Shown here: positions 1 through 40,183 of the stretch, piece by piece
How the letters are laid out: the number at the start of each line of letters is the position of its first letter
Numbering within the stretch: the first letter of the stretch is position 1
IMG/VR virus record: IMGVR_UViG_3300017544_000286
Coordinates: 1-40,183 of that record
Reading direction: 5' to 3' (one strand)
DNA: 40,183 nt
Source of the DNA: a virus
Lineage: Duplodnaviria > Caudoviricetes
Notes under the pieces: generated by a model
Seen by the model: only the letters and a program-made list of their open reading frames with translations
Told to the model about the DNA's origin: nothing
The model's database searches: none
Made by a program: the position numbers and the translations under genes

Positions 1-1233
1 TCAAGCCTTCTTCGGCTCGAGCGCACGCGCGGCGCGCTGCATGATGTCGACGCCGTCATCGGCGTCGTCGAACAGGTGACCATAGGTGTCGTAGGTGATC
101 TGGATGGAGGCGTGGCCCGCCCAGGTCATCACCTGTTTGGGCTTCGCGCCGGCCAGGATCCAGAACGAGACGGCCGCATGGCGCAGGCAGTGGAAACTGA
201 ATTTAGGCCGTTCCACCGGGACCAATTCCGCATCTTCGCTGTCGTCCTTGGGCTCGAGCGTGATGACGGTCAGCCCGGCCGCGCGCATGAGGGGCAACCA
301 AAGGCGCTGGGCGAGGTTGCTGTAGTTCTCCGGGTTGCCGGCCCCGTTCGGGAACAGCAACTGGGCGTCACCCTTCGGGCAGGCGAGACGCCAGACCTTG
401 ACGGCTTTGACGGTGTCCGGGCCGATCGGCACATCCCGTTTGCCCTTCTTCGACTTCACCGCCCCAATTTTCCCCCATTGGTCGGCGCGCTGGCGCACGC
501 GGATTTTTGGGGTGTTCGATCCGGCGGTCGGCAGATCCTTCAGGCGGAGGCCCCGCAGCTCGGAGATCCGTAAGCCAACAAACATGAGGCACGCGACGAA
601 CGCGGCAGCGCGGCCGGTCGTATCGTACGTCCCGGCGGCCAGCCATAAGGCATGACATTCCTCGATGGTCGGAAAATAGTCATCATCGTCTATGTCGGGA
701 CGGTGGTCGTCGGTGCGGATTGAGATGCCCGCCGTGGGGTTGGATGTCATCCATCCGCTGGCGCTGCAAAAATCCAAAATCTGGCCGAAGGTCGCCCATA
801 CCTTCTTGGCCATCTCGATCGAGAGTTTTTCTTCCAGCGCGCGCGCGTAAACCATGCAATCCGGCCCGGTCAGCTTCTGCACTTGGATCTTGGATACGTC
901 ATAGGGGACGATATGCAGCCGCACGTGCGTATCGTATTGCTTTAAGGTCGATCGTTCGCGCCGGATGCGGCCCTGTTCATCGGGCTCGGTCAGCTTCTTG
1001 AAATCCCGAAGATAGGCCTTTGCTCCGATCTCCACGGTGATCGGGGCATCGGCCGGCTCGGTGACGCCGGCGGCGAGCTCGCCTTCGATACGGATGCGCT
1101 CGCTGTTCGCTTCCGCCTTCGTGTCGAACTGCTTGCGCTTCCGCTTGCCGTTGCCATCCCGGTAATTCAGCTGCCAGGTGACAGTTCTGGATAAGTCGGT
1201 GTTCGTCCAGGTGCGTTTGCGGATGGTGGCCAT
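1..1233 (-). CDS. int: Tyrosine recombinase (phage integrase)
   Basis: Catalytic motifs GLRISELRGL, HCLRH and GHASIQITYDTYGH; N-terminal arm-binding-like region (WQLNYRDGNGKRKRKQF). Confidence 0.95.
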   Translation of the reverse strand: MATIRKRTWTNTDLSRTVTWQLNYRDGNGKRKRKQFDTKAEANSERIRIEGELAAGVTEPADAPITVEIGAKAYLRDFKKLTEPDEQGRIRRERSTLKQYDTHVRLHIVPYDVSKIQVQKLTGPDCMVYARALEEKLSIEMAKKVWATFGQILDFCSASGWMTSNPTAGISIRTDDHRPDIDDDDYFPTIEECHALWLAAGTYDTTGRAAAFVACLMFVGLRISELRGLRLKDLPTAGSNTPKIRVRQRADQWGKIGAVKSKKGKRDVPIGPDTVKAVKVWRLACPKGDAQLLFPNGAGNPENYSNLAQRLWLPLMRAAGLTVITLEPKDDSEDAELVPVERPKFSFHCLRHAAVSFWILAGAKPKQVMTWAGHASIQITYDTYGHLFDDADDGVDIMQRAARALEPKKA

Positions 1234-1267
1234 GCGGGCGAATTATGATCCGGATTGGAGAGGGAGC

Positions 1268-1513
1268 TCAAGCCGCGCCCCGGCGGGCCGCAGATTCGGC
1301 CCGTTCACGCCGCCAACGATCCAGCGCGCCGCGGGTGGAGACGATACCCAGGCCAGGTTCCTTCCATATGGGCATGGTATGGCCCGGGGTTTCCAGGACC
1401 TGATAGACCTGCCGCGGTGTCATCGGTTTCATGAAATCGGCGATCTTGCGGGCCCCGATCAGCAAATCGTCTGCTGTGGAGCTTTCTGCCGATACAAACT
1501 GCGTCTCGGTCAA
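1268..1513 (-). CDS. Putative excisionase / small DNA-binding protein
   Basis: 81 aa directly upstream of int; TTG start with GAGGAG RBS; DDLLIGARKIADF...RQVY pattern typical of Xis-like proteins. Confidence 0.65.
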   Translation of the reverse strand: MTETQFVSAESSTADDLLIGARKIADFMKPMTPRQVYQVLETPGHTMPIWKEPGLGIVSTRGALDRWRRERAESAARRGAA

Positions 1514-1565
1514 CTCGATCTCCTCAGGCCCACATCATCGGAATCTTCGGTGTCATTGATCGCTC

Positions 1566-2066
1566 CTAGCCGGACTGTCCGCGCAAGCGGCTGATAGCGT
1601 CCTCGAGCGTAGGATGCCGGCGGAAGCTATCGCCCTCGCGCGTGCGCTTGTGGAACATGAGTTCAAGCATTCCTGGCCCGCTTGGACCGACCTGAACGCG
1701 GATAGCCCGGTCATGGGCCATCACCACCAGGCGGGTTAGGCCATCGAAATCGTAAGTGGCGAACTGACTGATATGGCGCGTGTTGATGTGGATACCGGTC
1801 GGGCTCGCGTCTTTAACCTTGCCGTGGACGTGGTGCCAACCGCCGTAGAAGTCGGCAAGAAATTGCGCACACTCCCACTGTTCATCGTTCATCCACGACT
1901 GACGGTAATATTTCTCCTCGTCTGAAAGTTCGCGGGTCGGCGGCGCTGTGTCTGCCTCCTGCGTTTCGTAGGTTGCCGAGATCGGCACCTCTCGGATGCT
2001 GATCGGGTATTGGCGTGGGCCATTCATGCGAGCATACCTTTCTGAGACGAATTGTTGGGCGAGCAT
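1566..2066 (-). CDS. Hypothetical phage protein
   Basis: 166 aa ORF filling the gap between RT and xis in the leftward operon; globular-looking C-terminal half; start uncertain. Confidence 0.7.
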   Translation of the reverse strand: MLAQQFVSERYARMNGPRQYPISIREVPISATYETQEADTAPPTRELSDEEKYYRQSWMNDEQWECAQFLADFYGGWHHVHGKVKDASPTGIHINTRHISQFATYDFDGLTRLVVMAHDRAIRVQVGPSGPGMLELMFHKRTREGDSFRRHPTLEDAISRLRGQSG

Positions 2067-2076
2067 TTGACTGTGA

Positions 2077-3186
2077 TCATGATCTGCTGCTCCTGGCAGT
2101 AGCCTTGGTCAGGCCGCGATCGAGCTTGAGGCCGCGCCGAAACGCCGTTCGCGCGATGGCCTCGATCTGCCGCCGATTACCTGAATGGCGGAACAGACCC
2201 AGATAGGATGTGGCGCTGTCGGGGAGGTCTTCGCGTGGCATGGTGGCCAGGCGTGCAAGTGCGGTCCGGTGTGTTTTCGGTCGCGCCGATCTGCGATGCG
2301 GGCGAATGACATGGCCGACGAAATCGACACCCTTTTCCACCGGTGCGACGAATGTCTTGCTCTCGGCCAGCTCCAGGCTGAGGCCTGCCAGGCGCGCGCG
2401 GATGGCGTCGGCGGCGGCCAGCAGGACCTTCGGTTCGTGGTGGAGAAGGACCATGTCATCGACGTAGCGGACATAGCGCAGGCCGAGGCGGCGCTTGACC
2501 ATCTGATCGACTGGATCGAGATAGACGTTCGCGAAGAACTGGCTGCTGAGGTTGCCGATGGGCAGGCCGGTGCCCGGCGGCGCCTGAAACAGGCTCTTGT
2601 GTGGCGGTACCCGCGCCAAGGTGCGGGCATCGTCGTGCACAATCGCGCCCTTGCGCACATCCTGGAACACCAAGCGCCGGCACAGCTCCAGGATGGTCGG
2701 ATCGGTCACCCGGCGCGCCAGCATATCGAACAGCGTGTCGTGGCGGATCGAGCCGAAGAAGTTGGCGACATCGGCCTTGAGATAATAGGCCGGCCGGTGC
2801 CAGCCTTCGGTCACCGAGCGCAGGTGACGGTGCAGACGGTTGGCGGCATAGAGGGTGCCACGCCCTTTGATGCAGGCGCAGGAATCGGCAATGAAGGCCG
2901 GTTCGAACAGCGGATTGATCGCGCGATAGACCAGATGGTGCACGATCCGATCCTTGAACTGCGCTGCCCAGACCTCGCGCGGCTTCGGGCGCGTGATCGC
3001 GAAGACGGTGGCCGGTGACGGCCACCACGTGCCGCTACGCAGCTCGGCCAGCAGATCCATCAGGTTGTCTTCGAGGGAGATCTCGAATTCCAAGGCGGAG
3101 CGCGTGGTGCGCTTATGGCGACGGCATTCGTAATAGGCCTCGAAAAGCTGGCCCACGGTGATCTCGGATGGCTGATGGACGATCAT
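2077..3186 (-). CDS. DGR-class reverse transcriptase
   Basis: Motifs KPREVWAAQFKDRIVHH, YLKADVANFFGSI, GLPIGNLSSQFFANVYL (SQ motif of DGR RTs), YVRYVDD and GVDFVG. Start placed at ATG 3186; the longer ORF-track start lies inside TR. Confidence 0.95.
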   Translation of the reverse strand: MIVHQPSEITVGQLFEAYYECRRHKRTTRSALEFEISLEDNLMDLLAELRSGTWWPSPATVFAITRPKPREVWAAQFKDRIVHHLVYRAINPLFEPAFIADSCACIKGRGTLYAANRLHRHLRSVTEGWHRPAYYLKADVANFFGSIRHDTLFDMLARRVTDPTILELCRRLVFQDVRKGAIVHDDARTLARVPPHKSLFQAPPGTGLPIGNLSSQFFANVYLDPVDQMVKRRLGLRYVRYVDDMVLLHHEPKVLLAAADAIRARLAGLSLELAESKTFVAPVEKGVDFVGHVIRPHRRSARPKTHRTALARLATMPREDLPDSATSYLGLFRHSGNRRQIEAIARTAFRRGLKLDRGLTKATARSSRS

Positions 3187-3187
3187 G

Positions 3188-3272
3188 TGCGGACGGCCCG
3201 GACGCGGTTGTTCCAGTCCTTGTTGTTGTTGTTCTGGTTGCCGTTGTTGAAGTTCTGGATCCACGCCGAGCC
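3188..3272 (-). repeat. DGR template repeat (TR), 85 bp
   Basis: AAC-rich, reading GSAWIQNFNNGNQNNNNKDWNNRVRAVR. Aligns without gaps to 3973-4057 and 4814-4898 with mismatches at TR adenines; lies between avd and RT. Confidence 0.95.
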
Positions 3273-3496
3273 GGATCTATCGAGGGTGTACAGGCCGGAC
3301 CGGCGATTGCCGTGATCGGGCAGATAGGTGCCCATCTTCTCGATTTGGCATCGACGCCGGTCAAGCTGCGCCGGGACGCGCGGTGGAGCACCCGCCGTAT
3401 CCGCATTGGCGCCTGGAGCGACAACCATTGGCATCGACATTGCCGCTACCCCGACCAAATGATGTGCGCGGACCGGAAGGCCTTGACCTTCAAGCA

Positions 3497-3853
3497 TCAG
3501 GCACGACTCCTTGCGTAGTTCAGCCATCCCGACGCCTGCTTACCGATGGCGTCGGTGAGTTCCACCGTGGCGCCGAAGGACGCCGCTGAGATCAGGCGCA
3601 GGTCCTTGGAGAGCCGCAGCAACAGCTTGAGCGTCTCCAGGTGTTCCCGCAGGTCTTCGATCGCCGATGGGCGACGATCCGTGCCGGCGGAGTTGGCGCG
3701 GAAGATCCCCACCACCACCGCGAGGGCCTCTTCGGAGACCTTGCGTCCCAAACCCTGGCGATGACCGCGCGGATATTGCTGCGTCAGCTTCTCGATAAGC
3801 TGAACCAGGTCATAAGCCGGGCGATAGATCGCCAATTGTTCGGAGCGCGCCAT
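3497..3853 (-). CDS. avd: Avd-like DGR accessory protein (four-helix bundle)
   Basis: 118 aa basic helical protein (LAIYRPAYDL...YPRGHRQGLG...LKLLLRLSKDLRLI...IGKQASGW) in the canonical position between target and TR. Confidence 0.88.
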   Translation of the reverse strand: MARSEQLAIYRPAYDLVQLIEKLTQQYPRGHRQGLGRKVSEEALAVVVGIFRANSAGTDRRPSAIEDLREHLETLKLLLRLSKDLRLISAASFGATVELTDAIGKQASGWLNYARSRA

Positions 3854-3922
3854 GCAAAATCTCTCTAGGCGTCGCCGGCAGTGCCGGCAGTTACATCAGT
3901 CGGCGGCTTACGCCACCGATGC

Positions 3923-3946
3923 TCCCGGCCGCCGGAGCGGCCGGGA
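3923..3946 (-). other. DGR target-recognition hairpin downstream of VR1
   Basis: Perfect 10-bp stem TCCCGGCCGC/GCGGCCGGGA with a 4-nt loop, 12 nt past the target 1 stop codon. Confidence 0.8.
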
Positions 3947-3958
3947 AAGAGGTAAAGA

Positions 3959-4495
3959 CTAAAGTTGGCATTTGCGGACGGCCCGGACGCGGGTGCTCCA
4001 GACCTTGCCGCTGCTGATCTGGTCGCCGCTGGTGAAGTCCTGGAGCCACGCCGAGCCCTTGGAAAACTCGGTCGATGTCCAATACCATTCGCGCTCGAAT
4101 GCTTCGGGTCCGCCCTCGCGGAACGCCTCGGCGGTGGTCTGTTCCGGAACGTAGCCCGTGCCCGGCATGAGGTTGCGGCGCAGCACGGTCATCTCGTCCA
4201 GCGCCGGCAGGTACCAGTCGTCATGGCCGCCGATCCGCAAGGAGCGGCAGAACTGCGCGGCGGGATGATCCTCGTCGTTGAGGGCTTCGGAATTGGCAAA
4301 GCCATCAGTCAGCGAGCGGGCGGTCGTTATGCCGTCCGGGCCCCAGGTCAGTTCTTCGGCCTCGCCTTCGGCCTTCGGTGCGACAACGATGGCGATGTTC
4401 GGCTCGGTCGGATGAAGTCCGCCGAAGAAGCCGCCGCCGAAAGGTGCGCCAATGGCGGGGATCGTGCTGGTGCTGTGTGGTGCGAGGTCGTTCAT
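3959..4495 (-). CDS. DGR target protein 1, DUF1566/Lcl-C (CLec-fold)-like
   Basis: Motifs GGHDDWYLPALDE, WYWTSTE and C-terminal RVRAVR; carries VR1 at its 3' end; GGAG RBS. Confidence 0.9.
   Translation of the reverse strand: MNDLAPHSTSTIPAIGAPFGGGFFGGLHPTEPNIAIVVAPKAEGEAEELTWGPDGITTARSLTDGFANSEALNDEDHPAAQFCRSLRIGGHDDWYLPALDEMTVLRRNLMPGTGYVPEQTTAEAFREGGPEAFEREWYWTSTEFSKGSAWLQDFTSGDQISSGKVWSTRVRAVRKCQL
3973..4057 (-). repeat. DGR variable repeat VR1
   Basis: 85-bp ungapped match to TR with 13 mismatches, all at TR adenines on the coding strand. Confidence 0.95.
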
Positions 4496-4496
4496 G

Positions 4497-4736
4497 TCAG
4501 TCTCCGTTCAAAGCGGCGACGCGGCGCATCATGGATGAATGCGTGTCGCCGTCGTTGTAGGTTTCGAAATGGAAATTCTTGCCGCATCCGTGGCAGGTCA
4601 GCGCGCCTTTCATGGTCACGATGCCGTAGCCACTTTTGACGCGTGGGTCGCGCCAATAGTCGTCAAAACGATCTTCGCCGCAGGCCGGACAAATTGGGCC
4701 GTGCTTCGAGATTTTGATGGCAAGTTCTTTGGGCAA
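4497..4736 (-). CDS. Small zinc-ribbon protein
   Basis: CPAC...CHGC motif; fills the space between the two DGR targets; TTG start uncertain. Confidence 0.6.
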   Translation of the reverse strand: MPKELAIKISKHGPICPACGEDRFDDYWRDPRVKSGYGIVTMKGALTCHGCGKNFHFETYNDGDTHSSMMRRVAALNGD

Positions 4737-4764
4737 GGGCGGCTCTACAGGATCAAATGGGTTG

Positions 4765-4786
4765 CCCGGCCGCCGGCGCGGCCGGG
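4765..4786 (-). other. DGR target-recognition hairpin downstream of VR2
   Basis: 9-bp stem CCCGGCCGC/GCGGCCGGG with a 4-nt loop; same sequence and spacing as the VR1 hairpin. Confidence 0.8.
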
Positions 4787-4799
4787 AAAGGGCTAAAGA

Positions 4800-5333
4800 C
4801 TAAAGTTGGTATTTGCGGACGGCCCGGACGCGGTCGTCCCAGAACTCGCGGGTGGTGACCTGGTAGCCGTAGTAGAAGAGCTGGATCCACGCCGAGCCGG
4901 GCGTGCATTCGGTGGACGTCCAGTACCACGCCCGCTCGAACGCTTCGGCGCCACCCTCGCGGAACGCCTCGGCGGTGGTCTGCTCCGGAACGTAGCTCGC
5001 ACCGGGCAACAGGTTTTCCGCCAAAAGCCAGGCTTCGTGCCGGCTAGGCAGATACCAGTCGTCATGACCACCGATCCGCAAGCCGCGGCAGAACTGCGCG
5101 GCGGGATGATCGTCGTCATTCATCGCCTCGCTGTTGGCGAAGCCGTCGCGCAGCGAACGTGCGCCGGCATCCGCGCCATCCCGTGTTCTGAATTTCAGGC
5201 GAGCCTCGCCCTCGGCCTTGGGTGCGACGATCAAAGCGAAGCGGTTGCCGTCGCGGTCGTAATCGACGGCCGCCAAAAAACCGCCCTGGAAGGGCTGGCC
5301 GATGGCGGGAAGGATGGTGTCGGTCTTGGTCAT
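4800..5333 (-). CDS. DGR target protein 2, DUF1566/Lcl-C-like paralogue of target 1
   Basis: Shares long blocks with target 1 (HPAAQFCRxLRIGGHDDWYLP, YVPEQTTAEAFREGG, WYWTSTE). ATG 5333 has an AGGAG RBS; the frame stays open upstream to ATG 5585. Confidence 0.88.
   Translation of the reverse strand: MTKTDTILPAIGQPFQGGFLAAVDYDRDGNRFALIVAPKAEGEARLKFRTRDGADAGARSLRDGFANSEAMNDDDHPAAQFCRGLRIGGHDDWYLPSRHEAWLLAENLLPGASYVPEQTTAEAFREGGAEAFERAWYWTSTECTPGSAWIQLFYYGYQVTTREFWDDRVRAVRKYQL
4814..4898 (-). repeat. DGR variable repeat VR2
   Basis: 85-bp ungapped match to TR with 16 mismatches, 15 at TR adenines and one G>T. Confidence 0.95.
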
Positions 5334-5581
5334 GATGGTCTCCTGCGGTTTCAGCTGCGTCGCGTTCATCGCGGGCAGGTCACATTCGTGTTCGGGGAAT
5401 GCTTCGATGTCGTCTTCGACGCCGACAAAGAGGACCTCGGCACCGATGCCTGGATCGTCGACCGCGTCCGCAGCGCACATCTCTTCATCGATGCCCATGG
5501 CCTTGGCTCTGGTCAGATGCTCGTCGGTCAGCGTGACGACGTAGGTCCGCTTGACGGTCTCGGTGACGAGGAACCGTTTGC

Positions 5582-5776
5582 TCATAGCGCGTTGCTCGCA
5601 TCGTGTTGGGCGGAAAGGATGCGCATGCCGCAATGGGCGCATTCGCAGAACTGGAGCGGATCGTTCGGCATCGGCGGCAAAAGCGGGCCATGGCCATCGC
5701 GGTGGCAGCGGGTGAGGCGCGCATCCAGAACGACGACATAGAGCGGACCGGTCGGGAATTTCGGCAGGCGCGGCAT
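5582..5776 (-). CDS. Small Cys/His-containing hypothetical protein
   Basis: MPRLPKF...CHRDGH...CECAHC; its stop overlaps ATG 5585 (ATGA). Confidence 0.55.
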   Translation of the reverse strand: MPRLPKFPTGPLYVVVLDARLTRCHRDGHGPLLPPMPNDPLQFCECAHCGMRILSAQHDASNAL

Positions 5777-5778
5777 CG

Positions 5779-5853
5779 TCAGATGTTCCCCTGCAACAGG
5801 AGAATGGCCATCGCCACGCCGAGCCAGATCCATTCGATCGCGCGGACTCTCAT
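5779..5853 (-). CDS. 24-aa hydrophobic peptide
   Basis: MRVRAIEWIWLGVAMAILLLQGNI; ATGA-coupled to the upstream gene and ends 2 nt before the next ATG. Confidence 0.5.
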   Translation of the reverse strand: MRVRAIEWIWLGVAMAILLLQGNI

Positions 5854-6146
5854 CGGATCACCGAGGAGGCAGATGTCATCGCATCGTCGTCGCTCAGTTG
5901 GTCGGCGCCGGGGGCAGCGAACAGCCACTCAAGCGTCGGCGGCGTGACCAACTTCGTGAAGTCGTGCAGGGTCACGCTATCGCCGGTGCCGTCCTGCACG
6001 GCATCGCGCATGCGGTGCGCGAAGGCTGTGGCATCGTCGGCGAAGGCGAAGCGGAACTCGATCAGGCCGCGACTGTTCGCGATGGTGACCTGGAACGGGT
6101 GGTGCGGATCCGGCGCCGCGCCCGCGACGATGGCGACAACGCTCAT
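5850..6146 (-). CDS. Hypothetical early protein
   Basis: MSVVAIVAG..., 98 aa, ATGA-coupled at both ends. Confidence 0.6.
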   Translation of the reverse strand: MSVVAIVAGAAPDPHHPFQVTIANSRGLIEFRFAFADDATAFAHRMRDAVQDGTGDSVTLHDFTKLVTPPTLEWLFAAPGADQLSDDDAMTSASSVIR

Positions 6147-6406
6147 AAATCCCATCCCTGCTGTGAGGCGACCTGGCGCAGCAGCATCTCGGTCGTGGCG
6201 CCCGGCTTGTAGTTGGGATCGTGGATCTTGAGGCAGGTCTCGATCTCGGCCCACAGACGCTCCGAGCGCTTCTGCCGCCCGGCGCGCGTATCCTCGAATT
6301 GGAAGCCCTGCACGGCGGCGGACAGGTAATGCAGCATCCTGACCGGATCGAGGGTCGCGCCGCGGTTCTCGTTGCGCGCGGGTGCGGTGTTGTTGCGATC
6401 GGTCAT
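6143..6406 (-). CDS. Hypothetical early protein
   Basis: MTDRNNT..., 87 aa, GGGAG RBS, ATGA-coupled. Confidence 0.6.
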   Translation of the reverse strand: MTDRNNTAPARNENRGATLDPVRMLHYLSAAVQGFQFEDTRAGRQKRSERLWAEIETCLKIHDPNYKPGATTEMLLRQVASQQGWDL

Positions 6407-6498
6407 GGCAGGTCGCTCCCTTCGCCTGATCCAACGAGGAAGGCATGGATGACGAGGAGCGCGGCGACCCAGGCGAGAAGGAAAGTCAGTGCGTCCAT
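6403..6498 (-). CDS. 31-aa single-TM peptide
   Basis: MDALTFLLAWVAALLVIHAFLVGSGEGSDLP; starts 2 nt after the upstream stop and its stop overlaps the next ATG. Confidence 0.5.
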   Translation of the reverse strand: MDALTFLLAWVAALLVIHAFLVGSGEGSDLP

Positions 6499-6500
6499 CG

Positions 6501-6707
6501 CTAAACGCGCCCGTTCCGATAGGCGTCACGGATCGCTTCCTGCTTGGCGCGCTTGCGGGCCCTGCCCTGCAGGAGAAAGCGGAACGCCAATGCACGTTGG
6601 CTCTCAGTCGACGAGCTCGGGTTCGTCACGATCTCGATGGCATCGCGATGCCATCGCGCGATCAGCTCGTCGGCGTGGCATGGGTGGCGGCGGTCGTTGC
6701 GGTCCAT
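6501..6707 (-). CDS. Hypothetical early protein
   Basis: 68 aa, GGAGG-like RBS, tightly packed in the operon. Confidence 0.55.
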   Translation of the reverse strand: MDRNDRRHPCHADELIARWHRDAIEIVTNPSSSTESQRALAFRFLLQGRARKRAKQEAIRDAYRNGRV

Positions 6708-6709
6708 GG

Positions 6710-6901
6710 CTAGGCGACCGCCACTTCGCGGACGAACCAGTCACCGCCACCGATGAGGCCAATCTCGATTTCGCGTGCCGTGAGACCCTGACGTTGCCAC
6801 GTCTTCATTTCGGCTTCGGCAGCCTCACGGGTTTTGAAGCCGATGCGACAGAAAACGCGGCCGTAGCCTTGATCGCGCACTACCTCGAATTCTTTCGCCA
6901 T
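6710..6901 (-). CDS. First gene of the leftward early operon, hypothetical
   Basis: MAKEFEVVRD...; GAGGAG RBS 9 nt upstream; lies just downstream of the OL cluster. Confidence 0.6.
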   Translation of the reverse strand: MAKEFEVVRDQGYGRVFCRIGFKTREAAEAEMKTWQRQGLTAREIEIGLIGGGDWFVREVAVA

Positions 6902-6937
6902 CGTCCCCATCTCCTCGCTTCGGGGATGGGGGTCTAT

Positions 6938-7016
6938 GTCCCATTCCCTTGTGATGAGATTATAAAATCACATCATAATGGGATATGACAAGGACAAAAT
7001 CACATTACGAAGTGAT
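6938..7016 (-). promoter_or_regulatory. OL/PL: three 18-bp repressor operators
   Basis: GTCCCA-N6-TGTGAT (6938-6955), ATCACA-N6-TGGGAT (6967-6984) and ATCACA-N6-AGTGAT (6999-7016) in an AT-rich intergenic region. Confidence 0.8.
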
Positions 7017-7457
7017 TTTTTGTGACACTGAGGGGAGACGGCAGATTTTTGTCCAGGCGGCTTCGATCGCCCGCATCTGACGCGTGAGCGTAATTATTTG
7101 CTTGGCGGACGAACCTGCTCGAGGGAAACCATTGAGCCTCAAGACCAGCCTCAAAACTGGCCAGCCCCGCCAAGGCGAGTCCAAGCCCGGCGGGGTTGTT
7201 GTTTTTCGGGCCTTAATTCCGCCCCAGCGGCACCGCTAGGGCCTCGGCACTATCTCATCGTCCGTCCACCCAGCTACTCGGAAATGGAAGATCGCCCGGG
7301 CCATCATTTCCGATGCTAGGACATCATCCCCGATCCCGGCCGTCTTCAGTGTCGAGATGACCCGATTAATGGCATGGTGCGTGTCGTCGGAATCGTCGCC
7401 CACGGTTCGGGAGCCTAAGTAATCGATGAGATCAGCGTCGCGGCTCGCTCGGGAACA

Positions 7458-7955
7458 TCAATCGGGAGCCGGTATGTTCAGTGCGCGCCGAAGTTTGATG
7501 ACGCGAGGATCTTCCGGTTTGACGCTGGCCATGCGGCGGAGCGTTTCTTCCCTCTCTGCGATCTCTTTTTCGTGGAGATCGAATGCATGCTGCAGCGCGG
7601 CCCGCACATCAGCGAATGACTGATCGTCGATGATATATTCGCCAAGCACGTCATTTCGCCGGATCTTGTAACGCTCGATCAGGAATTCCTTGTAGCGCGC
7701 ACTATCGAGTGTGCGTTGGCCCCCATATTCTTCCCATGGTCTCGCGCTTTCGGCCAACTCTACGCCGGTCGCGGGATCGACGCTGTTAACAGAGGAGGCA
7801 TTGCCTTTCGCGGGAGCGACGACAAGGACGTGGGTCAAGGCAATCGGCCAAATCAGGGCGCCATAAAGAATCCAGGGAACGGGAGAGTGCCCCTTCGAAT
7901 GGGCAACGATGCCGACAACTCCGCCCATGATCAGCCACAAAATCACATATTCCAT
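7458..7955 (-). CDS. Membrane protein in the immunity region
   Basis: Two N-terminal hydrophobic helices (MEYVILWLIMGGVVGIVAHSKG...WILYGALIWPIALTHVLVV) and a soluble C-terminus; co-oriented with cI. Confidence 0.75.
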   Translation of the reverse strand: MEYVILWLIMGGVVGIVAHSKGHSPVPWILYGALIWPIALTHVLVVAPAKGNASSVNSVDPATGVELAESARPWEEYGGQRTLDSARYKEFLIERYKIRRNDVLGEYIIDDQSFADVRAALQHAFDLHEKEIAEREETLRRMASVKPEDPRVIKLRRALNIPAPD

Positions 7956-8034
7956 GAACGCGCTCCCCAAACGCTTATCGCGGCCATCGCAGATATCAAA
8001 ATGGCGTCCGCAACCGGCGGCGAAGATCGTGCTT

Positions 8035-8397
8035 TTAAGCCGGCGTGCCGTGTTTACTGTCCGACATCAAAATCAATTTCCGCCGTTCGAACTCATGTTC
8101 CGAGATTTCACGCTCGGCGCGCGCCTGTGTCAGCTTCGCGAGCTCGTCAATGACGTCGCCAGTAGAGCCGACCGTCGCAGATATCTGCTTGGAAGATTCG
8201 CCTGCCGTCAGGGGGCGCGTATTCTGCAGAGTATAGATGATCAGGCCTACCGATGCGATCAGCAGCCCGATCGCGGCGGTGACGAACCGTAATGCTTGGA
8301 CTGACTGCTGTGGTGCGCTGATCGGATCCGCACCGATCGCGCTTATACCGAAACAGAACGCGACCGCCATGCCGATCAAAACGACCAAGATTCCCAT
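8035..8397 (-). CDS. Two-TM membrane protein with C-terminal SHOCT-like domain
   Basis: Two hydrophobic segments plus DELAKLTQARAEREISEHEFERRKLILM (SHOCT pattern). Confidence 0.75.
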   Translation of the reverse strand: MGILVVLIGMAVAFCFGISAIGADPISAPQQSVQALRFVTAAIGLLIASVGLIIYTLQNTRPLTAGESSKQISATVGSTGDVIDELAKLTQARAEREISEHEFERRKLILMSDSKHGTPA

Positions 8398-8553
8398 TTG
8401 CCCCCCCCCTCCCTTAATGCCCGCCGAATTTGACACTACGAAAGAGATGTTTGTCTACAGGGGTTCCCGCACATGCCTATCGGTTCGTCCGCCATTTAGC
8501 ACATGTCCGCATGGCATATGACATCCTCACGGCTTCGCGCGGGGGGAGGGGGC

Positions 8554-9342
8554 TCACAGCTTCCTCGCCACGATCCAGATGACTCGGCCGATTAAATTGA
8601 TCTCTTCCTCCCGAAAAAGCTTTGGAGGTCCGTACTTTGGGTTATCAGAGATCACTTCAATCTTCTGGTTGGGCACATCTCGGTGCAGTCGCTTGACCCA
8701 GGCGATATCGCCGACCTGCATGCCATAGATTCCGGGACGACTGATTTTGCGCTGGGAGCGATCAACCAAGACCCAATCGCCATCAAAGAGCGTCGTTTCC
8801 ATGGAATCGTTGTCTACGCGGAGCGTGATCAAACAGTCGGGCGCCGCCCTTGTGATTGCACGTAACCAGGATGTCTCGAAGAGATGGTAGCCAAGTGGTT
8901 CAGCGTTCGGCTCCAAGATGCTGCCCGGGCCGGCAGATAAACCAGCGTCAAAGCGTGGGATCGCGGTGAAATCTGTCCCACCTATCGAGAACACTCCGCT
9001 CGTCAGGCCCCCCGAATACATCGGCATGTGATCGGAAATCTCGCCGCGGCGGCCGATCGAGGCTGGAAGGCACGTATTCTGTGCCGCAGCGGGCGTCGAT
9101 ATATCGTCGGTTGCCATGTCAAGATAGAGCCATTCAACTGGCTTGTCATACGCAGCAGCCAGCTTTTCCTCGGTTTCGCGGTCCAGTTTCTGGGAGCCGC
9201 CGTCGCGCCGATAATTATAGAGGATGTTCTTGGATTTGATGCCTGCGTCGCGCAGCCAGGTGGCCGGCTTGATCCCACGCCTCTCCATCAGCTCGAAGAA
9301 GGCCTCCCGCTTGGCATCCAGTTCCTGCTTACTCGGCATCAT
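8554..9342 (-). CDS. cI: CI-like phage repressor (HTH + S24 autopeptidase)
   Basis: N-terminal HTH-like domain; LSAGPG cleavage-site motif; DSMETTLFDGDWVLVD (Ser) and WVKRL (Lys); divergent from cro. Confidence 0.9.
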   Translation of the reverse strand: MMPSKQELDAKREAFFELMERRGIKPATWLRDAGIKSKNILYNYRRDGGSQKLDRETEEKLAAAYDKPVEWLYLDMATDDISTPAAAQNTCLPASIGRRGEISDHMPMYSGGLTSGVFSIGGTDFTAIPRFDAGLSAGPGSILEPNAEPLGYHLFETSWLRAITRAAPDCLITLRVDNDSMETTLFDGDWVLVDRSQRKISRPGIYGMQVGDIAWVKRLHRDVPNQKIEVISDNPKYGPPKLFREEEINLIGRVIWIVARKL

Positions 9343-9353
9343 AGCGTCGTACC

Positions 9354-9441
9354 ATCACAGCGGAGTGTGATCGACAGGCATGTGATGTGACAAAGCACCT
9401 TATGATGTGATTTCGCCTTGTATATCCCATCATGATGTGAT
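9354..9441 (+). promoter_or_regulatory. OR/PR/PRM: three 18-bp repressor operators
   Basis: ATCACA-N6-TGTGAT (9354-9371), AGCACC-N6-TGTGAT (9394-9411) and ATCCCA-N6-TGTGAT (9424-9441) between cI and cro. Confidence 0.8.
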
Positions 9442-9452
9442 TTCTTGCAGTC

Positions 9453-9875
9453 ATGCCTGATGTGATCCCGACCAGCGAGCACGCAATAGCCCGAATTCGG
9501 GCTTTTGCCGCCCATAAGAAATGGAAGCCCAGCCGCTACGCAATCGAAGCGGGCCTCGGTGCGAACAGCCTGCGCGATTTTGATCGCGCCGACTGGAACC
9601 CCACTCTCGACACCATTGAAAAGCTGGAAGCGATCATACCGGCAGATTTTGGCAGGTTGGAGACTAGCGCGTCCGCGATCGTCTCGCTGAATGATGAGGG
9701 GGAGCTTGGCGCGTCCGTTGACGAGTTCGCAGCGCTCTCTGGTCGTGAAGTTCTACAAGCAGCGCGGCATGTGGCAGTTTCAGCGCTTCCTTCGGCAGCC
9801 GCTCCAGTTCTTGGCGAAGCCGAATCTTCATCTCTTCGGTCGGCAGCGCGCCGCGATCTTCCAGAAGGTCGATGA
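9453..9875 (+). CDS. Cro-like HTH regulator
   Basis: PSRYAIEAGLGANSLRD...WNPTLDTIEKLE HTH, divergent from cI; the C-terminal half overlaps an antisense ORF. Confidence 0.75.
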   Translation: MPDVIPTSEHAIARIRAFAAHKKWKPSRYAIEAGLGANSLRDFDRADWNPTLDTIEKLEAIIPADFGRLETSASAIVSLNDEGELGASVDEFAALSGREVLQAARHVAVSALPSAAAPVLGEAESSSLRSAARRDLPEGR

Positions 9876-9990
9876 GCATGCTGAGCGCGATCACGCTTCC
9901 TGCGGCATACCTTGGGACCTTGGCCTTCAGAGCCTCGACCTCGGCGCGTAACCGCGCGATCTCACTTCTCAGATCCTCGATCTCTCCCAT
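9664..9990 (-). CDS. Hypothetical helical/coiled-coil protein antisense to cro
   Basis: MGEIEDLRSEIARLRAEVEALKAK... has protein-like composition. Confidence 0.45.
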   Translation of the reverse strand: MGEIEDLRSEIARLRAEVEALKAKVPRYAAGSVIALSMLIDLLEDRGALPTEEMKIRLRQELERLPKEALKLPHAALLVELHDQRALRTRQRTRQAPPHHSARRSRTR

Positions 9991-10051
9991 GCTCGGCACC
10001 TTGCCCGGTCTTCATGGCATCGTCATGTGTCCATTATGGGTGCTCCAACAA

Positions 10052-10219
10052 CTATTCCGCCGCAACGCGGTGCCGAAGGTCGTATTCCCTTTGGTCCTTA
10101 TTGTCGGCGCGGGGGTCTTCGGCCCTGGCGTGATCCGGGAACATGATCTGGGTCAGCATCGCGGCCATCGCATCGCCGCCGAACGGAATCTCGACGTCGT
10201 AGAGAACGATCCGGCTCAT
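10052..10219 (-). CDS. Hypothetical protein
   Basis: MSRIVLYDVEIPFGGD...; ATGA-coupled to the 10216 ORF. Confidence 0.35.
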   Translation of the reverse strand: MSRIVLYDVEIPFGGDAMAAMLTQIMFPDHARAEDPRADNKDQREYDLRHRVAAE

Positions 10220-10632
10220 GCCGGAAATCGGAGCGCGGCGCGATGAAGGGCCTGGCGCTCCACAGTGGCTTGCAGCCTCGTAAACAGGGCGTCGAACTCT
10301 CGATCCCCTTCGGAAGATTCCTTGTTCAAGGCCAGCCACATGCGCCGCTTGATCAGATCGCGATAGCGCAGCATCGATTTGGTTTCATGCACCAAAAATA
10401 CAGGACGGGCATTGCAGCTGGGCCTGCAGACAGCGCCCGTCCTGTAGTCGGGGTGTACGCCTCGTTCGGAGCGGCGGATCAGTCGCGCTCCAATATCGCA
10501 GATGCATTTCAGCATCCAGTTGAGCCGCGGCGCCACCCCGGCGCGCCAGCTCGTCAAAAATTCGCGGAGCGTCCGAGCATCAACTTGCCGGAAGAGATCG
10601 GAGCGCTCCTGGATCGTCGTCACCGTGTCCAT
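10216..10632 (-). CDS. Hypothetical protein
   Basis: MDTVTTIQERSDLF...; competing + strand ORFs look less protein-like; start uncertain. Confidence 0.4.
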   Translation of the reverse strand: MDTVTTIQERSDLFRQVDARTLREFLTSWRAGVAPRLNWMLKCICDIGARLIRRSERGVHPDYRTGAVCRPSCNARPVFLVHETKSMLRYRDLIKRRMWLALNKESSEGDREFDALFTRLQATVERQALHRAALRFPA

Positions 10633-10661
10633 GTCGAGAACATGCACGGAGATAACCCGCT

Positions 10662-11024
10662 ATGTCGCTTTCAAAAGTGTATCGAAATTTTCGCCCCAAA
10701 ATGGAGCGAAAATTGAGCACCGCCGAAATCACCGCAGATGTCTATGCCCGTTCATTCAGCGATGCTGCAAAGCGAAGCTGGGTGACTGCCAAGGCATGCG
10801 CTCGCGCGCTCGGGATCAATTTGGCTACCGCGAAGAATCTCTGGAACGAAAAGAACGGCCTCAGCGGTGTCCACCTCATCCGAGGCGTACGGGAATCTGA
10901 CGAGTTTCTATGGACCTTTCTCGAACTCGCTGACCGCGCCGACATCGTTGAGAAACTAAAGGCCATCGAACATTTGGACGAGGCTTACAAAGCGCTATCC
11001 AAGCTGAAAGGCGGTGGCGAGTGA
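10662..11024 (+). CDS. CII-like HTH transcriptional regulator
   Basis: TAKACARALGINLATAKNLW HTH; GGAG RBS; position downstream of cro. Confidence 0.65.
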   Translation: MSLSKVYRNFRPKMERKLSTAEITADVYARSFSDAAKRSWVTAKACARALGINLATAKNLWNEKNGLSGVHLIRGVRESDEFLWTFLELADRADIVEKLKAIEHLDEAYKALSKLKGGGE

Positions 11025-11251
11025 CGCGTATTCGTAGATGGCTCAAGGCGATCTGCAAAAAATCGCTCCTTGTCGAACGGCATGCTTGGCGCGGCTTCGA
11101 TTACGGAAGCGATCTGTTCGATACGGCTTTGGTGCTGGGATTCATCACATTCTACGTCTCCAACGAGTCCGTCGCGGATTCGGTGCGCGAAATGAAAACG
11201 CACATCGAAAAAGCCAAGCAGATCATGGAGGGAGGTCGCGCAGCGGAATGA
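11021..11251 (+). CDS. Hypothetical protein
   Basis: GTGA-coupled to the upstream gene, 76 aa. Confidence 0.55.
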   Translation: MTRIRRWLKAICKKSLLVERHAWRGFDYGSDLFDTALVLGFITFYVSNESVADSVREMKTHIEKAKQIMEGGRAAE

Positions 11252-11476
11252 ATGCGATCGCCCGCACGATGTCACAACGTTCCCTGAGGAAGATGACGAA
11301 CCACGCCAATCTTCCCGCCCCAGAGCCTGCGCTTCCTCAAGGCGCAGGCTCACCCCTTTATCCCGATTGTTCGCTTATCGCTCCGGCCGGCGGCAATCCC
11401 AAATGTATCGGATGTTATGGCGAGCTGGTGGTTCAGGTGAGCCGCCGTAGGGAGGTCGGGATGACGTTGCCCGGCC

Positions 11477-11605
11477 TCAAAAGCCCGGCAATTTATATTG
11501 CCGGGGCCACGAGCGCTCGTGTTCTCGCACGCGCTCTCGTCGACCGTATCGCGTCCGATGGTATGCCCGGACGTGCATGGTTTTCGGCGATATGGGGATC
11601 TCCAT
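11477..11605 (-). CDS. 42-aa Arg/His-rich small protein
   Basis: MEIPISPKTMHVRAYHRTRYGRRERVREHERSWPRQYKLPGF with a strong AGAAGGAG RBS. Confidence 0.6.
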   Translation of the reverse strand: MEIPISPKTMHVRAYHRTRYGRRERVREHERSWPRQYKLPGF

Positions 11606-11791
11606 ATCGTTTCTCCTTCTCTCAATCGACGGGCAAGTCCCGTCGCCCTCAGCCGCGTGATGCGGCCGGCGGCGCCATGGGCGTTGGGCGGTTACGTCGT
11701 CCAACGAGAGAAAAGGACCCTACGGCGGCTCTCCTGAGCCTCAAGCCTAAGCTGAGTCGTTCGTCGCTGTCTTGCCAAACAGGGGAGAGTC

Positions 11792-12010
11792 ATGAGCCGC
11801 ACCGATCTGCGTAGCCCTGGCCGGGACAACGACGCCAAGCCGATCCTGGGCGAAACGATCCTGATCGGCTTCGATGGCGGAACCCCGTGCATGCAGGTCG
11901 CCGCACTGTTGCCGCGATCGCGCCGGCGCCGCGGGACGGCGTTCAGCTTCTATCTCGTCTTGGCCGGCGGCATCGTTCTCGCCCTCGCAAGCCTGGCGGT
12001 GTTCGCATGA
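11792..12010 (+). CDS. Small protein with C-terminal TM helix
   Basis: GGGGAG RBS; hydrophobic C-terminus; coupled to the next gene. Confidence 0.55.
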   Translation: MSRTDLRSPGRDNDAKPILGETILIGFDGGTPCMQVAALLPRSRRRRGTAFSFYLVLAGGIVLALASLAVFA

Positions 12011-12297
12011 ATGCCGCGATGCAGATCTTTCCCGTGCGCGGCGTCGACGATCGTCACGATGCATCCGCCGCCTATTGGGCGGACATGGCCAAGAAGGGCG
12101 GCGATCCGACGCGCATCGGGATGCATGCGAACCGTTGCGCGTTCCTGGCCGGCTTCTATTCCGCGCAGGAAGGGCGAGGCAGCCATGAGAATCCGTTCCT
12201 ATTCGGCGGGCACGACGCACTGATCCAGCCATGGAACTACGGCTACAGCGCCGGGCCCGTGCGCGCCGCGCAATGCGGACATACCGCACAAATTTGA
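12007..12297 (+). CDS. Hypothetical protein
   Basis: MNAAMQIF...; AFLAGF...ENPF...WNYGY pattern resembling RMF-like phage modules; ATGA-coupled. Confidence 0.55.
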   Translation: MNAAMQIFPVRGVDDRHDASAAYWADMAKKGGDPTRIGMHANRCAFLAGFYSAQEGRGSHENPFLFGGHDALIQPWNYGYSAGPVRAAQCGHTAQI

Positions 12298-12310
12298 AGG
12301 GGGTTTATCG

Positions 12311-12835
12311 ATGAACGAGATGGCGCGTGCGTATCAAGCACTCGAGACCGGTGGGAGGGCTCTTGTTTCTTTTCTGAAGCCCGACCGCGCGCCGGACTTC
12401 CAGATCGGGCCGAAGGATCGGCCGTATATGAACCGCTGGTATCTGTTCGGCGGATCGTCGTCCACCAATCAACGCATTCCGGGCGACCACGCGCTTACCG
12501 TCATGCTGCATCAGATCCTGCACAACGACGATGATCGCGCGCTTCACGATCACCCATGGAACAACCTGACCATCGTGCTGGCAGGTCAGATCCGCGATCA
12601 CAATGCATCCGGCTTCACCGATCTGACGGCCGGAGACAAGCTCTATCGCGAGGCGGCGTGGCCACATCGCCTCGAAGTCGAATGCTTCGCAGGCCAGACC
12701 GAGGCCTGGACACTGTTCATCGCGGGGCCGGTCATCCGGGAATGGGGTTTCCATTGCCCTGCCGGCTGGAAGCATTGGTCCGAGTTCGTCAACAAGGACG
12801 ACCGAGGCGCAATCGGCGCGGGGTGCGGCGCGTGA
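12311..12835 (+). CDS. Cupin-fold phage protein
   Basis: LHQILHNDDDRALHDHPW...HRLE...AWTLF...REWGF His-rich cupin pattern. Confidence 0.75.
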   Translation: MNEMARAYQALETGGRALVSFLKPDRAPDFQIGPKDRPYMNRWYLFGGSSSTNQRIPGDHALTVMLHQILHNDDDRALHDHPWNNLTIVLAGQIRDHNASGFTDLTAGDKLYREAAWPHRLEVECFAGQTEAWTLFIAGPVIREWGFHCPAGWKHWSEFVNKDDRGAIGAGCGA

Positions 12836-13188
12836 CGCATCCCCAAACATCGCGCTTCGCCCGCATGGACGGATTCGAGAAGGTCGCGTTCGCCGAATGC
12901 TGGCTATCGCCGGACTGGACGGTCGAACGCATCATGGTCCGGTTCGGCATGAGCCAATCCATAGTCTACGCAGTTGCGGAGAAGCTTCATCTAAAGGGGC
13001 GGCGTCCGAAGCTGGATGTGCATTCGGGCCATTTTGCGCCCACCTGCCTCAAGGTGCGCCGATGCTTGATGTGTGGCGATGAATTCAGCTCGAGCCATAT
13101 CGGCGAACGCGTCTGTACGGCTTGTAAGACGACATCCGCCTGGCGGAGCGGCGACGAATTCAGATTGACGATTGCGAGGCGCGCATGA
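12832..13188 (+). CDS. HTH protein with C-terminal zinc ribbon
   Basis: GTGA-coupled start; GcrA-like N-terminal pattern (TVERIMVRFGMSQSIVYAVAEKLHL); CLMC...CTAC. Confidence 0.6.
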   Translation: MTHPQTSRFARMDGFEKVAFAECWLSPDWTVERIMVRFGMSQSIVYAVAEKLHLKGRRPKLDVHSGHFAPTCLKVRRCLMCGDEFSSSHIGERVCTACKTTSAWRSGDEFRLTIARRA

Positions 13189-14015
13189 GCACGCCGCAGG
13201 ACCGGCCCGAATGGGGCGCCCGGCCGGAACTCGTCGAGCTGCCGGTCGAACGGATCTCGGTCGATCCGCGCTATCAGCGCGATACCGGATCCGCACGGTC
13301 CCGCCACCTGATCGACAAGATCGCCGCCCATTTCCGTTGGCCGCGCTTCGGCGCGATCCTGGTCGTGCGCGTTCTGAAGGCAGATGGCGGGGGCTGGCAC
13401 GTCATAGATGGCCAGCACCGGTTGGAAGCGGTCCGCGTGCTCGGTATCCAGCGCGTGCCGGCGATCGAACTGCCGCATCAGACCATCGAGGAAGCCGCCG
13501 CCGACTTCGTCGCGATCAATCGCGATCGCGTGGTCGTGACGCCGCTGCATATCCATCATGCGATGTTGCGTGCGGGCGAGCCGACGGCCCTGGCGGTCGA
13601 CCGTGCCTGCGGGGCGGCGGGTATCGAGATCTGTCGCTATCCTGTTCCCGCCAAGCTGCTGAAGCCGGGCCAGACCCTCGCCGTCGGCACGATCCGGCGC
13701 CTGATCGAGAAGGTCAACGAGGATTGGGCCACGCGCGTCCTGCGCGGGGTTGTGCGCGAGCATGGGACCCGGCCGGGCGCGATCAATGCGGCGGCGATCC
13801 GATCGAGCGCGGCAACGACGCCGGTCCCGGCCTCGACCTCGGCCGGCGCGGCGCCGCGCAGCGACAACCAATACGCAAAGCCGAAGGCACAGGGCGATGT
13901 GAAGTTCCGCAGTTGCCTATCCTGCCGGCAGCCGTTCAAGAGTTCCGGCATCGGCGAACGCGTCTGCCCCAATTGCAAATCCACGTCGGCCTGGCGCGGG
14001 GCGAGCATCGAATGA
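13185..14015 (+). CDS. ParB-like N-terminal domain protein with C-terminal zinc ribbon
   Basis: VDPRYQR and VIDGQHRLEA motifs; CLSC...CPNC. Confidence 0.8.
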   Translation: MSTPQDRPEWGARPELVELPVERISVDPRYQRDTGSARSRHLIDKIAAHFRWPRFGAILVVRVLKADGGGWHVIDGQHRLEAVRVLGIQRVPAIELPHQTIEEAAADFVAINRDRVVVTPLHIHHAMLRAGEPTALAVDRACGAAGIEICRYPVPAKLLKPGQTLAVGTIRRLIEKVNEDWATRVLRGVVREHGTRPGAINAAAIRSSAATTPVPASTSAGAAPRSDNQYAKPKAQGDVKFRSCLSCRQPFKSSGIGERVCPNCKSTSAWRGASIE

Positions 14016-15832
14016 GCGAGCAAACCCTCGTATGCACCGGCAAGGCCCACCCGCTGGCCGATGCGTTCCCGATGATCACGGGCGCGGAGTTCGACAAGCT
14101 GGTCGCCTCGATCCGTGAGATCGGGCTTGCCGAACCGATCGCGTTGACCGCCGAAGGTGATATCGCGGATGGCCGGAACCGCTTTGCCGCGTGTTCCGAG
14201 GCCGGTGTCACGCCGGAATTTGTTTCCTGGAAGACACAGGCATTGGCCGGCGAGGATCTGGTCAAGTTCATCGTCCGCAAGAACCTTCGCCGGCGTCAGC
14301 TGACGCCATCTCAGCTGTCCATGGTGGCGGTGAAACTGGCGACCCTGTCGCACGGCGGTGACCGACGGTCCGACGACGCTGCAAATTTGCAGGTTGAACC
14401 CGATATTCCGATATCAGCCGGGCAAGGCGCAAATTTGCGCCTTGAAAATGACGGGGCGGCTGTCAGCCGGGCTAATGCTGCCCAGATGTTGGGTGTCAGC
14501 GAACGCTCCGTGGACTCTGCAGCGACGGTGGAAGAGCACGGTGCCCCAGAAATCGCCCAGGCCGTGCGCGATGGCGCGATCAAGGTCTCGGCGGCGGCGG
14601 ATATCGCGCGGCTGCCGAAGGACGAGCAGGCCGAGATCGCGAAGAACCTGGACCCGAAGGTCATCAAACGAGTCGCGAAGGATATTCGCGCCAGACAGAC
14701 CGAAAAGAACCGGCAAAAGCGCCTGCAGCGTGCCGAGGAAGCCGCGCGTGGGAGGAAGCCGCTTTCCGATATCGTCGCGCTCGGGCGGCGCTACGTCGTC
14801 GCGATGATCGATCCGGCATGGCAGCGCGAGACCTACGGCGAAGGCGGCAAGGACAAAGCGCCGGAGAATCATTATCCGACCGAAACCGAGGATCAGATCG
14901 CGGCGCATCCGGTCGGCGAATTGATGGCGGACGATGCCGTGATTTTCGTCTGGACCACCGTGCCCGACCACGAGGCCGGCAAGACCCATCGCGTGATCCG
15001 CGCATGGGGCTTCGAGCCGAAATCCCATTACATCTGGGCGAAGACGAACGCGGACGGCACGCCCTTCATCGGCACCGGATATTGGAACCGGAATTGCCAT
15101 GAGATCCTGGTGGCGGCGACGCGCGGCGATATCCCGGCGCCGCTGATGGGGACGCAGCCGAACAGCATCATCTATGCGCCTGTCGGCGAACATTCGGAAA
15201 AGCCGGATGCATTCCGCGAAATGATCGACAGCTTCTATCCTGGCATCAAGAAGATCGAGCTCAACCGGCGCGGTTCTGCCTATCGCGATTGGGATGCCTG
15301 GGGCGATGAATTCACGCCGGGTGAAATGGCCGATGCCGGCGCCGCCGACATGAGGCAGCCCGACGTCGAGGGCGACGGTGCGCCTGATACCGACGATGAT
15401 GCTTGCGCCAATTGTGTGCGCTGGATGTTCAGCCATCGCGCTGGCGTCGACCTCATCGGCCAATGCAACTGGCGGCATTGCTTTACGGACGCTCGCTATG
15501 TGTGTGGTGACTTGGTGATGGCGCATCGCGATGCGCGCCGGGAGATGCGCGGACGTCTCGAAACCGAGCCCGACAGCGGAATGGCGCCGCGCGGTGAGCT
15601 TTTACGCGCATCCGATATCGACATGGAACGCGATGGCGGTTCCCATGACGCCGCCGAAAGCGATCCGATGTTCGAAGACGGCGCGGACGACCCGGCTCCG
15701 ACCGCATTGAACACGTCGCGCGATCTCTGCCGATGCGGGCGCGGATGCGGCTTGAAGCCGGACGAGGATTGTCCGCTCGACATCCCGGATTTTCTACGCA
15801 AGCGCAAACGCGAGGATTTGGAACATGCCTGA
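14012..15832 (+). CDS. ParB-like domain fused to MT-A70 family N6-adenine methyltransferase
   Basis: HPLADAFP...IADGRNRFAAC...NLRRRQLT (ParB-like), then DPAW, ENHYPT, WGFEPKSHYIWAK, GTGYWNRNCHE and HSEKP (MT-A70). True start is ATG 14012. Confidence 0.85.
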   Translation: MSEQTLVCTGKAHPLADAFPMITGAEFDKLVASIREIGLAEPIALTAEGDIADGRNRFAACSEAGVTPEFVSWKTQALAGEDLVKFIVRKNLRRRQLTPSQLSMVAVKLATLSHGGDRRSDDAANLQVEPDIPISAGQGANLRLENDGAAVSRANAAQMLGVSERSVDSAATVEEHGAPEIAQAVRDGAIKVSAAADIARLPKDEQAEIAKNLDPKVIKRVAKDIRARQTEKNRQKRLQRAEEAARGRKPLSDIVALGRRYVVAMIDPAWQRETYGEGGKDKAPENHYPTETEDQIAAHPVGELMADDAVIFVWTTVPDHEAGKTHRVIRAWGFEPKSHYIWAKTNADGTPFIGTGYWNRNCHEILVAATRGDIPAPLMGTQPNSIIYAPVGEHSEKPDAFREMIDSFYPGIKKIELNRRGSAYRDWDAWGDEFTPGEMADAGAADMRQPDVEGDGAPDTDDDACANCVRWMFSHRAGVDLIGQCNWRHCFTDARYVCGDLVMAHRDARREMRGRLETEPDSGMAPRGELLRASDIDMERDGGSHDAAESDPMFEDGADDPAPTALNTSRDLCRCGRGCGLKPDEDCPLDIPDFLRKRKREDLEHA

Positions 15833-15845
15833 TGGGGGTTATCGC

Positions 15846-16088
15846 ATGGCGGATGTGGGTGGAATTGCAGGCGATCGGCTGAAATCGTTCGTCGAGCGGA
15901 TCGAACGGCTTGAGGAAGAAAAGGCCGCGCTGGCGAGCGATATCCGCGATGTCTACGCCGAAGCGAAGTCGTCCGGCTTCGACGTGAAGATCCTCCGCCA
16001 GGTCATCAGGCTGCGCAAGATGGACGAGCCGGACCGCAACGAACAGTTCGAGCTCATCGATCTCTACATGCGCGCCATCGGGATGTGA
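15846..16088 (+). CDS. gapR: GapR/DUF2312 nucleoid-associated protein homologue
   Basis: LKSFVERIERLEEEKAALASDIRDVYAEAKSSGFDVKILRQVIRLRKM is the DUF2312 signature. Confidence 0.9.
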   Translation: MADVGGIAGDRLKSFVERIERLEEEKAALASDIRDVYAEAKSSGFDVKILRQVIRLRKMDEPDRNEQFELIDLYMRAIGM

Positions 16089-16152
16089 ATCGGTGCAGCC
16101 CGCGCCGGGATGGCCCGGCGCGGCGGCGCGGGCGTCTATGTAGGAGGATACC

Positions 16153-16539
16153 GTGGGGGAAAACAGCAAGATCAGCTGGACCGAACAAACGATCGATGTG
16201 CCGATGGTAGGGGGCGTGAAGACGATCGAGGCCCATATCAAGGCGTGGGTCGCAGTTCATCGCGCGATATTGCGCAGTGACCTTTGGGTTCTGACGCATC
16301 TGCCGTCGGGCGGGTTGATGGTCTCCGCGACCGGTGATTTCGCCTCGTTAGGCGACGCCAAACGCGCGGCGGAAATTGTTCTAGAGATCGCGCCCGAATG
16401 CGAACGCTATGGCGCGCGGACTCCTCAATCCGAGATGTTCGCCTCCGTTATCAAAATCCGAGCGGCAATTACGCAGGAATTTGGCGGCCTATCGCGTGTT
16501 GTGCTGGGTGGACCGCTCATTGCGTCGATGGTGCATTGA
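16153..16539 (+). CDS. Hypothetical protein
   Basis: AGGAGG RBS and GTG start; stop overlaps the next ATG. Confidence 0.6.
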   Translation: MGENSKISWTEQTIDVPMVGGVKTIEAHIKAWVAVHRAILRSDLWVLTHLPSGGLMVSATGDFASLGDAKRAAEIVLEIAPECERYGARTPQSEMFASVIKIRAAITQEFGGLSRVVLGGPLIASMVH

Positions 16540-17003
16540 TGAAAGCAATATCGATCCGTCAACCATGGGCCTATGCCATCGTGATGGGTTACAAGCCCGT
16601 CGAGAACCGCAAAGCGCGATGGTCGCTGCGCGGACCCACCTGGATCCATGCCGGTAAGGCCGAGGACGTCAAAAGCTTCGGCTATGTCTTCGATCTGATC
16701 GCGGACCAGACGGGCGCGGCGCTTGCCGACGTGCGCGCCGATTACCATAGCCGCCGCGAAGGCGCTTCGGCCGTTGGCGGCATCGTTGGGATGGCATCGA
16801 TTATCGATTGCGTCCAAGGCCACCCCAGCAAGTGGTGGGCCGGGCCATACGGCCTGCTGATGCGCGATCCCGTGCCGCTGCGCGCGGCCGTGCCGTGTCG
16901 CGGCGAGCTCGCCGCGTTCGACATACCTGACGCCATCGACGAGCGGTGCCGGCGCAACCTGGCCGTCATGCCTTCCTCATCGCAGGGGATGCTTGGACTG
17001 TGA
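16539..17003 (+). CDS. ASCH domain protein
   Basis: MKAISIRQPWAYAIVMGYKPVENR...WIHAG signature. Confidence 0.85.
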   Translation: MKAISIRQPWAYAIVMGYKPVENRKARWSLRGPTWIHAGKAEDVKSFGYVFDLIADQTGAALADVRADYHSRREGASAVGGIVGMASIIDCVQGHPSKWWAGPYGLLMRDPVPLRAAVPCRGELAAFDIPDAIDERCRRNLAVMPSSSQGMLGL

Positions 17004-17869
17004 GCATCAAGGCGATGACATGGGCGTGGGACCAGGATGTCGGAACCGAAACCGAGCTGCTGGTCCTCCTGGCACTCGCCGATCGGGCCAACGATGACGG
17101 TGAAAGCTGTTTTCCCGGCAATCCGGAAGTGGCGCGCAAGGCGCGGGTCAGTGTGCGTTCCGTTCCGCGCATCGCCGACCGGCTCGAAGCGCGCGGTCTG
17201 ATCAAGATCCTGCCGCGCGAAGGCCGCTCGAACGAGTACAAGTTGAACGTCCGTAACGAGGCTTGGCCGGGCCATCAAATGGTGAAGACCCCTGCCACCG
17301 TGTCAGGGGTAGGGGATGACTCCCAGGAGTCAGGGGTATCGGCGGGCGGACCCCTGCCACAGAGTCAGGGGTGCCCTGACTCCCAGGAGTCAGGGGGGGA
17401 TGACTCCCAGGAGTCATACGAACGTCACTTAACATCAAAACATCAGGGCCCGGGCAACGGCGATGCCGTGCCCTCGTCGCCGGTCGGCTCGGCTGGCGAG
17501 GGCCAGCCGACCGGCTCCGAACCGGAAGCGATCAAACCACCTGCGGCGAATGCGGGATGGAAGGCGGTGGCCGACAAGATCCGGTTCTCGTTCACGACAC
17601 GTGATTTCGAAAAGATCATCGAGCCACTGACCGCGATCTGCGATGCGGACGGTGTCCTGACACTGGGTGCGTTGTCGGACCAGCATGTCGATCAGTTCTC
17701 AGCGGCCAAGGCGCTGGATGGAAGGTCTGCCAGGCAGGTGCTTGCCGATCTGCTTGGCCGGCAGATCGAGGTTCGTGTCTGGACCGAGGTTACGCCGGAG
17801 GCTCGGCAACGAGCGTCCGCGCAACGCCGATCCAAGCGACTGATGGGCAGACGGGAGCAGGCGGCATGA
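17000..17869 (+). CDS. Phage replication initiator (N-terminal winged HTH)
   Basis: SIKAMTWAW...LVLLALADRANDDGESCFP pattern; iterons in a central low-complexity linker. Confidence 0.85.
   Translation: MSIKAMTWAWDQDVGTETELLVLLALADRANDDGESCFPGNPEVARKARVSVRSVPRIADRLEARGLIKILPREGRSNEYKLNVRNEAWPGHQMVKTPATVSGVGDDSQESGVSAGGPLPQSQGCPDSQESGGDDSQESYERHLTSKHQGPGNGDAVPSSPVGSAGEGQPTGSEPEAIKPPAANAGWKAVADKIRFSFTTRDFEKIIEPLTAICDADGVLTLGALSDQHVDQFSAAKALDGRSARQVLADLLGRQIEVRVWTEVTPEARQRASAQRRSKRLMGRREQAA
17288..17416. repeat. Iteron array, putative phage replication origin
   Basis: Five related palindromic units (3x TGACTCCCAGGAGTCA, 2x ACCCCTGCCAC..GTCAGGGGT) inside the initiator gene, followed by an A-rich stretch. 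Confidence 0.8.
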
Positions 17870-18360
17870 AGTTATGGTACGTCGTCGAATGCATCGCGAG
17901 ACAGGAACGCAAGGCCGTGGCTGCGCTATTGGCCGAGGGCTACCAACATACGCTGCTGCCGATGTGCAAATCGTGGGAATACAAGCGGTCGTGGGAGGAG
18001 CAGCCATGGTTCCCTCGCTATCTCTTCGTCAACTGCGAGCAGTATGGCCGCAAGCCCGGCCGTGACACGCGCAATGGTATCGTTGGTCTGCTTCGTTTTG
18101 GTGATTCGCTCGGAATTGTCTCCGACGAGGTGATCGCTGCCATACGCGCTCGCCTGAAGGAAGAAGGCGGATGCATCGTGCTCAATCGCCGCGCCTATTA
18201 TCGAAATGGGCAGAAACTCGCCATTTCGGACGGGCCGTTCGCCGGTCATGAAGGTTTGTTCGTGCGCTCAGCGCAGCATCGAAGCGCGGCCCTACTTGAC
18301 CTGATCGGAAAATCCATGCGAGTTCGTATACCAGTCGAAGCCGTCCGAGCCGTGTCGTAA
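17866..18360 (+). CDS. NusG/RfaH-like antitermination factor (late regulator)
   Basis: WYVVEC...PWFPRYLFV NGN domain and ISDGPFAGHEG KOW motif; occupies the lambda Q position. Confidence 0.85.
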   Translation: MKLWYVVECIARQERKAVAALLAEGYQHTLLPMCKSWEYKRSWEEQPWFPRYLFVNCEQYGRKPGRDTRNGIVGLLRFGDSLGIVSDEVIAAIRARLKEEGGCIVLNRRAYYRNGQKLAISDGPFAGHEGLFVRSAQHRSAALLDLIGKSMRVRIPVEAVRAVS

Positions 18361-18382
18361 ATCTGCTCTGGATGGGCAGCGC

Positions 18383-18721
18383 ATGTCTAAGCGACTTCAA
18401 TCCCGACATCAAAAGCTCAAACCCTCAACGAGGGTGAAGGTCGCGCAACCGGCCAAGAGGGCCGATCCCTTTTACCTGTCGCCTGAATGGCGTGCATTGA
18501 TGGATCGATTGATCGCTGAGCGTGGTCGGCGATGCCAAGACCCCGAGTGCAACACACCCAACCGTGTGCCATCCCGCATCTTCGGCGATCACATCATCGA
18601 ACGTCGTGATGGCGGCGCTGATCTAGACCCAAGCAACGTGCTGTTGCGCTGCGGTTCCTGTCACACCCGCAAGACGGCCCAGGCCCGCGCCCAGCGTGTG
18701 GCATTTAGGCCGCAGGGGTAG
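18383..18721 (+). CDS. Packaging-associated HNH endonuclease
   Basis: FYLSPEWR, DHIIERRDGG...NVLLRCGSCHTRKT; directly upstream of terminase. Confidence 0.88.
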   Translation: MSKRLQSRHQKLKPSTRVKVAQPAKRADPFYLSPEWRALMDRLIAERGRRCQDPECNTPNRVPSRIFGDHIIERRDGGADLDPSNVLLRCGSCHTRKTAQARAQRVAFRPQG

Positions 18722-18850
18722 GGGGGGTCAAATCTCTGCCGATGGGTCGGTCCTCAACCGCTTTGGGGTCACGCGCAGAAAAAATTTCCTCCGCTGAACG
18801 TTTGAATATTCAAACGGAAATCAGATGAATTCAAATCAATCAAATCCTGA
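18715..18850 (+). other. Putative cos / terminase-binding region
   Basis: G-run then TCAAATCTCT between HNH and terS; perfect 18-bp palindrome at 18799-18816; repeated AAATC. Confidence 0.5.
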
Positions 18851-19460
18851 TGCGGCCCCGGTGAAAAAGGGGCGTGGCGGTGCCCGTCCGGGTGCCGGTC
18901 GTAAGCCGAAGAAGGCGAAGACCGGATCGCAGCTATCGGATCTGGACCTGGCGGCGGTCGCCGCCGCTCCGGTTCCGGATGCGATCGAAACTGTGACGCA
19001 GCCCAAGGCGCGCGCGATGGTCGATCAGCTCGTGAAGATCATGCGCCACGGCAAGAGCGATACGTCGCGCGTCAACGCCTGCAACAAGATCCTCGATCGC
19101 GGTTACGGCAAGCCGACGACCGAAGCCGCCGGGTTCCAGCAGCTGCCGCTCTTCGGCGCCGGCATCTCGGCGCCGCTAGCCAGCGAGCTGCGCGACCTCT
19201 GCCGCGAGCAGGCAACCGAAGCCGTCGAGACGCTGAAGTTCATCGCCGAGAATTCCGAGAGTGAGTCCGCCCGCGTAAATGCGGCGGCCTCGATCATCGA
19301 CCGGTCCGCCGGCTCCGTCGCGATCGCGAAGCTGCCGCAGGGGATCTCGTCCCGGCCGGTGGGTAAGCGCGAGGAGGCCCAGGTCGCTGCCGCGGGTGCC
19401 GCCACCGGCAAATTCGCGACGCCGCGGCCGCCGCGCAGCCATAGCGTGGGTCTACATTGA
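18825..19460 (+). CDS. terS: Terminase small subunit (putative)
   Basis: GGARPGAGRKP N-terminal motif; C-terminal VGKREEAQ...GKFATPRPP; directly precedes terL. Confidence 0.7.
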   Translation: MNSNQSNPDAAPVKKGRGGARPGAGRKPKKAKTGSQLSDLDLAAVAAAPVPDAIETVTQPKARAMVDQLVKIMRHGKSDTSRVNACNKILDRGYGKPTTEAAGFQQLPLFGAGISAPLASELRDLCREQATEAVETLKFIAENSESESARVNAAASIIDRSAGSVAIAKLPQGISSRPVGKREEAQVAAAGAATGKFATPRPPRSHSVGLH

Positions 19461-21166
19461 CACGGCCGGTCTGGTCGACGGCGTGCCCTGATTGGGAACA
19501 GCGCATCGTCGAAGGGCGGTCGCTGATCCCCTTCGCGCCGCTGTTTCCGGAGGAGGCCAAGGCCGCGCTGGAAGTTTTCAACGACCTAAAGGTTGTCGAT
19601 CTGCCGGGCCGGCCCAAGGTTGGCGAGGTCTCGCGCCGTTGGACCACGGATTTCGTGGAGGCGATCTTCGGAGCATACGACCCAGACTCCGGCGAACGCC
19701 TGATCAAGTTCTTCTTCCAGCAGGTCGCCAAGAAGAACTCGAAGAGCACGACCGCCGGTGGCATGATGACCACGGCCCTGATCAGGAACTGGCGCGAAAC
19801 GGCCGAACTGTTCGTTCTGGCGCCCACCAAGGAAGTCGCGGACAACTCCTACGGCCCAGCTGCCAATATGGTCCGCGCCGATGAGGAGCTGGGCAAGCTC
19901 CTGCACGTACAGGATCACAAGCGCACCATCACGCACCGCAACACCGACGCGACGCTGCGGATCATCGCGGCCGACAGCGAAACGGTTTCCGGCAAGAAAA
20001 CCTGCGCGCTGCTGGTCGATGAGTTGTGGCTTTTCGGCAAGATGAGCCGGGCCGAGGGTATGCTTCGCGAGATCATCGGCGGTCTCGCGGCTCGTCCGGA
20101 AGGCTTCGTTGCCTTCCTGACCACCCAATCGGACGCTCCGCCCGCCGGTGTCTATGCGCAGCAGCTCGAAAAGTTTCGCGCCATCCGCGACGGCAAGTTC
20201 GACGACCCGACCTCGCTCGCCCAGATCTATGAATATCCGCAAAGCCTCCTGAAGCAGGAGGCCTGGCGCGACCGCAAATACTGGCATATCCCCAACCCCA
20301 ATCTGGGGGCATCGGTCGACGAGACGTTCCTGGCGATCCAGTTCGCCGAGGCCGAACGCAACGGCAAGGCATCGCTGATCAATTATCTGGCGAAGCACCA
20401 GAACGTTCAGATCGGCCAGGCGCTGCGCGCGAACGGTTGGGCGGGTGCCGAAGTCTGGGAACGCGGCATCGATAAATCGCTGACGCTTGAAACGCTGCTT
20501 GAGCGCTCCGAAGTCGTGACGATGGGTGTCGACGGCGGCGGTCTGGACGATCTTCTCGGCATCGGCCTGATCGGCCGTGAGCGCGGTACCAAGCGCTGGC
20601 TCGGCTGGATGCATGCATTCATTTCGGACATCGGGATGGAGCGCCGCAAGGCGAACGCGGAACACTACGACGCGTTCGAGAAAGCGGGCGATCTCACGAA
20701 GTTCAAATACATCGCGGCAGAGCCGGGCGACACGCCCGCTCAACAGTATGCGGAAAATATCCGTTACATCGTGGATCTCGCCGTGCGCTGCCGCGACCTC
20801 GGTTTACTCGCTATGGCGGGCGTCGATGCCGCCGGCATCGGTGCCATCGTCGATGCGCTCGCCGAAGTCGGCATCACCCAGGACGCCGGCAACCTCGATG
20901 CGGTTCGTCAAGGCATCGCGCTCATGGGTGCCATCAAGACACTCGAAATCAAGCTCGCCGACGGCACCTTCAAACATGGTGGTCAACCGATGGCGAGTTG
21001 GTGCGCCGGCAATGCGGTTGTGGTGCAGACGCCGACCGCCATGCGCATCGCGCGCGATGAATCCGGGTTCGGGAAAGTCGATCCTCTGATGGCGCTATTC
21101 AACGCCGCACACCTGATGAGCCTCAATCCTGAGGCCTCGGGCAAGTCTTTCTGGGAAGCAGCTTAG
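19457..21166 (+). CDS. terL: Terminase large subunit
   Basis: Walker A-like VAKKNSKST, Walker B LLVDE, nuclease GVDGGGLDD and KVDPLMA. Confidence 0.93.
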   Translation: MTRPVWSTACPDWEQRIVEGRSLIPFAPLFPEEAKAALEVFNDLKVVDLPGRPKVGEVSRRWTTDFVEAIFGAYDPDSGERLIKFFFQQVAKKNSKSTTAGGMMTTALIRNWRETAELFVLAPTKEVADNSYGPAANMVRADEELGKLLHVQDHKRTITHRNTDATLRIIAADSETVSGKKTCALLVDELWLFGKMSRAEGMLREIIGGLAARPEGFVAFLTTQSDAPPAGVYAQQLEKFRAIRDGKFDDPTSLAQIYEYPQSLLKQEAWRDRKYWHIPNPNLGASVDETFLAIQFAEAERNGKASLINYLAKHQNVQIGQALRANGWAGAEVWERGIDKSLTLETLLERSEVVTMGVDGGGLDDLLGIGLIGRERGTKRWLGWMHAFISDIGMERRKANAEHYDAFEKAGDLTKFKYIAAEPGDTPAQQYAENIRYIVDLAVRCRDLGLLAMAGVDAAGIGAIVDALAEVGITQDAGNLDAVRQGIALMGAIKTLEIKLADGTFKHGGQPMASWCAGNAVVVQTPTAMRIARDESGFGKVDPLMALFNAAHLMSLNPEASGKSFWEAA

Positions 21167-21178
21167 GATCTGATAGAC

Positions 21179-22438
21179 ATGGGCTTCTTCCAACGTTGGT
21201 TTGACCGCTCGGTCAAGAACTCGACGCTCGATCTGTTTCGCCAGATCTATGGCGGCCGTGAATCGCATTCGGGAATCACCGTTAATCTGAACACGGCCTT
21301 GGAAGACGATACCGTCTTCGCGTGTTGCCGGGTCCTGATGGATGGTGTTGCCCAGGTTCCGCAGCATCTGATCCGGGAGGTCGACAATCGTCGCGCCGTG
21401 GCGGTGGACGATCCTCTCGATGATCTTCTCAATCGCCGACCAAACGCATGGCAGACCAGCTTTGAATTCCGTGAAACGCAGATGCTCCATCTGCTGCTCG
21501 ACGGTAACTTCTATGCCTTTGTCAACCGGGTCGGCCGTACCCGCGAGATCCGCGAGATTGTGCCGCTTGAGCCTCATCGCGTCCGTGTGACGCGCAAATC
21601 GGACTTCACGCTCGAATATGAGGTTCGCGCGGACGACGGGTCCTCACGGACGTTTGCGCCAGATGCGATCTGGCACGTGCGGGGGCCGTCCTGGAATTCC
21701 TGGATGGGGCTGCATGCGATCAAGATGGCGCGCAATGCCATCGGCCTATCGGCCGCGCTCGAGCAGGGACAATCAGAGTTCCAGAAGAACGGCGCGCAAG
21801 GTAGCGCGGTTTTGTCTGTCGAGGACAGGCTCGACAAGGCTCAGTTCGAGAAACTTTCCGCCTGGATCGACCGTCATCAGCTCGGCGGCGATCGTTACGG
21901 TAAGCCGTTTATCGTTGATCGAAATGGCAAGTTGATGAACGCGGCAATGACCGGTGTCGACCAGCAATTGCTGGAAACCCGCCGGAACCAGGTCGAAGCT
22001 ATTTGCCGGCGCTTCCGTGTCATGCCTCTGATGATCGGACATCCTGCCGATATGGCGGCCCGTGCGGCGACGGACTCCATTTTTCAGATGCACGTCGTGC
22101 ATTCGCTGATGCCCTGGTATCAGCGCATCGAGCAGAGTGCCGATGTGCAACTGCTGTCCGATGAACAACGTCGCTCCGGAAACTATGTAAAGCTCAACGC
22201 CAATGCGTTGATGCGCGGCAACGCCAAGGATCGCGCCGAATATTACGCGAAGGCCTTGGGATCCGGCGGCACCAAGGGCTGGATGACACAGAACGAGGTT
22301 CGCGCGCTCGAAGACATCGACCGCAGCGACGATCCCAAGGCGGACGAACTCCCACAGCCAACTGCAAAAGAATCCGCAAACGGCTTGCGGCCCAAGGCGG
22401 ACACGGAGCCGGATCCCGACGACGAGGAATCACCATGA
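21179..22438 (+). CDS. HK97-family portal protein
   Basis: RPNAWQTSFEF, LLLDGNFYA, WMTQNEVRALED. Confidence 0.93.
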   Translation: MGFFQRWFDRSVKNSTLDLFRQIYGGRESHSGITVNLNTALEDDTVFACCRVLMDGVAQVPQHLIREVDNRRAVAVDDPLDDLLNRRPNAWQTSFEFRETQMLHLLLDGNFYAFVNRVGRTREIREIVPLEPHRVRVTRKSDFTLEYEVRADDGSSRTFAPDAIWHVRGPSWNSWMGLHAIKMARNAIGLSAALEQGQSEFQKNGAQGSAVLSVEDRLDKAQFEKLSAWIDRHQLGGDRYGKPFIVDRNGKLMNAAMTGVDQQLLETRRNQVEAICRRFRVMPLMIGHPADMAARAATDSIFQMHVVHSLMPWYQRIEQSADVQLLSDEQRRSGNYVKLNANALMRGNAKDRAEYYAKALGSGGTKGWMTQNEVRALEDIDRSDDPKADELPQPTAKESANGLRPKADTEPDPDDEESP

Positions 22439-23133
22439 AACAAGAAATCTTCCGCACGGATGGTGTCGAATTCAAGTTCGCCGAGCAGGACGACGCGATG
22501 ACGTTCTCCGGCTACGGCGCTCGTTTCGGCAATGTGGATTCCTACGGTGATGTGATTGCGCCTGGCGCCTTCGCGAAAACGCTCAAGGAAGCCAAATCGT
22601 CAGGCAACTGGCCGGCGATGTTGCTGCAACACGGGTCGTTCCTGGGTGGCGACGATAACATGCCGGTCGGGGTCTGGACCGAAATGCGTGAGGACGAAAA
22701 GGGCCTCCACGTCGAGGGGCGACTGGCATCGACTCAGCGCGGAAGGGACGCATACACGCTGCTCAAGATGCAGCCGCGTCCCGCCATTAGCGGCATGTCG
22801 ATCGGATATCGCGCGGTCGAATGGACGATGCGCAGCAAGCCGGAAGAACCGCGTCGCACGCTCAAGACGGTCGATTTGTTCGAGGTCTCGCTTGTCACCT
22901 TTCCCGCCAATTCGCGCGCGCGAGTGGAACAGGTGAAGGCCTGCGAAGACATCAAGACCATTCGCGAATTCGAGGACTTCCTACGGGATGTGGGCGGTTT
23001 CTCGCACGCCGCCGCCAAGGCGATCGCCGCCGGCGGCTTCAAGTCGGCGGACCCTCGGGATGAGGACGCGACGTTTGCTGCGCTTGCCGATCAGGTGAAG
23101 CGCAATATCCAAACCCTCACCCTGAAGGATTGA
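22435..23133 (+). CDS. HK97-family prohead protease
   Basis: FSGYGARFGNVDSYGDVI, MLLQH, GMSIGY, LFEVSLVTFPAN. Confidence 0.93.
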   Translation: MKQEIFRTDGVEFKFAEQDDAMTFSGYGARFGNVDSYGDVIAPGAFAKTLKEAKSSGNWPAMLLQHGSFLGGDDNMPVGVWTEMREDEKGLHVEGRLASTQRGRDAYTLLKMQPRPAISGMSIGYRAVEWTMRSKPEEPRRTLKTVDLFEVSLVTFPANSRARVEQVKACEDIKTIREFEDFLRDVGGFSHAAAKAIAAGGFKSADPRDEDATFAALADQVKRNIQTLTLKD

Positions 23134-23135
23134 AC

Positions 23136-24461
23136 ATGGAGATCACCGAGATCAAGAACCTGCTGGACAAGCAGGGCCAGGCTTTCGAGGCGTTCAAGGA
23201 AACGCACGCTGAGCTGAAGAAGAACGATGCGCTGACGGCCGAAAAGCTCGAACGCATCGAAAAATCGCTGGACGGCGCTGTCGAGGCGAAGGCGAAGCTC
23301 GAAGCCGCGATCGATGCTGAGCGCAAGGAGCGCGAGGATTTTGAACTGCGCATCAATCGCATGGGCGTCAAGGCGACCGGCGAGGAAGAAGCCAAACGAG
23401 AGCTGTTCCTCAAGGAGATGAACCATTCGCTGGCGGCGCTCAATGGCGATCGCAAGCGTGCGTTCACGCCGCTCGATCAGAAGGGCTACGATGAATATCG
23501 CGCCGCCCAGGTGAAAATGTTCCGCGAGGGCAAGGAAAGCCTCACGGCGGACGAGGTTAAGACGCTCTCCGTCGGGTCGGACTCTGATGGCGGCTATTTC
23601 GTGACGCCCGACACGTCGGGACGGATCGTCACCAAGGTGTACGAAACCTCGAATATCCGCCAGATCGCCAATGTTCAGACGATTTCGAGCGACAGCCACG
23701 AAGGTATCGAGGATCTGGACGAAGCCGGCGCCGGCTATGCCGACGAGCGGACGACTCCCGGCAACACCGACACGCCCGAGATTGGCAAATGGAAAATCCC
23801 CGTCTATTGGATCGATACCGAACCGAAGGTGACGCAGCAGCTGCTTGATGATGCCGTCGTCGACGTCGAGGCCTGGCTCAGCGGCAAGGTCGGCGCAAAA
23901 TTCGGCCGTTTCGAGAACAATCAGTTCGTCGTTGGAGGTGAAAAGATCCGGGGTTTCACGGGCTACACAACGGCCGCGGACGACGGCACTGGTGTGGACT
24001 GGGGCGAGATCGGCTATGTGGCGACGGGGCAGAGCGGCGATTTCCCGTCATCGAACCCGGCCGACAAGATCCTGGATCTGATCGGTTTGCTGAAGGATGC
24101 GTATCTGCCGAATGCGCGCTTCGTCACCCGTCGTTCGGTCGTGACGAAGATCCGCAAGTTCAAGGATGGTACGACCAACGCCTATCTCTGGCAGCCGTCG
24201 TTCGTGCTCGGAAATCCCGAAACGATCGCCGGTTATCCCCTCACCCGCGCGGAGGACATGCCGGCACTGGCGTCGAATTCGATGTCGCTCGGCTTTGGCG
24301 ACTTCCGCGAGGGCTATCAGGTCGTCGACCGCATCGGCATCCGCGTGCTGCGCGACCCGTTCACCGCCAAACCGTATATCAAATTCTATACCACCAAGCG
24401 TGTCGGTGGTGGCGTGATCAACTTCGAGGCGATCAAGCTGCTAAAGTTCGGCACGTCCTAA
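23136..24461 (+). CDS. Major capsid protein, HK97 fold
   Basis: Coiled-coil delta domain, DGGYFVTP, YLWQPS, FGDFREGY, FYTTKRVGGGV. Confidence 0.95.
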   Translation: MEITEIKNLLDKQGQAFEAFKETHAELKKNDALTAEKLERIEKSLDGAVEAKAKLEAAIDAERKEREDFELRINRMGVKATGEEEAKRELFLKEMNHSLAALNGDRKRAFTPLDQKGYDEYRAAQVKMFREGKESLTADEVKTLSVGSDSDGGYFVTPDTSGRIVTKVYETSNIRQIANVQTISSDSHEGIEDLDEAGAGYADERTTPGNTDTPEIGKWKIPVYWIDTEPKVTQQLLDDAVVDVEAWLSGKVGAKFGRFENNQFVVGGEKIRGFTGYTTAADDGTGVDWGEIGYVATGQSGDFPSSNPADKILDLIGLLKDAYLPNARFVTRRSVVTKIRKFKDGTTNAYLWQPSFVLGNPETIAGYPLTRAEDMPALASNSMSLGFGDFREGYQVVDRIGIRVLRDPFTAKPYIKFYTTKRVGGGVINFEAIKLLKFGTS

Positions 24462-24493
24462 TCCGATAGATCCGCGGATATCCCGCTTGATCA

Positions 24494-24521
24494 TGAAGGC
24501 GGCATTGTTCTGCCGCCTTCA
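24494..24521 (+). terminator. Stem-loop after the capsid gene (terminator or RNA stabiliser)
   Basis: 11-bp stem TGAAGGCGGCA/TGCCGCCTTCA with a 6-nt loop; weak U-tract. Confidence 0.5.
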
Positions 24522-24554
24522 ATTCTCCTGCTTCCAGAACAAGGATTTTCAGAT

Positions 24555-24989
24555 ATGCATGGCCTTCTGAAGAATGCCGAAATCCGTGTCGTGGGGAATC
24601 CGGTGTCCGCCGGTTCCAGCATCGACAGCAATTCGTCCCGCATCGATATGGCTGGTTATGAATCGGTCATGTTCGTCGCGCCGATCACCGACTCGGTCGC
24701 CACCGGCGTCGCTACCTTGACGGTCGAGCAAAACGACGCCGACAGCGACGCCGGTATGACCGCCGTGACCGACTCCGCGGCCACCAAGACCAGTGCGGTT
24801 GACGACGATATCAACAACACGGCCTTGGTCTCCGAACTTTTCAAACCGAACAAGCGTTATGTCCAGGCGGTGCGCACCTCCGCGACGGCGAATATCGCCT
24901 ACGGCAGCGTGATTGCCGTCCTGGTTCCGCTTCGCAAGCCCGCGGTTCAGGGCGATACCGTTGCGGATTCGTCTCAGGTCTCCAACTAG
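24555..24989 (+). CDS. Virion protein (possible head decoration)
   Basis: 144 aa beta-rich ORF directly after the capsid gene. Confidence 0.65.
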   Translation: MHGLLKNAEIRVVGNPVSAGSSIDSNSSRIDMAGYESVMFVAPITDSVATGVATLTVEQNDADSDAGMTAVTDSAATKTSAVDDDINNTALVSELFKPNKRYVQAVRTSATANIAYGSVIAVLVPLRKPAVQGDTVADSSQVSN

Positions 24990-25038
24990 GCCGGCCGGCG
25001 GGGGCGCGTGCGCTCCCGCCCTTCCTTCAAGGTGCTGA

Positions 25039-25695
25039 ATGCGCTCGATCCTCACTGTCACGGCCGCGACCGAAGACCGCCAGTTGTTGAGCATCGAGGA
25101 GATGCGCGCGGCGGCCGGTCTTGAGGACGATGATTCCAGTCAGGATGATGTCTTGGAAGCGATGGGGCTGCGCGTGGCCGATTCCATCATGGCGGAATGC
25201 AATATCGTCGTCGGCGGCGGCTCGATCTATCCGACGCTTTGGCGCGAAACACTGTCCGAATCATTCTGGCGTCTCCGCGACCACAACCTGATGCTGTCTC
25301 GGCGTCACGCTATCGAGATTTCATCGATTGTCGCCGATGACGAAACGTTGGGCGAAGGCGATTTCGAGGTCGATCCGGAAAGCGGGATCGTCATGCGGCT
25401 ATGCGGCGACGAGCCGATCCGCTGGTGTGCGACCAGGGTAGTCGTAACTTACGATGCCGGGTTCGAGGAATTGCCCGACGATCTCCGGTCCGCAGCGCTC
25501 GAATTTTTCCGCTTGATGTGGCGCGAGGACGATCGCGATCCGGCACTGAAGACTGAGGAAATCGATATCCCGGGCGTGCGCAATGTGCGCCGCGATTATT
25601 GGGTGGGTTCCGTTCCAGGTCAATCGAGCGAGGGCGCGGTCCCGGCGATCGTCGCCGGCCAACTCAAGCGCTATCGCAATCTCGTCATCGGCTGA
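25039..25695 (+). CDS. Head-tail connector (adaptor)
   Basis: LLSIEEMRAA...VTYDAGF..LPDDLRSA pattern and synteny. Confidence 0.7.
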   Translation: MRSILTVTAATEDRQLLSIEEMRAAAGLEDDDSSQDDVLEAMGLRVADSIMAECNIVVGGGSIYPTLWRETLSESFWRLRDHNLMLSRRHAIEISSIVADDETLGEGDFEVDPESGIVMRLCGDEPIRWCATRVVVTYDAGFEELPDDLRSAALEFFRLMWREDDRDPALKTEEIDIPGVRNVRRDYWVGSVPGQSSEGAVPAIVAGQLKRYRNLVIG

Positions 25696-25700
25696 TCACG

Positions 25701-26048
25701 ATGGATCTTCCCACGGAACTCATCGCCGATCTGGACGACGCCCTTACCGCCACCGGTCAAGATATCATCCTGCGCCGTGTCACCGGCACGGAGAGCCAGA
25801 CCAATACGGATGTCACGTGTCGTGCCATGGTGCGGGAATTCGCCGCGCGTGAGCTCGTGAACGGTCTGCAATACGGCGACCGCCAGGTCATCATCTCGCC
25901 GACGCAGATCAACGCCGCATCCTGGCCACTACCGGTCCTGCGCAATGATTTCGCCGTCATAGACGAACAGGTCTGGAATATCGAGGCCGCCAACCATCAG
26001 AAGATCGCCGGCACTCTTGTGCGCATCGAGCTGGTGGTCCGGGGTTGA
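25701..26048 (+). CDS. Head closure / neck protein
   Basis: GQDIILRR...RIELVVRG; synteny. Confidence 0.65.
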   Translation: MDLPTELIADLDDALTATGQDIILRRVTGTESQTNTDVTCRAMVREFAARELVNGLQYGDRQVIISPTQINAASWPLPVLRNDFAVIDEQVWNIEAANHQKIAGTLVRIELVVRG

Positions 26049-26070
26049 TACCATCTGCGAAAGTCCAACG

Positions 26071-26685
26071 ATGAAATCTGCTCCCGCCTTCGAACGCGAT
26101 CTCAAGGTCGCGACAGCCGGACTGGATGAGCGCACGCTCAATGCGCTGCTCGCGCGCACGGCGCGTTCGGCCCTCGTCGATGCTGTTGTCAAAGGCGAGG
26201 GGTCGCCGAGCTACATTCGTTCGGTCAACAATATCGTCGGTGCACCGGAAGACAGCGTTCGCGCTCCCGGCCCGATCGTCTATCGCTTTTCCTGGCTCGA
26301 AAGTGCCGCGCGCATGGCGCTCGATTATTGCATTGGGCGTTCACCGGCGGCGTCGGGCCGGTATCGCAGGTCCTGGTTCGTTCTGGCTGACAACGCCAAA
26401 TGGGATGAACGGTCCCCTCTGCGCCTCGATGCTCAGGTGATCGTGACCAACGACCAGCCCTATCATCGAAAGATCGAGGTCGGCGCGATGCAGATGGCCG
26501 GGCGGCCGCACATCGTCGAAGGGGCCGAGAAGTTCATTCGGGCGGAGTTCAAGGGCAGCATTGCGGCCGTGACGCGTTATATCGAGCTTGCCGGTGGGTA
26601 CCGTCTGAGGCGTTCCCACGGCCGGCGCGGTCGCATGGCGGGCGATCCGCTCACCTATCCCGCGCTCGTTCTGACGCTCGTCTGA
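26071..26685 (+). CDS. Neck/tail completion protein (HK97 gp10-like)
   Basis: SPAASGRYRRSW...NDQPYHRKIE motif; synteny. Confidence 0.65.
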   Translation: MKSAPAFERDLKVATAGLDERTLNALLARTARSALVDAVVKGEGSPSYIRSVNNIVGAPEDSVRAPGPIVYRFSWLESAARMALDYCIGRSPAASGRYRRSWFVLADNAKWDERSPLRLDAQVIVTNDQPYHRKIEVGAMQMAGRPHIVEGAEKFIRAEFKGSIAAVTRYIELAGGYRLRRSHGRRGRMAGDPLTYPALVLTLV

Positions 26686-26687
26686 TC

Positions 26688-27122
26688 ATGGCATCCGATA
26701 CCGCATATTCATCGGTCCGCACGTTCCTTGAGGAAAACTGGACGACCATAAAGCTGCTCTTCGATAACGAGAACGTCGCCTCTGATGGCGAGACGCGCGT
26801 CGAGCAGGGCACCGATCCCTGGATTATGGTCGAAATGACCGGCGACTTTCGCGACCAGGCCTCCATCGGCGCCGGCGATCCGGCTGACGATCTGTGGCGT
26901 GAAGGTGGTCAGATCCTATTTACCGTGATGGTCAAGTCGGGCACGGGCTCGCGGCTCGCGCGGCAATATGCCCGTCAATTGTCCGACCTCTTCCGTGGCC
27001 TCGAACTATCGAACGGCACGCTCCGGTTTCTGGGCGGCTCCATCGGGCTCGGTGAGATCAGCACGCGCAACGGCAAATGGTACGGCCTGCCGCTCAATAT
27101 CGACTACGAACTCGATAGCTGA
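26688..27122 (+). CDS. Tail terminator protein
   Basis: 144 aa directly before the tail tube gene; G.G...ARQYARQLSDLFRG pattern. Confidence 0.65.
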   Translation: MASDTAYSSVRTFLEENWTTIKLLFDNENVASDGETRVEQGTDPWIMVEMTGDFRDQASIGAGDPADDLWREGGQILFTVMVKSGTGSRLARQYARQLSDLFRGLELSNGTLRFLGGSIGLGEISTRNGKWYGLPLNIDYELDS

Positions 27123-27222
27123 TGCAGGACGTCCCTGCGAACGACGTTCGCAACTCGTCCTGGCCTACGTTCTGGGCGCATTCGGCCCAAGCACTGACTT
27201 CTTCGGATAGGAGATCTTTCCC

Positions 27223-28695
27223 ATGACCGATTCCAATCGTATCCAGCTCGCGGCCGTGCGCGAGACCACTATCGGAACCACGCCCGATACGCCTCGCATG
27301 CGCAAGATGCGGTTCACCGGCGAAAGCCTCGCGTTCCGCCCGGACTTCATTCAATCGAACGAGATCCGTGACGACCGCATGAGTGCCGATCCCATCAAGG
27401 TCGGAGAATCGAACGCCGGCGGCATCAATTTCGAATGGCACTATCCCAAGGATGAATCGATCCTGTCGGAGGCGATCTGTTCCGCCTTCATGGCCGACTG
27501 GACCAAAAGCCCGCAGCGCGACAACGACGGTACGGCCGACGCCGTGATCACCGGCGTCGCAGCGACGTCTGATACCTACACGGTCACAACGGGGGCGGCC
27601 TTCGTGGAGGGGCATCTCGTTCGCGCGACCGGCTTCACCAATTCAGGCAATAACCAGATTTTCCGTGCCCAGTCGGGCTCGGGCGCGACGTCGGTGATCG
27701 CGCCGTCTTCGCCGGGTCTCACGGATGAAGACGCTCCCCCAGCCGCCGCGCGCCTCAAGGCCGTCGGCTTTCAGGGTGCGTCGGGCGACATCACCGCCAC
27801 CGCGAGCGGTCTGGTATCGACCAGTCTGGATTTCACCACGCTCGGTCTCGCCGCCGGCATGTGGTTGAAAATCGGTGGTTCGGCGGCGGCGGACAAGTTC
27901 GCGACCGCAGCCAATAACGATTGGGTGCGTGTCACGGCCGTCGATGACACCGCGCTTACATGCGACAATCTGCCCTCAGGCTGGACGGCCGATGACGGCA
28001 CGGGCAAGACATTGAAGGTCTGGTTCGGCGATTACATCAAGAACGGCACGACCAAGGTCGGCCTTTCGATCGAACGCGGCTTCATGGGCCAGGGAACGCC
28101 GACCTATGTCCTTCAGAAGGGCATGGTGGTGAATTCCATGACCGTGACCATCCCGAAGAAGCAGGTGACAACCGGGTCGTTCGACTTCATGGGCATGGCG
28201 GGTTCGCAGGGAACCACGTCGGTCGATTCCTCGCCCGATGCGGCGCCGGCGCTCGCCGATTATCCGGTTGTCGCCGGCAGCGCCAACGTGGGCCGTGTTG
28301 CCGAGAACGGAGCGACCTTGGCCTCCCCCAACTGGGCCGACAGTGTGACCTACACATTGAACAATAACCTGCGGGCGATCGAGGCGGTCGATAGCATTGC
28401 ACCGGTTGCGCATGGCGTCGGTGAATGTTCAGTGACTGTCGAGTTGAACACCTATTTCGGCAGTAACACGCTCTATGCCAAGCTGCTCAGCGGTACCGCA
28501 ACGAACGTCAATAGCCGGGTGGTCAAGAACTCGCAGGCCATGATCTGGGCGTGTCCACGTCTGACCGCGACCGAGGGCAATCCCAACGCCCAGGGCAAGA
28601 ACCAGGATGTCATGTTGCCGTTGCGTCTGTCGGCGTCTTACGACAGCACGACCGCTGCCCACATCATCCTCAATCGGCTCGAATATTACGAATAG
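27223..28695 (+). CDS. Major tail tube protein
   Basis: AGGAG RBS; ETTIGTTP, QSNEIRDDRM and GGINFEW patterns; central Thr/Gly/Ala-rich insertion. Confidence 0.8.
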   Translation: MTDSNRIQLAAVRETTIGTTPDTPRMRKMRFTGESLAFRPDFIQSNEIRDDRMSADPIKVGESNAGGINFEWHYPKDESILSEAICSAFMADWTKSPQRDNDGTADAVITGVAATSDTYTVTTGAAFVEGHLVRATGFTNSGNNQIFRAQSGSGATSVIAPSSPGLTDEDAPPAAARLKAVGFQGASGDITATASGLVSTSLDFTTLGLAAGMWLKIGGSAAADKFATAANNDWVRVTAVDDTALTCDNLPSGWTADDGTGKTLKVWFGDYIKNGTTKVGLSIERGFMGQGTPTYVLQKGMVVNSMTVTIPKKQVTTGSFDFMGMAGSQGTTSVDSSPDAAPALADYPVVAGSANVGRVAENGATLASPNWADSVTYTLNNNLRAIEAVDSIAPVAHGVGECSVTVELNTYFGSNTLYAKLLSGTATNVNSRVVKNSQAMIWACPRLTATEGNPNAQGKNQDVMLPLRLSASYDSTTAAHIILNRLEYYE

Positions 28696-28899
28696 GCGCG
28701 CAGCGCGCAGGCCAGGCAGGGATGGTGTGGTCGGCTGCCTGGCCGTCTTGGTGAAACGCCATCATTCCCAATCTTCCCCATTGGCCTCGCGCCAACCCGC
28801 CCCGATAGGCGGGGCTGTCTCCCATTCGGGGGACGGTTGCAACCGGGCCGCGGCGTGTATCGGCGCGCCGCGGCTTTTCCTTCCGATAAAGGATCCGAC

Positions 28900-29316
28900 A
28901 TGGGTATTAAGCTTACCTCCATCAAAAGAAACTTGGCCGCCGAGCGCGAAGGTGAATGGCAGGAGATCTTCGAACTGCCGGGCGTTTCCCTGAAGGTCCG
29001 TTCGATCCACTACGGCCCGTTCCAGACCGCCTTGGGCATGGTCCAGAAAAAGCTGCAGCGTCAGTATGGCGACAAGGTGCCGCCCGACATCCTGTTCGCC
29101 GAGAACGGCAAGCTCTATCACGAACATCTTCTGCTCGACTGGCGCGGCTTCGATGAGCCGTATACGCCGGAGCGCGCCCTTGAAGTCCTGACCGATGACG
29201 GTTTCCGCGAGCTGCACGAGCATATCCGCCGGGCGTCTTCTTTGGTCGGCGCCGCCGAGGTCGATTTCCTCGAGGACGCAACAAAAAACTCCGAAGCGCC
29301 CTCCGCTACGAGCTGA
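28900..29316 (+). CDS. Tail assembly chaperone (gpG-like)
   Basis: Between tail tube and tape measure; LLLDWRGF..PYTPERA; ends near a slippery A AAA AAC. Confidence 0.8.
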   Translation: MGIKLTSIKRNLAAEREGEWQEIFELPGVSLKVRSIHYGPFQTALGMVQKKLQRQYGDKVPPDILFAENGKLYHEHLLLDWRGFDEPYTPERALEVLTDDGFRELHEHIRRASSLVGAAEVDFLEDATKNSEAPSATS

Positions 29317-29675
29317 CGCGGAGCGGCCTCGATGACTGGCTGGCTGAGCTGGCCGACGAAGAGGCCGACGCGGTCCAATTCAAGGACCGCGCACGGCCTG
29401 CCGACAGCGAATGGCCGGATTGGTCGGTACCGATCCGGCGCGCCTGGTCCGACCTGCAGGGTGAGCGTGGATCATCCTTGATCGGTGTCGGTGTACCGGG
29501 TGGCGGTTTCTCATTGCAGCCTCTGCCCGGACCATTGCTCTGGTCGGCATTCGATAGCTGGGCGCGACGTTACGGCGTCTTGGGTAGCGATTTTGATTTC
29601 TTCTGGGCCTGTCTGCGCGCGCTGGACACCGAATTCCTCGAACATGCGCGCAAATACCTGACCGAACCTTCCTGA
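29289..29675 (+). CDS. -1 frameshift extension of the tail chaperone (gpGT-like)
   Basis: The -1 frame is open from the slippery site (LRSALRYELTRSGLDDW...) to TGA 29675, with no good independent start. Confidence 0.75.
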   Translation, partial: LRSALRYELTRSGLDDWLAELADEEADAVQFKDRARPADSEWPDWSVPIRRAWSDLQGERGSSLIGVGVPGGGFSLQPLPGPLLWSAFDSWARRYGVLGSDFDFFWACLRALDTEFLEHARKYLTEPS

Positions 29676-29705
29676 ACAGCGCGGCTTGTGCCGCGAGGGT
29701 AACCG

Positions 29706-32700
29706 ATGGCCACTCGCCTTGAATCCTTGCGTGTGAGTTCGGACTTCGATGCGTCGAAGTACACGCAGGGTGCCGCCCAGAAGGTGGCCGCCGACCAGAA
29801 GATGGTCGACGCCGCCAAGAAGGTCGATGACGCGGTCACACAGACCGAACGCAAGGTCGTTCAAACCACGACGGCTTTCGATCGCCAGGTTCGTGCGGTC
29901 GATGCCAGTGCTGCGGCCACGGCGAAGATGGCACAGGCCGAACGCACCTTCGGGCGCGCGCTCGAACAGGGTGCGATCACGCAAGCGCGCCATGCCGAGC
30001 TCATCGATCTGGCGCGTCGACGCTACGTCGATTTTTCGCCGTCCGCGGACCGTGCTGCAATCTCCACAAGGAACGTGCGCACGCAGATCCAGCAGGCAGG
30101 TTTCCAGTTCGGCGACTTTGCCGTCCAGATCGCTTCCGGCCAGAACGCCATCGTCGCCGCGACGCAGCAGGGCTCGCAGCTCCTCCAGGTCTTTGGCGGG
30201 CCTTGGGGCGCCGTCATGGGCGCGGCGGCATCCATCGTCGGCGCTGTTGCCGTGGGGCTGCTGGGCCTGAAGGGAAGCACCAAGGAGGCCGAGGATGCGA
30301 CCAAGGCGCACAGCAAGGCCATCGAAGAAAGTAACGCACTCCTTCTGACCAATGAGGAGCGCACCAAGGCGAACGCCGCCGCGCAGCTCGAAAGTGCCGA
30401 GACGAGCCTGCGCGCGGCGCTCAACAGCGAGCGCGCGACCCAATCCGCCTTGCGGCAACGCATTGCCGATACCGAAGGCCGCCTCAGACTGGAAAGCGTC
30501 GTTCCGGAATTTCAGCGTGGTGCCGGTACGCAGGCGCTTGTTGAAAAATATACGCGTCAGCTCGATGTGCTTCGTGACAGCGCCGCGCGGACCGAGTTGG
30601 AAATCGGCAATCTGCAGTTCCAGCTTGATCGCCTCGCGGATCCCGATCAGCTGGGCGCCAACCGCGATGCGCAGGCGGACTATTTCAAATTGATCAATGC
30701 CGCTCTGGACGATACGGCCAAGAAGGCCGCGACGTCGGCCGCGAAGATCGACACGGAATTCGAGTCCGCCATGGATTCGCTGCAACGTGGCTGGGATGCC
30801 AAGCGCGAGCAACAGGAACAGCGCACAAATCGTTCGGTCGAGAAATATATCGCGGGTCTGGAAGCCGCATCGTCTCTCGACGGCCTGTCGACCGAGCAGA
30901 AGGAAATCCAGCGTGCATTGATCGAAGCGCAGAACAAGCTCTATGACGATCAAGGCAACAAGCTTCGCGATCTCACCGATACCGAAAAGAACCGCATCGA
31001 AACCTCGGTGCGCAAGGCCCAGACCGACAAGCAGGCTGCAGCCGATGCCGTGAAGGCGCAACGCGATCTCGAAAATGCCATCGAACGCGGGACCGATCGC
31101 GCGGTCGGTGTGGCGGCCGACGTCATCTATGACGGCTTCACCGGCAAGATCTCAAGCATCGGCGAATTTCTCAAGACGACCTTGCTGCGCGCGGCCGCTG
31201 AGGCGGCCGCGCAGATGGTGCTGCGGCCCCTTATCCAGCCGGTAGTTTCGGCCGCTGTCTCAATGGGCCAGTCGCTATTCGGTGGGGGCGCGGGCAGCTC
31301 TCTTCTCGGCGCCAACGGCTCTGGGTTCGGTGGCGGCGCCATGAACCTGCTGAGCCTTGGCAAGATGATTCCGGGTGTCACGGGTGCCATCGACGCGTTT
31401 GGAGCATCAACCGGTCTCTTCGCTGCCGGGGCAGGATCCGCCGCCCAGGCCTCGATCCTGGCCGATGCCGCCGCCGCCGGTGTCGCTCCGGCCGAAGCAT
31501 TAGCGGGTGCGTCGACGCTATCAACGACACTTTCGGCGGCCCTGGGTGCGGGAGGCATTGGACTGACTGCGGGCATGCTGTTGGGCCAGCTCACTGGTTC
31601 CCGCGCGATTGGTGGCATTGGTGGTGCCGGTACCGGTGCGCTCGCGGGCTTCGCCATTGGCGGCCCCGTCGGTGCGGTGATCGGCGGCATCGCCGGCGGC
31701 TTGGGCGGCTTGATCGGTGGTGGCGGGAAGGAGCCGCATCCGGCCTCGTCCACGCAGATCGGTGTCGATTCCGCTGGCAACCTCATCCTCGGGGCGAGTG
31801 CGGCCAAACACGCCGATATCTCGCAAAGCCGCGATCCCGCAGCGCAGATCATCAAGAGTCTGAACACCCTGTTCGACCAGTACGGTTTTCTGGCGCGTGG
31901 CGGTTCGCAGGTTGCGTTCGACGTCAACGCCTCGAAGGCTTTCTCGCCCGAGCAGGCCATCCAGCAGCTTGTGATGAGCGCGACCAGCGGCAATGCCGCG
32001 CTGGACCAGGCCGTGGATACCTTCTTCGGCTCGCGGTCCGGCGGCATGGATGCCAACGCGCTGTTGAATGCGTTCTCCGAACTCGCCTCGACCTTCAAGA
32101 CGATCGAAAGCATCGATCTCGATCCCAAGCCCTTGTCCCAGGTCGAGGAAGCGCTCAAGCGCATCAATGACGGCGCCGATCAGCTTCGCGCGAGCGCGGA
32201 GAAGTTCGGCTTTTCGGCGGCGCAGGTCGCAAAGATCGAAGAGGCGCGGGCGAAGGCGCTGGCCGACGTGACCGAGACATTCAATACCTCGATCTCGGAC
32301 CAGATCCTGGCCATCACCGATCCGCAAGAATTGGCCCTGCGCGAGCTGGAGCGCGCGCAGAAAGATCGCCTCGAAGAGGCCAAGAAGGCCGGGGCGGATC
32401 TGGTCGCCGTCGAGAAACTGGCTGGGCTGGAACGCGAGAAGGTTATCGAGCAATTCTCGCAGCAGAGCGTCGATAGCCTGAAGAAGTTCATGGAGGAATT
32501 GACCTTCGGCGCCTCGTCCGGCGTTGCGCCCGTTGCGCAGCTCTCCGGTTCGCGCGCTGCGTTCGACGCCGCGGCGGCGCAGGCGCTCGCGGGCGATCTG
32601 GACGCACGTGACCGGATTGTCGATCTGGGCCAGACCTTCCTGAATGCATCCCGTTCGGTCAACGCGTCGACGGGGGCGTATTTCAAGGATCGCGATCGCG

Positions 32701-32987
32701 TGCGCGATATCGTGTCAGCTTTGCTCGGCGATGTGCCGGGCTTCGCGTCCGGCGGCTCGTTTCAGGTCCCTGCGCTGGCGGGCAACGACAACATGATCCC
32801 GCTGATCCGCGTTTCGGGTGGCGAGACTGTCAGCGTCAGCCGCAACAATGAGGATGGCCGCAACACGTCGGTTGAGGCCGTGCGTCAGCAAACGGCGGTT
32901 CAGGTCGATGCCATCCGCGAGGTTCGCGACGCGATCAGCGAGCTCAAACGCGAAATCCGGCTTCTCAGCCAGAAGGTTGCTGCCTGA
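29706..32987 (+). CDS. Tail tape measure protein
   Basis: 1093 aa, Ala-rich and helical; QFGDFAVQIASGQ...QQGSQL motif; Gly-rich hydrophobic stretch. Confidence 0.93.
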   Translation: MATRLESLRVSSDFDASKYTQGAAQKVAADQKMVDAAKKVDDAVTQTERKVVQTTTAFDRQVRAVDASAAATAKMAQAERTFGRALEQGAITQARHAELIDLARRRYVDFSPSADRAAISTRNVRTQIQQAGFQFGDFAVQIASGQNAIVAATQQGSQLLQVFGGPWGAVMGAAASIVGAVAVGLLGLKGSTKEAEDATKAHSKAIEESNALLLTNEERTKANAAAQLESAETSLRAALNSERATQSALRQRIADTEGRLRLESVVPEFQRGAGTQALVEKYTRQLDVLRDSAARTELEIGNLQFQLDRLADPDQLGANRDAQADYFKLINAALDDTAKKAATSAAKIDTEFESAMDSLQRGWDAKREQQEQRTNRSVEKYIAGLEAASSLDGLSTEQKEIQRALIEAQNKLYDDQGNKLRDLTDTEKNRIETSVRKAQTDKQAAADAVKAQRDLENAIERGTDRAVGVAADVIYDGFTGKISSIGEFLKTTLLRAAAEAAAQMVLRPLIQPVVSAAVSMGQSLFGGGAGSSLLGANGSGFGGGAMNLLSLGKMIPGVTGAIDAFGASTGLFAAGAGSAAQASILADAAAAGVAPAEALAGASTLSTTLSAALGAGGIGLTAGMLLGQLTGSRAIGGIGGAGTGALAGFAIGGPVGAVIGGIAGGLGGLIGGGGKEPHPASSTQIGVDSAGNLILGASAAKHADISQSRDPAAQIIKSLNTLFDQYGFLARGGSQVAFDVNASKAFSPEQAIQQLVMSATSGNAALDQAVDTFFGSRSGGMDANALLNAFSELASTFKTIESIDLDPKPLSQVEEALKRINDGADQLRASAEKFGFSAAQVAKIEEARAKALADVTETFNTSISDQILAITDPQELALRELERAQKDRLEEAKKAGADLVAVEKLAGLEREKVIEQFSQQSVDSLKKFMEELTFGASSGVAPVAQLSGSRAAFDAAAAQALAGDLDARDRIVDLGQTFLNASRSVNASTGAYFKDRDRVRDIVSALLGDVPGFASGGSFQVPALAGNDNMIPLIRVSGGETVSVSRNNEDGRNTSVEAVRQQTAVQVDAIREVRDAISELKREIRLLSQKVAA

Positions 32988-34696
32988 TGCTCGGCGTCAA
33001 GCCGCTCGGCGCCCGTCCGCTCGGCGCCGGATATACGGCCGCTGCATCGCCTTCCGCCTTCATCACGCTGGTCCAGAGCAGTGAGGCGGAGGGGCAATAT
33101 CTGGTCGAGATCAAGGCCTACAAGGGCGACCGCATCAGGACGGGTGGCGGCGCCATGCTCGGCGCGGCGCCTTTGGGCCGACGGCCGCTTGGGTCCTCCG
33201 TAGCCCTTGGCCAGGGAAGCGCCGGCGAGGTTGACCTGCTGTATTCCGATGCGCACTGGGTTGGTGCGCCGGACGATGTCGTCAAACCCAACGCCTATTA
33301 CGAGGGTCGGGTCAATGTGCCCCTCGTCATGGAGCGCAACCTGCCGCTCACGCCGGAGACCAGTCCATGGGTGCAGCGCCAGTTCGGCTCAATCGAGATC
33401 GCCAACGGCGACGGTGCGTTGGACTCGATTGTGCAATCCTACGCGGTGGATGGTCGCGTCGTGCGCGTCCTCTATGGCCCCAAGATGGGGGCTTACCGCG
33501 ATTTCAAGACGATCGCGGAAGTGCTGGCGACGGGATGGCAGGCCGACGATCTGACGGCGAGCCTGTTGCTGCGAGACAGAGGATATGCGCTCGACCTGCC
33601 GCTGCAAGCGACCCTGTATGAAGGCACAGGCGACGCAGAAGGCACCGACGAACTCGCGGGCAAGCCGAAACCGATCTGCTTCGGGCGCGCACGGAACCTC
33701 ACGCCGGTCCTGATCGACCCGGCCAACCTGATCTATCAGGTCCACTACCGCGAGATCGATGCGATCGATGCGGTTTACGACCAAGGTGCCGGGCTGACCG
33801 ACAGCGCCGACGATGCGGACGATTACGCGGCTCTCGTGGCCCTGTCGGTCACGGAAGGGCAATATGCGACCTGTCTCGCGGAAGGACTGTTCAAGATCGG
33901 TGCCACACCGACCGGCCTCTTGACCTGCGACGTGCGTGGCGATGCCGAGCCGGATTATCAGAACACCGTCGACCAGATCGCGCTGCGCATCCTGCAGGAT
34001 ATTGCTGGCATACCGAGCAGCGTCATCAATCGTGGATCGTTCGCGGGCGTCGCCTCGATCGCGGGGGAGCTGGGCTTCCATGTTGGCCCGAACGAGACTC
34101 CAACGGCATCGGAAGCGATGAACATGCTGATCGGCGCAGTTGGCGGCTATTGGGGTTCCGGGCGGGATGGGCGGTACGTGGCGGGGCGGCTCGTTCGTCC
34201 GGAGAACGAAACGCCCATCTTCTATTTCAATCAGTACAACATCCTGGAATTGGAGCCGGAAGAGACGCCGACACCGCGCTATCGCCAGCGCGTCGGATAT
34301 CAGCGCAATTGGACAGTGCAGCGCGGCGAGGATCTGGCGGGCAGCGTCACGGCGGAACGGCGCCAGTTCCTTAAAGAGGACGAAAGGGTCGTCACGGCGC
34401 TTGATACCTCCATTCGGGTCCGCCACCGCCAGGCGCTTGATCCCGCGCCCTTGATGTCGCTTTACGACTCCTCCGCCGATGCGCAGACCCTCGCGGATTA
34501 TCTGCTGGCGTTGCACAAGCCCGATCGACTGATCGTGCGCATCACCTGCAAAAGGCTTGGTTACCTGTTCGATCTCGGCCGCGTGGTGAACCTGACCTGG
34601 CCGCGCCTGGGTCTCTCGAGCGGACGGAACATGGTGATCGTCGGCATCCGTGAAGATGCGGATACGGACAGCACAATTATCCGCTGCTGGGGATAG
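32987..34696 (+). CDS. Tail tip / hub protein
   Basis: 569 aa after the tape measure; YEGTG..EG...GKPKPICFG...N.TPV pattern. Confidence 0.75.
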   Translation: MLGVKPLGARPLGAGYTAAASPSAFITLVQSSEAEGQYLVEIKAYKGDRIRTGGGAMLGAAPLGRRPLGSSVALGQGSAGEVDLLYSDAHWVGAPDDVVKPNAYYEGRVNVPLVMERNLPLTPETSPWVQRQFGSIEIANGDGALDSIVQSYAVDGRVVRVLYGPKMGAYRDFKTIAEVLATGWQADDLTASLLLRDRGYALDLPLQATLYEGTGDAEGTDELAGKPKPICFGRARNLTPVLIDPANLIYQVHYREIDAIDAVYDQGAGLTDSADDADDYAALVALSVTEGQYATCLAEGLFKIGATPTGLLTCDVRGDAEPDYQNTVDQIALRILQDIAGIPSSVINRGSFAGVASIAGELGFHVGPNETPTASEAMNMLIGAVGGYWGSGRDGRYVAGRLVRPENETPIFYFNQYNILELEPEETPTPRYRQRVGYQRNWTVQRGEDLAGSVTAERRQFLKEDERVVTALDTSIRVRHRQALDPAPLMSLYDSSADAQTLADYLLALHKPDRLIVRITCKRLGYLFDLGRVVNLTWPRLGLSSGRNMVIVGIREDADTDSTIIRCWG

Positions 34697-34699
34697 ATC

Positions 34700-35491
34700 A
34701 TGGTCGCGAAAATCGCCTTGAGCTGGGTCAACCAAATCGACGCCAGCGCCACGACCCTGTCCGCGTCCTCGACCGCGGGCGATCTCAGCATCAGCAATAT
34801 TGCCACTCCCATCATCGGCCGGCGCTGGCGCACAACCAGTATGACGGCCTATGGGCTGGCGGATTTTGGATCGGATAAGACGATCGGGCTGCTGGCCTTG
34901 GTGTTTCCCCGTGATACGGCCTTTCCGACGACGGGCACGATCACGCATGCCCTGGATGCCGATGGCGGAACGCCAGGATCCGGCGCTGTCCTCGATGAGG
35001 CGGTGAACATCAATGCGACCAATGGCCCTGTGGCGGGTTACGGCTATCACGTCTACAAGCTGGCGACGCCAGTATCGGCTCGCTATTGGCGCTTCACCTT
35101 CGATGTCTCGGGCGTGCCCTTCATCGATGTCGGCCGAGCCTGGGCCGGGGATGCGTGGCAGCCGGATCTCAACATCGCCTTTGGCTATGGCGACGAATGG
35201 GGTGATCTGAGCCGCGTGTCGCGCTCGACCCGATCCGGTGCCGAGTTCATCGACGAACGGCCTCGGCAACGCGCCTTTGCCTATTCCCTGGAAGCCCTGA
35301 GTGCCGGCGAGCGCGACGATCTCCGCGAGATGCAGCGCATCATCGGGATCTCCAAGCAGCTGCTGTTCGTCAAGGATCCGGACAGTCCGGCGACGGAAAC
35401 CGTGATCGGTCGCATCGATCAATCGACGCCGCTGCTGCAGCCGTATTTCTCTCTCTCTTCCAAAGCCTTCACCGTTCGGGAGTCCCTCTGA
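34700..35491 (+). CDS. Tail tip protein
   Basis: 263 aa in the tail module; ARYWRFTF...DVGRAWAG. Confidence 0.7.
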   Translation: MVAKIALSWVNQIDASATTLSASSTAGDLSISNIATPIIGRRWRTTSMTAYGLADFGSDKTIGLLALVFPRDTAFPTTGTITHALDADGGTPGSGAVLDEAVNINATNGPVAGYGYHVYKLATPVSARYWRFTFDVSGVPFIDVGRAWAGDAWQPDLNIAFGYGDEWGDLSRVSRSTRSGAEFIDERPRQRAFAYSLEALSAGERDDLREMQRIIGISKQLLFVKDPDSPATETVIGRIDQSTPLLQPYFSLSSKAFTVRESL

Positions 35492-36957
35492 TGGCCGTCA
35501 AGTTTGCCGATCGCGTTGTCGAAACCACGCAGACCACCGGGACCGGCACGCTCGATCTGGCCGGTGCAGCCGATGGATATCTTGCGTTTTCCGACGAGCT
35601 GACGGACGGCGATGAGATCGCCTATGTGATCGAGGATGATCCGACCGATCCGAGCGAGTGGGAGCTGGGCCTCGGCACGTTCACTGCCGGGTCGCCGAAC
35701 ACGCTGAGCCGCGATACGGTCTACAAATCGTCCAACAGCGGCAACAAGATCAGCCTGCAATCCGGCACCACCTATACCGTGACGGCCGTTCTGTCGCGGC
35801 ATCAGATCGGCAGCTACATCCGCAAGAACAGCAATGTCCTGGCCAAGACGGCCGATTATACGGTCGTCGCCGCCGATGACGGCAAGCTGATCAAGGCCGA
35901 TGGATCGGGCAACGATCCGGCAGGCCTGACCATTACTCTGCCGCCGGAAGCTACGGCGGGGGATGGCTTCGTCTTGGCGGTCCTCAACGATGGTTCGTCA
36001 GGCGCGGTGACGGTCAATGATGACGGGGGTTCGGAAATCGTCACGCGCCAGAGCGAGGGGGATTCTGCGCTCCTCCGCTGCGACGGCACCGCATGGTACG
36101 TCGTTGCCGAATTCTTATCGACCGTCAGCCAAACGGAGGCGGTAGCGGGCACATCGACAACGCCACGCGCCTGGACTGCTGAACGCGTCAAGCAGGCAAT
36201 CCAGGCACAAAGCGCACTGCCGCGTTCATATATTTCTGGGCTCGGGCTTTCCAATAATTCAACCGATAGCAATAAGGATATCGATATAGCGGCCGGGGAA
36301 TGCCGGGATAGCACGAATGCAGCGGATCTTGTCCTGGCGGCAGCGCTCACGAAGCAGCTCGACGCTGCATGGGCTGTTGGAACGAGCCAAGGCGGCCTCG
36401 ATACCGGAACGGTTGCAGCAAACACATGGTATCATGTCTGGCTTATCAAGCGCTCCGATACGGGCGTCGTCGACGCGCTGTTCTCCTCATCGGCCAGTAG
36501 CCCGACAATGCCGACGGACTACGATTACAAGCGTCGTGTGCGCGGCTCCATTCTGACGGATGGTTCGGCAAATATCATCGCCTTCAAACAGCGTGGTGAT
36601 CAGTTCCTTTGGGCGACCGCCGCATTGGACATCAACACAAGTTCAGCCAACTCGGGTTCGGTGCTCTTAAGCATTTCAGTGCCGTCTGGGATTAAAGTTG
36701 ATGCGCAAATCCGCGCGCGATCGCAACACAACACGTCCAGTCATGGGTTTCTGCTATCGAGCCCCGACCAAGCTGATGTTGCGGCAGGAACCTCAACTGG
36801 CGTCTCGTTGACTGCGGGAGGCAGTGACCCAGCCGCCGGACAGTTTTCGATCCGCACCAATACATCCAGTCAAATCCGCGCGCGGGCCGACGGATCGGGG
36901 GTTGCGTACCGAATTTACACAGATGGCTGGGTCGATCGTGCAGGGAGGGACGAGTGA
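35491..36957 (+). CDS. Tail fibre / receptor-binding protein
   Basis: N-terminal DRVVETTQTTGTGT anchor; modular Thr/Ser/Gly-rich body; last large tail gene. Confidence 0.75.
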   Translation: MAVKFADRVVETTQTTGTGTLDLAGAADGYLAFSDELTDGDEIAYVIEDDPTDPSEWELGLGTFTAGSPNTLSRDTVYKSSNSGNKISLQSGTTYTVTAVLSRHQIGSYIRKNSNVLAKTADYTVVAADDGKLIKADGSGNDPAGLTITLPPEATAGDGFVLAVLNDGSSGAVTVNDDGGSEIVTRQSEGDSALLRCDGTAWYVVAEFLSTVSQTEAVAGTSTTPRAWTAERVKQAIQAQSALPRSYISGLGLSNNSTDSNKDIDIAAGECRDSTNAADLVLAAALTKQLDAAWAVGTSQGGLDTGTVAANTWYHVWLIKRSDTGVVDALFSSSASSPTMPTDYDYKRRVRGSILTDGSANIIAFKQRGDQFLWATAALDINTSSANSGSVLLSISVPSGIKVDAQIRARSQHNTSSHGFLLSSPDQADVAAGTSTGVSLTAGGSDPAAGQFSIRTNTSSQIRARADGSGVAYRIYTDGWVDRAGRDE

Positions 36958-37430
36958 TGCCTTACGTTGAACGCGATGCGGCCGGCACGATTTCCGGTCT
37001 TTACGTTTGGCCGCAGCCAGGCCGCGCAGAAGAGTTCCTGTCCGACGATGATTCGGAGGTGATGTCATTCCTCGTTCCACCGCCGTCTGCGGAGGATGTG
37101 CAACGGGAGTGCGCTCGCCGCTTGGCGCTCGGCTTTGATTATGACTTCGGGGATGAACGCGGTGTGCATCACTTCGCCACGACCGAAAAGGACATGAAGG
37201 GTTGGGACGACGTCTCAAAGATCGCCCAGGCGGCGATCAATGTCGGGGCGCCAGAGACCATCATCCATATTTCGACCGAAACCGGCGCGTGCGCGGTAAC
37301 TGCATTGGAATGGCAGTCTGTTCTTCTGGCTGCCGGCGAGGTTCAACAGCCTATCTGGCAGGCATCGTTCGTTTTGCAGGCGATGGATCCTATCCCGGCC
37401 GACTATAGCGACGACTCTTACTGGGATTGA
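36954..37430 (+). CDS. Tail fibre-associated chaperone-like protein
   Basis: Coupled to the fibre gene; VQRECARRL...LQAMDPIPADYSDDSYW. Confidence 0.65.
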   Translation: MMPYVERDAAGTISGLYVWPQPGRAEEFLSDDDSEVMSFLVPPPSAEDVQRECARRLALGFDYDFGDERGVHHFATTEKDMKGWDDVSKIAQAAINVGAPETIIHISTETGACAVTALEWQSVLLAAGEVQQPIWQASFVLQAMDPIPADYSDDSYWD

Positions 37431-37560
37431 TGGCCGGGAGTTCGATCGCAAGCAGCCGCGTAAGGCGTAAGCAATCATTTGGGGGTACTGAATGGACGAT
37501 CTCGGACAATTCGTCACCGCGTTGCCGCCCGCAGTTCGGCAGCGGATGGGGGCCTAAGCA

Positions 37561-37923
37561 ATGGATTGGGTTCCCGTGACGGCGCTGATCGTCGGCAACG
37601 GCCTTACCATCATGATTGCCATTGCGGCGCATGCACGCTGGCAGCAGAGCCGCCAGGACAAGCGGTTCGATCAAGTCTGGGAAGCGATCGACGCCCGAGT
37701 GCAAGAGATCGCGGCCGCGCGTAGGGATTTCCAAGGCGCGATCGGGCGGATCGAGCGCGATCTGGGCGCGACGATCAAAGCGGTTGCGGATGCGTTGTCC
37801 GATCACCGCGTCGATGACGCCAAGACCTACGTGACCAGGACCGAACTGGCTCAATCAATCGCGAACGTGGCCGGAGAGATCAAAGGATTGCGTGAAGATA
37901 TTCGGCGTGGAGGCGCCAAATGA
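37561..37923 (+). CDS. Membrane-anchored coiled-coil protein of the lysis region
   Basis: N-terminal TM followed by a coiled coil; coupled to the putative endolysin. Confidence 0.6.
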   Translation: MDWVPVTALIVGNGLTIMIAIAAHARWQQSRQDKRFDQVWEAIDARVQEIAAARRDFQGAIGRIERDLGATIKAVADALSDHRVDDAKTYVTRTELAQSIANVAGEIKGLREDIRRGGAK

Positions 37924-38366
37924 TCCGCGCGATCCTCCAACGTCTCGAAACCTCGGATGAGGGAACCTTCGGCAAGATCGAGTTCGGTGGCCATGCATGG
38001 CATACGGGAGAGCTCCCTTGGCGCGACAACAAGCCGCTGATCTCGTGTATCCCGGCCGGCACCTATCTGGTCGAGATGGATCCGAGCCCGCGCTTTGGAC
38101 GCGATCTCTACGAACTGCGCAAGGTGCCCGGACGGACGGTGATTTTGATCCATCCCGCGAACTTTTGTGGAGATCGCGCGTGTGGGCTGGAAAGCGAACT
38201 TAACGGCTGCATCGCGCTTGGTTTGAGCGTCGGCTCGTTGCGCGGGCAGAAAGCCGTCCTGGCTTCTGGAAGGGCGGTCGCGCAATTCCAGGCCGCGCTG
38301 AACCGTGAGCCGTTCATGCTCGAGGTGCGGGATATACCTGGGATCGAGTGGAGGGTGGCAGCATGA
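37920..38366 (+). CDS. Putative endolysin (DUF5675-like)
   Basis: GTFG, ELPWRDN, SCIPAGTY, ILIHPAN and GCIALG motifs; lysis-cassette position. Confidence 0.75.
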   Translation: MIRAILQRLETSDEGTFGKIEFGGHAWHTGELPWRDNKPLISCIPAGTYLVEMDPSPRFGRDLYELRKVPGRTVILIHPANFCGDRACGLESELNGCIALGLSVGSLRGQKAVLASGRAVAQFQAALNREPFMLEVRDIPGIEWRVAA

Positions 38367-38575
38367 TTAAGAATATCTTCACCCTGGTGATGGTCCTGGC
38401 CATCATCTACGCAGCGATCGGCATCCTGATCTTCTTCGCGACGGCTGCGATGTCCACTGTGACCGGCCATACTCCGGATTGGCGCGGTGCGGCGATCGCC
38501 GCTCTGACCTGGCCCTTTTGGTGTGTCCGCGCGATCTGGTGGGCGATCTTCGGCCGAGAGGATGGGTCGTCATGA
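38363..38575 (+). CDS. Two-TM protein (holin/antiholin candidate)
   Basis: 70 aa, two hydrophobic segments, ATGA-coupled. Confidence 0.55.
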   Translation: MIKNIFTLVMVLAIIYAAIGILIFFATAAMSTVTGHTPDWRGAAIAALTWPFWCVRAIWWAIFGREDGSS

Positions 38576-38805
38576 AGACCTGGCTGAAATCCCTGCTCGA
38601 CGCTGACAACCGTGAGCTCGATACGCTGATCCTGCTCGCCTTCATCGGCATGGGTGCAATCACGGTCTATTCGGGACTCAACCTCTTCTTCGGTGATCGC
38701 ACCTTCGATCCGCAGGCCTATGGGCTCGGTTTCGCCAGCATCATCGGGGCGCTTGGGTTCGGGAAGGCCGCGCGCGACTGGAATCAGGGCGGCCCGACGA
38801 AGTGA
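38572..38805 (+). CDS. Holin candidate
   Basis: 77 aa with two TM segments (MKTWLKSLL...), coupled to its neighbours. Confidence 0.6.
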   Translation: MKTWLKSLLDADNRELDTLILLAFIGMGAITVYSGLNLFFGDRTFDPQAYGLGFASIIGALGFGKAARDWNQGGPTK

Positions 38806-39230
38806 GCGCGATCCTCACGTTCCTCGGCTCCCGGCTTGGCGGCTGGACCGTCGCCGCTCTCGTCGCCGCGGGCCTCTCCCTGGCGCTCTATGTCCAGGAT
38901 CTGCGTCTCGATGCCAAGGACGCGGAACTAAACGCACGAGTGAATGAAATATTGGCTCTCAACGGTCAATTGGATTCGTTCGAGGACACCAACAAGCGCC
39001 AGGCTGAGACCATCCGCCAAATCACGGACAGTGCGGCTGCCGTGAAGGCCCGTGCCGACAAGGCCGCGCGCAATCTCGCCGCGGCACTCGCCCGCACCGA
39101 CGAAAAGACCAGGACCATCATCCGGGAGATACCCCGTGAACCGAGCGACAACGATCCTATTACTGCTGGTGAGCGCGATCTTCTTGTCCGCCTGCGGGAC
39201 GCCTACCCCTCAATTCCGAACGGTCACTGA
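38802..39230 (+). CDS. i-spanin (Rz-like)
   Basis: N-terminal TM plus a long coiled coil. Confidence 0.8.
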   Translation: MSAILTFLGSRLGGWTVAALVAAGLSLALYVQDLRLDAKDAELNARVNEILALNGQLDSFEDTNKRQAETIRQITDSAAAVKARADKAARNLAAALARTDEKTRTIIREIPREPSDNDPITAGERDLLVRLRDAYPSIPNGH

Positions 39231-39417
39231 GCCCCCGAGGATCGAGAAGGTCGAACTGACGGGCGATATGGCGAAGCCGTGCGAGCGCGGGCGTGATGTA
39301 CTGCCCGATCCCGCCAGCGCCGTGCGGCGCAATATGACCGATCTCGTGGCCATCCTGTTCGGCCGGCTTGAGCAGTGTGCAGATCGTCACGATGCCATCT
39401 TACGAACGGTGAAATGA
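39136..39417 (+). CDS. o-spanin lipoprotein (Rz1-like)
   Basis: GTG start; signal peptide with lipobox LSAC; overlaps the 3' end of the i-spanin in another frame. Confidence 0.8.
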   Translation: MNRATTILLLLVSAIFLSACGTPTPQFRTVTEPPRIEKVELTGDMAKPCERGRDVLPDPASAVRRNMTDLVAILFGRLEQCADRHDAILRTVK

Positions 39418-39457
39418 GGCGGATTTCCCGTCAATGTCTCGGTTTGAGTTACGGGGG

Positions 39458-40183
39458 CTAGAGTACGGCCTTTGCAGGCGCCGCAACGTTCGGCCATCGC
39501 TCGGCAATCGTCGCGCAAGCGGCTTCCATATTGTGAAACCGGCTCATCGCATCTCCGGGGGCCGGATGGGCCTTCCCAGCGTAAGCGTCCAGTGTGACGC
39601 ATAACTTGTGCTCTGGGTCTGCGCCCTCTTCTACACCGCTCTCGGTCAAATACCCGTACAGAAGTGCGGATTGCCATTCAGCCGTCGCCTCAGGCAGGGG
39701 CTTCCCCTTTGCGTACCGAAGCATGCCTACCCCAACACGGACCTTGTTCGTTTTTGTTATGCGACGCAGACCAAAATGCAGCTCAAACGTGACCTTAACC
39801 CCGCTCAGCAATAGGGGAGCGACATTCCCCGGAGCGGTAATCTCCGCACCGGGCCAACTGATGCTGCCGTATACATTTGAGAACCGATCAATGTAATCAG
39901 CATTGTGGTCATATAGATCGCGTTCAAAGTCGGTGTCTGCCAGTCGGTCGCGAATACTCTTCGCCCGCATTGCCAATGCCCAAACATCCCCCTCACCATC
40001 GCGTATGAATTTTGATACGATGGTCTTCGCCTCATTATGCTGAATGACGCGAGCGGTGGGTTGATACTTGCACCCTTGGACGATAGTTCGACGAGCGCGC
40101 TCAGACCCAGCCATGTAGTCGGCTAAATAGCGTGCGGAAATTTGCGGATTCTTAACGAGTCGGTGCGTCTTCTCTTGAAGCAT
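39458..40183 (-). CDS. Hypothetical moron/accessory protein
   Basis: 241 aa, convergent with the late operon, visibly lower GC than the phage core. Confidence 0.8.
   Translation of the reverse strand: MLQEKTHRLVKNPQISARYLADYMAGSERARRTIVQGCKYQPTARVIQHNEAKTIVSKFIRDGEGDVWALAMRAKSIRDRLADTDFERDLYDHNADYIDRFSNVYGSISWPGAEITAPGNVAPLLLSGVKVTFELHFGLRRITKTNKVRVGVGMLRYAKGKPLPEATAEWQSALLYGYLTESGVEEGADPEHKLCVTLDAYAGKAHPAPGDAMSRFHNMEAACATIAERWPNVAAPAKAVL

What the first reader, a model, noticed from the sequence alone, without database searches (positions are those of the whole stretch)
2077..5333. Complete two-target DGR that diversifies small non-structural early proteins, not the tail fibre
Seen: on the minus strand the order is target2(VR2)-hairpin, Zn-ribbon ORF, target1(VR1)-hairpin, avd, TR, RT. 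TR (3188-3272) aligns ungapped to VR1 (13 mismatches, all at A) and VR2 (16 mismatches, 15 at A). Established: this is the adenine-specific mutagenic retrohoming signature of Bordetella phage BPP-1, whose target is the tail-fibre protein Mtd. Here the targets are about 178-aa stand-alone DUF1566/CLec-like proteins with no signal peptide or TM segment, about 30 kb from the tail genes and on the opposite strand. Inference: the phage hypervaries intracellular binding proteins, perhaps to inhibit host defences, take over the host or exclude competing phages. The 26 mutable adenines give 4^26 (about 4.5e15) possible DNA variants per VR. I cannot tell whether this class is already catalogued.
Basis: partly seen in the sequence, partly recalled or inferred. 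Interest (0 to 1): 0.95.

Follow-up and report, generated by a model that had tools for sequence, protein, structure and literature searches.

The report
Hypermutated protein pair in early operon
A temperate phage carries a complete mutagenic retroelement that has rewritten the tips of two small lectin-fold proteins encoded among its early genes rather than its tail genes; this kind is already catalogued and common, but the two proteins are predicted to pair like antibody chains and likely bind something inside the infected cell that is still unknown.

Summary
Confirmed: a complete two-target DGR. TR differs from VR1 at 13 of 13 and from VR2 at 15 of 16 mismatches at adenines. Hairpins, avd, an intact RT and an Rfam RT-15 RNA are present, and the tail fibre has no VR. 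The class is catalogued. Its close relative in Magnetospirillum magneticum AMB-1 (targets 63-65% identical) is a reference DGR (CLec2, d1, B1; clade 3, PC_00009, called 'non-structural/unknown'). Cultured phages Magia, Haboob, Cruim01 and QDWS have the same placement. This scan also found the class before on other DNA (at least five notes). Added here: (1) an operator-like 20-mer shared with the cI/cro region heads the operon; (2) 73 of 88 related small-target DGRs sit among early genes, against 0 of 9 large-target ones; (3) the two paralogues are position-conserved subtypes, modelled as a dimer whose variable strands meet at the interface (0.82 against control 0.02; homodimers untested). Corrections: target 2 may be 261 aa; adenines before G hardly mutate, so about 23 sites vary; current activity of this copy is not shown. 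The ligand is unknown; an intracellular counter-defence or takeover binder is the best guess.

The parts
4800..5585 (-). Target 2 (upstream, 'RHEA' subtype): Lcl_C/DUF1566 CLec-fold protein; 177 aa from ATG 5333 (AGGAG site) or 261 aa from ATG 5585 with an 84-aa acidic extension of no known family
4814..4898 (-). VR2, 16 mismatches to TR, 15 at A
4765..4786 (-). GC-rich hairpin after VR2 (9 bp, GCCG loop)
4497..4736 (-). 79-aa putative Zn-ribbon ORF between the targets; weak Pfam hits below cut-off, no homologue in fetched loci; likely a passenger insertion
3959..4495 (-). Target 1 (avd-adjacent, 'LDQM' subtype), 178 aa, CLec fold (AF2 pLDDT 94; Z 14.2 to the Lcl C-terminal domain 8q4e)
3973..4057 (-). 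VR1, 13 mismatches to TR, all at A
3923..3946 (-). GC-rich hairpin after VR1 (10 bp, TCCG loop)
3497..3853 (-). avd, 118 aa
   Evidence: Pfam bAvd 46 bits over cut-off 40; PHROG 3206; NCBIfam NF033474 51 bits, under its cut-off of 80
3273..3506 (-). Rfam RT-15 structured RNA, directly 5' of TR
   Evidence: 87.2 bits against gathering score 82
3188..3272 (-). Template repeat, 10 in-frame AAC codons; its 3' end abuts the RT start
2077..3186 (-). DGR reverse transcriptase, 369 aa, intact frame, YVDD
6965..7018 (.). Two operator-like sites in the most AT-rich stretch of the window, heading the leftward operon (putative oL/pL)
9394..9443 (.). Matching operator-like sites in the gap upstream of cI (putative oR)
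8554..9342 (-). CI-like repressor (S24 peptidase domain)
1..1513 (-). Putative excisionase (1268-1513, by size and position only) and tyrosine integrase (1-1233) ending the same gene run

Best explanation
This is a canonical diversity-generating retroelement in the leftward early gene run of a temperate phage, likely repressor-controlled, that has rewritten the C-terminal tips of two small soluble lectin-fold proteins, which are predicted to pair through their variable strands and likely act as an antibody-like binder of a changing host molecule inside the infected cell. Shown: TR, two VRs with adenine-specific changes, hairpins, avd, RT, RT-15 RNA, position between repressor and integrase, no VR in the tail fibre. 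From established BPP-1 biology (PMC12875486): RT-Avd copies the TR RNA with errors at A, and the cDNA replaces each VR. Inferred: co-transcription from a pL-like promoter near 6950-7020, so that editing and expression occur on infection or induction; exclusion from virions; dimer formation; and a ligand that is a fast-evolving host protein, most likely a defence component, otherwise a factor to be taken over.
For: TR/VR signature. Contiguous same-strand gene run from 6901 to the integrase with gaps of -4 to 105 nt, apart from the 310-nt RNA gap. All 5 matches of a 20-nt operator-like pattern lie in the two control regions (chance 0.01; 2 of the 5 defined the pattern). Among 102 distinct related RTs, 88 have verified targets of 330 aa or less. 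Of these, 73 of 88 have an integrase or xis downstream, a repressor/cro/cII upstream, or a same-strand recombination, replication or nucleotide gene; 0 of 9 large-target DGRs do. Only 1 of 88 has a structural gene within 5 kb upstream. The same placement holds in lambdoid cultured phages and in Mu-like early regions beside MuB and Gam (L121, L043). The two paralogues cluster by position, not genome, in all 9 two-target loci of the window's subgroup (SH-aLRT 85 and 87; overall 6 label changes against shuffled mean 10.9, 2 of 500). Complex model T1+T2: score 0.82, best of 3 controls 0.02; the mark was reached by 116 of 157 solved and 2 of 215 mismatched pairs; runs agree in at least 89% of contacts; partner pLDDT at least 89. 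The interface is pseudo-two-fold and centred on VR residues 156-161. The closest solved relative is a trimer (PMC11162425). Family activity: 6 of 37 near-identical target pairs differ in the VR, 5 of them mostly at TR adenines.
Against: No ligand, expression or virion data. No VR variant of this copy in 8 runs laid (contigs only, several possibly the source sample). The complex is symmetric, so homodimers fit equally and were not tested; paralogues and my own alignments weaken the calibration. The interface loop 114-118 is absent in L051, L133, L138 and L154, and 15 of 88 loci show one verified target (some are truncated). 11 of 88 small-target DGRs have a lysis, terminase or other structural gene within 2.5 kb downstream on the same strand, mostly the deltaproteobacterial clade, where late expression is possible. 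The same domain caps 539-589 aa tail-module proteins, two of them (L059, L139) in the window's own RT clade. Target pairs persist in early regions without an RT (Medea1, L004/L169, L159, L168, L200), so continued variation is dispensable. No sigma-70 promoter was found at the putative pL.
Confidence: 0.55

Rival explanations
1. The targets are minor virion or virion-associated proteins (decoration, ejected or accessory receptor-binding subunits) encoded out of place.
For: The same domain ends tail-module proteins in sister DGRs (L059, L139, L193, L090). Some small-target cassettes sit just upstream of terL or lysis genes. PMC8144416 notes that PC_00009 may hold uncharacterised structural proteins.
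Against: Opposite strand to all late genes, behind an operator-like motif. No assembly domain. 1 of 88 loci has a structural gene upstream.
Confidence: 0.12
2. Prophage-encoded defence or superinfection exclusion: the lysogen makes variable binders that recognise incoming phage proteins.
For: Soluble variable binders would suit this. A DGR target in a defence-related island was proposed for Quimbyvirus (PMC8008677). Three short RNA contigs match the RT in one metatranscriptome (may be DNA).
Against: The cassette lies in the gene run headed by repressor-type operators, not in a separately promoted moron. No effector domain is fused or conserved beside the targets.
Confidence: 0.15
3. Cytoplasmic proteins released at lysis that bind cell-surface glycans or receptors, for example masking receptors or tuning adsorption of progeny or rivals.
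For: The closest solved folds are surface adhesins: Lcl binds glycosaminoglycans; fimbrial tip and Bdellovibrio fibre domains also match.
Against: Early rather than late placement in most relatives; fold likeness shows no function.
Confidence: 0.1
4. The cassette is a largely selfish or hitch-hiking module that inserts into the permissive early region, and the targets do little.
For: Variable target number (1-4), loss of RT, random N-terminal fusions such as the 84-aa extension here and DUF6378 in P0065. Much of the Tyr/Gly/Ser/Asp enrichment is intrinsic RT bias.
Against: Two subtypes are conserved across phages with many invariant residues, and the genes are kept after RT loss.
Confidence: 0.08

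Closest known systems
Magnetospirillum magneticum AMB-1 DGR (AP007255.1_497668; Table S1 row 50 of PMC5758913; Table 2 of PMC3521204; clade 3 / PC_00009 / 'viral' in PMC8144416)
   Same: TG-TG-AVD-TR-RT (B1), CLec2 VRs, stand-alone DUF1566 targets (d1/d1), strong stem-loops. Targets are 63% (T2) and 65% (T1) identical. The RT of locus L121, which encodes the identical targets, is 84% identical.
   Different: That copy lies in a Mu-like early region (transposase, MuB, Gam); this one is in a lambdoid int-cI arm, with a Zn-ribbon ORF between the targets and an in-frame extension on target 2. PMC5758913 listed no phage homologue for it.
Burkholderia phage Magia DGR (MT701587; PMC7883833) and the like in Pseudomonas phages Haboob, Cruim01, LPPA56, Shewanella phage QDWS and Burkholderia phage E192a
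   Same: Short lectin-fold targets, avd and RT (46-50% identical) in the early arm leading to the integrase; RT-15 is annotated in Cruim01.
   Different: Other host classes; Magia targets are 120-154 aa. The paper suggests adaptation or host range and does not discuss early placement.
Bordetella phage BPP-1 DGR (mtd-avd-TR-brt)
   Same: Adenine-specific TR-to-VR change, AAC-rich TR, GC-rich 3' end, stem-loop, Avd, RT.
   Different: Clade 6, CLec1, single tail-fibre target; RT only 30% identical. BPP-1 has its structured spacer 3' of TR; here a structured RNA lies 5' of TR and TR abuts the RT start (87 of 87 loci measured).
Quimbyvirus second DGR target (PMC8008677)
   Same: A phage DGR target away from and opposite to the structural module, proposed to act in phage-host conflict.
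   Different: Bacteroidetes gut phage; a remote target paired with a structural one; homology to this family was not tested.
Legionella Lcl C-terminal domain (PDB 8q4e) and LdtA (CLec2)
   Same: DUF1566/Lcl_C CLec fold (Z 14.2, rmsd 2.9 over 124 residues).
   Different: Surface-exposed; Lcl is a trimer. These targets have no export signal and are modelled as a dimer.

Membership tests
Diversity-generating retroelement | TR/VR pair differing almost only at TR adenines | tested here: met
   13 of 13 and 15 of 16
Diversity-generating retroelement | Intact DGR-type RT | tested here: met
   369 aa open frame, YVDD, RVT_1, PHROG 1423; groups with verified DGR RTs
Diversity-generating retroelement | Accessory avd gene | tested here: met
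   Pfam bAvd above cut-off, PHROG 3206; NCBIfam equivalog below cut-off
Diversity-generating retroelement | GC-rich 3' end/IMH and stem-loop after VR | tested here: met
   Shared GC-rich 3' end, then divergence from TR; hairpins. IMH function not assayed.
Diversity-generating retroelement | Ongoing retrohoming of this copy | tested here: inconclusive
   No variants in contigs of 8 runs; contigs drop rare variants. Relatives do vary.
CLec2 / category d1 / architecture B1 (PMC5758913) | Stand-alone DUF1566 target with C-terminal VR; order TG-(TG)-AVD-TR-RT | tested here: met
   PF07603 hits; 63-65% identity to the row-50 reference targets. Target 2 would be d2 (extended) if started at 5585.
Clade 3 / PC_00009 (PMC8144416) | RT and target cluster with PC_00009 references | tested here: met
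   By close homology to the AMB-1 references assigned there; the paper's own clustering was not rerun.
C-type lectin fold | Structural match of the target | tested here: met
   AF2 pLDDT 94; Foldseek 8q4e E 2.6e-5; VIA Z 14.2, CLec domains fill the list, TvpA Z 7.1
Rfam RT-15 RNA | Score above gathering threshold | tested here: met
   87.2 against 82; its single-strand folding z is only -0.45
Tail-fibre DGR (BPP-1 type) | VR in a receptor-binding tail protein | tested here: not met
   No TR-like site outside the two small genes
Lambdoid pL early operon | Repressor operators ahead of a gene run ending in xis/int | tested here: met
   Sequence level only
Lambdoid pL early operon | Early, repressor-controlled transcription | not testable with these tools
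   Needs time-course RNA; no promoter consensus was found at the site
Non-virion protein | Absence from purified particles | not testable with these tools
   Needs proteomics

The most novel reading that the evidence does not exclude
Temperate phages across Proteobacteria carry a two-chain intracellular 'antibody': two DGR-diversified CLec paralogues pair through their variable strands into one combinatorial binding site, made early in infection to neutralise whichever host defence protein blocks the phage. That would be an adaptive, somatically mutated counter-defence.
Probability: 0.22. Interest if true: 0.88.

Novelty: new member of a known kind. Interest (0 to 1): 0.45.

Why it matters
Phage DGRs are usually read as host-range devices, and the published catalogue leaves this large target cluster as 'non-structural/unknown'. 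The element here is ordinary as a member, but the evidence sharpens an open question into testable form: early, repressor-linked placement, conserved paralogue pairs and a modelled composite variable surface. Cultured phages exist with the RT (Cruim01, Haboob, Magia) and without it (Medea1), so ligand and function can be tested now. If the pair is an adaptive counter-defence binder, it would be a new role for DGRs and a small, likely cytoplasmic two-chain scaffold for in vivo binder evolution. The 5' position of the structured RNA also suggests a priming layout unlike BPP-1.

Tried and rejected
Reads: 8 runs were laid as contigs and showed no VR variants. A coverage break over VR1 in X5 and X6 is not evidence. 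RNA contigs in X7 cover only parts of the RT at depth 2-4, and DNA carry-over is not excluded. Selection on Q152, Q159 and K164: at first read as purifying selection, rejected because adenines before G stay unchanged even at silent sites (0 of 25, against 18 of 29 before A). Tyr/Gly/Asp/Ser enrichment (21/15/14/11% of 1265 AAY codons) as proof of selection for binding: rejected as sole evidence, since BPP-1 RT has a similar intrinsic bias (PMC12875486). The sigma-70 scan found no promoter at the putative pL. The short operator core TGATGTGAT alone is not above chance (14 against 8.3). No family for the 84-aa extension of target 2 or the other small ORFs of the arm. The RT tree is the quick version only; the careful search did not finish. 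Paper searches with no report of early-operon placement or heterodimers; subscription journals and bioRxiv supplements are not covered. att sites were not identified. CheckV gives 51% completeness, although genes run from integrase to spanin.
Full report
Observation. On the minus strand the TR (3188-3272) aligns without gaps to VR1 (3973-4057) with 13 mismatches, all at TR adenines, and to VR2 (4814-4898) with 16 mismatches, 15 at adenines (p about 1e-8 each). Both VRs end their genes and are followed by GC-rich hairpins. avd (3497-3853) and a 369-aa RT with YVDD (2077-3186) follow. The gap between avd and TR matches Rfam RT-15 above its gathering score. No other TR-like site exists in the window, including the probable fibre gene at 35491-36957. 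Corrections: target 2 is open from 5585 (261 aa) with a strong inner start at 5333 (177 aa). The 30-kb distance to the fibre shrinks to about 7 kb on the circularised genome. The variant count is nearer 4^23, because adenines before G changed in 11 of 722 family cases and 0 of 25 silent ones.

Setting. The window is a provirus record with integrase, CI-like repressor, replication, head, tail and lysis genes. GapR and the nearest named RT relatives (Magnetospirillum, Ferrovibrio, Telmatospirillum) point to an alphaproteobacterial host (inference). The DGR lies in a tight leftward gene run from 6901 to the integrase. That run is headed by the most AT-rich stretch of the window, which shares a 20-nt motif with the gap upstream of cI. 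All 5 matches with up to 3 mismatches fall in these two places against 0.01 expected, 2 of them by construction. This is the layout of lambda oL/oR (recalled knowledge); repressor binding and timing are not shown, and no sigma-70 consensus was found there.

Target proteins. Both carry Lcl_C/DUF1566. The AlphaFold2 model of T1 (pLDDT 94) matches the Legionella Lcl C-terminal domain (Z 14.2) and other C-type-lectin folds. Hydropathy and lipobox tests show no membrane anchor or lipoprotein signal.

Family survey. From 206 fetched loci plus the window I called genes with my own script, kept 129 RTs of 280 aa or more and collapsed them at 95% to 102. 97 have at least one verified VR (185 VRs; 2519 changes at A, 68 elsewhere) and 5 have none detected in the DNA held. 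88 have targets of 330 aa or less, 73 of them with two or more targets; 9 have large single targets. Using only PHROG-named markers (150 cluster representatives annotated), 73 of 88 small-target loci have an integrase/xis downstream, a repressor/cro/cII upstream or a same-strand recombination, replication or nucleotide gene; 0 of 9 large-target loci do. A looser nearest-neighbour count (71 of 88 early-only) uses some labels that I recalled (YfdQ, ASCH, gp37/gp68). Against the reading: 11 of 88 have lysis or structural genes within 2.5 kb downstream, 15 of 88 have no strict marker, and two members of the window's own RT clade (support 100) edit tail-module proteins. The searches started from this target and RT and kept the best 80 hits per scan, so these are proportions among relatives, not among all phage DGRs. 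Target pairs also persist without an RT. Among 37 near-identical target pairs, many of them the same contig fetched twice, 31 are identical and 6 differ in the VR, 5 mostly at TR adenines. For this copy, contigs of 8 runs show no variant.

Pairing. Of 120 listed homologues, 40 are of an 'SRHEA' type and 28 of an 'ALDQM' type. In the window's subgroup the upstream and avd-adjacent targets cluster by position in all 9 two-target loci (SH-aLRT 85 and 87); in the other loci of the clade they do not. The T1+T2 model scored 0.82 against a best control of 0.02 (mark reached by 116 of 157 solved and 2 of 215 mismatched pairs; at least 89% contact agreement; partner pLDDT at least 89), with VR strand 158-161 pairing across a pseudo-two-fold axis. 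Four of these interface positions (156, 158, 160, 161) are AAC codons in the TR. The model supports binding but does not show it, and cannot tell hetero- from homodimers. The closest solved relative is a trimer, so memory of a like dimer is not evident but is not excluded.

What is known. PMC5758913 (passages and Table S1 rows) defines category d, notes that about half its targets are short stand-alone DUF1566 proteins, and lists two AMB-1 DGRs with this exact architecture. PMC3521204 (passages) lists them among multi-VR DGRs. PMC8144416 (two sections, passages, supplement rows) files them as viral, clade 3, PC_00009, and calls that cluster non-structural/unknown. The reference targets are 63% and 65% identical to T2 and T1. 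PMC7883833 (announcement text) reports a DGR with short targets in phage Magia, whose record places them between repressor and integrase. PMC8008677 (passages) proposes a non-structural DGR target in phage-host conflict. PMC12875486 (passages and one section) gives the BPP-1 mechanism and intrinsic bias. PMC11162425 was seen as passages. I found no paper stating the early-operon placement as a class feature or a two-chain target; closed journals and bioRxiv supplements were not visible. Earlier notes of this scan describe the same class on other DNA; they are not independent support.

Mechanism. Shown: the parts and their past action. Inferred: on infection or induction the leftward operon makes the two targets, Avd, the RT-15/TR RNA and the RT; retrohoming edits both VRs on replicating phage DNA; the two CLec chains dimerise and present one variable surface to a cytoplasmic ligand. 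I put an intracellular early binder (counter-defence first, takeover second) at 0.55, lysogen defence or exclusion at 0.15, a virion role at 0.12, a lysis-released surface binder at 0.10 and a near-neutral passenger at 0.08.

Verdict. A real, complete, ordinary member of a catalogued and common DGR lineage. The function of its targets is an open question that the operator link, the subtype pairing and the cultured relatives make directly testable. Interest 0.45.

Noticed in passing
window 3273-3506 and 20 loci: RT-15 RNA lies 5' of TR in 15 of 15 early-type loci tested and 0 of 5 outgroup loci. TR ends 40-59 nt before the first conserved RT motif in 87 of 87 loci measured, leaving no 3' spacer.
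   Followed up: partly
157 ungapped TR/VR pairs of 176: Adenines followed by G are almost immune (11 of 722; silent sites 0 of 25), so CAG and AAG codons protect scaffold residues inside the VR. Doubly mutated AAC codons go mostly to GG, CT or TT.
   Followed up: partly
window 3900-3919: Second 8-bp GC-rich hairpin with a GTAA loop after the VR1 hairpin, absent after VR2.
   Followed up: no
L059:8852-10621, L139:8939-10642, L193:8972-10591: Related RTs drive 539-589 aa targets behind tape-measure or baseplate genes, showing switching between early and tail roles.
   Followed up: partly
L198 (phage Medea1) 8190-9498; L205 (Cruim01): Syntenic early regions with the DUF1566 pair, without RT in Medea1 and with avd-TR-RT in Cruim01: a natural comparison.
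   Followed up: partly
L140, L155, L145, L147, L143, L135, L132, L053: Deltaproteobacterial clade places the cassette just before lysis or terminase genes, in L140 and L155 right after a Mor-like activator.
   Followed up: no
window 13172-15832: 886-aa ParB-like plus MT-A70 methyltransferase ORF; also a GapR-like gene at 15825-16088 and a NusG-like antiterminator at 17866-18360.
   Followed up: no
window 13099-13145 / 13950-13996 and 17312-17416: A 47-nt duplicated Zn-finger-coding end shared by two adjacent ORFs, and three 21-nt repeats inside the replication initiator gene (likely iterons).
   Followed up: no
window 35491-36957: Probable tail fibre has a weak Mtd second-domain hit (below cut-off) but no VR.
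   Followed up: partly
runs X1-X6: Other contigs in the same soils carry TR-like and RT-like pieces of related DGRs.
   Followed up: no
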